A stretch of DNA of 64,000 nucleotides from Candidatus Omnitrophica bacterium CG11_big_fil_rev_8_21_14_0_20_41_12. GTDB lineage: Bacteria > Omnitrophota > Gorgyraeia > Gygaellales > Profunditerraquicolaceae. Within the stretch, counting starts at the first letter, position 1; every line of letters begins with the position of its first letter. The stretch lies in NCBI GenBank assembly GCA_002796135.1, contig PCWB01000027.1:1724-65723 (forward strand). The letters run 5' to 3'. The notes under the pieces are model-generated. The model did no database searches and was not told the DNA's origin. It saw only the letters and a list, made by a program, of their open reading frames with translations. Shown here one piece after another: positions 1 to 64,000 of this stretch. The translations under genes were made by a program, and so were the position numbers.

Positions 1-773
1 AATACCGGTAATTTCAATATCTGCTTATCAAACCAATATCTACCTTTTTCAGTCTTAAGATAATTTTTGAATAAATATATACCTACACCAATACCAATCA
101 CGGTATACAAGAAATATTTTCTTAAAAGGTCACTGGCAAAAATTAAAACCTGCGTCGGCATAGGCAGTGTCCCGCCGAGAGAATCAAATATCCCTTTAAA
201 CGTAGGAACCACCTTAAGCAAAAGCACTGCTGTAATAACCGCTGCCATACTCACAACTACTGCAGGATAAACCAGGCTTGAAGTAATCTTTCGGTTAAGC
301 GCTGCCTGCTTTTCCATAAAGGTGGCTAAACGATCCAGGATCTCATTTAACATACCGGATGCCTCTCCGGCTTTGGTCATATTAACAAACAGCTCTGAAA
401 AAACCGCCGGGTGCTTGGCCAAAGCATCACAAAAACTTACTCCCCCTTCTATATCATTTTTTACTCCCCCGACAATACCTCTTAAATTTTCATTTTCAAT
501 CTGTTCAGATAGAATCCCTAGGGCATTGACCAGGGGAATACCTGCATCGATCATCGTGGCCAGCTGACGGGAAAAGATAACCAGATCTTCAAGCTTAACT
601 TTCTTATCACCGGACTTGCGCTTAACCGCAGCAGCTTTAGCAGCTCCTATAGAAACAACCACCAAATCTTTTTTGTGCAAGATATCGGCAACCTCTGTTT
701 CACTTTCAGCCTGAAGTATTCCGGTAATCGTCTGACCTTTTATATCTTTTGCGCTATATTGATAGGAGTTCAT
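1..773 (-). CDS. pilC: Type IV pilus inner-membrane platform protein PilC (T2SS F family), 3' end runs off the window
   Basis: Not in the ORF track. Manual translation from ATG at 773 gives MNSYQYSAKDIKGQTITG...IFSRQLATMIDAGIPL...GEASGML...ITSSLVYP. ATGA overlap with the upstream HD-GYP gene. Confidence 0.93.
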   Translation of the reverse strand, partial: MNSYQYSAKDIKGQTITGILQAESETEVADILHKKDLVVVSIGAAKAAAVKRKSGDKKVKLEDLVIFSRQLATMIDAGIPLVNALGILSEQIENENLRGIVGGVKNDIEGGVSFCDALAKHPAVFSELFVNMTKAGEASGMLNEILDRLATFMEKQAALNRKITSSLVYPAVVVSMAAVITAVLLLKVVPTFKGIFDSLGGTLPMPTQVLIFASDLLRKYFLYTVIGIGVGIYLFKNYLKTEKGRYWFDKQILKLPV

Positions 774-1840
774 AGATTATCCATTATTTTTAAAAATGCA
801 TCAACAATTTTTGGGTCAAATTGCGTTCCGCTATTACGCTTAATCTCCAAAACCGCCTCGTCTTTAAGGAACGGCACTTTCCTGTAGGAGCGGGCCGAAC
901 GCATCGCCTCATAAGCATCGGCAACATGGATTATGCGGGCACCCAAAAGAATATCATTACCTTTTCTACCTTCCGGATAGCCTGAACCGTCATAATGTTC
1001 ATGATGTTGCCTAATTAAGTCTACCACTTCGTTTAAAAAAGTCAACGGTTCCAGGATTTGGGCCCCGATAGTCGGATGCTTACGTATCTGCTCCCACTCA
1101 ATGCTGGTAAGAGCGGTTGTCTTTAATAATATGTTATCGCTAATCCCGATCTTACCTAAATCATGCAATTCACAAGCCTGCCGCAATACCTCAATCTCTT
1201 TTGCCGAAATTTTTAGATAATTTGCGATAGCAATAGCAATCCGCGCAACATTCTCAGAATGACTATGCGTATAATGATCTCTAGCATCGATTGCCTGGGC
1301 CAAAACCTTAATCGTACGCATATAGGTTGACCGTAGATCCTCATAAAGGCGGCTTAAATTAGTCGTGGCATCCTCAATCCTTCTGGCCAAAAGCGTATTC
1401 TGTTTTTCAAGGGCCTGATTGGCCTCTTTCAAGCCTTGAGAAAATTTACGGTTAGCCAAAAGTAAGGCGTGTAATTTAACCCCTTTTTCAATAATAAATT
1501 TTAATTTCTCTATGTTGAACGGGCGGATTAAAGAATCATATATTCCCGCCTCGGCCAGCTCTTTTGCTTTTTGTTCTTCACCGTTCTCAAGCAGAATAAC
1601 GATTATACAATCAGGATCAATTTTTTTAAGTTCATTGATCAGCCAAAGCGCATCTGCCTGAGAGATCGCATACCTTATAAAAACTAAATCATAATTATTC
1701 TGATTTAGGCTCGTAATACCTGAATGCGGATTGGATTCCACGCGAATAGAATAAGCCCCCAAGCCAAGTATCTGTTCTTTAACGTAACCAGAATATGCTG
1801 TATCTTCACAAAATAAAAGTATTTTCCCGCCGTTGCTCAT
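770..1840 (-). CDS. HD-GYP c-di-GMP phosphodiesterase with N-terminal pseudo-receiver domain and coiled-coil linker
   Basis: DARDHYTHSHS, HDLGKIG, HHEHYDGSGYP, GTQFDP motifs. The REC-like N-terminus lacks the phosphoacceptor Asp (YDLVFIRY). Confidence 0.9.
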   Translation of the reverse strand: MSNGGKILLFCEDTAYSGYVKEQILGLGAYSIRVESNPHSGITSLNQNNYDLVFIRYAISQADALWLINELKKIDPDCIIVILLENGEEQKAKELAEAGIYDSLIRPFNIEKLKFIIEKGVKLHALLLANRKFSQGLKEANQALEKQNTLLARRIEDATTNLSRLYEDLRSTYMRTIKVLAQAIDARDHYTHSHSENVARIAIAIANYLKISAKEIEVLRQACELHDLGKIGISDNILLKTTALTSIEWEQIRKHPTIGAQILEPLTFLNEVVDLIRQHHEHYDGSGYPEGRKGNDILLGARIIHVADAYEAMRSARSYRKVPFLKDEAVLEIKRNSGTQFDPKIVDAFLKIMDNL

Positions 1841-1842
1841 AC

Positions 1843-3558
1843 CTATTCCTCGGTAGTAATCCTGATTGCCTCATCCAAAGTAGTCTGCTCTTCCCTAACT
1901 TTCAGAAAAGCATCATCGCGCAAAGTTTTCATACCTAATTTCTTAATTGCATAAGCCTTAATTTCATCTAAAGAATTTCTACGGATGATCATCTCTCTTA
2001 TGTTATCATCAATGAGCAGCGTTTCGAGCACCGCAACCCGTCCATAAAAACCGGTATTATTGCAATACTTACAACCCTGAGCAGCATAAAATGTGGTTTT
2101 GCCGCTACTAAAGCCTATTTGTTTAAGAAAATCTTCAGGAACCTCTATTGGTTTACGACATTTAAGACAAATTTTTCGCGCCAGCCGCTGCGCACAAAGC
2201 ATAATTACACTGGAAGCAACTAAAAATGGCTCCACCCCCATATCAATAAGGCGGGTAATGCTGGAAATCGCATCATTAGTATGCAAGGTAGAAAGTACGA
2301 GTTGGCCGGTTAATGCCGCTTTGATAGCGATATCGGCGGTTTCAGCGTCCCGGATCTCGCCGATCATAATTACATCCGGGCTTTGCCGCAAGATAGAACG
2401 CAATCCTGAAGCAAAATCTAAACCGATATCCGGCTTAACCTGCATCTGAGTAATTCCATCAACTTGATATTCTACCGGATCCTCGATAGTAATAATATTT
2501 TTTTCCGGAGTATTCAGCTGATTTAAAACAGAATAAAGCGTCGTGGATTTCCCTGAGCCGGTCGGCCCGGTAACCAGCATCATGCCAAAAGGCTTGGCCA
2601 CAGCTTTCTTAAAGTTAGTATCCGGCTGTTCGGAAAACCCCAATTTATCCAAGCCGATCGATAGATTACCTTTATCTAAAGCGCGCAAAACAAATTTCTG
2701 CCCGAAAGTCGTCGGAAGGCTGGAAACTCGAAAATCTATCTCCCGGCCTTCTGTTCTTACCTTAAATCTGCCATCTTGAGGAATGCGATTTTCAGTAATA
2801 TCCAGATTAGAAATAATTTTAAGTCTGGCTAAAATTGCATTTTGATTTATTTTCGGAACCTTTAAAATATCATGCAAGGAGCCGTCTACGCGATATCGAA
2901 TACGCAGACAATCAATCTCCGGCTCGATATGAATATCCGAAGCCCTTCTTTTTAAAGCTTGCGCTAATATAATATCGACTAGTTGCACAATGGGAGCCTT
3001 CTGGCTATCCTGAAGGGTGCCGCTCAACTCAATCGCATCAGCTTTAACCAGTTCTAAATTCTTTTCCAGATCTCCGACGTGACCCAGTGTTACTTCATCA
3101 AGGACACTCTGCATCTCCTTAACTTCTTTACGATATTGGCTATCAATAGCACGATTGATCTCATCCTCAGGGCTTACGACAATATCAATCTTACTTCCGG
3201 TAAAATTACCTAAATCATCTAACGCAAAAATATTTAACGGATCCGACATCGCCACAGTAAGGGTATTGCCGATTTTCGATAAAGGAATAGTATTATAAAG
3301 CTTGGCCATCTGCTCGGGAATCAAATTAACAATCTCGGTATCAAACCTGAATTTAGCCAAACGCAAAGAAGGCAGATAAAGCTGTTCTGAGAATAATGAA
3401 AGCAGGATCTCTTCCGTAATAATTCCTTCATCAATCAAAACTTTTCTTAAAGGCATCTCCTTCTCTTTTTGTAAACTTAAAGCCCGATCCAGCTGCTCTT
3501 TGGTAATATGGTTGCTCTTTAAAAGTATCTCGATTATATTTTCTCTTAATGAATGCAT
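1843..3558 (-). CDS. pilB: Type IV pilus assembly ATPase PilB/GspE family (copy 2)
   Basis: RASDIHIEP, PQDGRF, Walker A GPTGSGKST, TIEDPVE, LRQSPDVIMIGEIRD, CxxC...CxxC zinc site. Confidence 0.93.
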   Translation of the reverse strand: MHSLRENIIEILLKSNHITKEQLDRALSLQKEKEMPLRKVLIDEGIITEEILLSLFSEQLYLPSLRLAKFRFDTEIVNLIPEQMAKLYNTIPLSKIGNTLTVAMSDPLNIFALDDLGNFTGSKIDIVVSPEDEINRAIDSQYRKEVKEMQSVLDEVTLGHVGDLEKNLELVKADAIELSGTLQDSQKAPIVQLVDIILAQALKRRASDIHIEPEIDCLRIRYRVDGSLHDILKVPKINQNAILARLKIISNLDITENRIPQDGRFKVRTEGREIDFRVSSLPTTFGQKFVLRALDKGNLSIGLDKLGFSEQPDTNFKKAVAKPFGMMLVTGPTGSGKSTTLYSVLNQLNTPEKNIITIEDPVEYQVDGITQMQVKPDIGLDFASGLRSILRQSPDVIMIGEIRDAETADIAIKAALTGQLVLSTLHTNDAISSITRLIDMGVEPFLVASSVIMLCAQRLARKICLKCRKPIEVPEDFLKQIGFSSGKTTFYAAQGCKYCNNTGFYGRVAVLETLLIDDNIREMIIRRNSLDEIKAYAIKKLGMKTLRDDAFLKVREEQTTLDEAIRITTEE

Positions 3559-3563
3559 TATCG

Positions 3564-5279
3564 TTATTCGTCCGGTGCGGTTACCCGCAGGACCTCTGCG
3601 ATTGTGGTATGCCCGGCTAAAACAGCCCTAAGCCCATCCTCACGTAAAGTCTTCATACCCTCAAGGCGCGCTTGCTGCTTAATAAACTGCTCCTGCGAAC
3701 CGCTAAGGATTAACTCCCGAACCTTAGGGCTAACCTGTAAAACCTCGGCAATTACCGTTCTTCCGGAATAACCGCTATTAAAACAATGCTGGCAACCTTT
3801 GCCTTTATAGAATTTTAATTTATCAGTTCCTGCCGGCTTCAATTTCAAACTAGCAACAACTTCATCCTTAAGAACATATGCCTCCTTACAATAAGAACAG
3901 ACTTTGCGTACGAGGCGCTGTGCCATAACACAGACTAAAGAAGAGTTGATCAAATAAGGCTCAACTCCCATGTTCACTAAACGCACTACAGCACCGGCAG
4001 CGGTAGTCGTATGTAAAGTAGAAAGAACCAAATGTCCGGTAAGGGCACTTTTAATCGCGATATCCACAGTTTCATAATCACGTATTTCTCCGATCATAAT
4101 GACATTAGGATCCTGTCGTAAGATCGATCGGAGTGCTGCTGCAAAACTAAGACCAATCTCAGGCCTTGAAGTTACCTGATTGATGCCCTCCAGTTGAAAC
4201 TCAACCGGGTCCTCCACGGTAACAATATTTTTATCCGGGCTATCTACGGATTTTAGTACCGCATAAAGCGTCGTAGTTTTACCGCTCCCTGTCGGTCCAC
4301 AAACCAAAATCATACCATGAGGAAGCAGAGAAACTTTACGCAAAACCTCCAAAGCATAATCGCTAAAACCTAATTTCTTCATATCCAGATTTGCCTGCGA
4401 TTTATCCAGAATACGTAAAGCAACCTTCTCCCCGAAGCTGGATGGTAAAATAGAAACGCGGAAATCTATCTCACGATTAAGTATTTTAACCTTAAAACGC
4501 CCGTCTTGGGGGATACGGTGTTCGGCAATATCCAGCTGAGACATAACCTTAATACGTGATACTATCGACGGATGCATATTCTTTGACGGAGTCTTCTGCT
4601 CTTGAAGAATACCGTCAATGCGGAAACGTATGCGTAATTTTTTATCAAACGGCTCAACCAACACGTCAGAGGCCTTCTTTTTAATTGACTCCTCCAGAAT
4701 CATATTAACAACCTTGATCACCGGAGCCTCTTGGCTGATCCTGCCTAACTCCTGATCGCTAGGCAATATTTCCTTTTCCTCCTTAATTAATTCAATGGAA
4801 GAAACAGTCATTTCTTTAACCAAATCATCGATCAAGCCCTTAGTCGTATCAGGATAAGATAATTCTATGGCCTGAGTGATATCCTGAACCGGAGAAATGA
4901 TAGGATTAATTTTAAAACCAGTGAGCGACTGTACGTGGTCAATGGCAAATATATTCAATGGATCAGCCATCGCCAGAGTAATCGTATCTCCCATTTTTGA
5001 TATAGGGATGATCTGGTAATGCCGGGCAATTTCAACTGAAATTATTTTTACGATATCAAGATCGATCTTAAAACGTTTTAAATCAATTAAAGGCAAGCCC
5101 AACCCCTCGCTCAAAGCGGTGATTAACTCATTTCCCTTAACAAACTTAAGCTCTACAATAATATCGCTCAGCTTTCCCCCCTTAGTGGTTTGGACACTAA
5201 GTGCCTGCTTAAGCTGGTCTTCAGTAATAAGTTTATTATGGATTAATATTTCGGTGAGTCGGTCTTTAAGGGATAGCAT
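3564..5279 (-). CDS. pilB: Type IV pilus assembly ATPase PilB/GspE family (copy 1)
   Basis: Walker A GPTGSGKTT, TVEDPVE, LRQDPNVIMIGEIRD, TGHLVLSTLHT, CSYC...CQHC. Confidence 0.93.
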   Translation of the reverse strand: MLSLKDRLTEILIHNKLITEDQLKQALSVQTTKGGKLSDIIVELKFVKGNELITALSEGLGLPLIDLKRFKIDLDIVKIISVEIARHYQIIPISKMGDTITLAMADPLNIFAIDHVQSLTGFKINPIISPVQDITQAIELSYPDTTKGLIDDLVKEMTVSSIELIKEEKEILPSDQELGRISQEAPVIKVVNMILEESIKKKASDVLVEPFDKKLRIRFRIDGILQEQKTPSKNMHPSIVSRIKVMSQLDIAEHRIPQDGRFKVKILNREIDFRVSILPSSFGEKVALRILDKSQANLDMKKLGFSDYALEVLRKVSLLPHGMILVCGPTGSGKTTTLYAVLKSVDSPDKNIVTVEDPVEFQLEGINQVTSRPEIGLSFAAALRSILRQDPNVIMIGEIRDYETVDIAIKSALTGHLVLSTLHTTTAAGAVVRLVNMGVEPYLINSSLVCVMAQRLVRKVCSYCKEAYVLKDEVVASLKLKPAGTDKLKFYKGKGCQHCFNSGYSGRTVIAEVLQVSPKVRELILSGSQEQFIKQQARLEGMKTLREDGLRAVLAGHTTIAEVLRVTAPDE

Positions 5280-5323
5280 AGATATTTAGGATATCAGCGC
5301 TAAAATACTTAAGTACTTTGCAG

Positions 5324-5770
5324 TTATTCAGTTTCCTTATAGTATTTTTCGATTGCTTTTTTTATATCAGAGGAGGTTGAAACAAACGTTTGTACGCTGC
5401 ATCCGCTAAGCAATTCCACATCCTCAATAGCCTGAACGTTTAAAGGATTCGACATGGCCAAAGTCAGATTATTACCGATTTTATCTATCGGCACAAGCAG
5501 ATATTGCCGGGCAACTCTGCCGGGAATAATACTGGTAATTTCAGTATTCACATCATAGCTGCCTAAGGGCAGATAAGGAAAGCCATATTGAGCGGTTAAT
5601 GACTGGGCAATATCATCTTCTTTAACAAATCCCAGTTCAACTAAAATCTCACCGATTAATCCCCCCTTATCCCGCTGAACTCCTAAAGCCTGATCAAGCT
5701 GAGACTGGTTAAGGATCCCGCGCTCAAGTAAAAGCTCGCCTAATTGTTTTTTATTAACTCTTCTGATCAT
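5324..5770 (-). CDS. Stand-alone MshEN / T2SSE N-terminal domain protein (candidate c-di-GMP receptor, no ATPase domain)
   Basis: QLGELLLERGILNQSQLDQALGVQ-RDKGG-LIGEILVELGFV tandem motif, followed by the LTLAMSNPLN GspE-N signature. 148 aa. Confidence 0.85.
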   Translation of the reverse strand: MIRRVNKKQLGELLLERGILNQSQLDQALGVQRDKGGLIGEILVELGFVKEDDIAQSLTAQYGFPYLPLGSYDVNTEITSIIPGRVARQYLLVPIDKIGNNLTLAMSNPLNVQAIEDVELLSGCSVQTFVSTSSDIKKAIEKYYKETE

Positions 5771-5789
5771 CGCTTAAACATTTTACTAT

Positions 5790-7211
5790 TTAAAAAACTA
5801 CTACCCGGTTTTTTCCCAAGCCCTTGGCTTGCTTCAACAGTTCCTTAGCCTTATCAATTAGCTGTTGAGCATTAACTCCATCAAGCGGATTTTCAGAAAC
5901 CCCTGCGCTCACAGTAATACTTTTTATGCTATCCTGATCCAGTAGAAAAGCCGTCTGGATTTTCTTACGTATATCCTCTGCCACCTCTTGAGCCTGACGC
6001 TTATTTTTTTCCGGAAGAATCAGGGAAAATTCATCATCATCAGTTCTGCCTGCCCGGTCAACTTCGCCAATTCCGCTTTTCAATAAAACCGCGATCTTCT
6101 TTAACGCTGCTTCGGCATTAATTAATCCAAGCTTTTCGCGGTAATTTTTAAAATTATCAATATCAAAAATAATAAAAGCACATGGTCGCTGATAAACAAT
6201 CGCCCTTTTAATCTCCTCTTGCAAGCGCATAGAAATAAAATTCTGATTGTAAAGTCCGGTGAGGATATCCTTGGTTTCCAGTTTCTCGACACGGTGGGCT
6301 AAAATATCATTCTCGATAGCAATGGCAATCTGCTTTGAGAATATATCCAGGAGTTCGATATCTTCTTTAGAATATAAAAAATCCTCTCGGCTATTGGTAA
6401 TTCCCAACACACCTTTAACTTTGCCGGTTAAAAATATCGGTACGGATAAACAATTTTTTACCTGAAACTTGGCAAAAAAATCAGTGGCAAGGCCACTATC
6501 TAATGAATTTTTTTTATCTAAGATTAGAGATTTATTCAAATTAAAAACCTTATTATATAAATTCTCCCATGCCCCTACTTCTACAGTCATTAGATGATCC
6601 GCCCCTGCTCCATCGGCAGTTCTTATATGGAAGGATTCCCTGCCTTCCTCTTTAAAAAGTAAAAACGCGGTTTCTGAGTTAGCTAAAAGCCTGGATTTTT
6701 CTACTGCAATTTTTAAGATATCTTCGAATGTCCCACCCTGAGAGATAAGTGAACTTACCTGTAATAAATTCGAAAGGATAAATATTTTTTTCTGAATCTC
6801 TAAGTTGATCTCACTGGTCTTTTCACTGTAAGCTTTAAGCTCATCCATATTGCCCCGGATACGGTTGGTAAGCTGATTTAATACGTTGCCCAACTCCCCA
6901 ACCTCATCACCTTCCCGCACATCCAATTTACGGCTAATATCACCCGCAGCAATAACCTTGGCCTCTGTGGCTACCTTGGAAAGGCGGTCAAAGATCTCTT
7001 TAACCACAAAAAGGCCGATAACCGCTACAAATACACTAATAACAAGGGAGGCAACAACATCAACCTTAAACCCGAATTTAGGCAAAATATAATTTGAGAC
7101 CAGATATGCGCAAACTAAAAACGGTAAAATAGACATTAGCTGAAAAGCAATCATCAGCTTTTGTTTTATGGTACGCGAACTTAATGACAAACGGTTGATT
7201 TTCTTATTCAT
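5790..7211 (-). CDS. Membrane sensor with 2 TM-HAMP-GAF-degenerate GGDEF domains
   Basis: Two TM helices, HAMP (GDEVGELG), GAF (SVPIF...GVLGI...DIELL), DILTGLYN, DIDNFK, active site RTDDDEF. Start moved to ATG 7211, which has a GGAG RBS. Confidence 0.85.
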   Translation of the reverse strand: MNKKINRLSLSSRTIKQKLMIAFQLMSILPFLVCAYLVSNYILPKFGFKVDVVASLVISVFVAVIGLFVVKEIFDRLSKVATEAKVIAAGDISRKLDVREGDEVGELGNVLNQLTNRIRGNMDELKAYSEKTSEINLEIQKKIFILSNLLQVSSLISQGGTFEDILKIAVEKSRLLANSETAFLLFKEEGRESFHIRTADGAGADHLMTVEVGAWENLYNKVFNLNKSLILDKKNSLDSGLATDFFAKFQVKNCLSVPIFLTGKVKGVLGITNSREDFLYSKEDIELLDIFSKQIAIAIENDILAHRVEKLETKDILTGLYNQNFISMRLQEEIKRAIVYQRPCAFIIFDIDNFKNYREKLGLINAEAALKKIAVLLKSGIGEVDRAGRTDDDEFSLILPEKNKRQAQEVAEDIRKKIQTAFLLDQDSIKSITVSAGVSENPLDGVNAQQLIDKAKELLKQAKGLGKNRVVVF

Positions 7212-7265
7212 GTTATCTCCGTAATCTATTCCGAATACTGGAAAAACCAATTAATTTATCTAATA

Positions 7266-7294
7266 ATTATATCCCGTAACTCATCATATATCAA
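7266..7294 (-). promoter_or_regulatory. Putative sigma70 promoter of the GGDEF-pilus operon
   Basis: TTGATA (7294-7289), 17-bp spacer, TATAAT (7271-7266). Confidence 0.55.
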
Positions 7295-9035
7295 TAGATT
7301 TGTTGAATTCTGTCAACAGTCCTTCCTTGGCTACCCCGGTATCAATAAAATCCCAGGGCAACGCACAGGCAGTTGACTTGTCACCAAGATATGCCTGCGG
7401 ATCAATCCCCTCTTCAGAGAATGCTTCTTGCCACTTAGTAAATGAAAAATAATTCGACCAAGCATCAAACTTGGCCCCTTTTCTATAAGCAGTAAGGATG
7501 ACTTTACCCAGCTTTCTATCCCCCCTGGAAAGTATCCCTTCCAAAAAACTTATCTGTGAATTATGAAAACTGAATTTAAGCCTCCGGTTTTTACAATTTG
7601 ACCTTAAATAGTCCTGCTTTTCCTGGATTTGGGTAATTGAATCCATCTTTAACCATTGTAAAGGCGTATGGGGCTTGGGAATTAAGGGATTTACGCTGAT
7701 ATTAATTTGAGCTGCAGCTCCGCTGATTTCCCTTTTTAATTCCGAAGACCGTTTTGCAAAATCGATTATCCCCTGCAAATCTGCTTGAGTCTCCCCGGGT
7801 AAACCAATAAGAAAATATAACTTCAAATGCTGATAGCCGCATTTATAAGCATCGGCGATAGCTTTAAAAAACTCTTCTTCGGAAAAATCCTTAGCCAAAG
7901 CCTGGCGCAACCTGTGTGTTCCTGCCTCCGGAGCAAAAGTCAGGCCTGTCTTTTTTGCTTTGGCAATTAGTGTAGAAACATTGCCTAACAAAGCTTTAGC
8001 TTTTAACGAAGGCAGGGACAGGCTAACTCCCTGCTCTTTAAAATTTCCAGTTAAAGAAGAAACAAGGGCTTCTAAGTCAGGATAATCGCTTACGGATAAA
8101 CCCGCTAAAGATAATTCCTCATATCCGGTAGCCAGATAGGCAAGATTAGCCTGTGAAATTATTTTTTCTTTACTTTTTATTCTCAGAGGATAATATTGGC
8201 TCCTGGCCTGGCAAAAACGGCAGCGGTTAGGGCAACCGCGCATAATCTCTAAAGTAATCCGGTCATGTATCACCGGAACATTAGGCACCATCCAATTACA
8301 GGGAAAATATGACGATTCAAAATCAACGACTACCCGTTTTTTAATTTTTAAGGGCAAGCTATCGACCCTAGGATAAAAGGCGGCAAACTCTCCTGTAGCA
8401 TTATAATCTACTGAATACAAAGACGGCGCGTATACTCCTTCTATTTTAGTCAGCTCAATCAACAGTTTTTCTTTCGGCAGGCGGCCGCTTTTATAATCTT
8501 GCTTAAGACGCCGATATAAAACTAATAGCTCTACAATCGCCTCTTCTGCCTCACCGATAATAAATAAATCAATAAAATCAGCCATCGGCTCAGGATTAAG
8601 AGTAGCGGGGCCTCCGGCGATAACCAAAGGAAGTTTATGATCACGTAAGCAGGATTGTAGCGGCAGGCCGGCAAGATCTAAAATATTTAATACGTTAGTA
8701 TAATTTAATTCCGAACCAAGAGAGAAGCCCAACATATCAAAATTGATCAGCTCCTGATTTGATTCCCAGGAAAAAAGCCGCCTGTTGGCATTTTTTAAAG
8801 ATGCCTCCATGTCAGCTTCACAGGCAAAAAACCTTTCACAAACTACATCCTCAAGATTATTTAAAACGCCGTAGATGATACGCAAGCCTAAATTACTCAT
8901 CCCCACTTCATATAGATCAGGAAAACCTAAAGCAAAATTTATTAAAGCAGGATCGAAGTGTTTTTGGGATACATTCCATTCATTACCCAGATATTGTGCA
9001 GGGCGGTGCACATTTAAAAACAAATCTTCAATCAT
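7284..9035 (-). CDS. B12-binding-like radical SAM protein (TIGR03960-like)
   Basis: FPDLYEVGMSNLG, EIMRGCPNRCRFCQA (CxxxCxxC), GLTFAPEAG, PKPHTP; typical position downstream of rodA. Confidence 0.85.
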   Translation of the reverse strand: MIEDLFLNVHRPAQYLGNEWNVSQKHFDPALINFALGFPDLYEVGMSNLGLRIIYGVLNNLEDVVCERFFACEADMEASLKNANRRLFSWESNQELINFDMLGFSLGSELNYTNVLNILDLAGLPLQSCLRDHKLPLVIAGGPATLNPEPMADFIDLFIIGEAEEAIVELLVLYRRLKQDYKSGRLPKEKLLIELTKIEGVYAPSLYSVDYNATGEFAAFYPRVDSLPLKIKKRVVVDFESSYFPCNWMVPNVPVIHDRITLEIMRGCPNRCRFCQARSQYYPLRIKSKEKIISQANLAYLATGYEELSLAGLSVSDYPDLEALVSSLTGNFKEQGVSLSLPSLKAKALLGNVSTLIAKAKKTGLTFAPEAGTHRLRQALAKDFSEEEFFKAIADAYKCGYQHLKLYFLIGLPGETQADLQGIIDFAKRSSELKREISGAAAQINISVNPLIPKPHTPLQWLKMDSITQIQEKQDYLRSNCKNRRLKFSFHNSQISFLEGILSRGDRKLGKVILTAYRKGAKFDAWSNYFSFTKWQEAFSEEGIDPQAYLGDKSTACALPWDFIDTGVAKEGLLTEFNKSIDI

Positions 9036-9037
9036 AA

Positions 9038-19115: not shown

Positions 19116-21898
19116 TTAACTTCCCCCTTCACTACCAGAAGGCAATTATCACAAATTAAAGGATGCTCTTGATCCTTACCTACCTCTAAAGAATAATTCC
19201 AGCAACGCAGGCATTTAGTTCCGCTTGCTTTGCCGACTTTGATAGAGAGCTCCTCGCAATTTCCCTTCTCCAGAGTGATCTCAATCTGTGAAACCTTAAA
19301 AATCTCACAGAGCTCAACTCTAAAGCTTTGTAAGAATGTATACCGTTCCTGGTCTTTTGTCAATATATTTATTTGCGCGTCAAAGGAGCTGCCGATGCTA
19401 CCGGCAGAGCGCATCTCTTCCAAAGCTTTTGCCGCAACCGGGATCAAATCAATGACCGGTTGAAGCTTGCTTTCCAAGAGCCTATCCTCCTGGCTGAAAA
19501 CATATGGCTTTGGCCAATCCAGAAGATGCACGCTTATAAATTGAGACTGATCTTTTTCTTTGGGCATATTCTGCCAGATCTCCTCAGCGGTAAAAACTAA
19601 AATCGGAGAGATAATCCTCACTAAAGAATTAAGCACTTCATATAATGCGGTTTGGGCTGCTCTCCTCTCTGGCGATGCAGCAGCGCAAGTATAGAGCCTG
19701 CCTTTAGCCATATCCAGATAATACATCGAGAGGTCTTCATTACAAAAATCATAAATTAATTTATAAGCCTTTTGAAACTGAAAATCCTCGTAAGCCTTAT
19801 CAACCGCAAGGCATAAGGAATCCAGGCGCAAAAGTATCCATTTATCAATTCTTCGAAAATCTTTATCCCCTGCTTTATGAATATCCGGATTATAATCATA
19901 CAAATTACTTAAAATAAAACGCGCGGTATTTCTTATCTTGCGATACGCTTCGGATAAGCGGGTTAAAATCACCGCCGAGATGCGAATATCTTCATTGTAA
20001 TCGCTGGAAGCAACCCACATCCTTAAAATATCAGCGCCGTAATCTTTAATGATCTCAAAAGGCGAAATAACATTGCCGGCTGATTTTGACATTTTCCGCC
20101 CCGACCCATCGACTACAAAACCATGGGTAAGCACATTCTTAAACGGCGCCAGCTCCTCTACACACACCGAAGAAATAAGCGATGACTGGAACCATCCGCG
20201 ATGCTGATCCGAACCCTCAAGATAAAGGCTAGCAGGAAACTCCAATTCTTTTCTTTTCTTTAATACCGCCTGCGCGCTTACCCCGGAATCAAACCAGACA
20301 TCCAGAATATCGGCGCCTTTGGAAAAATTCTTACCTTTACAATGCGGACAGCTTACATTGCCTTCGAGAAAATTCTCAATCGGCTGTTCAAGCCAACAAT
20401 CCGTACCGGTTTTTACGCTTTGACAGGCAAAATTCCTAATTACTTGAGTTAAGAGAAATTCTTCTTTGCAATCATTACAGATTAAAGCCGGGATCGGTAC
20501 CCCCCAATATCTCTGACGGGATAAGCACCAATCCGGACGCATGGCCACCATCGCCAAAATCCTCTCCTGCCCTGAGGCAGGCACCCATTTTACGTTGCTG
20601 CGAATTATCTCTTGTAATTTATTCCTTAAATCCTTATGCTCCATATTTAAAAACCATTGTTTTGTTGCTCTAAAAATTACCGGATTTTTGCAACGCCAAC
20701 AATGTGGATACGAATGCCGGATATCGGAATGAAACAACAAATTGCCGGATTTTTCTAATTTTTCAAGGATCGGCTTATTGGCTTCATAAACAGGCAGCCC
20801 CTTGAATTCTCCACAGCTGGAATCAAAAATACCTTTGGCATCAACCGGCATGATCATCGGCAGCTTATATTTGATCCCCACAAAATAATCATCATTTCCG
20901 TGGCCGGGAGCAATATGCACTAAACCGGTACCATCCTCAGCCGAAACATAATCAGCTAAAACCAACTTCCCATCTCTTGACAAAAAAGGATGCGTATAGA
21001 TCAATCCCTCCAATGCCTTTCCACTAAATTCCTTAATAATCGCATGTTCCGTAATACCGCAATTAGTTAAGAAACTAGCTAGTAAATCTTTGGCAATGAT
21101 AAAATTACCTTTTCCGGTTTTAATATAAAGATAGGTAAACTGCGGGTGTGCGGCTACGGCAACATTAGCCAATAGCGTCCAGGGAGTAGTTGTCCAAATA
21201 ACCAAAAAACTTTCATCCTGAAAATTTTTTTGTGATTTAAGTTTAAATTTTACATAAACTGAAGGCGAACCTTTATCTTCATATTCAACTTCAGCTTCAG
21301 CCAGAGCCGTTTCGCACTTAGAACACCAATTTACCGGCTTTAACCCGTGATACAGGTAACCTTTTTCATTAAGTACGGCTAAACTATTAAGAATGCTCTC
21401 TTCATAATCATGGGTTAAAGTAAGATATGGATTTTCCCAGTCGGCAAACACGCCCAGGCGCTTAAACTGCTCTTTTTGTGTTTCCACAAATTTATTCGCA
21501 TAAACATATGCAGCTTTGCGGAAATCTAATTGAGAAATTTGAGATTTATGAATTTTAAGCTCTTTGAGCAGCTGGTGCTCAATCGGCAGACCATGGCAAT
21601 CCCAGCCGGGAACATAAGCGGATGAAAACCCCCGCAAAGTTTTGTATTTTACAATAATATCTTTAAGCGTTTTATTTAAAGCATGGCCGATATGGATATT
21701 ACCATTAGCATAAGGCGGGCCATCATGCAAAATATACTTTGGCTTTGAGCTAGATTTTTTACTGATGAGCTGATAAATACCCTGCTCTATCCATTTCTGC
21801 AATGAAAGCGGCTCTCTTCTCGGAAGATCCGCTTTCATTGGAAAATCCGTTTTAGGTAAATTCAGAGTGTCTTTATATCCGGGGTTCTCAGATTTCAT
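19112..21898 (-). CDS. ileS: Isoleucine--tRNA ligase (type 1)
   Basis: DGPPYANG, HIGH, GWDCHGLP, WTTTPWT, KMSKS, C-terminal CLRCW...CDNC zinc finger. Confidence 0.97.
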   Translation of the reverse strand: MKSENPGYKDTLNLPKTDFPMKADLPRREPLSLQKWIEQGIYQLISKKSSSKPKYILHDGPPYANGNIHIGHALNKTLKDIIVKYKTLRGFSSAYVPGWDCHGLPIEHQLLKELKIHKSQISQLDFRKAAYVYANKFVETQKEQFKRLGVFADWENPYLTLTHDYEESILNSLAVLNEKGYLYHGLKPVNWCSKCETALAEAEVEYEDKGSPSVYVKFKLKSQKNFQDESFLVIWTTTPWTLLANVAVAAHPQFTYLYIKTGKGNFIIAKDLLASFLTNCGITEHAIIKEFSGKALEGLIYTHPFLSRDGKLVLADYVSAEDGTGLVHIAPGHGNDDYFVGIKYKLPMIMPVDAKGIFDSSCGEFKGLPVYEANKPILEKLEKSGNLLFHSDIRHSYPHCWRCKNPVIFRATKQWFLNMEHKDLRNKLQEIIRSNVKWVPASGQERILAMVAMRPDWCLSRQRYWGVPIPALICNDCKEEFLLTQVIRNFACQSVKTGTDCWLEQPIENFLEGNVSCPHCKGKNFSKGADILDVWFDSGVSAQAVLKKRKELEFPASLYLEGSDQHRGWFQSSLISSVCVEELAPFKNVLTHGFVVDGSGRKMSKSAGNVISPFEIIKDYGADILRMWVASSDYNEDIRISAVILTRLSEAYRKIRNTARFILSNLYDYNPDIHKAGDKDFRRIDKWILLRLDSLCLAVDKAYEDFQFQKAYKLIYDFCNEDLSMYYLDMAKGRLYTCAAASPERRAAQTALYEVLNSLVRIISPILVFTAEEIWQNMPKEKDQSQFISVHLLDWPKPYVFSQEDRLLESKLQPVIDLIPVAAKALEEMRSAGSIGSSFDAQINILTKDQERYTFLQSFRVELCEIFKVSQIEITLEKGNCEELSIKVGKASGTKCLRCWNYSLEVGKDQEHPLICDNCLLVVKGEVK

Positions 21899-22755
21899 TT
21901 TACATATTTACCGATAATTATACCTAAATTCTTCTTAATTCTAGAGGGGATAAGTTTTTTATCTGTAACGATTGCGAATTTTAATGCATTTTGGCAACTA
22001 CATTTGCGTTCAGGCTTCAATTCTTTGATCACTTTAGAAATTATTTTTTTAGCATTATCAACATTTTTCTGCAAATTACTCATTACCATCTCTAAAGTTA
22101 CCGACCCATGCTCCGGATACCAACAGTCATAATCAGTAATGCAGGCAAGGGTAGCATAACAAATCTCAGCTTCACGGCAAAGCCTGGCTTCAGCTAAATT
22201 GGTCATTCCGATTACATCCATACCCCAGGAACGATAAAGCTTACTCTCGGCAAGAGTGGAAAATTGCGGGCCCTCCATATTAATATAAGTTCCGCTTTTA
22301 TGCATATTTAAATTTAATGACTTACCGGCTGTATAAATATTAGCGCAAAGCTCATGACATACCGGATGGCTAAAAACTATGTGGCTGACAATACCTTGAT
22401 CAAAAAAAGTCATATCGCGGCCGTGATTTGTACGATCTACAAACTGATCCACCACTACAAAATCCAGGGGCTTCATTTCTTCTTTCAGGCTTCCGCAGGC
22501 AGTTACCGAAATAATCCGCTCCACCCCTAATTTTTTCATCGCAAAAATATTAGCCCGGTAATTTATTTGGCTGGGCGAAATACGATGACCTACTCCATGG
22601 CGAGGAAGAAAAACTACTTCTTTATCTTCTAATTTTCCGAGAGTAAATTTATCCGAAGGATTTCCAAAAGGGGTCTTGACCGCTACCTTCTTGATTACCT
22701 CCATCCCTTCGATTTTATATAAACCACTTCCTCCGATAATTCCGATTTTTAACAT
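21895..22755 (-). CDS. mtnP: S-methyl-5'-thioadenosine phosphorylase
   Basis: GIIGGSG, PRHG, YRANI, EGPQFST, GMT, TDYDCW. Confidence 0.92.
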   Translation of the reverse strand: MLKIGIIGGSGLYKIEGMEVIKKVAVKTPFGNPSDKFTLGKLEDKEVVFLPRHGVGHRISPSQINYRANIFAMKKLGVERIISVTACGSLKEEMKPLDFVVVDQFVDRTNHGRDMTFFDQGIVSHIVFSHPVCHELCANIYTAGKSLNLNMHKSGTYINMEGPQFSTLAESKLYRSWGMDVIGMTNLAEARLCREAEICYATLACITDYDCWYPEHGSVTLEMVMSNLQKNVDNAKKIISKVIKELKPERKCSCQNALKFAIVTDKKLIPSRIKKNLGIIIGKYVK

Positions 22756-22756
22756 A

Positions 22757-23611
22757 TTAAGCTCCCTGTCTGCCGGTAGGCAGGCTTTGCCCTAATTCAT
22801 CCGCTCGTTCTTTAGCTTTTTTCACTGCTTCATCCAGAGTCCCGCCTGCTTCTAATACTTCCAGGCCGGCTTGAGTAGTTCCTCCTTTTGAAGCAACCAT
22901 TTTGATTATATCTTCGCACGATAAATTCTTCTGGATCAACATAGCAATGATACCGTCAACAGTGCCTTGTGATAAAACCTTAGCCTCCCCACGGTCAAAA
23001 CCAAGATTCACCGCAGCATCGGCTAACATTTTAATAAACTCCTCCCGTTTATTTTGCGCATTAGCTTTAGCTTTGATATAATAGCAGAAAAAAGCCGGGC
23101 CGCTTCCTGAAATTGCCGTTGCGGCATTGATCATCTCTTCATTATCCACCGCCAACTCTAAACCGAAATAACTGAATATCTGCCAGGCTAATTGCCAGTC
23201 TGAATTAAACTCTAATGCGGTAGCATTTTTGCCCTTGAATAAAACAGATACTCCTTGATTGATTTGAGCCGGCATATTCGGCATAACCCTGATGATGCGT
23301 GTTTCTTCACCTAAGCGGCTCTTGATGTAGCCAGTAGTAATACCGGCGGCAATAGTAACGATTAATTTATCTTGCGTAAAAGACTTGATCTCATTTAGCA
23401 GAACATCAAAATCTTGCGGCTTGACCGCTAAAATAATAATTTCGGATTGTTTAACTAAATCAGCAGGATTATCGGCAACAGCTATATTTTTTAAGCCTGA
23501 GACTTTATTCTTATCTTTATCAAAAACACAGACCGTATAGTTCTCTCTTATGCGTTCTGCGATCGTCTTGCCCATATTTCCATAACCAATAATACCGATT
23601 TTTTCCATCAT
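22757..23611 (-). CDS. proC: Pyrroline-5-carboxylate reductase
   Basis: GYGNMG, LAVKPQ, RVMPN, SGSGPA, VASKGGTT. Confidence 0.92.
   Translation of the reverse strand: MMEKIGIIGYGNMGKTIAERIRENYTVCVFDKDKNKVSGLKNIAVADNPADLVKQSEIIILAVKPQDFDVLLNEIKSFTQDKLIVTIAAGITTGYIKSRLGEETRIIRVMPNMPAQINQGVSVLFKGKNATALEFNSDWQLAWQIFSYFGLELAVDNEEMINAATAISGSGPAFFCYYIKAKANAQNKREEFIKMLADAAVNLGFDRGEAKVLSQGTVDGIIAMLIQKNLSCEDIIKMVASKGGTTQAGLEVLEAGGTLDEAVKKAKERADELGQSLPTGRQGA
22765..22784. repeat. 20-bp palindromic element CCTGTCTGCCGGTAGGCAGG inside the proC 3' end
   Basis: Imperfect palindrome (two G-T pairs); encodes the LPTGRQG tail of ProC. Confidence 0.65.
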
Positions 23612-23653
23612 TTCCCCTCTCCCGCAATTATGGCGTTATATTTCAATGTGGAA

Positions 23654-23685
23654 TTCCCGCCTGATTCTAAAATTACTGGCGGGAA
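23654..23685. repeat. Inverted repeat TTCCCGCC-16nt-GGCGGGAA spanning the yggS stop
   Basis: Perfect 8-bp stem; supplies the C-terminal SRQ of YggS. Confidence 0.5.
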
Positions 23686-24329
23686 AATATCGCTCTACCT
23701 AACCTTATAATATCAGCGCCTTCTGCAATAGCCACCTCGAAATCATCGCTCATCCCCATCGAAAGCAGCCATTCAGAATTTAATTTATCACGCAATTGCC
23801 TAAGCTCTGAGAAATACGGTCGCGCTGCTTCAACGTCACTCACAATAGGAGCAATGGTCATTAAACCTTTGATTCTTACATTCTTTAGCTTTTTTATTTC
23901 TGACCAAACTTCAGATAAATCCTGCAAGGCAAATCCGGATTTTGAAGCTTCTCCTGAAGTTTTGATCTCTAAAAGAATACCCTGAACTTTATTGATCTTT
24001 AAAGCCTGCTTATTAATCTCTTGCGCCAAACTAACGCTATCAACAGAATGAATAAGATCGAATATCTTTACTGCCTCTTTTACTTTATTCGACTGCAGGT
24101 GGCCGATCATATGCCAAGTTACTCCGGATATCTGGCTATACTTTTCCAAGGCCTCCTGGACTCTGCTTTCGCCGATATGCTTTAAACCTAAACTAACAGC
24201 CTCTAAAATCTGAGCGACCGTCCTGCCCTTAGTCACACAAACTAACGTAACCTTATCAGGATCAGTCTTGACCTTCCCACAAACCTGTTCAATCCTGTGT
24301 TTAACTCTGCTTATGTTCTCTTTAATCAT
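23673..24329 (-). CDS. yggS: PLP homeostasis protein YggS/PipY
   Basis: VTK, GESRVQE, WHMIGHLQSNK, IHSVD, GLMT, LSMGMSDD, RLGRAIF. Start placed at ATG 24329. Confidence 0.93.
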   Translation of the reverse strand: MIKENISRVKHRIEQVCGKVKTDPDKVTLVCVTKGRTVAQILEAVSLGLKHIGESRVQEALEKYSQISGVTWHMIGHLQSNKVKEAVKIFDLIHSVDSVSLAQEINKQALKINKVQGILLEIKTSGEASKSGFALQDLSEVWSEIKKLKNVRIKGLMTIAPIVSDVEAARPYFSELRQLRDKLNSEWLLSMGMSDDFEVAIAEGADIIRLGRAIFSRQ

Positions 24330-24338
24330 AGATAATAT

Positions 24339-24366
24339 ATTATACACAATAACCCACGAGGGTCAA
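24339..24366 (-). promoter_or_regulatory. sigma70 promoter of the yggS operon (near-leaderless transcript)
   Basis: TTGACC (24366-24361), 16-bp spacer, TATAAT (24344-24339) with TG extension. Confidence 0.6.
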
Positions 24367-24411
24367 ATACATAAAAGAACAAAACGGTAAACGTTAATTC
24401 GAATTTTTGAA

Positions 24412-24894
24412 TTAATTAGTTTTTGGGGATTCAACGGTGAGTTTTTTATAAGCACCTTCTGTATCAGAATAAGCGTACATCCATACGCAACAATGTAGAA
24501 GCTTTCTTGCCTGAGAAAAAACCATTTTCCATTGGCCAAAGATCGGATTTTTAACTTTAAAATGTAATGCTTTTCCTAATCCTTCAAGCGGACCGGAAGC
24601 ACGCTTATAAGGATATAAATTACCTTTTGGATCTATCAATTTTACATCTACTAGCTCACAATCAACATACCAACCCACAAAATCATCTACATCATAGATT
24701 TCGAACGTTACAGTAACTATAGTGTTTGGTAATACGTCAAAAAACTCGGTAGCTCGGGTTTGGAACTCTTTATAATCTTTTGGAGGCTTATGTTCATTAT
24801 CTTCACCAAAAGAGACATAACATCCTGCCAGGATTAAAATTACTAATATAATAATTCCTTGTTTAATCATAAACTTTTGCTTTCTCTTTTCCAT
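24412..24894 (-). CDS. Hypothetical exported or lipoprotein-like protein, possible PPC-like beta-sandwich
   Basis: Basic N-terminus, hydrophobic stretch and LAGC; LIDPKG...NPIFGQW pattern; AT-rich; AGGAAGAGGG upstream. Confidence 0.6.
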   Translation of the reverse strand: MEKRKQKFMIKQGIIILVILILAGCYVSFGEDNEHKPPKDYKEFQTRATEFFDVLPNTIVTVTFEIYDVDDFVGWYVDCELVDVKLIDPKGNLYPYKRASGPLEGLGKALHFKVKNPIFGQWKMVFSQARKLLHCCVWMYAYSDTEGAYKKLTVESPKTN

Positions 24895-25000
24895 CCCTCT
24901 TCCTATTTTTTATTTCCTTTCCACTGCTTTCAGTACTATAAAAATACGTTGCTAATTTATATTACTATACCACAAATCCTAAGATTTTAAAAAATTAATA

Positions 25001-25162
25001 GCGTCTGGCTGGGCTGTGTTTTCGAGGGACGTGGAGGCAAGGAGCGGGCACGATTCACCGGCTATTGATACTCAATGAAAGCGACGCCAGCCGATCCGAG
25101 CGCAGTTACGGCACGCCGAGCCGTAACAAGCGTTCCCGAGAAAACACAGACAAAACAGATGC
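25001..25162. other. ~160-nt GC-rich folded element (ncRNA or MITE-like palindromic element)
   Basis: Terminal stems GCGTCTG/CAGATGC, CTGTGTTTTC/GAAAACACAG and GGGACG/CGTTCCC; internal GTTACGGC/GCCGTAAC hairpin; ~58% GC by manual count. Confidence 0.6.
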
Positions 25163-25164
25163 GT

Positions 25165-25208
25165 ACACCCGGTGCTTAATGGTATTGCGCCGGTGTTCCG
25201 CAGGTGCG
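25165..25208. repeat. Two-hairpin structured repeat, copy A
   Basis: ACACC-C-GGTGC-tta-atgg-tatt-GCGCC-GGTGT-tc-CGC-aggt-GCG, directly after the ftsA stop. Confidence 0.7.
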
Positions 25209-25212
25209 TAAA

Positions 25213-26466
25213 TTAAAAATATTCCTGATAAACTTCTTTGCAGCGGTTAATTACTTTGAAAAGCAGGTTCTTGGCGGGCTTTACTATTGCAAGATTTCCT
25301 ATTGTTTTACCTTCCAGGTCTTCACAGATCATTCCCAGACAGGTCAGATAAGTCAAATATTTCTGTCCGGATAGATCACTATTCTCTTTGGCTAACGCTG
25401 CAATCTCCGGATTATGGATCCTGCCGATACTTACGGGAATGCCCGTCACAGTCTCCATCATCTCAATAAATCCGTCAGTAAGCAGGGTTTTACCGACCAT
25501 AATAAAATTATCAACTTCATGCAATGCCACTTTTCTCTCCACAACCTCTTTAATCTGCGAACAGATCAGGCGTCCGAAGTTAGTGGCCATCTGCACTACT
25601 TCGCGCTGCCTGATCGGCTTATAAAATTCATCTTTCTTAACTAAAATTTCTTTATTTTCCGGAATACTGCTTGCATCCGCAATAATTCCATAGGAACGCT
25701 TGATATCTTCGGCCAGCTCAAAATTAATTTTCAATCCTTCGGAAAGCTGTTCGGTCATGCTGTTGCCGCCTAAGGGCAGGATCTGAATATCCTGCAGAAG
25801 TCCGTCTTTAAATATAAGCAACTCCGTAACATCGCTACCTACATCGCAAAATACGCTTAACCCTTTCTTTTCTTTACTACCCAGCACCGCCTTACTGGTA
25901 GCTAGCCCTGAAAAAGAAAGACTTCTGATTTCGCATCCGCATTGGCTTACAGCGCGGCTTAAACTTTGCAAAGAGGAAAGCCTAGCACAAACTAAATATA
26001 AATCTACCTCCAGCCTGTGGCTGTATAAACCGATCGGATTAATAACATTGCTTTTAGAATCTATAGAATAACTGGACGGAATCACATGAATTATTTCATC
26101 TTCTAAGCTTGAGCCCAGGATACGCGCCTGTTCATTAGCAGAGGCTATATCGGTTGAAGTAACTACTTTATTACCGCGCTCAGCAAGCGGAATAATCGCA
26201 TGGCTATGTTTAGTGGAGATATCTTTGCCGGAAAAATTAGTATGGATAAATTTTATCTTTAATCCGGATTTGGCCCGCAGGCTTTTGATGATCTTACCCA
26301 GACAAACAACCAGTTGCGTAGCGTCGACGATAACTCCTTCTTTTACTCCGCTAGAAGGCAGGCAATCAAAAAAGATATCCTCAATACGATTCTTCTTTAT
26401 TTTTGCCAATGAAGCAGAAATTTTATTTGAACCTATGTCAATTGCGCAGATATAATTATTTAGCAT
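25213..26466 (-). CDS. ftsA: Cell division protein FtsA (divergent)
   Basis: AIDIGSNKI, SSGVKEGVIVD, IIHVIP..YSID, NPIG, C-terminal amphipathic helix; follows ftsQ. Confidence 0.9.
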   Translation of the reverse strand: MLNNYICAIDIGSNKISASLAKIKKNRIEDIFFDCLPSSGVKEGVIVDATQLVVCLGKIIKSLRAKSGLKIKFIHTNFSGKDISTKHSHAIIPLAERGNKVVTSTDIASANEQARILGSSLEDEIIHVIPSSYSIDSKSNVINPIGLYSHRLEVDLYLVCARLSSLQSLSRAVSQCGCEIRSLSFSGLATSKAVLGSKEKKGLSVFCDVGSDVTELLIFKDGLLQDIQILPLGGNSMTEQLSEGLKINFELAEDIKRSYGIIADASSIPENKEILVKKDEFYKPIRQREVVQMATNFGRLICSQIKEVVERKVALHEVDNFIMVGKTLLTDGFIEMMETVTGIPVSIGRIHNPEIAALAKENSDLSGQKYLTYLTCLGMICEDLEGKTIGNLAIVKPAKNLLFKVINRCKEVYQEYF

Positions 26467-27244
26467 TATTTAGCTTAATTACCGCCTCCTTAAACCTTAA
26501 ATCAATATATTTAATATTTCCCCAATCCTTATGAGCCTGTATGACTAGTCCACCGAGAATCATCATCTTGCCTCTGATATTAGTCTCTCCGGTACGCACC
26601 TCGAACCCAGATCCCGGTAACGGAGCAGCTGGCTTTTTATAATCAACGATCAGCTTGGACAAAAGAACAAAAAAACCTGCGCTGGAAAGATCTCTCACAT
26701 CAACGCTTTTTAAAGTAAAATCACGAAATGATTTGTTGGCGTTAAATTCTTTTATAATACTTATGGCCAGATCAAGCTCCAGTCTCTTATATTTTGTCCC
26801 CGGCTTAGGAGCAAATATCTTTGTCTCTAAGCCATAGATTACCGGTAGCCCGGATTCCTCGTCAGTTGAATCCGAATAAAACAATACACCTTGCTCATCA
26901 ATTACAAAATTCCGATAGAATTTAACTAAGGCCAGCGGCTTGCGTTTTAAAAAATCAATGAATATACAATTGGGAAATACTCTGGTAAATCTTACTTTAC
27001 GGCAATCCGGGCACCCCGCAGCAACCTGGCGCGATTGGACGCCTAAATCTAAACTGAAAATATTCCTTCCCTTTAGATAATCAAATGACGCATCGGAATT
27101 TCTAACGATAACCTGCTTAACCGAAAAAAATTCCGAAGTCGTCAATACCTTCCAAATATATCCTATTAAAAAAGAGATAGCAAGTGAAATTATCGCCAGA
27201 GTAATAATAATTTTTACGGGTAGATTAAATCTTCTTTTTCTCAT
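26456..27244 (-). CDS. ftsQ: Cell division protein FtsQ/DivIB
   Basis: TM helix, POTRA-like region (FSVKQVIV...GRNIFSLDL...RVFPN), YIDLRF. Confidence 0.85.
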   Translation of the reverse strand: MRKRRFNLPVKIIITLAIISLAISFLIGYIWKVLTTSEFFSVKQVIVRNSDASFDYLKGRNIFSLDLGVQSRQVAAGCPDCRKVRFTRVFPNCIFIDFLKRKPLALVKFYRNFVIDEQGVLFYSDSTDEESGLPVIYGLETKIFAPKPGTKYKRLELDLAISIIKEFNANKSFRDFTLKSVDVRDLSSAGFFVLLSKLIVDYKKPAAPLPGSGFEVRTGETNIRGKMMILGGLVIQAHKDWGNIKYIDLRFKEAVIKLNNAK

Positions 27245-28169
27245 AAGCTAATTCCAATAATTTAATGCAAAGGTGGTTGAAATCTATGCCCGCAATCCTG
27301 GCGGCCTTAGGCAGAAGGCTGCTGGAGGTCATCCCTGGGATAGTATTAATCTCTAGAACATATGGACAATTATCTTTACTTAATATGATATCCGTACGCG
27401 AACAGCCAAAACAACCAAGAAGCCTGTGGGCTTCTCTAGCCGTCTGCTGAACTTTTCTAAAAATACTTTCCTCTAAATGGGCCGGAACAATATATTTGGT
27501 TAAAGCAGATTGATACTTTGCTTCAAAATCAAAAAACTTTCCTTCAGGCACGATTTCAATAACCGGCAAAGCCTCCTGCCCCAGGATCCCCACTGTAAGT
27601 TCCCGGCCGGATATAAACTCCTCAATTATTATACGTTCATCAAACTGAAAAGCAAGATCGATAGCCGCAAATATCTCTTCATTGCGCTCAATAAATGAAA
27701 TCCCGATACTTGAACCATGATTAGCCGGTTTGACTACTAAAGGCAGCCCTAGGTCATTTTTAAAAATTTTTGTTTTCTGATAATCCGTTTTATCGACAGC
27801 CCGAAATATAGGGACATCTAGTCCTCCGGCTTTTAATCTCTCCAGCGAGCCGATTTTATCCATTGCCAGCCGGCTGGCCGCAACCCCTGAAGCAGTATAG
27901 GGCAAATCCATCTTCTCCAGGATCTCCTGAATTACCCCATCCTCACCAAAGCGTCCGTGTAAAGCAATAAATGCTGCGTTTAAATTATTCTCTTTGAGCA
28001 GCTTGATATTCTCTTCCTGGTTATCCGTGGTTATTTCTATACCTACCGCCTCTACCCTTAAGCCTAATAACGCCGACAATACGGCTTGCCCGCTTTTCAA
28101 AGAGATCCCTCTCTCAGAAGAAGGACCTCCCATTAAAACTCCCACTCTACCAAAATCTTTTATTTCCAT
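27225..28169 (-). CDS. ddl: D-alanine--D-alanine ligase
   Basis: GGPSSER, LHGRFGEDG, VKP..GSSIG, FDFEAKY, EINTIPGMT. Confidence 0.96.
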   Translation of the reverse strand: MEIKDFGRVGVLMGGPSSERGISLKSGQAVLSALLGLRVEAVGIEITTDNQEENIKLLKENNLNAAFIALHGRFGEDGVIQEILEKMDLPYTASGVAASRLAMDKIGSLERLKAGGLDVPIFRAVDKTDYQKTKIFKNDLGLPLVVKPANHGSSIGISFIERNEEIFAAIDLAFQFDERIIIEEFISGRELTVGILGQEALPVIEIVPEGKFFDFEAKYQSALTKYIVPAHLEESIFRKVQQTAREAHRLLGCFGCSRTDIILSKDNCPYVLEINTIPGMTSSSLLPKAARIAGIDFNHLCIKLLELAYEKKKI

Positions 28170-29041
28170 ATTTTTATCTCAGGCTTAAGCTTAACTTTAA
28201 ACCTTGATTTAATTTTTTTCTGAATTAAATCCATAAGCGCTAAAACATCGCCGGATTTTGCTTGATGCGAATTTAAAATAAAATTAGCATGTGTCCTGGA
28301 AACCGATGCACCGCCTCTGGCTTTGCCCTTCAGTCCGCATTTATCAATCAGAGCCCCTGCCAAATTACGTCCCGGATTTTTAAAAATACATCCTGCGTTA
28401 GGAAGGCGGTGATCTTGAGTTTTGCTGCGTTTTAAAAGATAATCTTTTATCTTTTGCACAATCGAATTTCTATCTGCAGCTTGCAGCCTAAGTGTAGCGG
28501 AAATAATAACACACTTATCTAAATTGGATTTACGATAAGCAAATTTTAATTCTTTATAATTGATTATTCTGGGGATCCCGCGATAATCTAAAACATCTAC
28601 CTGCTTAACCAGCTTTCCGATCGATCTATCCCAGGCTCCGGCATTTCCCGCCAGTGCTCCTCCTAATGTGCCGGGAATCCCGGCGAGAAACTCTAATCCG
28701 GTTAATCCTTTTTTTTGAGCAAATAAGATCAGCTGGCTTAATTTTGAAGCACCTCCCGCTATTATACAAGTGCCTTGAGCGTGATTAGCCCTAAACACCT
28801 TGGCCGTTAATCTGATTACCAGCCCGTCTACTCCTGAATCGCTGACCAATACATTGCTCCCTGAGCCTAAAATAAAAACCTTGATACCGCTACGCCAAGC
28901 TAAAGCTAAGACCCGCTGTAAACTTTTAATATCCGCAGGCTCAAAGAAAAATTTTGCCGGCCCCCCGATCTTAAAGCTCGTAAGGTTGGCTAACTTAGTT
29001 TTAGTTTTTATTTTTTTACTTAAGTTTTTGGGCCAAAGCAT
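28160..29041 (-). CDS. murB: UDP-N-acetylenolpyruvoylglucosamine reductase
   Basis: FKIGGPA, GSGSNVL, GIPGTLGG...NAGA, AGCIFKNP, HANF. Confidence 0.95.
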   Translation of the reverse strand: MLWPKNLSKKIKTKTKLANLTSFKIGGPAKFFFEPADIKSLQRVLALAWRSGIKVFILGSGSNVLVSDSGVDGLVIRLTAKVFRANHAQGTCIIAGGASKLSQLILFAQKKGLTGLEFLAGIPGTLGGALAGNAGAWDRSIGKLVKQVDVLDYRGIPRIINYKELKFAYRKSNLDKCVIISATLRLQAADRNSIVQKIKDYLLKRSKTQDHRLPNAGCIFKNPGRNLAGALIDKCGLKGKARGGASVSRTHANFILNSHQAKSGDVLALMDLIQKKIKSRFKVKLKPEIKIWK

Positions 29042-30374
29042 CGCTTACCTTTACAATATCCCCTGCTCCCAGGGTAATCACCAGATCATCCTTGAGAATA
29101 ATACTTAAGAGATGCTCAAGAATATCCTCTTTAGGCAAATATAATACCGGTTTATTTTTTGTATATTCCTGTATTTTTTTCAATAAACTCTGCGCGCACA
29201 CCCCGTCTATCGGCTTTTCGCCTGCCGCATAAATATCCGTAATAATCAGATAATCCGCCAGGTCAAAAGATTTAGTAAATTCCTCTAAGAGTAACTGGGT
29301 GCGGCTATAACGATGCGGCTGAAAAACAACGATTTTACGTCCGGCATTCAAATTAGTAATCGCTTCAAGAGTAGCTTTGATCTCAGAAGGATGATGAGCA
29401 TAATCATCAATGATCAAATATTTATCATCTTTAAATTTTGTTTCTAATCTACGCCCGGCTCCCCTATACCCTGCTAAGGCCCTGCGTATACATTCTAAAT
29501 CAATACCCAGCTCTTCCCCCAGTCCGATTACCGCCAAAGCATTGGAAATATTATGCCTGCCTCCTAGAGCCAGATGAAAATGCCCGAGTAATTTATTTTT
29601 AAAGTAGCAATCAAAATTAGAGGATAAACCGGTAAATGAAATATTCTTAGCCTGGATATCAGCATTATCATTGAGGCCGAAAAATAAATGTTTTCCTTGA
29701 TAAGAGTTGGCCATTTTAAAAAGATGAGGATCATCTGAACAAGCTATAACAGTGCCTCCTTCTTTAGTGCGCCTGACAAAAGAATCAAATGCCGCTAATT
29801 CCCGCTTGAAATCATGATAATAATCTAAATGCTCCCGGTCAATATTAGTGATAATTGAATACTTGGGGCTATAGTTTAAAAATGACCCATCAGATTCATC
29901 GGCCTCGGCAACAAAAAATTCCCCGCTGCCTAAGCAGGCGTTGGCATTGATATTCTTAAGTATTCCGCCGATAACTACTGTAGGATTTAGCCCTGCCTCA
30001 AGCAACATGCAAGAAACCAGTGAAGTAGTCGTAGTTTTACCGTGGCTGCCGGCAATGGTTATCGCTGTCTTCTCCTGCATCAAGAGAGCCAAGACTTCTG
30101 CCCTTTTAATTAAGGGTAGGCCTAAAATTTGCGCTTGGCGCAATTCACAATTGTCTTTGTCTATTGCCGATGAATAAACTACTGCATCCTGGCCGTCTAT
30201 ATTCTGCGCATTGTGCCCGATGCATATCTTTGCTCCCAGACTTTTAAGTTCTTCGGTAATCTGATTACCCTTAAGATCCGAGCCGCTCACTTTAGAGCCG
30301 CCCTTAAGCAGTAGATGAGCAATCCCGCTCATCCCTATTCCGCCAATACCGATAAAATGATAATATTTTTTCAT
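29016..30374 (-). CDS. murC: UDP-N-acetylmuramate--L-alanine ligase
   Basis: HFIGIGGIGMSG, GSHGKTTT, EADESD, DDYAHHP, FQPHRYSR. Start at ATG 30374 overlaps the upstream stop. Confidence 0.96.
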   Translation of the reverse strand: MKKYYHFIGIGGIGMSGIAHLLLKGGSKVSGSDLKGNQITEELKSLGAKICIGHNAQNIDGQDAVVYSSAIDKDNCELRQAQILGLPLIKRAEVLALLMQEKTAITIAGSHGKTTTTSLVSCMLLEAGLNPTVVIGGILKNINANACLGSGEFFVAEADESDGSFLNYSPKYSIITNIDREHLDYYHDFKRELAAFDSFVRRTKEGGTVIACSDDPHLFKMANSYQGKHLFFGLNDNADIQAKNISFTGLSSNFDCYFKNKLLGHFHLALGGRHNISNALAVIGLGEELGIDLECIRRALAGYRGAGRRLETKFKDDKYLIIDDYAHHPSEIKATLEAITNLNAGRKIVVFQPHRYSRTQLLLEEFTKSFDLADYLIITDIYAAGEKPIDGVCAQSLLKKIQEYTKNKPVLYLPKEDILEHLLSIILKDDLVITLGAGDIVKVSDALAQKLK

Positions 30375-31141
30375 CTTAAGATATAAGCCTTCCAACCTTC
30401 TTCAAAATTAGCCATATTGGAAAAGGAATATGCCTTGGATAATGCCGCCGCAAGATTCCGGCTGTCCCGCAGGCTCTGGCAGAAAAATACAAACTTACCT
30501 CTGCCGAATTCCGAAATTAAATATTTTACCAAACTATATGCTTCTGCATAAAATAATGCTGCCCTGGCTTTATCCTCAGACTTTGATAATCCCAACCTGC
30601 TTAAATCACCCAGTGAAATAAAATTCCCGCTCCTTATTCCTTCGGCTAACTTTGCTTTAACCGCATAAATATTTTCCCCTTGATAACTTGCCACCCCCTC
30701 CTCAAGCCAGAGAGGCACAGCAGGATTATTAAAACCAACCATCTCTCTAAAAATTATATGCGCCAATTCATGAGGAAGAATATTATTTAAAAATCCCGGA
30801 GCAGTCACAAAGGTCTTGATCAATTTATTTGCTACGGCGGCCTGCCCGGCTGACCAATCAGGAGCATCGGTGTCTTTACGGTAATCCTGCTGAGTATCAA
30901 ATATATAAATTCTTGCCCTCCTGTCCCAAGTCCAAAAATTAAAACGGTTAAAACCTAACTCATTGGTAATATTACTATAACAGCTCTCTGCAGCCTGGGC
31001 TAACCGCTCAACTGTGCTCTGCGGCGCCTCTTTATAATAAATAAAAAAATGCGTAGATTTCAACAGCTGCCAATCCCCCTTAGCCGCAAAGGCAACGATG
31101 GGGAAAAATAAAAATAATAATAAAAATCTGAATCGGCACAT
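30371..31141 (-). CDS. Secreted zinc metallopeptidase (peptidase MA-like, gluzincin)
   Basis: Signal peptide, HELAH (HExxH), PLWLEEGVA third-ligand motif, FYAEAYSLVKYL. Confidence 0.8.
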   Translation of the reverse strand: MCRFRFLLLFLFFPIVAFAAKGDWQLLKSTHFFIYYKEAPQSTVERLAQAAESCYSNITNELGFNRFNFWTWDRRARIYIFDTQQDYRKDTDAPDWSAGQAAVANKLIKTFVTAPGFLNNILPHELAHIIFREMVGFNNPAVPLWLEEGVASYQGENIYAVKAKLAEGIRSGNFISLGDLSRLGLSKSEDKARAALFYAEAYSLVKYLISEFGRGKFVFFCQSLRDSRNLAAALSKAYSFSNMANFEEGWKAYILR

Positions 31142-32220
31142 TACTTTAAATTTAATACCTCTTTTGCCAATAAGAATGCGGCATCCGTAGAGATTTGCTG
31201 CCCATAAGCCTTGCGCATCGCTTTGAGTTTATCGGGATTCATTAAAAGATCATCTAATCTATCGGTTAAATTTTCAGCGGTCAACTCCTCATCTTTAATA
31301 ATCAAAGCGGCTTTAAGATCTTGCAGCACGCAGGCATTGGCTTTCTGATGAGCATATGCAAAAGGATAGGGAATCAGAATTGCCGGGATTGCGAATCTCT
31401 GTAATTCCGCAACGGTAGTGGCCCCGGCCCGGCAGATTATCAGATCCGCTACGCTATAAGCATATTGCATGGTTAAAAAAAATTCAAAAACTTTGCTCGT
31501 CAAATTCAAAGCGCGGTATTTTTTCTGCAGCGCCAGGAAATCCCCTGTTCCGGTAATGTGGATTATCTGAAAATTATCTTTTTTCTGCGATATAGATACT
31601 GCCTCGGAGCAAACAGTATTTAATCTGTGCGACCCCTGGCTGCCTCCGGTGATCAAAATGTTGAATTTCCCATCGGTAAAACCTAAAAAATCAAGCGCCT
31701 TTTTTCTGTCTATACGGATCAAATCCTGGCGCAGCGGGTTACCGGTGAAGATTATTTTTTTTGCGGATATATTCAAATATTTTTTCGTTTGGCTAAAAGA
31801 TACTGCCACCCGGTCCACCAGCTTAGCCAACAGGCGATTTGCCCTACCGGGGATGACATTCTGTTCATGAATTATGGTTTTTATTCTGAACAACCAGGCC
31901 CAGAACACTAAGGCCACCGTATTTAAGCTGCCGAATCCTACCACCACCTCGGGCCTGAACTTTATAACAATACGCAGGCTCTCCCAGGCACCTGACAAAA
32001 ACAAAAACACCCCTTTTATATTTTTACTATTTAAATTATAACTCAAATTAGATGCGGGAATATATTTAACTTGCACGGCCTCCACAACAATAAAACTATC
32101 TTGATTTTTTTTAGGCAGAACCAATAATAAATCATTAGCTGAATCTTTCAGTGAATCAATTAAAGCCAACGCCGGATAAATATGCCCGCCGCTTGAACCG
32201 GTAACGATCAAAATTCGCAT
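31141..32220 (-). CDS. murG: Lipid II GlcNAc transferase MurG
   Basis: GSSGGHIYP, HEQN, GNP.R, GGSQG, RAGATT. Start at ATG 32220. Confidence 0.95.
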   Translation of the reverse strand: MRILIVTGSSGGHIYPALALIDSLKDSANDLLLVLPKKNQDSFIVVEAVQVKYIPASNLSYNLNSKNIKGVFLFLSGAWESLRIVIKFRPEVVVGFGSLNTVALVFWAWLFRIKTIIHEQNVIPGRANRLLAKLVDRVAVSFSQTKKYLNISAKKIIFTGNPLRQDLIRIDRKKALDFLGFTDGKFNILITGGSQGSHRLNTVCSEAVSISQKKDNFQIIHITGTGDFLALQKKYRALNLTSKVFEFFLTMQYAYSVADLIICRAGATTVAELQRFAIPAILIPYPFAYAHQKANACVLQDLKAALIIKDEELTAENLTDRLDDLLMNPDKLKAMRKAYGQQISTDAAFLLAKEVLNLK

Positions 32221-32221
32221 C

Positions 32222-33316
32222 TTATGGATACTCTCCGCAACGTGCAATATTAATCAAGATACCTAAACTAACCATATCAAATAACAACGAAGAACCGCCG
32301 TAACTAATAAATGGTAGCGGCAGGCCTTTAGTCGGAAACAATCCGCAAGAGACCCCGATATTGATAATCGCCTTAAGCGAGATCATTAAAACTAATCCCA
32401 AAGCAAGAAAATACCCGAATTTATCTTGGGCGTTTTTAATAATCTTGAGTCCTTGCTGAATAAAAATCATAAACAATATGATAACGCCCAATGTGCCGAT
32501 TAGCCCGAGTTCTTCCCCGATAATTGAAAAAATAAAATCAGTATGAGCAGCCGGCAAATAAAAAAGCTTCTGCTGTGAATGGCCCAGCCCCCTGCCAAAT
32601 ATCCCCCCTGAACCAATAGCGATCTGTGATTGAATAATCTGAAAACCGGTTCCCTTTGGATCAAGCCAGGGATTCAAAAAAGCCATAATCCTGGCTCTAC
32701 GGTACGGCACGCTAAATACTAAGAAATAAGCTGCCGGCAAACTACAAAGTATTAAACTCAAAATATAACTGCCGCGGGTTCCTGCGACAAAAAGCATAAT
32801 CAGAATCACGCTACCTAAAGCAACCACCGTACCCAGATCCGGCTGTATCAGTATTAATAAAGCTGTTGCACCCAATACGCATATCGGTGGAATAAACCCT
32901 TTAAAAAGAGACTTAATCTTATCCCCTTTACGGGCAATAAAATCAGCCATATAAATAATCAGCGCAAGATTGGCAAACTCTGAAGGCTGAAAACTGATAA
33001 ATTTAAATCTAAACCAACGCCTGGCTCCGGAGACCTCTCTACCTATACCGGGAATAAGCACTAAGACAAGCGCGACCAAAGCAATCCAAAGCATAAACCG
33101 GGCATGCTTCCTAAATAAACGGTAATCAAAAAACATCGTTAAAAAAGCCAGCAAAACGCCGACTGCCAAAAAAACTAAATGCCGCTTTAAAAAATAAAAA
33201 CTATCCCTGTATCTTTCCCAGGCATAAATACTTGAAGAGCTGTAAATCATTACTATGCCCACAGAGATAAGTATAACTGAAACAGTAAGCAAATTAATGC
33301 GCGTCTTTCTAACCAC
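32222..33316 (-). CDS. ftsW: Cell division SEDS protein FtsW
   Basis: GARRW, FQPSEF, QPDLG, YLPAAHTDFIF, PTKG, SYGGSS. Confidence 0.95.
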   Translation of the reverse strand: MVRKTRINLLTVSVILISVGIVMIYSSSSIYAWERYRDSFYFLKRHLVFLAVGVLLAFLTMFFDYRLFRKHARFMLWIALVALVLVLIPGIGREVSGARRWFRFKFISFQPSEFANLALIIYMADFIARKGDKIKSLFKGFIPPICVLGATALLILIQPDLGTVVALGSVILIMLFVAGTRGSYILSLILCSLPAAYFLVFSVPYRRARIMAFLNPWLDPKGTGFQIIQSQIAIGSGGIFGRGLGHSQQKLFYLPAAHTDFIFSIIGEELGLIGTLGVIILFMIFIQQGLKIIKNAQDKFGYFLALGLVLMISLKAIINIGVSCGLFPTKGLPLPFISYGGSSLLFDMVSLGILINIARCGEYP

Positions 33317-34585
33317 CTAAACTTTCTCCCTTGCTAAATTCAACACGATTTTTTTAAAAGCCCTTCCCCTCTCTTCATAATCTGTGAACATATCATAACT
33401 TGAGCACATCGGAGAAAATAATACGGTATACCCCGGCTTAGCCAGAATAAAAGCTCTCTGCACAGCATCCTTTAACGTAGCGGCATTTTCGATCGTAAAT
33501 TTATTTTTCAGAGCAGTCGCTATCTCTCCTTGCGCCTCTCCAATCAGAATTATTTGTTTCACTTTATTTTTAGCCGGTTCAATAACAACCCGGTAATCGA
33601 TACCTTTATGCCTTCCCCCGGCAATAAAAATTATAGGAGTATTAATATTATTGATCGCCCAGGTTGCCGAATCCGCCGTAGTTGCCTTAGAATCATTAAT
33701 AAATTTTACTCCGTTAATATTACGCACTTCCTCTATACGGTGCTCAAGCCCCTTGAAGTCATTAAAAACTTTAAGCATAACCTCTGGATCTACCCCGAAA
33801 ATATTCCCTACGCTAAGCACCGCGCTTTGATTAGGATTTAAACCTTCCTGCTTACCAAAGTAAACTGCTTTTGAATTTACATTCTTGGCAATATCGCTAA
33901 GCAACGGATCATCCTTATTCAAAACCAGAAAATCATTATTATCCTGATTCATCGCAATACGCTTTTTAGCATCACCGTATTCCTGAATATCTTTATAACG
34001 ATCAAGATGATTAGAGGTTAAATTCAGAATGACGGCAACCTTAGGTTTAAAATCTTTAATTGTCTCCAGCTGAAATGAGCTTACCTCAAGAGCAACGAAA
34101 TCTGCCTCCTGCATCTTTTCTACTTCACCGCAAAAAGGATTACCGATATTACCACAGAGGAAAACATTTTTTCCGGATGCAGCCAGCACTTTTCCGATTA
34201 AGGTAGTAACTGTGGTTTTCCCGTTGGAACCGGTTACCGCAATAATCGTCGACGGACATAAGATACCGGCGATCTCAATCTCGCTGATCACCGGCTTATT
34301 AAATTCTCTGGCCCATCTAACCGGCTGAGTATCCAAAGCAACCCCGGGGGAAATAACGATCAAATCCGCATCTTTAATAAATTCTGGGCTATGTTTTCCC
34401 AGCTCAACTATAATATCCTTTGAACAAAGTTTAGCGCCTGCCTTCCTGGTCTGCGCATTATCTTGAATATCCGTAACCTTAACCTGAGACCCTAATCGAT
34501 ATAATAAATTCGCGCAAGCTACCCCTGAACGGGCAAGGCCGACAATTGTAATTTTTTTGTTTTTGAAGTACTTAATATTACGCAT
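33317..34585 (-). CDS. murD: UDP-MurNAc-L-Ala--D-glutamate ligase
   Basis: GLARSG, SPG, TGSNGKTT, GNIG, EVSSFQL, HLDR, NDSKAT. Confidence 0.95.
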   Translation of the reverse strand: MRNIKYFKNKKITIVGLARSGVACANLLYRLGSQVKVTDIQDNAQTRKAGAKLCSKDIIVELGKHSPEFIKDADLIVISPGVALDTQPVRWAREFNKPVISEIEIAGILCPSTIIAVTGSNGKTTVTTLIGKVLAASGKNVFLCGNIGNPFCGEVEKMQEADFVALEVSSFQLETIKDFKPKVAVILNLTSNHLDRYKDIQEYGDAKKRIAMNQDNNDFLVLNKDDPLLSDIAKNVNSKAVYFGKQEGLNPNQSAVLSVGNIFGVDPEVMLKVFNDFKGLEHRIEEVRNINGVKFINDSKATTADSATWAINNINTPIIFIAGGRHKGIDYRVVIEPAKNKVKQIILIGEAQGEIATALKNKFTIENAATLKDAVQRAFILAKPGYTVLFSPMCSSYDMFTDYEERGRAFKKIVLNLAREKV

Positions 34586-34592
34586 GGACAGG

Positions 34593-35681
34593 TTATCTGA
34601 TCTTTAAAGTAACCAAAGTAAAGAGGGCAAGCAAACCGGCAATAATCCAAAATCTAACGATCACTTTATTTTCGGGCCAATTTAAAAATTGGAAATGATG
34701 ATGCAGCGGAGCAATCTTAAAAATACGTTTTTTTGTCAGCTTAAAACTTGCCACCTGCAATATAACTGAAAGCGCCTCCACAACAAATATGCCTCCGACA
34801 ATAATCAGCAGCAACTCTTTTTTAATTAATAACGCTACGGTTCCGATCGCCCCGCCTAAAGCCAGGGATCCGACATCCCCCATAAAGATTGAGGCAGGAT
34901 AACAGTTAAACCATAAAAAGCCTAAACCGGCTCCCACAATACTAGCGCAGAAAATAGCCAACTCCCCGCCTCCTTTGATATAAGGGATGAGCAGGTAGCT
35001 GCTTAAGTTAATGTTACCCGAGACATAACACAGTATGGAAAATGCAATCCCCACCATTACCACAATCCCGATCGCCAATCCATCTAAGCCATCAGTAAGA
35101 TTTACGGCATTCGATGAACCGGTAATCACCAATATTACAAATAAAATATATAAACCATCTAAATCAAGATTAATGCCTTTTAAAAAGGGAATCTCTAAGC
35201 CTGCTTTATGCCCGGCATCCGTAATCAGAATGATCCCCAATATCAAACCCAGAACAATCTGACTGGTAATTTTAATGCCGGAAGATAACCCGTTGGATTT
35301 TTTCTTTACCTGCTTTAAATAATCATCCATAAAGCCGGTTAATCCCAGCCAAATAGTGCTAAACAGAACAATCCAGATGCAGCGGTTAGAGATATCCGCC
35401 CAGAGCAAAGTTGAAATTGTAATCACCGCCAAAATCAGAATACCTCCCATCGTCGGCGTGCTCTGCTTATGCTTATGTAAATCATCCAGCTTAATACTGT
35501 CAGCCTTATTGATTTTCTCACCGATTTTTAAAGCTTTTAATTTTCTAATCAGCGGCGGGCCAAAAATCAAGCTTAAGATAAAAGCGGTTAAGGCAGCCAT
35601 GCTGGCGCGAAAAGTAATATAGCGGAATAGATTAAATGCGGAAATGAAATCTCTTAAAGGATAAAGCAGATGATAAAGCAT
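34593..35681 (-). CDS. mraY: Phospho-MurNAc-pentapeptide transferase
   Basis: TPTMGG, DDY, NAVNLTDGLDGLA, FMGDVGS, APLHHHF. Confidence 0.97.
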   Translation of the reverse strand: MLYHLLYPLRDFISAFNLFRYITFRASMAALTAFILSLIFGPPLIRKLKALKIGEKINKADSIKLDDLHKHKQSTPTMGGILILAVITISTLLWADISNRCIWIVLFSTIWLGLTGFMDDYLKQVKKKSNGLSSGIKITSQIVLGLILGIILITDAGHKAGLEIPFLKGINLDLDGLYILFVILVITGSSNAVNLTDGLDGLAIGIVVMVGIAFSILCYVSGNINLSSYLLIPYIKGGGELAIFCASIVGAGLGFLWFNCYPASIFMGDVGSLALGGAIGTVALLIKKELLLIIVGGIFVVEALSVILQVASFKLTKKRIFKIAPLHHHFQFLNWPENKVIVRFWIIAGLLALFTLVTLKIR

Positions 35682-37042
35682 TAAATTTCTAAAACCTCTT
35701 CCATTTTCATCGACCGGGATCCTTTTACCAGAATCAGGTCATTTCTTCCCGGAGATATTTTGTTTAACAATAGGTCTTTTGCTTCTTGGGAATTCTGACA
35801 GCAGAATATGTCTTCCTTCTTAAATCCGCTTCCCTGGGCTGCCTCTGCGGTGAGCCTGGCTAAACTACCTACTGCCACCAGCAGATCACAGCTATTAGTT
35901 ATACTCCTTGCGATTTGCCTATGCAATAATTCTTTTTGTTCCCCTAACTCCAACATATCACCCATAATCAGGATCTTTTTGCCCCTGCACTTTGCGCTAT
36001 CTAAAGCAGAGAGCGCAGCTTTAAATGAAAAAGGATTGGAATTATAGGTATCATCAATGAATTTAAGCCCATTACGCACAATAAGATTAAGCCTTCCTTT
36101 GGGAAATTTAAAAGCCGCTAATCTTGATCCGATCTGCGCATAGCTAAAACCTAATATCCGTGCAACTGAAATTGCCCCTAAGGCATTATAAATATTATAA
36201 TATCCCAATGTTGACAGCATAAAATTAGATTCACGGTTAACTTTAAATTCCACCTTTCCATCCCCGACTTGAATAGCTGAAGCACAAAAATCACTTTTTT
36301 CATCGATCCCATAACTAAAAACACACCCTTCACGGTTTTTTTCAAACATGATCCGCCTGAGCAGTTTATCGTCGGCGCAAAGCACGGAAATTGCGGGTTT
36401 TTTCAGATTATCCAATAAGGTTGACTTTTCTTTTAATACTCCGTTTAAATTTTTCAAAAACTCCAGGTGGCTTGGAGCAATATTAGTAATTAATCCGATA
36501 TTGGGCCGGGCAATTTTAGCCAGATAATCAACCTCCCCAAAGTGATTGGTGCCGATCTCAACCACCGCAAAATTATCTTTCTCGGTAAGCTGGATCAATG
36601 TTTGCGGCAGGCCGATAGCATTATTCTTGGTCCCTTCATTCTTTAATACCCTGGCATTACCAGATAAGATCCAGGCAAGCATCTCCTTGGTGGTAGTTTT
36701 GCCGTTTGAGCCGGTAACAGCAATGATCGGCAAATTAAATTTTTCCCTCTGATACCCGGCGATATCCCCCAGAGCTAAAATCGTATCCTTAACCCTGATA
36801 ACTGCAATCTCTTTAGGAACCGCAAAATCCAGCTCTTTATCTACGATTAAACAGCCGGCTTTTGCTTTTAAAGCTTCATCAATAAAATCATGCCCGTCAA
36901 AATTAGTTCCTTTAAGCGCAAGAAACGCTTCCTGCGCAGTTAAGCTTCTTGAATCGGTAGAAATACCGCTTAGCTCATTCTTAAAGCTACCCTGAAGGAG
37001 CCTGCCGGATGCAGCTTTAATTATTTCATTAACTTTAAACAC
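35681..37042 (-). CDS. murF: UDP-MurNAc-tripeptide--D-Ala-D-Ala ligase
   Basis: TDSR, DGHDF, TGSNGKTTTKE, DDTYNSNP, GDMLELG, KGSR. Confidence 0.95.
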   Translation of the reverse strand: MFKVNEIIKAASGRLLQGSFKNELSGISTDSRSLTAQEAFLALKGTNFDGHDFIDEALKAKAGCLIVDKELDFAVPKEIAVIRVKDTILALGDIAGYQREKFNLPIIAVTGSNGKTTTKEMLAWILSGNARVLKNEGTKNNAIGLPQTLIQLTEKDNFAVVEIGTNHFGEVDYLAKIARPNIGLITNIAPSHLEFLKNLNGVLKEKSTLLDNLKKPAISVLCADDKLLRRIMFEKNREGCVFSYGIDEKSDFCASAIQVGDGKVEFKVNRESNFMLSTLGYYNIYNALGAISVARILGFSYAQIGSRLAAFKFPKGRLNLIVRNGLKFIDDTYNSNPFSFKAALSALDSAKCRGKKILIMGDMLELGEQKELLHRQIARSITNSCDLLVAVGSLARLTAEAAQGSGFKKEDIFCCQNSQEAKDLLLNKISPGRNDLILVKGSRSMKMEEVLEI

Positions 37043-38436
37043 TCTTGGGCTACCTTTCGATCGCTAAAATTCAAAACTTTATTCTTTAATATCTGATAGT
37101 TTTCATGGCCTTTACCTGCAATAAGCAGGCAGTCTTCTTTTTTTATCAAAGCTAAACCTTTGCGTATAGCTTGAGCGCGCTCAACGATTAAACAGTAGTT
37201 ATCCTTAACAATACCCGCACAGATATCATCAATAATCTGCCCAGGATTCTCACTACGCGGATTATCGCTGGTAAGGATCGCATAATCTGCCAATTCTGTA
37301 ACTATCTTGCCCATTTCCGGACGCTTTAACTTATCCCGCTCTCCTCCGCAACCAAAAACAACCACAATCCTACCTTTAACTAACGATCTCAAAGTACTAA
37401 TCACATTAAATAAAGCATCCGGAGTATGCGCATAATCTACAAAGACAGCGTACCCTTGCTTAGAGCTAATTCTTTCCAGCCTTCCGGGGACATTTTTAAA
37501 TTTCTCAATCGCAGATTTAATATCCGTAATCTTTAATCTCTCACTTATTCCCCAGGCAATTGCTGCCAGTATATTATAAATATTATACCGGCCGGTCAAA
37601 TTTGTCTTAATCCTAAGCTTTATTTTCGGAGCAATTAAAGTAAACTCAGTTGCCTGCATCCGGAAATCAATATCAGAGGCCATAACTGTAGAACGATTTT
37701 TAATTCCATAGGTTATGATTTTAGCCGGCGTTAATCTTTTGATCCGACAGGCGTATTTATCATCGTTATTGATTATCGCAACGCTTGAAGGCACTAGAGA
37801 TCCGAAGAGCTTGGCCTTAGCAGAAAAATAATTCTCTAAATTCTTATGGTAATCAAGATGGTCCTGGGTAAGATTAGTAAAAATAGCCCGGCTAAAATTA
37901 ATTCCGGCTACCCTATCCTGATCTAAGGCATGAGATGAAACCTCCAACGCACAATACTTAACTCTTCGGGCCAGCATTTGCGCAAGTAATTTTTGCAACT
38001 CCTCGGAGCCGGGGGTAGTATTCTTAGCTACGACAGTTTTGCCCGGAAAACGGTAATTGATCGTGCCGATAACTCCGCTTGATGCGCCGGATTCATTAGC
38101 TAAGGCCTCAATCAAATAAGCAATAGTCGTTTTTCCGTTGGTGCCGGTGATCCCGGCGATTTTAAGTTTATTTGATGCGGACCCGTAAAATTTACTTACT
38201 TCTTTTGCTAAAAATTCCCGGCAATCATTTACCAGAACTAATTTAATTTCTTGAGGGATTATAATTTTCACCGGCTTTTTTTCTACCACAACGGCGCTTG
38301 CACCATTAGCAATTGCTTCATTAATAAAGACGCTGCCATCCTGCCGGTTTCCCTTAATCGCCACAAAAACAAACCCCTTCCTCACTTTTTTAGAATCAGC
38401 AGTAATACCCTTAATTTCAATACCTGCGATTTTCAT
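37021..38436 (-). CDS. murE: UDP-MurNAc-dipeptide--meso-DAP ligase
   Basis: TGTNGKTT, EVSSH, DHLDYH, DYAHTPD, DNPR (DAP-type), AGKGHE. Confidence 0.96.
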   Translation of the reverse strand: MKIAGIEIKGITADSKKVRKGFVFVAIKGNRQDGSVFINEAIANGASAVVVEKKPVKIIIPQEIKLVLVNDCREFLAKEVSKFYGSASNKLKIAGITGTNGKTTIAYLIEALANESGASSGVIGTINYRFPGKTVVAKNTTPGSEELQKLLAQMLARRVKYCALEVSSHALDQDRVAGINFSRAIFTNLTQDHLDYHKNLENYFSAKAKLFGSLVPSSVAIINNDDKYACRIKRLTPAKIITYGIKNRSTVMASDIDFRMQATEFTLIAPKIKLRIKTNLTGRYNIYNILAAIAWGISERLKITDIKSAIEKFKNVPGRLERISSKQGYAVFVDYAHTPDALFNVISTLRSLVKGRIVVVFGCGGERDKLKRPEMGKIVTELADYAILTSDNPRSENPGQIIDDICAGIVKDNYCLIVERAQAIRKGLALIKKEDCLLIAGKGHENYQILKNKVLNFSDRKVAQECLKLMK

Positions 38437-40130
38437 TGTCTCGATACCTCAACAGGCGTCTCATTTCCTTTTATATAACGTATCGCATCAGCGGCAACTC
38501 TTTGAAATACCGGAGCAGCAATTACCCCGCCAAAATGTGACCCATGTGGCTCATCAACCGTAACAACAATAGTTAAAATGGGATCTTCTACCGGAGCAAA
38601 GCCTATAAATGATGCAACAAATTTACTATCCGAATATCTTCCATTTTCCTCGATTTTTTGAGCAGTACCAGTTTTTCCTGCGGCGCTAAAACCCGGAACC
38701 TTAGCCATCTTACCGGTGCCTTCCTCGATTACTCCGGTAAGGATCTTCTTGATCCGCATAGCCGTATCTACCGAAATAACCTTACGGATCAATGTCGGTT
38801 TATTTTGTTTGATTATCTGCCCCTGGTTATCGCGTATGGAATCGATAATATAAGGCTTCATCAACTGGCCTCCATTGGCAATTGCAGAAATTGCACTCGC
38901 CAATTGCAAAACAGTCACACCAACTTCCTGCCCCATAGGTATAGCTGTAATCGAAGTTTTGGACCACTGCTTAACCGGGCTGACCATCCCGGAAATCTCA
39001 CCCGATAAATCAAATCCTAATTTTGCTCCAAAACCAAAACCTTTTACATACCGGTAAAGTGTATCCGGCCCCAAAAGCATGGCTACTTTAACTGTGCCGA
39101 TATTGCTAGACTCCTCAATTACCTGCCTGAAGGTAAGCTTACCATAGGGATGATAATCATGCAGGATACGCCCTCCTATTTTATACGCCCCGTTTTCACA
39201 AAAAATAATTGCATCCTCGGTAACCTTCTTTTCTTCCAGGGCCGCCGCAGCAGTAACAATTTTAAAAACAGATCCCGGCTCAAACAAATCGCAGATCGAA
39301 CGATTGCGCATTGAATCCTTATTGACTCTGGAATGGCTATTTAAATCATAGGTAGGACGGCTGGCCATCGCCAGAATTCTACCTGTATGCGGATCCATTA
39401 CGATAATGCTGGCGCTTTTTGCGCGAGAATTTTTAAAAGCTTTTTCCAGCTCTCTTTCGGCAATATACTGAATAACTTCATCAACAGTTAAAACCAGATC
39501 AAGCCCGTCGATAGGTAGAACCATCTTTTCCCAGATATCTAATTTCTTTAACCGGGCATCGCGCAAGAAGATCGCCCAACCGGCTGTTCCAGACAGATAT
39601 TTATTAAAATCCCTTTCTGAGCCTTCTAGTCCGATATTATCCATACCGCTAAAACCGATAACATGGCTAGCTAAATAACTATTAGGATAAATACGTTTGG
39701 TTTCTTTCATGAAACCCAACCCTTTAATGTTAAGCTTCTTAATCTCTTCAGACTTCTCCGGGGTCAACTTTCTGGCAATCCAGATAAAAGCTTTTTTACG
39801 ATAAAGCCTGTCCTCAAGATATACACGCTCTAAACCCAGAATAGGCAATAATTTATTAATAACATACTCTTTATCTTTAATGCTATTGGGAACTGCATAT
39901 AAAGAATCCAGAGACATATTAAATGCTTGAGTCTTAAGGTTGCAATCATAAATTGCTCCGCGACGCGGCTCCAGCTCTACAAGCTGATTATGCTGTTTAT
40001 TGGCTATTGAAGTAAGATAAGCTGAACGGAAAAACTGGATGAAGAAAAGCCGGCCGACACAGAGCAGAAGAAAAATAAAGAAAACTAAAAATACCGCCTT
40101 ATTCCTTCGGCGATAATTACTGATATACAC
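38433..40130 (-). CDS. ftsI: Divisome transpeptidase FtsI (PBP3)
   Basis: RGAIYD, EPGSVFK, SSNIG, KTGTAQ; position in the dcw cluster. Confidence 0.93.
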   Translation of the reverse strand: MYISNYRRRNKAVFLVFFIFLLLCVGRLFFIQFFRSAYLTSIANKQHNQLVELEPRRGAIYDCNLKTQAFNMSLDSLYAVPNSIKDKEYVINKLLPILGLERVYLEDRLYRKKAFIWIARKLTPEKSEEIKKLNIKGLGFMKETKRIYPNSYLASHVIGFSGMDNIGLEGSERDFNKYLSGTAGWAIFLRDARLKKLDIWEKMVLPIDGLDLVLTVDEVIQYIAERELEKAFKNSRAKSASIIVMDPHTGRILAMASRPTYDLNSHSRVNKDSMRNRSICDLFEPGSVFKIVTAAAALEEKKVTEDAIIFCENGAYKIGGRILHDYHPYGKLTFRQVIEESSNIGTVKVAMLLGPDTLYRYVKGFGFGAKLGFDLSGEISGMVSPVKQWSKTSITAIPMGQEVGVTVLQLASAISAIANGGQLMKPYIIDSIRDNQGQIIKQNKPTLIRKVISVDTAMRIKKILTGVIEEGTGKMAKVPGFSAAGKTGTAQKIEENGRYSDSKFVASFIGFAPVEDPILTIVVTVDEPHGSHFGGVIAAPVFQRVAADAIRYIKGNETPVEVSRQ

Positions 40131-40154
40131 TAAATTTTTTAGGAGTAATAAATA

Positions 40155-40523
40155 TTAGGGGTTAATTGTTTTTGCTTGAGCTTCGCGCTTTAAACTAAAG
40201 ATGTGCGCCAGCAAGCCTTCCCTGTTTTGATTCTCATCCGCAACCTTCAAACCATCCCTTGAAGAAACAAATTTAACAAAACGGTAATTATCCGGCATCT
40301 GGAAATCAGCGCTTTGATCGATGCGTTCGCCGATATTCACCAAAGAAGAACTTTTGTTAATATTATATCTTAAGGCGGTGTTTTTATCCAGTAATTCCGT
40401 GAATATTGCTTGTTTCTTCTGGCCTAAATAAGCCAGGCGGAAAATTTCACTCTGTTGATAGACATAGAGAACGGAAAACGAGGTGACAAATACAACTGCG
40501 GATAGGAATTTGGTAAGCTTCAT
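40155..40523 (-). CDS. ftsL: Probable FtsL-like cell division protein
   Basis: TM helix plus short leucine-zipper-like segment, between rsmH and ftsI (positional call). Confidence 0.6.
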   Translation of the reverse strand: MKLTKFLSAVVFVTSFSVLYVYQQSEIFRLAYLGQKKQAIFTELLDKNTALRYNINKSSSLVNIGERIDQSADFQMPDNYRFVKFVSSRDGLKVADENQNREGLLAHIFSLKREAQAKTINP

Positions 40524-40524
40524 C

Positions 40525-41430
40525 TTATGATATCCTTTGGGCTACCCTTAATTTACTGCTGCGGCTAGGAGGATTTCTCTCTATCTCGCTTACAGTAGGA
40601 GTCAGGGGTTTAGGTGTAATAATATCGACCATTCCTTCGGCTTTGAGCGCGCGGAATGTATGTTTAATTATCCGGTCTTCTAAAGAATGAAACGAAATAA
40701 CGCATATCCTGGCCTGTTCATTTAAAACGGCGACCGCTTTTTTGACAACACTTTCTAAAATTTCTAATTCACGGTTTACCGCAATTCTGATTGCCTGAAA
40801 AGTACGCGTGGCAGGATGGATGCGGTAGTAACTCTTACGGTACTTAAAAGGAATGGCCCGCATCACTAAAGTAGCTAATTGCGCAGTAGTGGCGATAGGC
40901 TGATTCCTGCGTTCTTCAATAATGTAACGAGCAATACGATTATGCCAGCGCTCCTGCCCGAAATTCCAGAGCATATGGCTGATCTCGTTTTCATTGAGAT
41001 TATTCACCAAGTCATACGCTGATATATAACTGCTCTTATCTAAACGCATATCTAACGGCCCCTCCTCCTGAAAACTAAAACCCCGCTGCGCATCTTTGAG
41101 CTGATGCGTGGAAATCCCCAAATCAAAAACAATTCCGTCAATCTTATCAATTCCCTGCTTTTCTAAAACTTGATCGAGATCTGAAAAATTAGCATGTACA
41201 AATTCACAAGACTCTTTAAATTCACTCAGTCTTTCCTTGCAGATTGCCAATGAATCCTCATCGCGGTCTAAGCCGATAAGCCTGCCGCCGGGGGTAATTC
41301 TTTTTAAAATCTCTAAGCTGTGTCCGCCGCAGCCAAGAGTTGCATCTACAATTGTTTGTCCCGGTTCAAGCCTTAAATAATCTATAACTTCCTGCAGCAT
41401 TACCGGCACATGCCAAACTGTTTCTAACAT
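40525..41430 (-). CDS. rsmH: 16S rRNA C1402 N4-methyltransferase
   Basis: HVPVM, DATLGCGGHS, DLGIS, LDMR, HPATRTFQAIRI, SFHSLEDR. Confidence 0.97.
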   Translation of the reverse strand: MLETVWHVPVMLQEVIDYLRLEPGQTIVDATLGCGGHSLEILKRITPGGRLIGLDRDEDSLAICKERLSEFKESCEFVHANFSDLDQVLEKQGIDKIDGIVFDLGISTHQLKDAQRGFSFQEEGPLDMRLDKSSYISAYDLVNNLNENEISHMLWNFGQERWHNRIARYIIEERRNQPIATTAQLATLVMRAIPFKYRKSYYRIHPATRTFQAIRIAVNRELEILESVVKKAVAVLNEQARICVISFHSLEDRIIKHTFRALKAEGMVDIITPKPLTPTVSEIERNPPSRSSKLRVAQRIS

Positions 41431-41868
41431 TTATACATCCATTAATTTTTCGGCAATTTCTTCAAAAGACTGACGGTTATTAGCGTAAAAATCCTGCCAT
41501 AAATTTTTAGCCCAGATCTCGATGCGGCTGGAAACCCCGACGATCATCACATCCTTTTTGATCTCGGCAAAATCTTTCAGGTATTGCGGCAGCAGGATCC
41601 TGCCCTGCTTATCAAAAGTTACATCTTGCGCCCCGCTAAAAAACATCCGGTTGAAAATACGCGGCTGCTGTTTAGTAAAAGACATGGATTTAAATTTATT
41701 TTCCTGAGAACGCCACTCCTCCTCAGAAAACATAAAAAGACATTTATCCAGGCCGCGGGTGACATAAAATTTTTCCACGAATTGGCTTTTGGCAACTTCG
41801 CGAAATTTAGCCGGCAAAATCAGCCTGCCCTTACGATCTATAGAATGTTCGAACTCACCATAAAACAT
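41431..41868 (-). CDS. mraZ: Transcriptional regulator MraZ
   Basis: MFYGEFEHSIDRKGR, DKQGRILLP, RIEIW. Confidence 0.96.
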   Translation of the reverse strand: MFYGEFEHSIDRKGRLILPAKFREVAKSQFVEKFYVTRGLDKCLFMFSEEEWRSQENKFKSMSFTKQQPRIFNRMFFSGAQDVTFDKQGRILLPQYLKDFAEIKKDVMIVGVSSRIEIWAKNLWQDFYANNRQSFEEIAEKLMDV

Positions 41869-41881
41869 TTTTTCTGTCCTA

Positions 41882-41906
41882 CCACTTTACTCCACTTTCT
41901 CCCACT
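41882..41906 (-). promoter_or_regulatory. MraZ-binding direct repeats
   Basis: Three AGTGG repeats at exact 10-nt spacing (minus strand AGTGGGAGAA-AGTGGAGTAA-AGTGG) between the promoter and the mraZ start. Confidence 0.8.
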
Positions 41907-41915
41907 AATAGCCAA

Positions 41916-41944
41916 AGTATAGACAAAATCATCCCTTTTGTCAA
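41916..41944 (-). promoter_or_regulatory. sigma70 promoter of the dcw cluster
   Basis: TTGACA (41944-41939), 17-bp spacer, TATACT (41921-41916). Confidence 0.75.
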
Positions 41945-42029
41945 GAGAAAATTTTACCTAAATACAGTAAACACAATAAATTGTGGACTAAAGGGCTGCA
42001 AACATCTAGGGATAGTGGTATTTAGCGGA

Positions 42030-42932
42030 TTAACGCAGAAGCTTGTGTGCAGTAATTACGTCTTTTTGAATCTGGTAGGATAAATCCCGGATAGAAGTGA
42101 ATTTTTTATCCGTGCGGATCCTTCTTATAAATTGGATTTCAAGTAACTTATCATAAATATTTTTACGGAAATTAAATATGTGCGCCTCTACATGAATGGA
42201 GCGATTCTTAGTATGAATCGTAGGCCGTCTACCGATATAACAAATACCATTGTAGACCTTAGCGCAAAATATAATCTGCACCGCATAGATCCCGGAAGAG
42301 GGAATAACCTCATGATGCGGATTAATGTTGGCCGTCGGGAAACCTAATAACCTGCCGAGCTTTGTACCTCTAATCACTGAGCCTAAGATACTTACCCTGC
42401 GGCCAAGCAGCTCCTCTGCTTTTTTAATCTCGGAGCTCTTAATTAATTTCCTGATCACAGTGCTGCTGATCACCAGGCCTTTTGATCTTATGATATTAAA
42501 AGCTTTAAGTTTAAAATTATATTTACCGGCGGCCTGCTTCAATAATTTATAATCTCCCCTGGCCTGATTACCAAAACGAAAATTCTTACCCACACAAATA
42601 AAGCGGGCGCCGATTTTCTTGACTAATATTTTAGTTATAAAATCAACCGGGGAAATCTTAGCAAAACTACGGCTGAATTTAGCCACCACACATACATCAA
42701 CCCCCAATTCGGCAATCAACCTCAAGCGGTGCTCCAGAGAATAAAGGCTTTCTTTATTCTGAGGGTGCGGAAAAAAAGTTAAAGCAATACTGGTGCCCTT
42801 GATCCTACGGGCGATTTTTACGGTATCCTGTAAAATATTACGGTGCCCGCGATGCATTCCGTCAAAAACCCCCAGAGCAACCACCGCCCCTTTATACTTT
42901 TTAATTTTATTTATTCCGCGGATTATGATCAT
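42030..42932 (-). CDS. ribF: Bifunctional riboflavin kinase/FAD synthetase
   Basis: GVFDGMHRGH, NFRFG, ISSTVIR, GFPTAN, EAHIF. Confidence 0.95.
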   Translation of the reverse strand: MIIIRGINKIKKYKGAVVALGVFDGMHRGHRNILQDTVKIARRIKGTSIALTFFPHPQNKESLYSLEHRLRLIAELGVDVCVVAKFSRSFAKISPVDFITKILVKKIGARFICVGKNFRFGNQARGDYKLLKQAAGKYNFKLKAFNIIRSKGLVISSTVIRKLIKSSEIKKAEELLGRRVSILGSVIRGTKLGRLLGFPTANINPHHEVIPSSGIYAVQIIFCAKVYNGICYIGRRPTIHTKNRSIHVEAHIFNFRKNIYDKLLEIQFIRRIRTDKKFTSIRDLSYQIQKDVITAHKLLR

Positions 42933-42938
42933 TTTTAA

Positions 42939-43910
42939 TTAAGTTAGGGACTCTTGAATTTTTGCAATAACTTTTTTCACGATTGTTTCAATTTTACCGT
43001 TTAAGGTACAACCGGCGGCCGGCTTATGCCCGCCGCCACCGAAAAAAGAAGCAACCTTATTCACATCGACATTGCCCTGACTTCTTAAATTAACGCGCAC
43101 TTCGCAATTATTCCCTAAATTCTCCTTAAACAGCACAACCACCTCTACTCCTTTAATTGAACGACCAAAATTTAAAAGCAAATCCGCTAAATCAATAAAT
43201 GACTTTTTACTCTTAACCAAATCTTTTTTAATTTGGAATCCTACGACTTTACCCTGACAAAAAAATTCGACCTTAGACATTAGCTTAAGCAGTAACCTGG
43301 CATCAGATACAGGTATATTCTCGTAGGTATTGCGGTAAACCTGTGTAACGTTGATCCCGAATTTCAAAAGTTCAGCAACAACCTTAAAAGTAAAACTGGA
43401 AGTGTTGGAATAATGAAAGCTCCCGGTATCAGTCATGATCCCCGTATATAAAGCTAAAGCGCTATCATAATCCAGAGGCAGGTGTAATTTTTTAAAAAGC
43501 CTGTAGACCATCTCCGAACATGAAGAAGCATACGGCTGGACCCAGTTGACATCGCCGAAATTACGGTTACTAATATGATGGTCGATATTAATTACCGGCA
43601 ACTTATCCTTATTCAATTTATAGACATCCCCGGTGCGTTTTAAATCCGCACAGTCTAGCACCGCCAAACAATCAAAATCAATATTTTTAGAGCTTTTATT
43701 TAATAGCCGGATAGATTTACACCCCGGGAGAAAATCATAACCGTAGGGCACTTTATCCTCATTGACCATGGTTGCCTGTTTGCCCATTTTCTTGATCAAG
43801 CTACGGAAAGCCAGTTGGGACCCTAAAGCATCCCCCTCAGGACTGGTATGTACGGTAATCAAAAAATTATTATATTTTTTTAAGCTTGCGCAAATCTCAT
43901 TTATCCCCAT
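42939..43910 (-). CDS. nrnA: DHH/DHHA1 phosphoesterase (NrnA-like nanoRNase)
   Basis: H..PEGDALGS, IDHH, TDTGSF, GGGH. Start placed at ATG 43910 (GGAG RBS). Confidence 0.88.
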   Translation of the reverse strand: MGINEICASLKKYNNFLITVHTSPEGDALGSQLAFRSLIKKMGKQATMVNEDKVPYGYDFLPGCKSIRLLNKSSKNIDFDCLAVLDCADLKRTGDVYKLNKDKLPVINIDHHISNRNFGDVNWVQPYASSCSEMVYRLFKKLHLPLDYDSALALYTGIMTDTGSFHYSNTSSFTFKVVAELLKFGINVTQVYRNTYENIPVSDARLLLKLMSKVEFFCQGKVVGFQIKKDLVKSKKSFIDLADLLLNFGRSIKGVEVVVLFKENLGNNCEVRVNLRSQGNVDVNKVASFFGGGGHKPAAGCTLNGKIETIVKKVIAKIQESLT

Positions 43911-44247
43911 GCTGCTCCTTGATCTCATTAATTATTTCTTCAATATGTACGCTATATTCGGTTGAGCGATCCTCATGGAACATAAGCTCGGTCGCAAAGC
44001 GCATGTTGAGCCTCTGAGCCACCAGGCTGCGGACATAGCCTAAAGCCGAATCTAAAACCAGTTTTGTTTTTTTATGCGATTCCTCTTTGCCCAAAACGCT
44101 ATAATAAATCTTGGCGTTTCTTAGGTCCGGGGATAACTCTACCCGGGTAATCGTCACAAAACCAATTCGAGGATCTTTAAGTTCATCATGGATAATCAGA
44201 CTCACTTCTTTTTTTATCGCTTCGGCAACCCTCTCACGTCTAGGCAT
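43897..44247 (-). CDS. rbfA: Ribosome-binding factor A
   Basis: RRERVAEAIKKE, KDPRIGFVTITRVELSPDLRNAK. Confidence 0.95.
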   Translation of the reverse strand: MPRRERVAEAIKKEVSLIIHDELKDPRIGFVTITRVELSPDLRNAKIYYSVLGKEESHKKTKLVLDSALGYVRSLVAQRLNMRFATELMFHEDRSTEYSVHIEEIINEIKEQHGDK

Positions 44248-44269
44248 ATTCTAAACTCCGTTTCATTTT

Positions 44270-45541
44270 TTAACTCTTGATTAATTTTTTAATTAAGGCC
44301 AGCTCTTGGCTGCGGGTCTTCACTTCTGCGTTAAGCTTAGCCACTAAAACTTGGGCAAATATCTTCTCATACCTTGGTCCGGGCAAAATACCCAAACCAT
44401 GTAAATCATGGCCTGAAACAAAAAGACGCATCCCATTATAAATCTCAAGAAAATCCTTAATATATTTCTTAAGACACTTAACTTGGGAGCTGGCCCTCAG
44501 AAGAATAATCTCTTCATAGCTTAGGAGCTCAAGCAAGGTGAAAATATGGGCGGGCCTGACTCCACGCTTACTTAAAGACAGGGTGATCTTATGGCTATTT
44601 TGATGATCGTTAATAATGCGCTTCTCTTCCCCTTTGCGTAAGCCTAACTTTAGAATAATTATCTTTACTTGAGCCAGATTAAGAGATTTTAAAAGTGCCA
44701 TAAAATAAATCAACCAGCTATCGAGTTTCCGGCGGGAAGAAAAATTCTTAACAAACCAGCGGATCTCCTTGTCAATTAATTTAAACAAATCATGTGTTGA
44801 TTTAGTAAACCTTAATTTATCGCTCAGAAAAGACAGCCCTCCTAAATCGTTTAGTCTTTTCATCTGCTTAGAAGGATCTATCTCCTTCAGCATTAATATC
44901 AGCTCATCGCGCATTCTATGTGAATGAACTTTCTTCAATAAACCTTCCTCAATCGCCTGCTTGAGCAGCTTAAGAGTCTTAGGTTCGATCTTAAAATTAA
45001 AACGCTGCTGAAAGCGTATCGCTCTGAGTATGCGCGTAGGATCATCCCTGAAGCTTAGATCATGTAAGATGCGTATTCTGCCGGAGGCTAAATCATTTTG
45101 TCCGCCAAAAGGATCAATCAGCTTATGCTCATCTGCACCAACCAGGCTGGCCGCCATAGCATTGATCGTAAAATCACGCCGCCTAAGGTCCTCTTTTAAA
45201 GAGCCTGAACTTACTACCGGAAGACTGGCGCAAGACGGATACTTTTCAAGGCGCGCGGTAGCAACATCCACCTTTAAACAATTGCCTAAAGTTAAAGTTG
45301 CCGTCCCGAATCGCTCATGAATCCTTAAATCCGACTTTAATCTCTTAGCCAATGCCTGGGCAAAAACAATACCGCTACCTTCGACCGTAATATCAATATC
45401 AAAGTTCTGCACTCCTAAAATTAAATCCCGCAGAAACCCGCCAACCAAGTAAGCCGGCATCCCGATATCTTGGGAAACCTGTGCGGCGAGATTAATGATC
45501 TCCTTTAACTCTGCGGGTAATTTTTGAAGATATCTTTTCAT
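44270..45541 (-). CDS. cca: Class II tRNA nucleotidyltransferase (CCA- or A-adding)
   Basis: VGGFLRD, DIDI, FGT, EDLRRRDFTINAMA, DDPTRILRAIRF. Confidence 0.85.
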   Translation of the reverse strand: MKRYLQKLPAELKEIINLAAQVSQDIGMPAYLVGGFLRDLILGVQNFDIDITVEGSGIVFAQALAKRLKSDLRIHERFGTATLTLGNCLKVDVATARLEKYPSCASLPVVSSGSLKEDLRRRDFTINAMAASLVGADEHKLIDPFGGQNDLASGRIRILHDLSFRDDPTRILRAIRFQQRFNFKIEPKTLKLLKQAIEEGLLKKVHSHRMRDELILMLKEIDPSKQMKRLNDLGGLSFLSDKLRFTKSTHDLFKLIDKEIRWFVKNFSSRRKLDSWLIYFMALLKSLNLAQVKIIILKLGLRKGEEKRIINDHQNSHKITLSLSKRGVRPAHIFTLLELLSYEEIILLRASSQVKCLKKYIKDFLEIYNGMRLFVSGHDLHGLGILPGPRYEKIFAQVLVAKLNAEVKTRSQELALIKKLIKS

Positions 45542-45544
45542 TTT

Positions 45545-46432
45545 CTATGGGCGCGGATGAAACATTTTATGGATTGATTTAAGCCGCTCTTTATCAATAT
45601 GTGTGTAAATTTGAGTTGTGGAAATATTTGAATGCCCGAGCATCTCCTGTACTGAGCGCAGATCCGCCCCTCTTTCCAATAAATGCGTGGCAAATGAATG
45701 CCTTAAAGTATGCACCTTGATCGATTTTTTAATTTTTGCTTCTTTAGCGTAGCGTTTGATCAGCTTCCAAACCGACTGCCGGGATAATTTTGCCCCAGAA
45801 CGACTGATAAAAAGCTGCTCTGAACTCTTGTTTTTTAAAAAATGCGGCCGGCTAAATTCCAGGTATCTCTTAATGCTATGAATTGCTTTTTTACCTAACG
45901 GAATAATCCGCTCCTTATTGCCTTTGCCGATACAACGCAAGAAACCGATATCTAAATTTACGTTATTGGTTTTAAGATCGCAGGATTCAGAAACCCGCAT
46001 TCCTGTAGCATAGAGCGTCTCTAAAATTGCTTTATCCCTTGCCCCCTGGTGATTCCGTACTTCAGGCTGGCTGATCAAAGCCTCGACTTCATTTAAAGAA
46101 AGCGTGTCCGGAACCTTCTTCCATAATTTCGGCGAATCAATTAATATGCTCGGGTCAGTCTTTAATATTCTTTCTCTGCTTAAAAAACGATGGAACATGC
46201 GTATTGCCGCCAGCCTGCGGGATATGCTCGTTGGAGATACTCCACTATCTTTCTGAGAAAACATAAACTCAACAATATCATTTTTATCGATTTTGGAAAG
46301 TGCCTGTATCTGGCGCTTAATCATAAAATCCAGATAGATATTTAAATCCTGCCGGTAAGCCAGAATGGTATTCTTGGCCAATGCCCGTTCCACTGAAAGA
46401 TAATCTAGAAATGAATTAATAAGTTCCTTCAT
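45545..46432 (-). CDS. xerD: Site-specific tyrosine recombinase XerD
   Basis: LYATGMRVSE, GKGNKER, HTLRHSFATHLL, LGH...TTQIYTH, HPR C-terminus. Confidence 0.92.
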   Translation of the reverse strand: MKELINSFLDYLSVERALAKNTILAYRQDLNIYLDFMIKRQIQALSKIDKNDIVEFMFSQKDSGVSPTSISRRLAAIRMFHRFLSRERILKTDPSILIDSPKLWKKVPDTLSLNEVEALISQPEVRNHQGARDKAILETLYATGMRVSESCDLKTNNVNLDIGFLRCIGKGNKERIIPLGKKAIHSIKRYLEFSRPHFLKNKSSEQLFISRSGAKLSRQSVWKLIKRYAKEAKIKKSIKVHTLRHSFATHLLERGADLRSVQEMLGHSNISTTQIYTHIDKERLKSIHKMFHPRP

Positions 46433-47051
46433 CAGTCTCCGAATAGATTGTGATCTTTCTCCTCACCTATCGTAGTTGTCGGGCCGTGTCCGGGATAAAC
46501 TATTGTATCCGCAGGTAAAGTAAATAATTTTTGTTTAATTGCTTGTTCTAACTGGGTGCGGCTTCCGCCATCAAGATCATAACGGCCGATACCGCGGTTA
46601 AACAAGGTGTCTCCGGTAAAGATAATATCCGTCTGCGGCTTTTTCATTAAAAGGCCGATCCCCCCGCGGGTGTGGCCGGGTAAATGTAAAACTTCCAATT
46701 CGAAACAATCTAATTTAATAATTTCTTGATCTGCTAAAGTTTTAATTTCAGATTTAACCGCATATGGGGCCGGCGCATAATTGGCAGATAGATTTTTCCC
46801 TGCATTCTGCAGCATCGGTAAATCAAGTTTATGCACATAAACCGTCACCCCGAATTCATCGTCACTGCCGATATGATCATAATGGCCATGCGTATTAATT
46901 ACCATTACGGGTTTTAATTTATACTTTTTTAAAACCAGATTAATCTTATGATACTGGTCTCCGGGATCGATGATCATTGCTTTGCCGCCCTCGGCACAGG
47001 CCAGCACATAACAGTTAACCTGCATTGGGCCGACTTCAATAGTTTCAAAAA

Positions 47052-47055
<4 letters not shown>
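46432..47055 (-). CDS. MBL-fold metallo-hydrolase (glyoxalase II-like)
   Basis: NCY, IDPG, THGHYDH (HxHxDH), PGHT, GDTLF, PGHG. Confidence 0.88.
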
Positions 47056-49827
<2,772 letters not shown>

Positions 49828-49830
49828 AAC

Positions 49831-50172
49831 TCATCTTAAAGATTTAACATATCTTGTAATCCTTCTGCCTAAAACTATTGCCACAAATAAAATAAATAAA
49901 TAACCCAAAATATGCGAAAATTTTGTTAAGATGATTACCAACAAAAGAAAAGTTAAAAAACCCAGCGCAAACAATAATCCCCTCTTCCAGCCTCCTCCGG
50001 TACAATAACCTCCAAAGAACATCATCAAACTAAGCGATAAAGGATAAGCAAGAACTGCCGGCTCATGAATAGAATCTCTAAAAGCACCCAATGTAAAAAA
50101 TACAGCCATACTGACAAACGCTCCAATGATACCGATAATGTAATTTTTATTACTTTTTACGGATCCAGGCAT
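49831..50172 (-). CDS. Hypothetical small integral membrane protein (about 4 TM)
   Basis: 113-aa hydrophobic ORF, AGGAGG RBS, directly downstream of the tRNA. Confidence 0.65.
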   Translation of the reverse strand: MPGSVKSNKNYIIGIIGAFVSMAVFFTLGAFRDSIHEPAVLAYPLSLSLMMFFGGYCTGGGWKRGLLFALGFLTFLLLVIILTKFSHILGYLFILFVAIVLGRRITRYVKSLR

Positions 50173-50194
50173 ACACGCCTCCTAATGGATTTAA

Positions 50195-50268
50195 TCGGGG
50201 CGGTGCGACTTGAACGCACGGCCTCTTGCTCCCGAAGCAAGCGCTCTACCAAACTGAGCCACGCCCCG
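50195..50268 (-). tRNA. tRNA-Pro (anticodon CGG), CCA not encoded
   Basis: Minus strand CGGGGCG...CTTGC-TT-CGG-GA-GCAAG...GTTCAAGTC...CGCCCCG-A cloverleaf. Confidence 0.96.
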
Positions 50269-50289
50269 TTACTAACCAATTATTTGATA

Positions 50290-50318
50290 AGTATATCAGA
50301 AATTTATGGGTAGCGCAA
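50290..50318 (-). promoter_or_regulatory. Putative tRNA promoter
   Basis: TTGCGC (50318-50313), 17-bp spacer, TATACT (50295-50290). Confidence 0.5.
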
Positions 50319-50335
50319 TCAGAGAAAGGACCATT

Positions 50336-51187
50336 CTAGACCTGCAGGCTATCAATAAGACGGGCCATAATAAAATCATTCTCAGTAAGGCCTCCGGCAA
50401 CAAATGTAGTCAGCGTGACCTTTAGCATGCTATAGACAATCATCATCATCGGATGATGCCCCTGCTCCTGGGCAATGATTGAGATTAAATCCAGAAAATA
50501 TTTGGCATCTACAAAATCCTTGAATTTAAATTCTTTAACCATTTTTCTAAAATCCGATGACTCCCAACCGGGATACTCCGGCAGTAATTTTTCTACTTTC
50601 TCCTTGGGCATCGCCGATACTACGCCTTTACAAGGTTGACATTCATAAATCAACTCTTCTTTAATCGGGCTAGCCGGACTTTTAATCACTGTTTCCAAAT
50701 TACTCAGTACTTCATCGTAATTTAGCGGCGCGGTTAACTCCGGGGCTATCTGCAAATAACGCAAAACGTTATTTTTATCTATAATCAAGGCCGCCCTGGC
50801 CAAGAGATTCAGCCCTTTGATCAATAAGCCGTAGTTTATCCCGAATGAAGAAGTTTTATAATCAGAAAAAACATGCACATCTTTTATATCAAAACTTTCA
50901 CAGAAACGCTGCTGCGCAAAAGGCAGGTCCTTACTGATCCCTAAAATCACCGCCTCCTGCGACAACCCGGCTGCCCTTTTATTAAACTCTTTTACCTGTA
51001 AATCACAAACCGGAGTATCCAGCGACGGGAATAAATTAATTACCTTGATCTTATTTTTAAAATCAACTAAACCTGTTTCTTTAAGGTCGTGAGAAAATAC
51101 CTTAAAATCCGGAGCAGGATCTCCTGGCTTCAAATTTCTTCCAACTAGAGTAAGCGGATTACCTTTAAAAGTTATGCTCCTGCCCAT
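50336..51187 (-). CDS. tpx: Thiol peroxidase Tpx fused to a pterin-4a-carbinolamine dehydratase-like domain
   Basis: ITFKGNP, PSLDTPVC, DLPFAQQRFC, LARA; C-terminal CQPC...F.FKDF...EQGHHP...GGLTENDFIMA. Confidence 0.88.
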   Translation of the reverse strand: MGRSITFKGNPLTLVGRNLKPGDPAPDFKVFSHDLKETGLVDFKNKIKVINLFPSLDTPVCDLQVKEFNKRAAGLSQEAVILGISKDLPFAQQRFCESFDIKDVHVFSDYKTSSFGINYGLLIKGLNLLARAALIIDKNNVLRYLQIAPELTAPLNYDEVLSNLETVIKSPASPIKEELIYECQPCKGVVSAMPKEKVEKLLPEYPGWESSDFRKMVKEFKFKDFVDAKYFLDLISIIAQEQGHHPMMMIVYSMLKVTLTTFVAGGLTENDFIMARLIDSLQV

Positions 51188-51217
51188 AAATACCTCCTTA
51201 AAAGTATTAATAAATTC

Positions 51218-51787
51218 TTAAGGTCTTTTAGCCAGCATATCGAACTCTACATTAAGCTTATCCGACGGGCCTTTAAAATTCAACGTAGTATTTTTAAGCG
51301 TATGCGGGATAATACAGACATTAAAAACATTTCCTCTGATTTTGGCTAAGGTCAAACTTATGCCATCCAGCGATATCGACCCCTTAGGCAAACAGTAGCG
51401 CAAAAATTCAGGCGGAACCGCAACTTCTAATTCCACGCTGCCGTTACGCAGTCCTCTCTTACGCACCAGGCCCAGGCAATCAACATGGCCGCTGACAAAA
51501 TGGCCGCTGACCCTGTCCCCGACCTTTAAACTGCGCTCAAGGTTGACTTTTTTACCGATGCTCAGTAATCCTAAATTAGTACTCTTAAATGTAGTATTCA
51601 TAACTTCAAATCTAAGCGAATTACTTCCAAGAGTCACAGCCGTCAGGCATACTCCGTTGACCGAAACACTGTCGCCGAGCTTAGTATCAATTAGAACTTC
51701 CTTGGCACTAATTTCCAAGGAAGTTACTCCTGCCTGATGCGTTATTTTTTTTACCTCTCCCAATTCTTCGACGATTCCGGTAAACAT
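51218..51787 (-). CDS. ribE: Riboflavin synthase (alpha chain)
   Basis: Canonical MFTGIVEE start at 51787, VNGVCLT, VNLER, GHFVSGHVD, IPHT. Confidence 0.95.
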   Translation of the reverse strand: MFTGIVEELGEVKKITHQAGVTSLEISAKEVLIDTKLGDSVSVNGVCLTAVTLGSNSLRFEVMNTTFKSTNLGLLSIGKKVNLERSLKVGDRVSGHFVSGHVDCLGLVRKRGLRNGSVELEVAVPPEFLRYCLPKGSISLDGISLTLAKIRGNVFNVCIIPHTLKNTTLNFKGPSDKLNVEFDMLAKRP

Positions 51788-51788
51788 T

Positions 51789-52883
51789 TTATAGCACCTT
51801 CGCTGCAAATAAGAATTCCTGGCCAAACCGTTTTATTTTCAAATCACTTAATTTTATTGCCTGATCTACGCGTTTAACCCCAATACCCATGACCGAAGAA
51901 ACAGCGTCTTTGCCGCCGATTATCTTCGGACTGACAAAAAATAAAATTCTGTCTACAAGCTTCTCATCAAAAAGCGAGCCGATCAACGTACCGCCGCCTT
52001 CAACGATCATGTTAGTAATTTTCAATTGGGCAATTTTTTTAAGAGCATCGCGTAGATTAATCTGTCCGGATTTTTCTTTCACTTCAAGAATTTTAGCTTT
52101 TGCCGCCAGCCTTTTGCGATTCTCTGTCTCCTGGCCCGGGCGGCTTGGCAAAGTAATAATGATCACCTGAGAGTCATCTGAAAAAATATTGGAATCCTCA
52201 GGAGTACTTAAAGTGCTATCGACAATAAGCTTAATCAGTTTTTTCTTGGTAAACCAAGTGTTCAAGCGCGGATTATCCCGCAGCACAGTATTGACCCCCA
52301 CCATAATCGCATCATAATTCTCACGCAACTTATGCGCATAACTGCGCGATTTATCAGAAGTAATCCACTTTGAATCTCCGGTACGGGTAGCAATTCTGCC
52401 GTCTAATGACTGGCCGACCTTAACTGTAACAAACGGAATCCTGGCAGTAATATATTTTATGAAACTCTCATTAATTTCTTTTAACTGGCTCTCTAAAAAA
52501 CCTACCCTTACTTTAATATTATTCTGCTTAAGCAGCATAACCCCTCTTCCGTTATTCAAGGGGTTCGGATCATACATCCCGACAACCACCTCTTTAATCC
52601 CGCTTTCAATTATACGATTAACACAAGGCGGGGTGCACCCGGTATGCGCACAAGGTTCAAGGGTGACATATAAAGTAGCTCCTTTTGCTTTTTTCTTGGC
52701 TTGATCCAAAGCAAGGATCTCCGCATGGGCTAACCCAGCTTTAGCATGGAAACCTTGACCGATGATTTTGCCTCTCTTAACCACCAAGGCTCCGACCAAA
52801 GGATTAGGATAAGTTTTTCCTTTTGCCTTTAAAGCTAACTTTAAAGCCAGCCCCATATAGTCTGCGTCGGTTTTTTTAATCAT
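51789..52883 (-). CDS. ribD: Riboflavin biosynthesis deaminase/reductase RibD
   Basis: PNPLVG, HAE, TLEPC.H...PPC, SLDG, SKWIT, VEGG. Confidence 0.96.
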   Translation of the reverse strand: MIKKTDADYMGLALKLALKAKGKTYPNPLVGALVVKRGKIIGQGFHAKAGLAHAEILALDQAKKKAKGATLYVTLEPCAHTGCTPPCVNRIIESGIKEVVVGMYDPNPLNNGRGVMLLKQNNIKVRVGFLESQLKEINESFIKYITARIPFVTVKVGQSLDGRIATRTGDSKWITSDKSRSYAHKLRENYDAIMVGVNTVLRDNPRLNTWFTKKKLIKLIVDSTLSTPEDSNIFSDDSQVIIITLPSRPGQETENRKRLAAKAKILEVKEKSGQINLRDALKKIAQLKITNMIVEGGGTLIGSLFDEKLVDRILFFVSPKIIGGKDAVSSVMGIGVKRVDQAIKLSDLKIKRFGQEFLFAAKVL

Positions 52884-53695
52884 TTTTTAGCTTCGCGAAG
52901 TTTTTCTACCAGCTCAAGTGGTATTTTAATCATCCCTAATTTTATATCCGGTTTAGCGTTGCCGTGAAAATCGCTTCCTCCGGTAACCAAAAGATTCAAC
53001 TGCTTAGCTAAATTTAGGTAAAAATTAACCATGGATTGTGAATGTTCAGTGTAATAAATTTCTATCCCGTCTAAACCATACCCGCTGAATTCAGTGATCA
53101 GCTCGTCGTTATGCAAAATATAAGGATGCGCTAGTACTGCCAGGCCGCCGGCATCATGGATCATCTTGATTGCATCCGGGACCGTAAGATAAAAACCTAA
53201 AACATAAGCCGGGGACTTATCTCCGATATATTTACGAAATGCCTCCTGAATAGTTCTTACATTACCTTCTTGAACTAATGCCCTGGCGATATGCATCCTG
53301 CCTACCGTAGATTTTCCGGAGATCTTAAAAACAGCATCGGCATTAAGCTCAACTCCCAACCCTTTTAAATTTTCTATAATTTTATGTACCCGTTCAATGC
53401 GATTGGCCTGTAATAATTTTAATTTCTCTCGCAGCGTAGCATTGCGATAATCCATAAAATATCCCAGGATATGGATCTCCAGCCCTTCATGCTGGGCAGT
53501 CAATTCAATCCCGGGAATTATCTCTAAATCCGTGTCTTTGGCCGCCTCGATTGCTTCCTCAATCGCATCCAGCGTATCATGGTCAACAATGGCAATTGCC
53601 GAAAGATTGCGCTTAAGGCCTTCTTTGACTAATTGCGCAGGGGTATATGTACCGTCGCTGGCCAAAGTATGTACATGTAAATCAGCGAATTTCAT
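52880..53695 (-). CDS. PHP-domain phosphoesterase (TrpH/YciV-like)
   Basis: DLHVHT.ASDG, DHD, GIE, HILGY, GRMH, LAHP, GGSDFHG. Confidence 0.88.
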   Translation of the reverse strand: MKFADLHVHTLASDGTYTPAQLVKEGLKRNLSAIAIVDHDTLDAIEEAIEAAKDTDLEIIPGIELTAQHEGLEIHILGYFMDYRNATLREKLKLLQANRIERVHKIIENLKGLGVELNADAVFKISGKSTVGRMHIARALVQEGNVRTIQEAFRKYIGDKSPAYVLGFYLTVPDAIKMIHDAGGLAVLAHPYILHNDELITEFSGYGLDGIEIYYTEHSQSMVNFYLNLAKQLNLLVTGGSDFHGNAKPDIKLGMIKIPLELVEKLREAKK

Positions 53696-54108
53696 TTTTC
53701 TTTCTCAATTTTTACCTGATCCAAAATAGCATTTACAAACTTCCCAGATTCAATGCCGGAATATTTCTTAGCCAGCTCTACCGCCTCGTTAATTGCCACC
53801 TTAGGCGGAATATCCTGCCGGTACAGCAATTCAAAACATCCCAGGCGCATGATATTGCGATCAACAAAAGCCATGCGTTCAAGTTGCCAGTTAGCCGCAT
53901 ACTTGCTGATCTTTTTATCGATATCCTCCAGATGCCCGACTACTCCGCCAAGTAATTCCGTGGAAAAGTCTTTGGAGTCTGCGGCAGTATCATCCAGCTT
54001 ATTGCTTTGCCAGAAACTTTCGAAAACTTCCTTCCAGTCTCCCCGGGTGATATCTACCTGATAAAGCATCTGCAATACATATTCACGTGCTTTAGTCCGT
54101 TTACGCAT
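53692..54108 (-). CDS. nusB: Transcription antitermination factor NusB
   Basis: RTKARE..LQMLYQ, VDRNIMR, VAINEAVELAKKY, FVNAILD. Confidence 0.96.
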   Translation of the reverse strand: MRKRTKAREYVLQMLYQVDITRGDWKEVFESFWQSNKLDDTAADSKDFSTELLGGVVGHLEDIDKKISKYAANWQLERMAFVDRNIMRLGCFELLYRQDIPPKVAINEAVELAKKYSGIESGKFVNAILDQVKIEKEK

Positions 54109-54112
54109 AGGT

Positions 54113-54580
54113 TTATTTTAATTGTCCGGATAAGCTAACCATCTCAATAGCTGACAAAGCGGCATCTCTACCTTTGTTACCGTCTTTAGAGCCTGCGCGC
54201 TCCACTGCCTGCTCGATACTATCGGCGGTAATTATACCAAAGATGACCGGTATTCCGCTATCTAAAGAAACTTTAGCAACCCCTTTAGCTGCTTCCGAAG
54301 CAATATAATCAAAATGCGGAGTTGCTCCGCGGATAACCGTACCTAAACAAATCAAAGCGTCAAAAGATTTGGTTTTAGCCATCTTCTGAGCAACCAGCGG
54401 AACCTCAAATGCGCCGGGAACCCAGGCTACCGTAATATCCTTATCTTCTGCTCCGTGCCGGACTAAAGTATCAATACAACCACTGACTAACTCTTTAGTC
54501 ATGAAATCATTGAAACGTGAAGCCACCAAACCAAAGGTTTGGCCTTTTGCCAACAGCTTGCCTTCAATTACCTTTGCCAT
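54113..54580 (-). CDS. ribH: 6,7-dimethyl-8-ribityllumazine synthase
   Basis: [24 protein letters not shown]. Confidence 0.97.
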
Positions 54581-54594
54581 CTTTCCTCCTTGTG

Positions 54595-55803
54595 TTAGAG
54601 ATCTAGATAATGCCCTAGTTTCTCTTTTTTTGTTTTTAAATATTTATAATTCTGAGCGCCGGGTTTAATCTCTAACGATATGCGCTCGGCAACCTCTAAG
54701 CCATAACCTTCTAAACCTACGATCTTACGCGGATTATTCGTTAATAACTTTATTTTTTTAACTCCCAAATCAACCAGGATCTGAGCTCCGATGCCGTAAT
54801 CACGCAAATCAGCTTTATGCCCCAAGGCTTCATTGGCCTGAACAGTATCCATTCCCTGATCCTGAAGATTATACGCACGTATCTTTTCAACTAAGCCGAT
54901 ACCCCGGCCCTCCTGATTCATATAAAGGATTATGCCTTTTTTCTCGCCTCCGATGATCTCCATCGCTTTTTCTAATTGATGCCCGCAATCACAGCGTAGC
55001 GAACCAAAGACATCTCCGGTTAAACACTCCGAATGAACGCGCACCAATATTGACTCATCCGACCAGCTGCCCATACACAAAGCAATATGCGTTTGGGCGT
55101 TGGTTTTGTCGCGGTAAATAATTAATTTAAATTCTCCGAATTTTGTAGGTAATATTGTCTGAACCACTACTTCGACTAATTTTTCCCTCCTGCGGCGGTA
55201 TTCGATCAGGCTGGCAATCGAACAAATTTTTAAAGCGTGCTTTTTAGAAAATTCCAGAAGTTGCGGCAGGCGAGCCATTGAACCATCGTCATTCATAATC
55301 TCGCAAATTACTCCCGCCGAATAAAGCCCACAAAGACGCATTAAATCCAGGCTTGCCTCAGTATGCCCGGCGCGCACCAATACTCCACCGAGGCGCGAGC
55401 GTAGAGGAAAAACATGCCCCGGACGAATTAAGTCCTCAGGCTTGGTTTTAAGATTAGTTAAGATTTCAATTGTCTTGGCCCGATCAGCCGCAGAGATCCC
55501 CGTGCTTATCGAGCGCGCCGCATCAACCGAGATCATCCAGGCAGTCTTAAAAGGATCCTCCTTAGTCGCCGCCAGAGTATTTTTAAGCATTGGATCAAGC
55601 TCCAAAAAACGCAACCTCTCCTCTTCCATCGGAACACAGATCAGCCCCCGGCCGAATTTAGCCATAAAGTTTATATCTTCCGGCTTGGCACTTGAGGCAG
55701 CCATGATTAAATCACCTTCATTTTCGCGGTCTTCATCATCAACCACGATAACCATTTTGCCTGCTTTTAAATCTTCTAAAATTTCCGGTATTGAATTAAA
55801 CAT
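54595..55803 (-). CDS. ribBA: Bifunctional DHBP synthase / GTP cyclohydrolase II
   Basis: [33 protein letters not shown]...RCDC, QEGRGIG, TNNP. Confidence 0.97.
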
Positions 55804-55813
55804 AAGCCCCTGT

Positions 55814-55845
55814 AAAAAATAAGCCCAAAAAGATAATCCTCGGGC
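55814..55845 (-). terminator. Intrinsic terminator forming the FMN riboswitch expression platform
   Basis: Minus strand GCCCGAGGA-TTA-TCTTTTTGGGC followed by TTATTTTTT, between the aptamer and the ribBA start. Confidence 0.65.
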
Positions 55846-55891
55846 ATCGTAATTTTAATCTTCTTCCATCTGGACTTTCTCATACGCTTTT

Positions 55892-55936
55892 ACACCCCGC
55901 GTTTATAAGATATTACGCGGGTGTTCGTTCGTACGA
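55892..55936. repeat. Two-hairpin structured repeat, copy B (inside the riboswitch)
   Basis: ACACC-C-CGCGT-tta-taaga-tatt-ACGCG-GGTGT-TCGT-tcgt-ACGA. Confidence 0.72.
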
Positions 55937-55983
55937 ACCATCGGCCCTGGAATCTCACCAGATCTGCCTAGCACATTGTTTAA

Positions 55984-56027
55984 GCACCCAGCGCTAAATT
56001 GCATTGCGCTGGTGCCTGCTCGTGCAG
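55984..56027. repeat. Two-hairpin structured repeat, copy C (inside the riboswitch)
   Basis: GCACC-C-AGCGC-taa-attg-catt-GCGCT-GGTGC-CTGC-tcgt-GCAG. Confidence 0.72.
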
Positions 56028-56087
56028 GGCTCGCGGGCTAAACCGCCGGTAAGGAATTTCACCTTGCCCTAAAGATTAATTGTTAGT

Positions 56088-56115
56088 ATTTTAACAGAAA
56101 ATCTAACCTTGTCAA
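56088..56115 (-). promoter_or_regulatory. sigma70 promoter of the riboswitch/rib operon
   Basis: TTGACA (56115-56110), 16-bp spacer, TAAAAT (56093-56088) with TGn extension, just upstream of the aptamer. Confidence 0.7.
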
Positions 56116-56137
56116 TACAATTAAAAACGATTATAAT
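56109..56137 (+). promoter_or_regulatory. sigma70 promoter of cinA-thpR
   Basis: TTGTCA (56109-56114), 17-bp spacer, TATAAT (56132-56137). Confidence 0.65.
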
Positions 56138-56143
56138 ACCTTT

Positions 56144-56614
56144 ATGGCCAATGAAATTTTAAAACAGGCGCATAAAAAATTGCTGGCAAAGGGCAAAACC
56201 ATCGCAATTGCCGAATCCTGCTCCGGAGGACTACTCTCCTGCCTCTTAACCGAGCTACCCGGATCCTCCAAATACTTTATCTCAGGAGTAGTTACCTACA
56301 GCAATAGCTCTAAAGAAAAAATCCTGAATATTCCCGCAAAAATAATCGCTAAATACGGAGCAGTCTCTAAAAATGTTGCGCTACTAATGGCAGAAAATAT
56401 CCGTAAAAAATCAAATTCCGACTTTGCCCTTAGCCTAACCGGAATTGCCGGACCTGCCGGCTCAACTAAAAATAAACCCATCGGTACGGTCTTTGTCTGT
56501 TTATCCTCTAAGAATAAAAATATCTGCCGTAAATTTTCTTTACGCGGCAGCCGCCAAGCTATCCGTAAAAAATCTGCTTACCAGGCTCTACGTCTATTAT
56601 GCGCGCATTTATAG
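56144..56614 (+). CDS. pncC: CinA C-terminal / NMN deamidase (PncC family)
   Basis: AESCSGG, GSSKYF, YSN..K, GAVS, TGIAGP.G, KPIGTV. Confidence 0.9.
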   Translation: MANEILKQAHKKLLAKGKTIAIAESCSGGLLSCLLTELPGSSKYFISGVVTYSNSSKEKILNIPAKIIAKYGAVSKNVALLMAENIRKKSNSDFALSLTGIAGPAGSTKNKPIGTVFVCLSSKNKNICRKFSLRGSRQAIRKKSAYQALRLLCAHL

Positions 56615-57171
56615 CAATTGATCTGCCACCGCAAATCAAAGATGCAATCTCAAAAACACAGGATAAATTTAAAAATGCCTTACCTAAAATCAGCTGGGTA
56701 AAACCGGTTAACCTCCATCTTACTTTAAAGTTTCTTGGAGAAATATCTCCTAAACAGCTAGATTTGATAAATCAGATCATTGATAAGATTTGCAGCAAAG
56801 CCAATAACTTTAAGATCAGGCTGGAGGCCATGGATCTCCTCCCCGATATTGCTCGCGCACGGATAATCTGGATAGGTACTGAAAAAATAGAGGCGCAATT
56901 ACAGCAAATTGTCGAAGAGTTAGAGACAAAACTTTCACAATTAGGAATTCCTAAAGAAAAACGCCACTTTTGTGCGCATATTACTATCGGCCGCATCAAA
57001 ACGCATATTGCGCCTTCTATTCTAGAAGAAACGCTCGGGAAATTAAAAAATGGGCTGTTAAGAGAAAAATTGAAGTTTGCTGCAGAAAAGATTACTCTAT
57101 TCCAAAGCACACTTGGCCCGGCAGGGCCGGATTATGCGGTTTTAAAAGAAGCTAATTTTAAGATCACCTGA
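56599..57171 (+). CDS. thpR: RNA 2',3'-cyclic phosphodiesterase (2H phosphoesterase)
   Basis: MRAFIAI, HLTLKFLG and HITIGR (two HxT motifs). Confidence 0.92.
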   Translation: MRAFIAIDLPPQIKDAISKTQDKFKNALPKISWVKPVNLHLTLKFLGEISPKQLDLINQIIDKICSKANNFKIRLEAMDLLPDIARARIIWIGTEKIEAQLQQIVEELETKLSQLGIPKEKRHFCAHITIGRIKTHIAPSILEETLGKLKNGLLREKLKFAAEKITLFQSTLGPAGPDYAVLKEANFKIT

Positions 57172-57611
57172 AGCACGATATTTGTATATATACCTGCGAC
57201 TAAATCATCGATCATTATCCCGGATGCGCCATGCAGATACTGCAACCTGCCCACCGGAAACGGCTTAAGCGTATCCAGAATTCTAAAGATAAGAAAAGCC
57301 AAAATGATTATCTTCAAATCATACGGCATAAAACTCAAAGCCACCAACATACCCATGACTTCATCGATCACAACGCAGGAAGGATCTTTTTTATTGATTA
57401 ATTTTTCCATCCTGCCGCCGGTTAAAAACCCTAAAATTATTACGCACAAGATTACCGAAAAATAAGCCGGCTGACTTGCCCCCTTAAACAGATAAAATAA
57501 ACCAATTCCGGCAACGGTGCCGAAAGTCCCCGGCATCAAAGGCAAATATCCGATAAAAAAAACCGAAGCAACTGCCTTAGTCAAAAAATTACTAAAATCA
57601 TTTAGTTTCAT
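57132..57611 (-). CDS. pgpA: Phosphatidylglycerophosphatase A
   Basis: PGTFGT, DPSCVVIDEVMG, FRILDTLKPFP, GIMIDD. Confidence 0.93.
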   Translation of the reverse strand: MKLNDFSNFLTKAVASVFFIGYLPLMPGTFGTVAGIGLFYLFKGASQPAYFSVILCVIILGFLTGGRMEKLINKKDPSCVVIDEVMGMLVALSFMPYDLKIIILAFLIFRILDTLKPFPVGRLQYLHGASGIMIDDLVAGIYTNIVLQVILKLASFKTA

Positions 57612-58195
57612 AAGCGGGTAATAATTTTGCGGTTATCCCAAAGATAGGATAATCCGGAGTAAAGGGTCAGGGCCACGGTAAGCAGCATAAGATAAAAAAT
57701 TCCCTGACGGAAAACACTCTCCCAGGCGGGATTCCAGGTGAAATATTTCAGCACAACTTCTTTAAGCAGGATAAAACCTAAAATTGTAAAAATCACCAGC
57801 ATTTGCAAAACTGTTTTATGCTTGCCGGCGCGCGCTGCGGATAATACCTTGCCTTTATTTAAAGCAAATAGGCGCAAAGAAGTAATCAGAATTTCCCTGG
57901 AGACAATGATCATAAACATCCAGGCGTCGATCAATTGCAACTGCACAAATGCCGCAAAAGCCGTCAAGACCAGAATTTTATCAGCAATCGGATCCATAAA
58001 CCTACCGAAATCCGTAACCATATTCCTGCGTTTAGCTATAAAACCATCGAGAAAATCAGAAACGGCAGCAAAAATAAATATAACCAAAGCCAATAGCTTT
58101 GTCCACCAGATCTTATCCAGTGCCGGCAGAAAAAGTAAAGCAAAGACAAAAGTAAGAATTATCCGAAGCATGGTTATTTTATTGGCAAGATTCAT
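57608..58195 (-). CDS. pgsA: CDP-diacylglycerol--glycerol-3-phosphate phosphatidyltransferase
   Basis: NLANKITMLR, DFLDGFIAK...FG.FMDPIADK, RE. Confidence 0.95.
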   Translation of the reverse strand: MNLANKITMLRIILTFVFALLFLPALDKIWWTKLLALVIFIFAAVSDFLDGFIAKRRNMVTDFGRFMDPIADKILVLTAFAAFVQLQLIDAWMFMIIVSREILITSLRLFALNKGKVLSAARAGKHKTVLQMLVIFTILGFILLKEVVLKYFTWNPAWESVFRQGIFYLMLLTVALTLYSGLSYLWDNRKIITRL

Positions 58196-59439
58196 TGTTT
58201 TAGCTCCCCCACTAAATCATACTCTAATGTATCAATAATTTTTACCCGGCAAAACTCTCCGGTCTTAAGTCTTCGATTAGTCTTGACATAGACTACTCCG
58301 TCTACTTCCGGAGCGTCAAACTGGCTACGTCCGATATAGGCACCATCTTGCTTATCTTCAATAAGCACATCCATACTCTGAGCCATAAATTTCTTATTTA
58401 ATTCAGCGGCTATTTTTTGCTGTTCGGACATAATCATATCAAACCTCTCTTCTTTGGCCTTCTTAGAGATCTGTCCGCCAAAGCAATAGGCCGGGGTATC
58501 CTCTTCCCGGGAATAAATAAAAGCGCCCAGCCTGTCGAATTTTACTTCCTTAATAAAATCTAAGAGTTCATTAAATTCTGCCTTAGTTTCCGAAGGAAAA
58601 CCGACGATCAGGGAGGTACGTAAACAAACCCCGGGAATAACCGACCTGATCTTCTTAATTAAAGCAATGATTTGCTCTTTGCTAAATCTACGGTTCATCA
58701 GCTTCAAGATACGGTTATTAATATGCTGAATCGGCAGATCAATATACTTGCAAACCCGCTTATTTTTCGCAATCAATTCAAGCAACTCTTCAGTGATCCT
58801 CTCGGGATGCAGATACAAAAGACGGATCCAGGAAATATCGGGAGAATTCTTGATTATCTTTTTCAAAAGAACGGCTAATTTGCTCTTGCCAGAGCTATCT
58901 ACGCCGAAACCGGTAATGTCCTGGCCGATAATATTGAGCTCGGAAATTTTTTCCCGGTTCAGCTGCCTGACTTTTTGAATGATTGTCTTCTCATCCAGGC
59001 TCTTCAGCCTTCCTTTAATCCGGGGAATTACGCAATAGCTGCAATTATTCAGGCATCCTTCACAAATTTTCAAATATGCATAATGCTTAGGGGTCAGAGC
59101 ATATCTCTTTAATCCATGATCCTGCTCAAGAGAACCGATGAAAGCATCAACTTCAGGCAGCTCATCCTTTAGATCTTTATAACGCTGCGGCAGACAACCG
59201 CAAACAATTATTTTTTTAAGTTTCCCCTGCTTCTTTAATTCTATTGTCTCAAGAATAGCATCAATTGATTCGCGCCTGGCCTCTTCAATAAAAGCGCAGG
59301 TATTCACCAGAGCAATTTGGGCTTTCCCTAAATCATCGACAATCGAATAACCTTTGGCGTGAAGCCTGCCAGCCAGGGTTTCAGCATCAACCAGATTCCG
59401 CGGACAGCCTAAAGACAGTATTCCCAATTTTTGTTTCAT
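58192..59439 (-). CDS. rimO: Ribosomal protein S12 methylthiotransferase
   Basis: SLGCPRNLVD, NTCAFI, GCLPQRY, EGCLNNCSYC, APEVDG TRAM domain. Confidence 0.95.
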   Translation of the reverse strand: MKQKLGILSLGCPRNLVDAETLAGRLHAKGYSIVDDLGKAQIALVNTCAFIEEARRESIDAILETIELKKQGKLKKIIVCGCLPQRYKDLKDELPEVDAFIGSLEQDHGLKRYALTPKHYAYLKICEGCLNNCSYCVIPRIKGRLKSLDEKTIIQKVRQLNREKISELNIIGQDITGFGVDSSGKSKLAVLLKKIIKNSPDISWIRLLYLHPERITEELLELIAKNKRVCKYIDLPIQHINNRILKLMNRRFSKEQIIALIKKIRSVIPGVCLRTSLIVGFPSETKAEFNELLDFIKEVKFDRLGAFIYSREEDTPAYCFGGQISKKAKEERFDMIMSEQQKIAAELNKKFMAQSMDVLIEDKQDGAYIGRSQFDAPEVDGVVYVKTNRRLKTGEFCRVKIIDTLEYDLVGELKQ

Positions 59440-60233
59440 CGAGGAGCTTTTAAACCGTCCTTGTTGATGAGGATATTTTTTAAAGGCTTACCGGGCCGAC
59501 CGAGATTAGAAATACGCTCATCATTAACCTGAAGTTCTACCGCACCGGCATCACTCAGAGTTAATTCAACTTTTTCTTTGGCATGCCAGGTCTGGCTTCT
59601 GCCGCGGGCAAGTACACCATGAAAGATTGTCTTTCCATCAGCCTTAGCAGATATCCATGATTTCTGGCGGGCGAATACTCCAACAATGATCTCCTGAGTC
59701 AGCCCTTTTTTCGCATCAGCCTGCTGCTTGACAGTATTATTTTTTGCCGACGTAAAAGCCATAAGAACCTTAGCTTTTTCTAAAGGAGTCTTACGCCGGC
59801 TTGACATAAATTTAACTAAATTAACAACTAAAAACAAGCAAACTAACGCTGATATTCCGATAATAATTATTTTTCTAAAATCATATAGTGGCTTTATCGT
59901 GCTCAGCTTAATTGAAGTATCTTTGATAAAAGAGGGTTTCTTTTCCATGCGCTCGCTACGCCCGCCTATCGGCCTGCCGATAGTGGCATTTAATACCGGT
60001 TTTTGCGTCGGATTAAGAGGTCCGGTATATTCTTTAGGATCAAGACCGAGAGCTGTGCAATAGATTTTGATAAAACCTTTAAGATAAATCGGACTTAGAT
60101 CCGAAATGCTATCGCCTTCAATTGCGCGCAGGACATTAGGATGGACCTTAGTCTTCTTCTGCATATCCTCAAGAGTCAACCCTCTCTCCTGACGAATCTT
60201 TTTTAACTTGGATCCGACTGCTTCGATATTCAT
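59436..60233 (-). CDS. rodZ: Cytoskeleton protein RodZ (HTH-TM-DUF4115)
   Basis: GSKLKKIR...YLKGFIKIY HTH, single TM, SWI..ADG...DAGAV C-terminal domain. Confidence 0.85.
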   Translation of the reverse strand: MNIEAVGSKLKKIRQERGLTLEDMQKKTKVHPNVLRAIEGDSISDLSPIYLKGFIKIYCTALGLDPKEYTGPLNPTQKPVLNATIGRPIGGRSERMEKKPSFIKDTSIKLSTIKPLYDFRKIIIIGISALVCLFLVVNLVKFMSSRRKTPLEKAKVLMAFTSAKNNTVKQQADAKKGLTQEIIVGVFARQKSWISAKADGKTIFHGVLARGRSQTWHAKEKVELTLSDAGAVELQVNDERISNLGRPGKPLKNILINKDGLKAPR

Positions 60234-62416
60234 TGCTTATCAATCTCCCTGCCACTGGTTAAATCTTTCAGCCAGGCATCCCGATCAACTAAAATTTTTC
60301 GCGGTTTACTTCCTTCAAATTGCCCAACCAGCCCCTCCATCTCCATAGTATCGATAATCCGGGCAGCGCGAGTATATCCTAAACGCATCCGTCTTTGCAA
60401 TATAGAGACTGAGGCCTGATTGCTTTCCATAATCACGCGCACCGCTTCATCATAAAGCTCGTCTTTTTCCCCACCACTGCCTGAGCCGCCTTTATGCTGA
60501 TCCCTAAGGATCTGTTCATTATAAACCGGTTCAGCCTGAGCTTTAATAAACTCAACCACCCGCTCAATTTCAGCATCTTTAACTAAAGCCCCCTGGATAC
60601 GGATCAGGTCTTCTCTCCCGGGCTTTAAAAACAACATATCGCCTTTACCTAATAAACTCTCGGCTCCATTCATATCCAGGACAGTACGCGAATCCACCTT
60701 AGAAGCTACTTTAAAAGATACACGCGCCGGTAAATTCGCCTTGATCACTCCGGTAATAACATCAACACTCGGCCGCTGTGTCGCCAAAATTAAATGTATA
60801 CCCACTGCCCGCGACAATTGCGCCAGACGCGTAATCGCATTCTCAATCTGATCACGCGCCACGCTCATTAAATCCGCAAATTCATCCACCACAACAATAA
60901 TATAGGGAAGCTTCTCCTGCTTTTGATTATAAGCTTCGATATTTCTTGCCCCGGCGCCGGACAAAAGTACATAGCGGGATTCCATTTCAGAAACCACCCA
61001 ATTAAGCGCAACTGCTGCTTTCTTGGCATCGGTAACTACCGGGCATAAAAGATGCGGCAAGCCGTTAAAAGGCATCAGCTCCACCATCTTCGGATCAATC
61101 ATTAAAAATTTTAAATCATTAGGAGACTCTTTAAAGAGTAAAGAAAGAATGCATGTATTTACGCAAACGGTTTTACCCGAACCGGTAGTTCCGGCAATCA
61201 AAAGATGCGGCATATCATCTAAATCACCGAATATCGGTTTACCGGTAATATCCTTGCCTAAAGCTAATGTCAGAGCTGATTTTTGTTTATGAAAATCCGC
61301 ACAGTTAAGTAAATCTTTAATACAAACTAAAGCGCTGTGTAAATTCGGAACCTCAATCCCCACCCTCCCCTTGCCGGGAATCGGAGCAATAATTCTTATC
61401 GACTGGGCTTTGATCGCCAGAGAAATATCGTCGCTCAACGCTTCAATCCTGTTGATCTTGACTCCGGCAGCCGGTTCAAGTTCGTAACGGGTGATCACCG
61501 GTCCGCGGATAATGTCGGTAACTTTAGCAGAGATCCCGAAATCTTCCAAAGTATCTTCTAGGGTTCGGGCGCAGGCCTCAAGGTCCTCTTTCATTTGCTT
61601 GGTATCGGCTATAGGAGGCTCATCCAATAAATCTAAAGAAGGAAAATGATAGTCGCCGATTTTTAACTCAGCCGGTTTAATTCGGGCCGGCTCTATCTGC
61701 GGCTTATCTCTAATTTGAATTTTTAATTTAGGGGCAACTGCCTCAGGCATGAATATCTTAGGTTTAAGATTAGCAGCTTGAGCATTCTGATTCCTAGAGA
61801 ACAGTCCACCTTTGATAAGATTCGGTTTTACTTTTACTTCAGTAGCTTTGCGCTTATTCGGGGAAAAAGAAAAACCGCCAAAAAAAGATTTTAATTTTGT
61901 CGTAAATTTTGAAAAGAACGAAGAGATCAGCGCCTCGTTGATCAAAGCCCAATAAATAATAATAAAGCTGACAAAGATTATAACCGCCCCCAGCGGAGCA
62001 AAATACCTGGCTGCCGTAGATGAGCTAAAGGCCCCGAAAAGTCCGGCGGTACGAAACCTGATCAGATCGTTATGTAAATTAAACATCCCGATAAGCGAGC
62101 TGATGGAAATAAGCATCACCAACACACCGATGATCCGGGCAATGCTCAGATAAGGCTTTTCTTGACGAAAAAATTTTATCCCGAGTGTAATTATTAAAAA
62201 CGGAATGACGAAGCTGGTGATGCTACCGAAAAACCATACGATTACGTTTGCCAGATGAGCGCCAAAAATACCTAAGAAGTTATTAGGGGGGAAATTCGGA
62301 TTCGAGGTGTAAAAAGCAAGGTCCAGACGGTCAAAGCGGATCAGGCTGGCTAAAACCATCAGCCCTACTGCTACTAATATAACGCCTTTAACCTCATTTA
62401 ATCTTCTTTCTCTCAC
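60230..62416 (-). CDS. ftsK: DNA translocase FtsK
   Basis: N-terminal TMs, GPVITRYE, PHLLIAGTTGSGKT, DEFADLM, ATQRPS, gamma domain LQRRMRLGYTRAAR. Confidence 0.96.
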   Translation of the reverse strand: MRERRLNEVKGVILVAVGLMVLASLIRFDRLDLAFYTSNPNFPPNNFLGIFGAHLANVIVWFFGSITSFVIPFLIITLGIKFFRQEKPYLSIARIIGVLVMLISISSLIGMFNLHNDLIRFRTAGLFGAFSSSTAARYFAPLGAVIIFVSFIIIYWALINEALISSFFSKFTTKLKSFFGGFSFSPNKRKATEVKVKPNLIKGGLFSRNQNAQAANLKPKIFMPEAVAPKLKIQIRDKPQIEPARIKPAELKIGDYHFPSLDLLDEPPIADTKQMKEDLEACARTLEDTLEDFGISAKVTDIIRGPVITRYELEPAAGVKINRIEALSDDISLAIKAQSIRIIAPIPGKGRVGIEVPNLHSALVCIKDLLNCADFHKQKSALTLALGKDITGKPIFGDLDDMPHLLIAGTTGSGKTVCVNTCILSLLFKESPNDLKFLMIDPKMVELMPFNGLPHLLCPVVTDAKKAAVALNWVVSEMESRYVLLSGAGARNIEAYNQKQEKLPYIIVVVDEFADLMSVARDQIENAITRLAQLSRAVGIHLILATQRPSVDVITGVIKANLPARVSFKVASKVDSRTVLDMNGAESLLGKGDMLFLKPGREDLIRIQGALVKDAEIERVVEFIKAQAEPVYNEQILRDQHKGGSGSGGEKDELYDEAVRVIMESNQASVSILQRRMRLGYTRAARIIDTMEMEGLVGQFEGSKPRKILVDRDAWLKDLTSGREIDKQ

Positions 62417-62425
62417 TTCTAAAAA

Positions 62426-64000
62426 TTAACTATCCGGTTGATCGGCTTCAGCCTGTTTTTTACTTAAGTTAATCCTGCCCAGCTCATCTACGCCGATAAC
62501 TTTAACTTTAAATTCATCGCCGACCTTAACGATATCATCGATCTTCTTCACAAAATCCTTAGATAACTCAGAAACATGCACCAGCCCCTCTTTACGGGGA
62601 GCAATCTCCACAAAAGCGCCAAACTGCATAATCCGCTTTACCTTACCAAAATAAACCCTGCCAACCTCTACCTCATCGGTAATTGCTTTGATCATTTTGA
62701 TCGCCGCGTCAGATTTTTCAGCATCAATGGAGCCGACTAAAACCGTACCGTCGTCTTTAATATCGATACTCGCTCCGGTGGAAGCAATGATTGCCTTGAT
62801 CGTCTTTCCGCCCGGCCCGATCAGCTCTCCGATTTTTTCGGTATTGATCTTTAAAACATCAATACGCGGAGCAAAGCTGGAGAGTTCCTCTCTGGGGCTT
62901 GTCAAAGCCTCACTCATCTTATCCAAAATAAATAATCTTCCTTCCTTGGATTGAGCAAGGCACTCTTTAAGCAAATCTAAAGATATGCCGTCAATTTTAA
63001 GATCCAATTGCACGGCAGTCACTCCGGTTTTGGTTCCGGCAACCTTAAAATCCATATCCCCGAAATGGTCTTCAAGTCCGGCGATATCCGTTAAAATTAT
63101 CGATTTATTACCTTCTTTAACTAACCCTAAAGCAACTCCTCCTACGGCTTCTTTAATCGGAACCCCGGCATCCATTAATGAAAGAGCCGCAGCGCAAACT
63201 GAAGCCATAGAGCTGGAACCGTTGGATTCTAAAATCTCTGAAACGACCCTGACCGTATAAGGAAATTTTTCTTTATTAGGCATCACGGCAAGCAAAGCCT
63301 TTTCCGCTAAAGCGCCATGTCCGATCTCACGCCTTCCGGGGCCGCGCACCGGCCGGGTTTCCCCTACGGAAAATGAAGGAAAATTATAATGTAACATAAA
63401 AGATTTCTTCTTCTCTCCGTCTAAAGACTCAAACCTCTGCTCATCTTCACCGGTTCCTAAAGTCGTTATCGCCAGAGCCTGCGTTTGTCCGCGGGTAAAA
63501 AGTCCTGTACCATGAGTACGCGGAAGCACAGAAACTTCACAAGCAATCGGACGGATCTCTTTAAAAGAACGGCCATCAATACGGATATTCTCATCGGTGA
63601 TCATTTTGCGGACCTGTCTTTTCTCTACTTCATGCAAACCGGTACTGATATCCGCAGCTAAAAATCCTTCTGTGGTTAATTGCGTTTCTAATTCTTTAGC
63701 CAACAAAGCTACGTTCTCTTCGCGATCTTCTTTTTTACTTAATTTATAAACTTTGGCTAATTTTTCTTTAGCTAAAGTTTCGATCTTCTGCATTAAAACA
63801 GGATCAATTAATTTAAGTTCGACTTTAGCTTTTGGCTGGCCATAAAGACGGGCAAACTCTTCCTGCAGCTTAAGTATAGGTTTCAAGCTAGCCATCCCGA
63901 ATTTTACCGCTTCAAGATATTGTTCTTCGGAAACTTCTTTGGCCCTTGATTCAAGCATGACTACGCCGCTTTTATTGGCCGCCACAACTACTTCTAAATC
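62426..64000 (-). CDS. pnp: Polyribonucleotide nucleotidyltransferase (5' part outside the window)
   Basis: RIDGR, FTRGQTQ, HYNFP.FSVGE, RREIGHG, ESNGSSSMA, GDMDFKVAG, KH and S1 domains. Confidence 0.97.
   Translation of the reverse strand, partial: DLEVVVAANKSGVVMLESRAKEVSEEQYLEAVKFGMASLKPILKLQEEFARLYGQPKAKVELKLIDPVLMQKIETLAKEKLAKVYKLSKKEDREENVALLAKELETQLTTEGFLAADISTGLHEVEKRQVRKMITDENIRIDGRSFKEIRPIACEVSVLPRTHGTGLFTRGQTQALAITTLGTGEDEQRFESLDGEKKKSFMLHYNFPSFSVGETRPVRGPGRREIGHGALAEKALLAVMPNKEKFPYTVRVVSEILESNGSSSMASVCAAALSLMDAGVPIKEAVGGVALGLVKEGNKSIILTDIAGLEDHFGDMDFKVAGTKTGVTAVQLDLKIDGISLDLLKECLAQSKEGRLFILDKMSEALTSPREELSSFAPRIDVLKINTEKIGELIGPGGKTIKAIIASTGASIDIKDDGTVLVGSIDAEKSDAAIKMIKAITDEVEVGRVYFGKVKRIMQFGAFVEIAPRKEGLVHVSELSKDFVKKIDDIVKVGDEFKVKVIGVDELGRINLSKKQAEADQPDS

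Follow-up and report, generated by a model that had tools for sequence, protein, structure and literature searches.

The 64,000-nucleotide stretch of DNA analyzed here (the window) contains a member of a previously undescribed, phylum-wide family of structure-conserving interspersed repeats of Omnitrophota. The repeat element is located on the plus strand at window positions 25000-25163 and is 164 nt long; a preliminary description made from the sequence alone had placed it at 25001-25162. Our analysis indicated that the element is probably a non-autonomous mobile DNA. An enzyme supplied in trans is predicted to act on it in the form of folded single-stranded DNA. The element is most likely REPIN-like with an unusual conserved core, REP/REPIN elements being the closest known kind.

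The repeat element and its distribution

The element has a GC content of about 58%. The GC fraction is 0.59, 0.56 and 0.56 in 100-nt intervals starting at 25000, 25050 and 25100, compared to 0.29 at 24850, 0.23 at 24900 and 0.38 at 25200 in the flanks. The 200 nt preceding the element contain 23-31% GC. The plus strand has an MFE of -63.5 kcal/mol, compared to -48.9 +/- 3.6 kcal/mol for 200 dinucleotide shuffles (z -4.1, none of the 200 as good). The minus strand has an MFE of -60.9 kcal/mol (z -3.35, again 0/200 as good). The preliminary description of a GC-rich, folded element in AT-rich flanks is therefore borne out. Of the helices that it listed, the rod helices with a 6x6 internal loop and a 10-bp helix, the tandem GA, GGGACG/CGTTCCC and the 8-bp hairpin are all present in the sequence (Table 1).

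Table 1. Features of the repeat element and of its surroundings in the window
Feature	Position	Strand	Basis
Whole element: rod-plus-three-way-junction repeat, ~165 nt	25000..25163	+	R1 match, GC, fold statistics
P1 rod 5' arm: terminal 7-bp helix, internal loop, 10-bp helix	25001..25023	+	MFE fold, family alignment
P1 rod 3' arm	25140..25162	+	MFE fold, family alignment
Terminal helix GCGTCTG/CAGATGC	25001-25007 / 25156-25162	+	Sequence and MFE fold
Perfect 10-bp helix CTGTGTTTTC/GAAAACACAG	25014-25023 / 25140-25149	+	Sequence and MFE fold
Tandem G.A/A.G between P1 and P2	25024-25025 / 25138-25139	+	Family-conserved, retained in ~65-nt minis
P2: GGGACGT/GCG(T)TCCC, bulged T, near-invariant U.G at its end	25026-25032 / 25130-25137	+	
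P3 5' strand and invariant core GGAGCGGGCACG	25036..25052	+	Invariant columns, covarying P3 variants
P3a, hairpin variable in length and sequence	25053..25077	+	Family alignment
Core 3' strand (A)AGCGA, P3 3' strand CGCCAGCCG, junction ATCCGAGCGCA	25078..25104	+	Invariant columns
P4 hairpin, conserved 7-nt loop (here ACGCCGA; family consensus ACGCUGG)	25105..25127	+	
8-bp helix GTTACGGC/GCCGTAAC of P4 hairpin	25106-25127	+	Sequence and MFE fold
Different repeat abutting the element 3' end: ~45-nt two-hairpin module, 9 copies in genome	25165..25208	+	
ftsA, last gene of dcw cluster (murC-murB-ddl-ftsQ-ftsA)	25213..26466	-	Pfam FtsA, SHS2_FTSA
160-aa lipoprotein-like ORF, no Pfam family	24412..24894	-	Promoter-like site for the ORF at 24991-24964

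The element does not belong to any RNA family of Rfam 15. It had not been recognized as tRNA, SRP, tmRNA, RNase P or a riboswitch, and it has no match in Rfam 15, 6S included. At gathering score, Rfam 15 identified only an FMN riboswitch and a tRNA in the whole window, both outside the element. When the search was restricted to 24850-25300 at E<=10, the sole match was one of 6 bits to a mouse lncRNA model, which has a gathering score of 55.

The host genome is a 1.22-Mb Omnitrophota MAG of 57 contigs that is 95.8% complete. BLAST found four copies of the element in it at 71-79% identity and one partial copy. This level of identity indicates that there was no recent burst in this genome. A covariance model (R1) was built from an alignment of 27 copies (A1). 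It identified six full-length copies in the host genome, all of them intergenic. The copy in the window (G000:C34:26723-26886) matches model positions 1-165 with a score of 154 bits.

The covariance model found the element in 42 of the 48 genomes of the genus, with 0-24 copies per genome. No copy was found by the model in G008, G061 and G021, each of which is 94-95% complete. In a sample of the phylum, the element is present in 52 of 151 genomes and 41 of 112 genera, belonging to several classes, and the matches are mostly full-length. The exact core pattern occurs at 42 loci in a species-representative genome collection. By their titles, 31 of these loci are from Omnitrophota/Omnitrophica, 10 from 'uncultured Planctomycetales' bins and one from a 'bacterium'. 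Metagenome contigs contain at least 118 further loci with the exact core pattern, and 86 model matches were found within the 80 loci fetched. Viral contigs gave four loose matches to the core pattern, none of which was confirmed by the covariance model. Copies are frequently located at contig ends.

We found no description of this repeat family in the main texts of the Omnitrophota literature on repeats, on MITE, REPIN or REP elements and on noncoding RNA. Term look-up likewise did not find it in the accessible text of a 2026 Omnitrophota genome preprint and of PMC10066038.

Conserved structure and covariation

The copies share a common fold. A rod of about 20 bp with small internal loops (P1) is followed by a conserved tandem G.A/A.G, the P2 helix and a three-way junction. 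The first arm of the junction is composed of P3, an invariant internal loop (5' GAGCGGGCAYGG, 3' RGAGCGA) and the variable hairpin P3a. The internal loop contains a second potential tandem G.A and two G-C pairs. The second arm is P4, whose stem covaries freely and whose 7-nt loop (consensus ACGCUGG) is conserved.

The fold is strongly supported by covariation. RNAalifold on A1 produced 38 pairs, 22 of them with compensatory double changes. In this alignment 96.7% of cells are paired, compared to 85.2% in shuffles and 37-45% with slid partners. Similar values were obtained with an alignment of 93 non-redundant copies (A3), which was made with MAFFT and used no structure. In A3, 95.0% of cells in the 38 pairs are paired, compared to 80.7% in shuffles (0/500 as high) and 40-46% with slid partners. 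Checking homologues for covariation had been proposed in the preliminary description, and changes on both sides are indeed found in 30 of the 38 pairs. They amount to 413 cells, compared to 91 in shuffles. All 10 pairs of the main P1 rod helix, all four pairs of P3a and seven of the nine pairs of P4 have such changes. P3 occurs in no fewer than nine sequence versions, each of them fully compensated, such as CAAAAAUUU/AAAUUUUUG, AAAAGCCGC/GCGGCUUUU and UUUUGGUC/GACCAAAA. P3a can be as short as a tetraloop hairpin or exceed 40 nt.

The covariation pairs bases just 5' of GAGCGGGCA with bases just 3' of GAGCGA, forming P3, with P3a in between. The preliminary description had assigned this region to the helices CGGCT/AGCCG and ATTGA/TCAAT. 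Both are present in the MFE fold of the copy in the window, but they do not extend to the family, in which covariation supports P3 and P3a instead.

The interior core is the most conserved part of the element, above the termini (AGCGG...GACGC). Columns G45, C46, G47, G48, C50, A51 and G53 are invariant in the 93 copies. Columns A81, G82 and G84 are also invariant and GAGCG is near-invariant, and this conservation is kept phylum-wide. The U.G at the end of P2 is found in 89 of the 93 copies. Peptide coding was considered as well. Antisense ORFs of 75-77 aa cover three of the six host-genome copies, yet indels of 1-2 nt between the copies leave no conserved reading frame.

It had been proposed that a G-U pair and the tandem G.A favor the plus strand. 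The first part of this argument did not hold in the family. Outside the invariant U.G, G-U and A-C cells are equally frequent, 58 vs 58 in 37 pairs and 93 copies; G-U exceeds A-C in 11 pairs and A-C exceeds G-U in 15. A preference for the plus strand comes only from the two tandem G.A motifs and the asymmetric core. In functional RNAs, helices accommodate G-U much more readily than A-C. The equal counts therefore argue for selection at the DNA level, away from selection on RNA. Tandem G.A mismatches are stable in DNA hairpins too, so the asymmetric motifs alone do not demand RNA.

Genomic sites and candidate enzymes

Nearly all copies are located between genes, 98 of 99 non-redundant copies being intergenic. 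Forty-nine copies are found between co-directional genes, 19 in the same orientation as these and 30 antisense (p 0.15). Ten are between convergent genes and six between divergent ones. The distance to a gene end is often 4-60 nt. The 86 proteins nearest to 51 of the copies are unrelated housekeeping proteins, for example CysS, Tmk, heptosyltransferases, GroEL, LigA, LeuS and TopA. None of the 86 is a transposase, RT, TnpB or IscB. A XerC-like recombinase is encoded at one of these positions, beside topA.

In the window, the ftsA stop codon is 50 nt away from the element, whose strand is opposite to that of the flanking genes. The 160-aa lipoprotein-like ORF on the other side is missing at this site in the relatives that were read. 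Beyond it are yggS, proC, a phosphorylase and ileS. The stretch after the ORF was considered as a relic of the element and ruled out, with a local score of 14 compared to a null mean of 14.6. On the plus strand upstream of the element, the window contains no sigma-70-like promoter site. The sole terminator-like site found in the window is part of the neighboring ~45-nt repeat. The element is without demonstrable tie to ftsA or the lipoprotein gene.

The preliminary description had placed the element at the usual position of ftsZ and antisense to the operon. A link to either is not supported by the distribution of the copies, which are found in either orientation beside unrelated genes. FtsZ (PF00091) has no match in the host genome. 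None was found in the 151 sampled Omnitrophota genomes, 147 of which are at least 90% complete, while the control was positive in 13 of 14 reference genomes. FtsZ_C has no match in five highly contiguous genomes. In the genus, ftsA is directly followed by yggS, and the gap between them is an insertion hotspot. The element does not replace ftsZ, and its presence at that position is a coincidence; the phylum sample yielded no ftsZ, and the gap is one of several hotspots of the element.

The states of the ftsA-yggS gap differ among congeners. The preliminary description had suggested a search for further copies and for empty sites, and both were found: the host genome has six copies in all, and the gap is empty in G015, G046 and G008, which have the promoter region of about 60 nt alone. 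A small hairpin alone is present in G023, G020 and G024, and an unrelated membrane ORF in G017. G004 has the element in the orientation of the window. In G053 and G055 the element is in the opposite orientation, with other repeats before it. The G000 and G004 copies have many compensated differences despite 90% identity of FtsA, and they look like independent arrivals or replacements.

Turnover is also observed at other sites. The gap 3' of an amidohydrolase gene has five states in five genomes: a subfamily 2 copy, a relic 3' end, a repeat of family A, a 27-nt mini and a subfamily 1 copy. Elsewhere, a copy of 161 nt and a mini of 65 nt begin and end at exactly the same points of a shared site. 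The minis of about 65 nt keep the termini, the rod and the tandem G.A and have lost the core. Several copies in G003 have a common 43-nt perfect hairpin inside the invariant core, and two 208-nt matches there have an identical score. This variant has thus multiplied as a unit. Seventeen of 51 copies are directly adjoined on their 5' side by one of two other rod-like repeats, family A (~190 nt) or family B (~215 nt), in a fixed relative orientation. A small ORF without a Pfam family starts 78-165 nt from the 5' end of the element, on the opposite strand, in four of the six host-genome copies. A cassette of the element and a small ORF was ruled out, the four small ORFs being mutually unrelated.

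No target-site duplication was found in 97 copies: at any offset, the best flank repeats of 2, 3 and 4 nt occur in 18, 7 and 1 of them. The 5' flank has T at -1 (73%) and at -4 (58%) and no fixed target of 4-5 nt. TA/TTAA flanks were suggestive by eye and are better explained by the AT-rich context and palindromic ends. The best pairs of filled and empty sites have flanks that are only 81-87% identical (81-85% in the best single pair), too diverged to fix the junctions.

Several transposase families are encoded in the genus. Y1_Tnp (PF01797) is above cut-off in 38 of 41 genomes, with two matches in the host genome, at contig 24: 33293-33925 and contig 18: 13274-13771. The TnpB zinc ribbon is above cut-off in one of 41. 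RT is found in 10 of 48 genomes and IS110-type genes in seven of 48. The host genome has no DDE_3 or rve match and one broken DDE_Tnp_1 match with seven stops. The best NCBIfam match of its two Y1 proteins is NF047646 (REP-associated tyrosine transposase), with 57.8 and 78.8 bits; these scores are below the curated cut-off of 80, so the name RAYT is not secured for either. Each of the two Y1 genes has multicopy motifs of its own on its flanks, and the element is not among them. The covariance model gave no significant match in 20 loci (12 + 8) around Y1, TnpB-like, RT and IS110 genes. Among these loci are six further Y1 loci and the RT and IS110 loci examined, with no copy within 1.5 kb. G004, G041 and G054 have 6-9 copies and no Y1 match, and G008 has Y1 genes and no copy; these are incomplete MAGs.

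Mobility and alternative explanations

Mobile DNA and noncoding RNA were the two alternatives put forward in the preliminary description. The element is multicopy and polymorphic between related genomes, as predicted for a mobile element, which supports the first alternative; the second is weakened. The rod and termini may carry what propagation needs, as suggested by the ~65-nt and 27-nt derivatives, which have the termini, rod and tandem G.A and share the sites of full copies. The strand-asymmetric core and the tandem G.A motifs would mark one strand as the folded substrate. The equal numbers of G-U and A-C cells and the missing target-site duplication point to a hairpin-recognizing mechanism at the DNA level, possibly of the HUH/tyrosine-transposase or recombinase type. 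A MITE moved by DDE cut-and-paste is made less likely by the missing duplication, which would be expected with site-specific recombinases or with enzymes whose substrate is a folded single strand. The RAYT-like Y1 transposases of most genomes in the genus are candidate enzymes only.

The element has features in common with several known systems. REP/REPIN/BIME elements and their RAYT are described in the available text of PMC3116915, PMC3337134 and PMC3733652. According to that of PMC3733652, REP are palindromes of 20-40 bp or inverted doublets with a GTAG or CGTC tag, and they are extragenic, mainly in gaps between unidirectional or convergent genes. Like these elements, our repeat is non-coding, multicopy and extragenic between unidirectional or convergent genes, its hairpin is kept by compensation, and it forms mosaics with other repeats. 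It also has no neighboring transposase, persists for long in its lineage and resides in genomes with RAYT-like Y1 genes. Unlike REP/REPIN, it is a 164-nt three-way junction with an invariant asymmetric core rather than a 20-40-bp palindrome or doublet, and the RAYT-like genes of the host genome are flanked by other motifs. It has no GTAG tag, and CGTC is found on the complementary strand of its commonest 3' terminus in about half of the copies.

Correia/CREE in Neisseria, ERIC/IRU in enterobacteria and RUP/BOX in pneumococci are MITE-like intergenic repeats. The element resembles them in size (100-170 bp), in terminal inverted repeats that form a rod, in its intergenic location in either orientation and in a copy number that varies between relatives. 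Unlike MITEs, it has no target-site duplication, and no parent IS with the same ends was found in the flanks or by DDE_3, rve and DDE_Tnp_1. In addition, its interior is more conserved than its termini and its distribution is phylum-wide.

Integron attC sites and IS200/IS605 ends are single-stranded DNA substrates recognized by structure. Similar to these, the element keeps helix structure more than sequence, one strand is marked by asymmetry, there is no junction duplication, and small accessory ORFs are located beside several copies. Unlike attC, the copies are single in core-genome gaps and form no cassette arrays, and no R-box-like GTTRRRY ends are seen in the alignments. Unlike IS200/IS605, the ends of the element pair together instead of forming separate subterminal hairpins, and the 5' flank has no fixed target of 4-5 nt. 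The HEARO/IscB and TnpB omega RNAs are structured RNAs in Rfam that are associated with mobile elements. The element is likewise multicopy, lineage-restricted, elaborately folded and suspected to be mobile. In contrast to them, it has no Rfam 15 match, no IscB or TnpB was found among the 86 flanking proteins, and the TnpB zinc ribbon is found in just one of 41 genomes.

A further parallel is ssr9, described in the available text of PMC12288879 as a small-RNA module of Pseudomonas putida mobilized by the IS110-family transposase of ISPpu9. Its stand-alone copies use the transposase in trans and target repeat-rich intergenic regions (PMC12288879). The element is similarly a structured non-coding module with stand-alone copies, its transcription being hypothetical. 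In contrast to ssr9, IS110-type genes are found in just seven of the 48 genomes, and no copy is located beside the four IS110 loci that were read.

Several observations stand against a mobile element. No enzyme is linked to it at the Y1, RT and IS110 loci examined. The core is more conserved than the termini, a pattern of functional RNA that is unusual for a MITE or REPIN. Persistence across a whole phylum is long for a purely selfish element. At 71-79% identity, the host-genome copies show no recent burst, and the filled and empty sites compared gave no exact junctions. In the incomplete MAGs G004, G041, G054 and G008, Y1 genes and the element do not occur together. Both tandem G.A motifs, like the invariant U.G and the conserved loop of the hairpin, would suit an RNA as well as they suit single-stranded DNA.

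A first rival explanation is that the copies are a multicopy gene family for a trans-acting structured noncoding RNA. Its core would bind a protein or be catalytic, and dispersal would be secondary, by recombination or by hitch-hiking with other repeats. We consider this unlikely. In its favor, junction and loop nucleotides are invariant while the helices around them covary, both within the genus and across the phylum. The invariant U.G and the two tandem G.A motifs are asymmetric between strands, and P3a resembles the variable expansion segment of many RNAs. There is also a precedent in ssr9 of ISPpu9, presented in the available text of PMC12288879 as a small-RNA gene that travels as a selfish module. 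On the other hand, G-U is no commoner than A-C, copy number varies down to none found in three genomes that are 94-95% complete, and orientation is random relative to transcription. The plus strand lacks a sigma-70-like promoter upstream in the window, and the 5' flanks share only the T at -1. Moreover, the same sites retain mini derivatives from which the core is entirely missing.

It is improbable that the element is a REP-like cis element domesticated by the host. Its GC-rich rod would then work in either orientation, between the genes of an AT-rich genome, as a stabilizer of mRNA 3' ends, a terminator or a site for a nucleoid protein, and selection for this role would preserve the copies. 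The location is REP-like, judged by the available text of PMC3733652 (unidirectional 49, convergent 10, divergent 6, and often 4-60 nt from a gene end). The rod is the same on both strands, in agreement with G-U and A-C being equally frequent, and sites stay occupied from one genome to another. However, a cis role leaves the strand-asymmetric, invariant three-way-junction core unexplained. Close relatives have empty orthologous gaps in which nothing visible takes the place of the element, copy number is zero in some genomes, and the sole terminator-like site in the window belongs to the neighboring small repeat.

An equally improbable reading is that the three-way-junction core is an active nucleic-acid device, either a new ribozyme or a structure-specific recognition module for a new class of enzyme. 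If true, the core device would let a protein-less 165-nt element copy itself across the genomes of a whole phylum. The element would then found a class of structure-dependent mobile elements of its own and would not be a variant of REP or MITE.

Finally, an RNA specific to this locus, either a cis-regulatory leader of the lipoprotein gene (a riboswitch, for example) or an antisense RNA that regulates ftsA, is scarcely credible: the minus strand of the element is 106 nt upstream of the 160-aa ORF and small Pfam-less ORFs are located on the opposite strand beside four of six host-genome copies, but those ORFs are mutually unrelated, the 99 copies have unrelated housekeeping neighbors in all four arrangements, and at the ftsA gap the element is reversed in G053 and G055 and missing from G015, G046 and G008, where the gap is empty. 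A cis-regulatory RNA in general was rejected for the same reason, as the copies have no fixed orientation upstream of related genes.

A non-autonomous mobile DNA thus remains the preferred reading. Omnitrophota are abundant, uncultured, ultra-small bacteria with genomes of 1-2 Mb, and several families of elaborate folded repeats of 160-215 nt are unexpected in such streamlined genomes. For annotation, the family is a missing RNA or repeat family. MAG assemblies are interrupted at its copies, which may also be mistaken for riboswitches or sRNAs. The family combines population behavior of the REPIN/MITE type with the conservation of a functional RNA, having an invariant junction core and covarying helices on the scale of a phylum. 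Finding the recognizer of the element would extend our knowledge of structure-guided DNA mobility.

The division gene cluster and FtsZ

The dcw cluster of the window retains ftsA; in the genus, yggS comes directly after ftsA. No FtsZ/tubulin domain was found in the genome carrying the window (the host genome) or in the 151 Omnitrophota genomes sampled, of which 147 have a completeness of at least 90%. FtsZ_C was not found among five highly contiguous genomes searched. FtsA and FtsQ are retained. According to a passage in PMC5147048, FtsZ is present in just one of three 'Omnitrophica', and an excerpt of PMC12283558 describes high conservation of dcw genes in Omnitrophota. At gathering score, Rfam matches just two features in the whole window: an FMN riboswitch and a tRNA.

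Features in the window, the host genome and related genomes
Feature	Location	Strand	Remark
dcw cluster	window 25213-30395		
Two-hairpin module, ~45 nt	window 25165-25208	+	
Small ORF adjoining element copy	window 24412-24894	-	no Pfam family
Small ORF adjoining element copy	host genome, contig 41: 20957-21361	-	no Pfam family
FMN riboswitch	window 55854-56080	-	Rfam, 90 bits
tRNA	window 50195-50268	-	Rfam match at gathering score
RAYT-like Y1 transposase gene	host genome, contig 24: 33293-33925	-	
RAYT-like Y1 transposase gene	host genome, contig 18: 13274-13771	+	
Repeat families A/B	L080:1300-1490 (host genome, contig 40); L089 and L093 (ftsA-yggS gap of G053 and G055); L087		

Repeats and transposase genes around the element

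In the window, the folded repeat (the element) is accompanied by a module of about 45 nt that forms two hairpins. Hairpin 1 is conserved (CACCCGGCGC..GCGCCGGTG) and hairpin 2 covaries. The host genome contains nine copies of the module, and several of these are located immediately 5' of ribosome-binding sites or a tRNA. Two more GC-rich, rod-like repeat families, A (~190 nt) and B (~215 nt), were observed besides the element. Both have long complementary ends, and are frequently positioned 10-25 nt upstream of the 5' end of the element in a fixed orientation.

In the congeneric genome G003, several element copies (loci L136, L137 and L138) contain a 43-nt perfect hairpin inserted within the invariant GGAGCGGGC|AC. 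CGGGC is repeated on either side of this hairpin, and the insert may itself represent a further, very small insertion element. A 46-nt stretch at L084:747-792 (host genome, contig 47: 1378-1423) matches several sites in the congeneric G017 and G053 at 96-100% identity, whereas the genes around it show about 80% identity.

The 1.2-Mb host genome encodes two RAYT-like Y1 transposases. Each of the two genes has its own flanking motif, with about 13-24 occurrences across the genome. Eleven TnpB-type ORFs are found in the bin of G002, a 2.4-Mb genome of the same genus with 6% contamination, where they cluster on two or three of its contigs. None was found elsewhere in the genus. These ORFs may represent contamination or a recent invasion.

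Small ORFs in the gaps holding the element

Small ORFs adjoin element copies, and one of them contains a lipoprotein signal (LILAGC). Both the element and the adjoining small ORFs are absent from the orthologous gaps of relatives, suggesting that the gaps holding element copies also gather accessory genes.

Follow-up and report, generated by a model that had tools for sequence, protein, structure and literature searches.

In the account that PMC3479197 gives of them, Y1 enzymes bind imperfect hairpins of single-stranded DNA in which a bulge is required, and TnpA-REP requires both the bulge and a 5' tetranucleotide. REPINs, in the corresponding part of PMC3116915, are described as accumulating compensatory changes, as nesting and as forming tandem clusters, while the CGTC repeats treated in PMC3733652 are said there to have no dedicated transposase. 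For IS608, PMC5027513 describes insertion on the 3' side of a fixed target sequence, with the lagging-strand template preferred, and PMC3049150 mentions one BOX element situated within a still-working riboswitch leader of Streptococcus pneumoniae.

The window analyzed here, a stretch of 64,000 nucleotides from an Omnitrophota genome, holds four instances (A to D) of a two-hairpin unit. These are copies of an Omnitrophota repeat of about 45 bases, and we regard it as fairly probable that the repeat is mobile but non-autonomous, a nuclease acting in trans, probably of HUH type, copying it in the form of folded single-stranded DNA; the enzyme, its class, the single-stranded intermediate and the source of compensation are what we infer. 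With REP/BIME elements and the REPINs that accompany RAYTs, as portrayed in the relevant parts of PMC3116915, PMC3479197 and PMC3733652, the repeat shares the form of short extragenic imperfect hairpins present in tens of copies per genome, as well as compensatory stem changes, nesting, tandem clusters and lineage-restricted persistence; a bulge conserved within an imperfect hairpin and dispersed extragenic copies are both found here. It nevertheless departs from them in that the unit is asymmetric, one long and one short hairpin in fixed order instead of the inverted doublet of REPINs, in that no GTAG or CGTC tag stands at the hairpin foot, and in that no flanked RAYT was found, the RAYTs here having other repeats. 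Moreover, whereas REPs are placed downstream of coding regions in the description of PMC3733652, this repeat lies mostly before ribosome-binding sites.

Other systems offer partial parallels. Non-autonomous IS200/IS605 derivatives, moved by Y1 'peel and paste' in the terms of PMC5027513, likewise possess hairpins at both ends, an unpaired base and polar insertion and, as far as that description goes, produce no target-site duplication; unlike what it reports for IS200/IS605, the present repeat has no fixed 4-5 base target on its 5' side and shows no clear replication-strand rule in the complete genome G216, and the IS200-type TnpA loci checked are without it. Classical MITEs differ in that here the inverted repeat is sub-terminal, with the small hairpin outside it, and no target-site duplication above permutation is seen; an IS91-like rolling-circle element is set apart by the lack of a Y2 transposase with matching ends, Y2 genes occurring in 2/48 genomes of the genus. 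BOX, RUP and SPRITE of S. pneumoniae resemble it as modular, self-inserting small repeats, but BOX and RUP are credited in the same source (PMC3049150) with terminal inverted repeats, target duplications and a larger size. The repeat has, finally, the covarying secondary structure upstream of genes that is typical of the cis-regulatory RNA motifs of Rfam, from which it differs by occurring in both orientations, beside unrelated genes, patchily among orthologues and with no Rfam match.

The repeat unit and its copies in the window

The genes mreB, mreC, ftsA and ribBA and the FMN riboswitch are all on the minus strand and copies A to D all on the plus strand, so that each copy is antisense to the transcript of its host. 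Copy A (25165..25208), a bulged long hairpin followed by a small one, lies 5 bases past the stop of ftsA, whose ORF (25213..26466, minus strand) has that stop facing it. Copies B (55892..55936) and C (55984..56027) occupy the variable loops of the last and the third stem, presumably P6 and P3, of an FMN riboswitch (55854..56080, minus strand) under which stands ribBA, the gene for DHBP synthase/GTP cyclohydrolase II (54595..55803, minus strand); the core of the riboswitch is intact despite both inserts and scores 90.4 bits with the Rfam model, whose gathering cut-off is 66.2. Copy D (13142..13187) is situated in the mreB-mreC spacer and faces the stop of the mreB ORF (13209..14351, minus strand); it is followed on the plus strand by a second small hairpin (13192..13205), likely the leftover of an older copy that received insertion D, since the mreB-spacer copies of relatives end in a small hairpin of the same type. 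All four strings given in a preliminary description of the window are present as written on the plus strand, and the sequence of copy D was correct, though its start had been set at 13146, four bases inside the true beginning of the outer stem; the shared orientation it noted is real, whereas the RNA sense it implied is reversed, the transcripts being the reverse complement of the written strings.

Beside copy A, at 25001-25150, stands an unrelated structured repeat, GC-rich and about 150 bases long. A similar one follows ftsA in three relatives, and apparently the same family is multi-copy in genomes G004 and G071. In the same region, at the end of the dcw cluster (24412-26466), no ftsZ follows ftsA, and no member of the tubulin/FtsZ family was detected in any of 5/5 genomes tested, single-contig G216 included, by a search that recovered 13/14 controls.

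The unit, of about 45 bases, consists of a stem of 10-11 bp in which a single C is bulged, closed by an AT-rich loop of 11-13 bases that is able to carry cargo, and of a 4-5 bp hairpin that starts directly after the long stem and whose loop of 4-5 bases mostly ends in GT or CT. The bulge is C in 188/198 copies and T in 10/198, under a search pattern that admitted only these two bases. Free variation is seen at two long-stem positions and throughout the small stem, and pairing there was counted on 127 copies from a metagenome scan that placed no constraint on the scored positions. The two free long-stem pairs are Watson-Crick in 251 of 254 instances, the others being one G·T and two A·C, and so are 455 of 472 small-stem pairs in the 118/127 copies with at least three of four pairs; in 9/127 the small hairpin is absent. 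Such scarcity of wobble pairs, whichever strand is read, would be expected from hairpins formed in DNA rather than from RNA helices. In G216 the unit is a module within larger composite repeats (loci L408-L433), and its copies there carry more compensated changes, at positions that are constant in the genus of the window.

A relaxed descriptor yielded 24 copies in the 1.22-Mb genome against 1 in reversed and complemented controls. Covariance model R1, built from 35 copies with the four of the window among them, recovered 35 copies genome-wide at E≤0.1 and 33 at E≤0.001, A to D alone within the window up to E = 5, and matches in 33/151 genomes of the class. A fixed pattern gave matches in 33/36 other genomes of the genus, with 0 in controls, and in 58/401 genomes of a phylum sample, with 0 control matches in the 401; these fall in 41/59 genomes of the window's family and 6/10 of one other family and are rare elsewhere. 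The 80 named records listed are mostly Omnitrophota, with a few Planctomycetales/Planctomycetia and one Deltaproteobacteria, and viral contigs and annotated phages and plasmids gave no match to the family. The covariation score of alignment A2 was 0.401 against 0.166±0.014 in shuffles, a value reached in 0/500 of them, the control being blind to relatedness, and Rfam, run on the window at E≤1, returned the FMN riboswitch and one tRNA only, leaving the two-hairpin repeat unmatched. The expectations of the preliminary description that a covariance model would find further copies here and in relatives, that the stems covary and that the family is not a described Rfam one are thereby borne out; its statement that the repeat escapes ordinary repeat finders stands as regards the 20 largest of at least 60 direct-repeat families in the window. 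In the published literature and in 2026 preprints, supplements aside, we found no description of the two-hairpin repeat, which thus apparently has not been described in print, although a large non-coding cluster catalogue in the 2026 preprints could contain it.

Filled and empty sites, targets and orientation

Empty orthologous sites, which had been proposed as a check on mobility, are present at mreB, ftsA, the FMN riboswitch and other loci. On the 3' side of mreB, copies of differing subfamilies, all antisense, occur in 10/29 relatives and are absent in the others; on the 3' side of ftsA a copy occurs in 0/29, though other repeats occur there. The link to actin-fold genes suggested in the preliminary description consequently looks coincidental, and it was rejected on these counts and on the unrelatedness of the family's neighbors. 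The 3' spacers of ftsA also receive a number of other repeats, including inverted repeats of the GGGGAC type that resemble those on either side of RAYTs in the genus. Thirty FMN riboswitches of relatives were fetched and 25 parsed; as judged by eye, a two-hairpin insert sits in the loop of the second stem in 9/25 and in the last loop in 2/25, with three inserts confirmed by covariance model and all antisense, and the remaining riboswitches have short loops or unrelated hairpins at those sites.

Eight further sites of this genome, each compared with up to 5 relatives, show filled/empty differences, with clean junctions at C8:18390, C38:24156, C38:32601 and C43:88298; at single sites a 2-base overlap would be compatible with the sequences. 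At C8:18390 the repeat stands directly 5' of a native AAGGAG, with nothing lost and nothing duplicated; at C38:24156 it breaks the last codons of an rpmA-like gene and provides its stop; and at C38:32601 it adjoins the 5' end of a tRNA-Gly, where one relative has a different copy. In 2/4 public runs, contigs span the D or the A site with other short spacers and without a copy; assembled contigs of the four runs covering 12000-27000 contained no excision intermediate or clean excision joint. The long loop of a copy can also house another copy, with as many as three levels of nesting, and tandem arrays with a period of 44-49 bases occur. One inner cassette is near-identical in four host copies of this genome, the small hairpins of which differ by compensated pairs, and genome G068 contains many near-identical dispersed copies. 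Just outside the window, a nested and tandem cluster of three copies (G000:C34:1081-1207), oriented opposite to those of the window, lies upstream of an apparent 16S rRNA gene start.

Target duplication among 141 copies does not exceed permutation, and the same is true of a three-base AAG duplication. Almost every insertion immediately precedes an A, which in most cases opens the Shine-Dalgarno sequence: A follows the small stem in 105/118 copies, so that the small-hairpin side has a near-constant A, often AAGG, while the bases 5' of the long stem vary and no conserved guide tetranucleotide is seen at the hairpin foot. Of 144 sense clusters, 106 have the end of the small hairpin at a distance of 6-20 bases from a start codon and 91 have the Shine-Dalgarno core at offset 0-1, with a spacing to the upstream stop of 0 to several hundred bases. 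Where the upstream spacer exceeds 40 bases, 36/62 copies are still within 24 bases of the start codon, which indicates that tight spacers alone do not explain the proximity to start codons. The junction bears AAG or AGG in 20 of the 58 copies with no called start nearby, against a background of 9%, and some of these copies probably mark missed starts. In several copies the 3' arm of the small hairpin is itself host sequence, either a Shine-Dalgarno sequence or the 5' end of a tRNA-Gly, suggesting in-place rewriting of the opposite arm. Copies adjoin several tRNA-Gly 5' ends exactly, and at G000:C39:906-1087 a tRNA gene stands between two copies of opposite orientation whose small hairpins face it.

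Under a rule by which a Shine-Dalgarno-like flank was scored as sense, 198 distinct copies comprise 158 sense, 22 antisense and 18 unassigned; the mreB-site set adds antisense cases to these. The neighbors (106/211 neighboring ORFs scanned) are unrelated housekeeping genes, several ribosomal proteins among them, with no common pathway. The G-rich strand carries 168/198 copies, a count confounded with gene direction, which in this genome runs almost parallel to GC skew; in most of its large contigs at least 90% of coding sequence is on the G-rich strand. In G216, by comparison, 26 loci (30 matches, with four same-cluster duplicates left out) divide evenly, 13 on the leading and 13 on the lagging side, while a copy in G068 matches the orientation of an isolated, oppositely oriented gene. 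Orientation thus appears to track local sequence more than replichore, and strict replichore orientation is not seen in G216. Family-wide, the majority of copies are sense and adjoin a Shine-Dalgarno sequence, in contrast to the four of the window.

Proposed mechanism and competing explanations

The mobile-DNA reading is drawn from the filled and empty sites, nesting, tandem arrays, polarity, lack of duplication and strict Watson-Crick pairing; these observations, together with the near-total lack of wobble, fit a REP/MITE-like DNA element and not a regulator of actin genes or riboswitches. In the mechanism we favor, a trans-acting and probably HUH-type candidate nuclease would read the bulge and the bases of the loop on a single strand of the DNA and would move a folded single-stranded form. 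Complementarity of the arms might be kept through selection for folding of the DNA intermediate, through arm-to-arm templated repair, or both; the pile-up at Shine-Dalgarno sequences, stop codons, tRNA ends and riboswitch loops might reflect a purine-rich target preference combined with survival only where, in a compact genome, insertion is harmless, and any effect on mRNA would be secondary. Counting against this reading are the absence of a mobilizer, a guide tetranucleotide, a strand rule in G216 and an excision intermediate in the contigs. The earlier proposal of a REP-like mobile unit whose structure is kept while its sequence varies is well matched by the empty sites, nesting, arrays, Watson-Crick covariation and lack of an Rfam match. 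A post-transcriptional regulatory site as the primary role, which the same description had offered instead, sits poorly with the occurrence in both orientations, beside unrelated housekeeping genes and in only some orthologues. That about 80% of copies are sense at ribosome-binding sites and that all FMN inserts are antisense hints, however, at RNA-level selection as well.

In a more radical form, which we consider unlikely, the copies would represent a new class of 45-base selfish DNA that an undescribed enzyme, encoded elsewhere, directs both to its own loop and to sites of ribosome binding, with the small hairpin rebuilt against the target and the covariation arising from the chemistry of mobilization and not from RNA selection; the idea of a rebuilt small hairpin stems from the copies whose 3' arm is host sequence. 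The stricter guide-target model, according to which this 3' arm always comes from the target, was rejected, as both arms are missing at the empty FMN and rpmA sites. Quite unlikely, in our estimation, is an RNA cassette serving as 5' stabilizer, processing site or translation element before ribosome-binding sites and kept by selection on mRNA. The Shine-Dalgarno core at offset 0-1, the closeness to start codons of copies with long spacers and the many housekeeping neighbors, several of them ribosomal proteins, are what such a cassette would lead one to expect, but A to D are antisense, as is roughly one copy in ten across the family, presence among orthologues is patchy, G·U-type pairs are almost absent, the neighbors have no common pathway, and copies nest and stack.

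Spread with no enzyme at all, whereby host recombination, replication slippage and hairpin template switching would duplicate, nest and perfect the repeat, accords with the lack of a linked transposase, a situation paralleled by the CGTC repeats as PMC3733652 presents them; slippage could yield tandem arrays, and the host-derived 3' arm of several small hairpins points to in-place re-templating. We nonetheless judge it distinctly improbable, for slippage alone would hardly yield insertions that are precise and polar, at unrelated loci whose empty counterparts are clean, or the many near-identical dispersed copies of G068, and the constancy of the bulge and of certain loop bases implies that a protein reads them. 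The sub-terminal inverted repeat, the lack of duplication and the target preference, along with the AA or AAG often present at both junctions and between tandem units, could also be those of a recombinase miniature (IS110/IS1111-like or another site-specific system) that integrates by way of a core of 1-2 bases, AA for instance; this appears highly improbable, given that junction matches do not exceed shuffles and that the IS110 transposase found in 2/5 genomes tested was in neither case flanked by the repeat.

On the mobile-element reading, the unusual polar preference for Shine-Dalgarno sites would point to a harmless landing place in compact genomes. The family is also a warning for the discovery of RNA motifs, in that a mobile DNA hairpin can give strong covariation upstream of genes, and, were the missing enzyme to be found, it would represent a new site-directed system of single-stranded DNA insertion and bear on the means by which REP-like repeats spread when no transposase is linked to them.

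Candidate mobilizing enzymes

The co-distributed HUH/RAYT nuclease envisaged in the preliminary description was searched for among the genomes and not found. Y1 genes are present in 45/48 genomes of the genus, most of the Y1 loci listed being flanked by GGGGAC-type or other repeats, and no Y1 clade is common to this genome and G216. Among 78 loci encoding Y1, Y2, GIY-YIG or reverse transcriptase proteins (71 of them Y1, a subset of the Y1 genes of the class), a single one has a copy at a distance of up to about 1.5 kb, and this locus is a RAYT with its own, different repeat. Y1/RAYT proteins and the IS200 TnpA were accordingly set aside, as the loci checked are not flanked by the two-hairpin repeat, and likewise Y2/IS91 enzymes, whose rare genes are not flanked by it either. 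GIY-YIG proteins were dismissed for lack of flanking copies, as were reverse transcriptases, which by ORF and flanks are group II intron-like; the IS110 enzyme was rejected on the grounds given above. A Pfam scan of 106/211 neighboring ORFs, of 93/156 representatives of clusters without a homologue in this genome and of 19 more ORFs revealed, isolated integrases aside, no recurring mobile-DNA enzyme.

Several elements encountered in the course of this search have features of their own. This genome contains a GIY-YIG gene between its own inverted hairpin repeats (G000:C40:3100-3500), a group II intron-like reverse transcriptase element (G000:C16:1-1300) and an IS110-family transposase (G000:C21:3500-4700), and a clade of unusually long RAYT-like proteins of about 420 residues (L469, L472, L463, L449) has no obvious flanking repeats. 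A 246-residue ORF at G000:C24:37748-38485, labeled HTH/LAGLIDADG-like by eye and with no Pfam hit, was discarded as a mobilizer because a diverged copy lies near only 2/29 of its homologue loci. It carries a repeat at its ribosome-binding site and extends into an antisense tRNA, and homologues of it occur in 44/120 genomes of the family.

Follow-up and report, generated by a model that had tools for sequence, protein, structure and literature searches.

Riboswitches can carry so-called variable insertions, described by Barrick and Breaker 2007 (PMC2258182) as tolerated, non-conserved stem-loops. The FMN riboswitch analyzed below agrees with that description in having a full aptamer, a rib operon, a terminator platform, and peripheral stem-loops predicted to be harmless to the core; it differs in that its insertions can be traced to a dispersed repeat of ~45 nt, made up of two hairpins (hereafter the unit), for which empty and filled orthologues exist at three loops. 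Repeats inside RNA genes have precedent. Rickettsia palindromic elements (RPEs) sit in tmRNA and RNase P RNA (PMC2229807), and in pneumococcus two T-box riboswitches are separated by a BOX element (PMC3049150). Both share with the unit that they are small repeats located within a structured RNA or next to one, apparently with neutral consequences. However, RPEs measure 105–146 bp and have terminal inverted repeats, whereas the unit measures 45 nt and has none, and the BOX element lies between aptamers rather than inside one.

A second group of described systems is mobile. REP sequences and BIMEs with their TnpA-REP (RAYT) enzymes, and the ends of IS200/IS605 elements (PMC3733652, PMC3333891, PMC8266576), resemble the unit in several ways: each is a short imperfect palindrome located between genes, its bulge is conserved, and it occurs in many copies and in arrays, with no regular target duplication. 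The copy number, intergenic location, imperfect palindrome and conserved bulge of the unit agree with this part of the REP/BIME definition, and its insertion without target duplication agrees with IS200/IS605 behavior. It is unlike REP in three respects: (i) in place of the unpaired GTAG/CGTC foot reported in PMC3733652, its foot consists of a variable arm followed by a paired CAC, (ii) it has an additional, freely varying hairpin at the 5′ foot, and (iii) its copies nest in the same orientation, whereas REPs form inverted doublets, and are placed just upstream of ribosome-binding sites. MITEs of the Correia, RUP or ERIC type have terminal inverted repeats and a fixed-length target-site duplication; the unit has neither, its two ends being different hairpins. 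Fungal mitochondrial double-hairpin elements (Paquin et al. 2000, as cited in PMC5910586) resemble the unit in being mobile and built of two abutting hairpins and, like yeast GC clusters (PMC4478555), merge and shuffle with no known dedicated enzyme. Both are organellar and are likened to the unit by architecture, not by sequence; for GC clusters PMC4478555 also reports short target duplications.

Our literature search, which covered a minority of the subscription journals, returned no description of the unit and no publication joining Omnitrophota with the term repetitive extragenic palindromic; the main text of an Omnitrophota genome preprint (10.64898/2026.06.07.730766) does not contain palindrom-, riboswitch or intergenic. 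The unit is apparently an undescribed, lineage-specific repeat, unusual in its freely covarying hairpin and its sharp preference for abutting ribosome-binding sites, and it falls outside the REP, MITE and IS-end definitions and outside Rfam. We propose that the locus is probably an ordinary FMN switch that has received two copies of a non-autonomous mobile repeat, which moved as single-stranded DNA and is likely neutral at this site.

The FMN riboswitch and its two inserts

The window, that is, the whole 64-kb stretch of DNA analyzed, matches Rfam model RF00050 on the minus strand with 90.4 bits, well above the gathering score of 66.2 bits. The alignment is complete, with model positions 1–138 all covered, and leaves 54 and 63 nt unaligned in two places. 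A first-pass annotation had described a ~220-nt aptamer with intact conserved RFN blocks, enlarged by two ~60-nt inserts that each hold the same two-hairpin element in the same orientation. The full-length match and its two unaligned stretches bear this out, apart from the location of the first insert, which had been placed in P3 and instead sits in P4, the P3 loop being empty (2 nt). P4 here denotes the helix that comes fourth in the Rfam structure annotation, past the P3 strand.

Riboflavin genes downstream and an expression platform with a terminator provide the context expected for RF00050 (Table 1). The nearest relatives of the encoded RibBA, with 72–89% identity, are mostly labeled Candidatus Omnitrophota. 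Transcription from the promoter-like site is predicted to start at the first bases of the aptamer. The 5′ arm of the terminator can alternatively pair with the 5′ strand of the aptamer, forming a predicted antiterminator, and folding of the leader yields either the antiterminator or the terminator (0.98), according to the ends chosen; the inserts take no part in either pairing. We consider the riboswitch to be of ordinary type, predicted to work via transcription termination. As a separate observation, the FMN-controlled rib operon also holds nusB and a PHP-domain gene (52880–54108).

Table 1. Location of the riboswitch, its operon and the unit copies in the window
Feature	Position	Strand	Remarks
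Sigma-70-type promoter-like site	56088..56115	-	11/12 consensus matches, spacer 16 nt; consensus match only
FMN riboswitch aptamer (RFN element)	55854..56080	-	227 nt, every conserved block present; 90.4 bits
Two-hairpin unit, helix P4	55985..56028	-	small hairpin 56015-56028, bulged-G hairpin 55985-56014; 46.8 bits
P4 tail	55966..55984	-	predicted to pair back with unit 5′ arm, closing a long P4 arm; probability 0.96
Two-hairpin unit, P6 loop	55893..55937	-	small hairpin 55924-55937, bulged-G hairpin 55893-55923; 42.1 bits
P6 tail	55877..55892	-	predicted 7-bp pairing with unit 5′ arm; probability 0.93-1.0
Intrinsic terminator	55813..55845	-	stem 9 bp plus U tract
ribBA (DHBP synthase and GTP cyclohydrolase II)	54595..55803	-	first gene under the riboswitch
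Operon remainder: ribH, nusB, PHP-domain gene, ribD, riboflavin synthase	51218..54580	-	
Free unit copy	25164..25212	-	at a gene's end; training sequence of the covariance model
Decayed unit copy (13141-13190) and lone extra small hairpin (13191-13206)	13141..13206	-	25.7 bits; between two co-directional genes

In both inserts the small hairpin of the unit has a 5-bp stem and a 4-nt loop, ACGA. It is directly followed by the second hairpin, which comprises CAC, a 6-bp stem, a loop of 11–12 nt, the other stem arm, a bulged G, and GTG; the P4 and P6 units have identical orientation. The window holds exactly two occurrences of the second-hairpin pattern, and none of 100 shuffles holds any. When 15 copies from other loci than the riboswitch were used to build a covariance model, it recognized the P4 insert (46.8 bits, E 2e-10) and the P6 insert (42.1 bits, E 3.5e-9). 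Non-conserved stem-loop insertions are common in riboswitches (PMC2258182), and the first-pass annotation had named ordinary variable stems, dissimilar under a covariance model, as the outcome that would overturn its claim. We assign next to no probability to the inserts being such stems, alike by chance: the scores of the independent model refute this reading, and the absence of the pattern from the shuffles and the occurrence of 20 perfect bulged-G units, by a structural descriptor, in the real genome, against none in each of three shuffled genomes, argue against it as well.

The assembly was checked against contigs from other runs, both runs that may have been its source being set aside. 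Run X5 has a contig that reproduces the P4 insert with 0 differences, run X3 has contigs for each insert (0–1 differences), and run X12 has one that spans the P6 insert but shows a variant in the loop. Both inserts are skipped in the contig of a relative in run X13.

A dispersed two-hairpin repeat

With the covariance model the unit was found 39 times in the 1.22-Mb genome, 33 times at E ≤ 0.0015. It occurs in at least 6 of 8 genomes of the same family and in at least 13 of 151 genomes of the phylum, all of those listed belonging to the same class, with up to 40 copies in one genome; the phylum scan scored 40 candidates per genome, and its counts are lower bounds. Besides the two inserts, the model recognizes two window copies, at 25164 and 13141, which are probably those that the first-pass annotation had called A and D. 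No Rfam family matched the unit in the window at E ≤ 5, at 20 genome loci at E ≤ 1, or at 20 further loci at gathering. Viral contigs held 0 exact matches to the unit pattern, phages had no match, and the sole matches in plasmids were 32-nt stretches of the conserved FMN core.

The stems are Watson-Crick paired with few exceptions and covary strongly. All 6 of 6 base pairs of the small hairpin show changes on both sides, 96.7% of the cells being paired, and the covariation score of the whole structure was reached by 0 of 500 shuffles. Across loci we collected 210 large hairpins; 178 are accompanied by a small hairpin, and these have 72 different 5′ arms. Stem mismatches among the copies comprise 16 G-T, 15 A-C and 8 others, the count for the second hairpin being constrained by the exact search pattern at 120 metagenome loci. 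Wobble pairs are thus scarce and strand-symmetric, which suggests that selection has acted at the level of DNA and less likely on a single RNA strand, and that the unit is a DNA-level hairpin.

At orthologous junctions the unit is present in some genus genomes and absent from others, namely upstream of rpsF in 9 of 30, at gapA-pgk in 9 of 30, at tig-clpP in 6 of 30, and at rpsF-ssb in 2 of 29. Whole units are also nested within the loop of another unit, mostly after AATT (24 cases), or arrayed in tandem (9 cases). Based on these observations, we consider the unit likely to be a mobile repeat, in keeping with the first option of the first-pass annotation, a mobile mini-element that survives in tolerant loops. 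Whole units have gone in cleanly at two kinds of site, namely the loop of the unit itself and the spacer that separates a stop codon from a ribosome-binding site. Long flanking duplications accompany 4 of 106 free copies, with some direct repeats of 10–23 nt. A fixed-length target-site duplication is ruled out by these two observations.

Free copies are sharply positioned. At 77 sites both flanking genes run opposite to the unit and at 4 both run with it, and in 83 of 146 copies an anti-SD-like 4-mer ends within 2 nt of the unit start. The flanking genes are unrelated and mostly housekeeping, with no shared function. Although 27 of 37 copies oppose the main gene direction of their contig, the two informative cases go with the local gene, so that a replication-strand bias, as set by the lagging-strand template in IS200/IS605-type elements, is not shown. 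The genome itself has the great majority of its coding length running one way on nearly every contig, and the minority genes have an opposite third-position G/C skew on most contigs.

Random survival would hardly produce so sharp a placement at ribosome-binding sites, and some copies probably affect translation. In the shortest empty gapA-pgk orthologues the spacer has no separate ribosome-binding site. Some of the gapA-pgk copies may supply, and partly hide, such a site: in L443, L447, L452, L465, L337 and L357 the arm of the small hairpin is GGAGGA or similar and lies 7–10 nt 5′ of the pgk start. A different arrangement occurs in L451, L460 and L448 (G045, G011 and G016), where an apparent ribosome-binding site is separated from the pgk start by the whole unit, which stands 1 nt before the ATG, the contig end cutting L448; initiation of pgk would here need the hairpins to be looped out, or translational coupling. 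At the tig-clpP junction L140 (G000:C40:25780-25880), the unit has on its upstream side a sequence like the tig stop region of one relative and on its downstream side one like that of a second relative, as if the end of tig had been rebuilt or duplicated at insertion.

FMN riboswitches across the genus and folding of the inserts

The comparison with orthologous riboswitches that the first-pass annotation had proposed does reveal empty loops. Among 43 FMN riboswitches of the genus (classified by loop-length thresholds, with G001 and G044 set aside), 31 have a longer P3, P4 or P6 loop, and in the other 12 every loop is short; P3 is long in 18, P6 in 16, and P4 in one, which is the window's own. 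Most long loops, not all, carry the unit or else a second subtype whose stem differs, doubled or nested in some cases, and in every long loop inspected the small hairpin lies on the 5′ side. On a RibBA tree of 54 rows, drawn without five outgroup rows and without the short proteins of G002 and G004, the filled states are patchy. G015 is filled and its sister G057 empty, the nearest well-supported clade of the window genome includes G051, all of whose FMN loops are empty, two outgroup loci (L050, L054) have filled P4, and some P6 loops retain the small hairpin alone. Repeated gain and repeated loss of the inserts both fit this distribution.

Tolerance of the loop is not the whole explanation. 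The unit was found inside RNase P RNA in 0 of 43 genus loci (of 45, two being set aside) and inside tmRNA in 0 of 30 loci; in the RNase P scan one locus matched a different repeat and another gave a single reverse-strand match to the descriptor. Since other hairpin repeats do occupy RNase P loops in the genus, insertion into any tolerant loop is too simple a rule. One of these repeats, a small palindrome unlike the unit, is found in the RNase P loops of several genus members and also in the normally conserved P2 loop of the FMN riboswitches L037:380-415 (G020) and L034:420-455 (G023). A third kind of hairpin repeat occupies three separate loops of the 513-nt RNase P RNA in L567 (G018).

Folded in isolation with DNA parameters, the unit in each insert is predicted to form its two hairpins. 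When the RNA leader is folded and its core helices are enforced, the pairing probability of the small hairpin is ≤0.02 in the inserts; the 5′ arm of the unit pairs instead with the downstream tail (0.93–1.0), giving a single long arm per insert. The P6 arm pairs with its own tail at −9.2 kcal/mol, compared to −4.5 and −4.0 kcal/mol with the tails of two near relatives, and in 10 of 13 P4/P6 fills pairing with the own tail is better than with shuffled tails (p ≤ 0.05). This co-variation of arm and tail in several fills points to selection on the RNA fold rather than pure drift.

In the P4/P6 fills the arm of the unit matches the host stem, and the empty P4 of G051 starts with the same five bases as the unit arm. 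The arm in P6 and P4 may either have been host sequence from the outset or be a host helix that selection rebuilt after insertion. Removal of the whole unit still leaves a short possible P4 in the window riboswitch. We predict that each insert becomes a long helix directed away from the ligand core in the riboswitch RNA, and that P1, terminator and antiterminator stay intact; the inserts are probably near-neutral for regulation and likely retained since they are harmless. In many genus members (for example L011/G021, L439/G020, L437/G013) the usual short P4 resembles the stem of the large hairpin, and the P4 helix itself may derive from an old copy of the unit.

We also evaluated whether the unit could be a domesticated RNA module, used for protein binding, mRNA protection or tuning of translation, the FMN copies of which would give the riboswitch a second input. 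The antisense bias in operons (77 versus 4) and the positions abutting ribosome-binding sites are compatible with such a role, as are the gapA-pgk copies that give the sole obvious GGAGGA before the start codon and the recurrence in FMN loops as against none inside RNase P RNA or tmRNA. However, the copies in the riboswitch read opposite to those abutting the SD in mRNAs and differ from them as RNA sequences; the mRNAs carry the reverse complement of the riboswitch copy, which lends no support to a shared RNA-binding input. Loss of the small hairpin from the predicted riboswitch RNA is an argument against a protein-binding module, and G-U pairs are not enriched on either strand. Orthologues free of inserts are common, the occupied loop varies, and the flanking genes have no common function. 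We regard the module as quite improbable, and the protein-binding second input that the first-pass annotation had offered as its other option has no support, in view of close relatives without inserts, the varying filled loop and the small hairpin at ≤0.02.

The lineage shows one source of the variable insertions of riboswitches and offers natural empty/filled pairs at three loops of one aptamer, in which tolerance or gain of function is directly testable.

Candidate movers and mode of movement

A cognate Y1 gene flanked by the repeat, as known for REP/BIME, was searched for at 51 of the 123 Y1-transposase matches in the genus; at none of them did the unit flank the gene, save for one partial match of 17.6 bits. 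Neither was the unit found at the genome's two IS110 loci, its one reverse-transcriptase locus or its three integrase loci. No transposase family occurred among 159 flanking proteins scanned, and 33 unknown flanking proteins, compared with one another, gave no recurring family. The GxxExxY nuclease and four-helix-bundle families were not found in the genome (95.8% complete), and the three genome matches to GIY-YIG do not lie close to listed unit copies.

The lack of a linked mover in the loci examined would agree with the same neutral repeat having no dedicated enzyme, its units being made, perfected, duplicated and deleted by host replication slippage, hairpin template switching and recombination or gene conversion among copies and among related strains. 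Tandem units often start within the small hairpin, a few copies have 10–23-nt direct repeats, the P6 loops holding the small hairpin alone fit deletion between repeated arms, and the tails look like an inverted copy of the small hairpin. On the other hand, clean whole units occur without homology at unrelated sites (the P3 loop, stop-to-SD spacers, the unit's own loop), the position of 83 of 146 free copies is sharp, and the invariant bulged G and the CAC/GTG foot resemble a protein recognition mark. An enzyme-free origin appears unlikely on this evidence, if worth keeping in sight.

Spread by an RNA intermediate with a reverse transcriptase acting in trans is very improbable in our estimate. 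The genome encodes one reverse transcriptase, orientation tracks transcription and a few copies do have long flanking direct repeats, all as this route would have it, but the unit was not found at the reverse-transcriptase locus, most copies have no flanking duplication, and G-U pairs are scarce in the stems.

REP and IS200/IS605 enzymes give rise to clean insertion, an invariant bulge, arrays and capture of flanks (PMC8266576, PMC3333891, PMC6006769), and REP processing on single-stranded DNA is bulge-dependent and guide-directed (PMC8266576, PMC3333891). As the unit shows the same features, we favor processing of single-stranded DNA in trans. According to the mechanism we propose, the unit would be recognized as folded single-stranded DNA and moved by an enzyme encoded elsewhere, the invariant bulged base probably serving as the recognition mark of the mover, and mobility would be REP/IS200-like, with HUH-type cleavage and rejoining and no regular target duplication. 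Such an enzyme, acting on single-stranded DNA, may be new.

In a more specific version, which we rate as doubtful, the 3′ arm of the small hairpin is a re-programmable guide, or is templated by the target, so that the unit would be a target-adapting element moved by an undescribed single-strand DNA enzyme of the Omnitrophota. In IS200/IS605-type elements a guide at the 5′ foot of the hairpin pairs with the cleavage or target site; a test of the unit arm against downstream sequence gave a weak signal, z=2.5 and p=0.01, as one of eight tests and with related copies. If true, a guide would explain the 72 paired arm variants, the arms that match host stems in P4, in P6 and in the unit's own stem, and the arms that double as ribosome-binding sites, and would make the unit a working source of both riboswitch variable insertions and new ribosome-binding sites.

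Two RAYT-like Y1 genes of the window genome, at L041 and L042 (G000:C24 and C18), each have their own flanking inverted repeats, which are not the unit; repeats similar to these flanks occupy the gapA-pgk and rpsF-ssb spacers in relatives.
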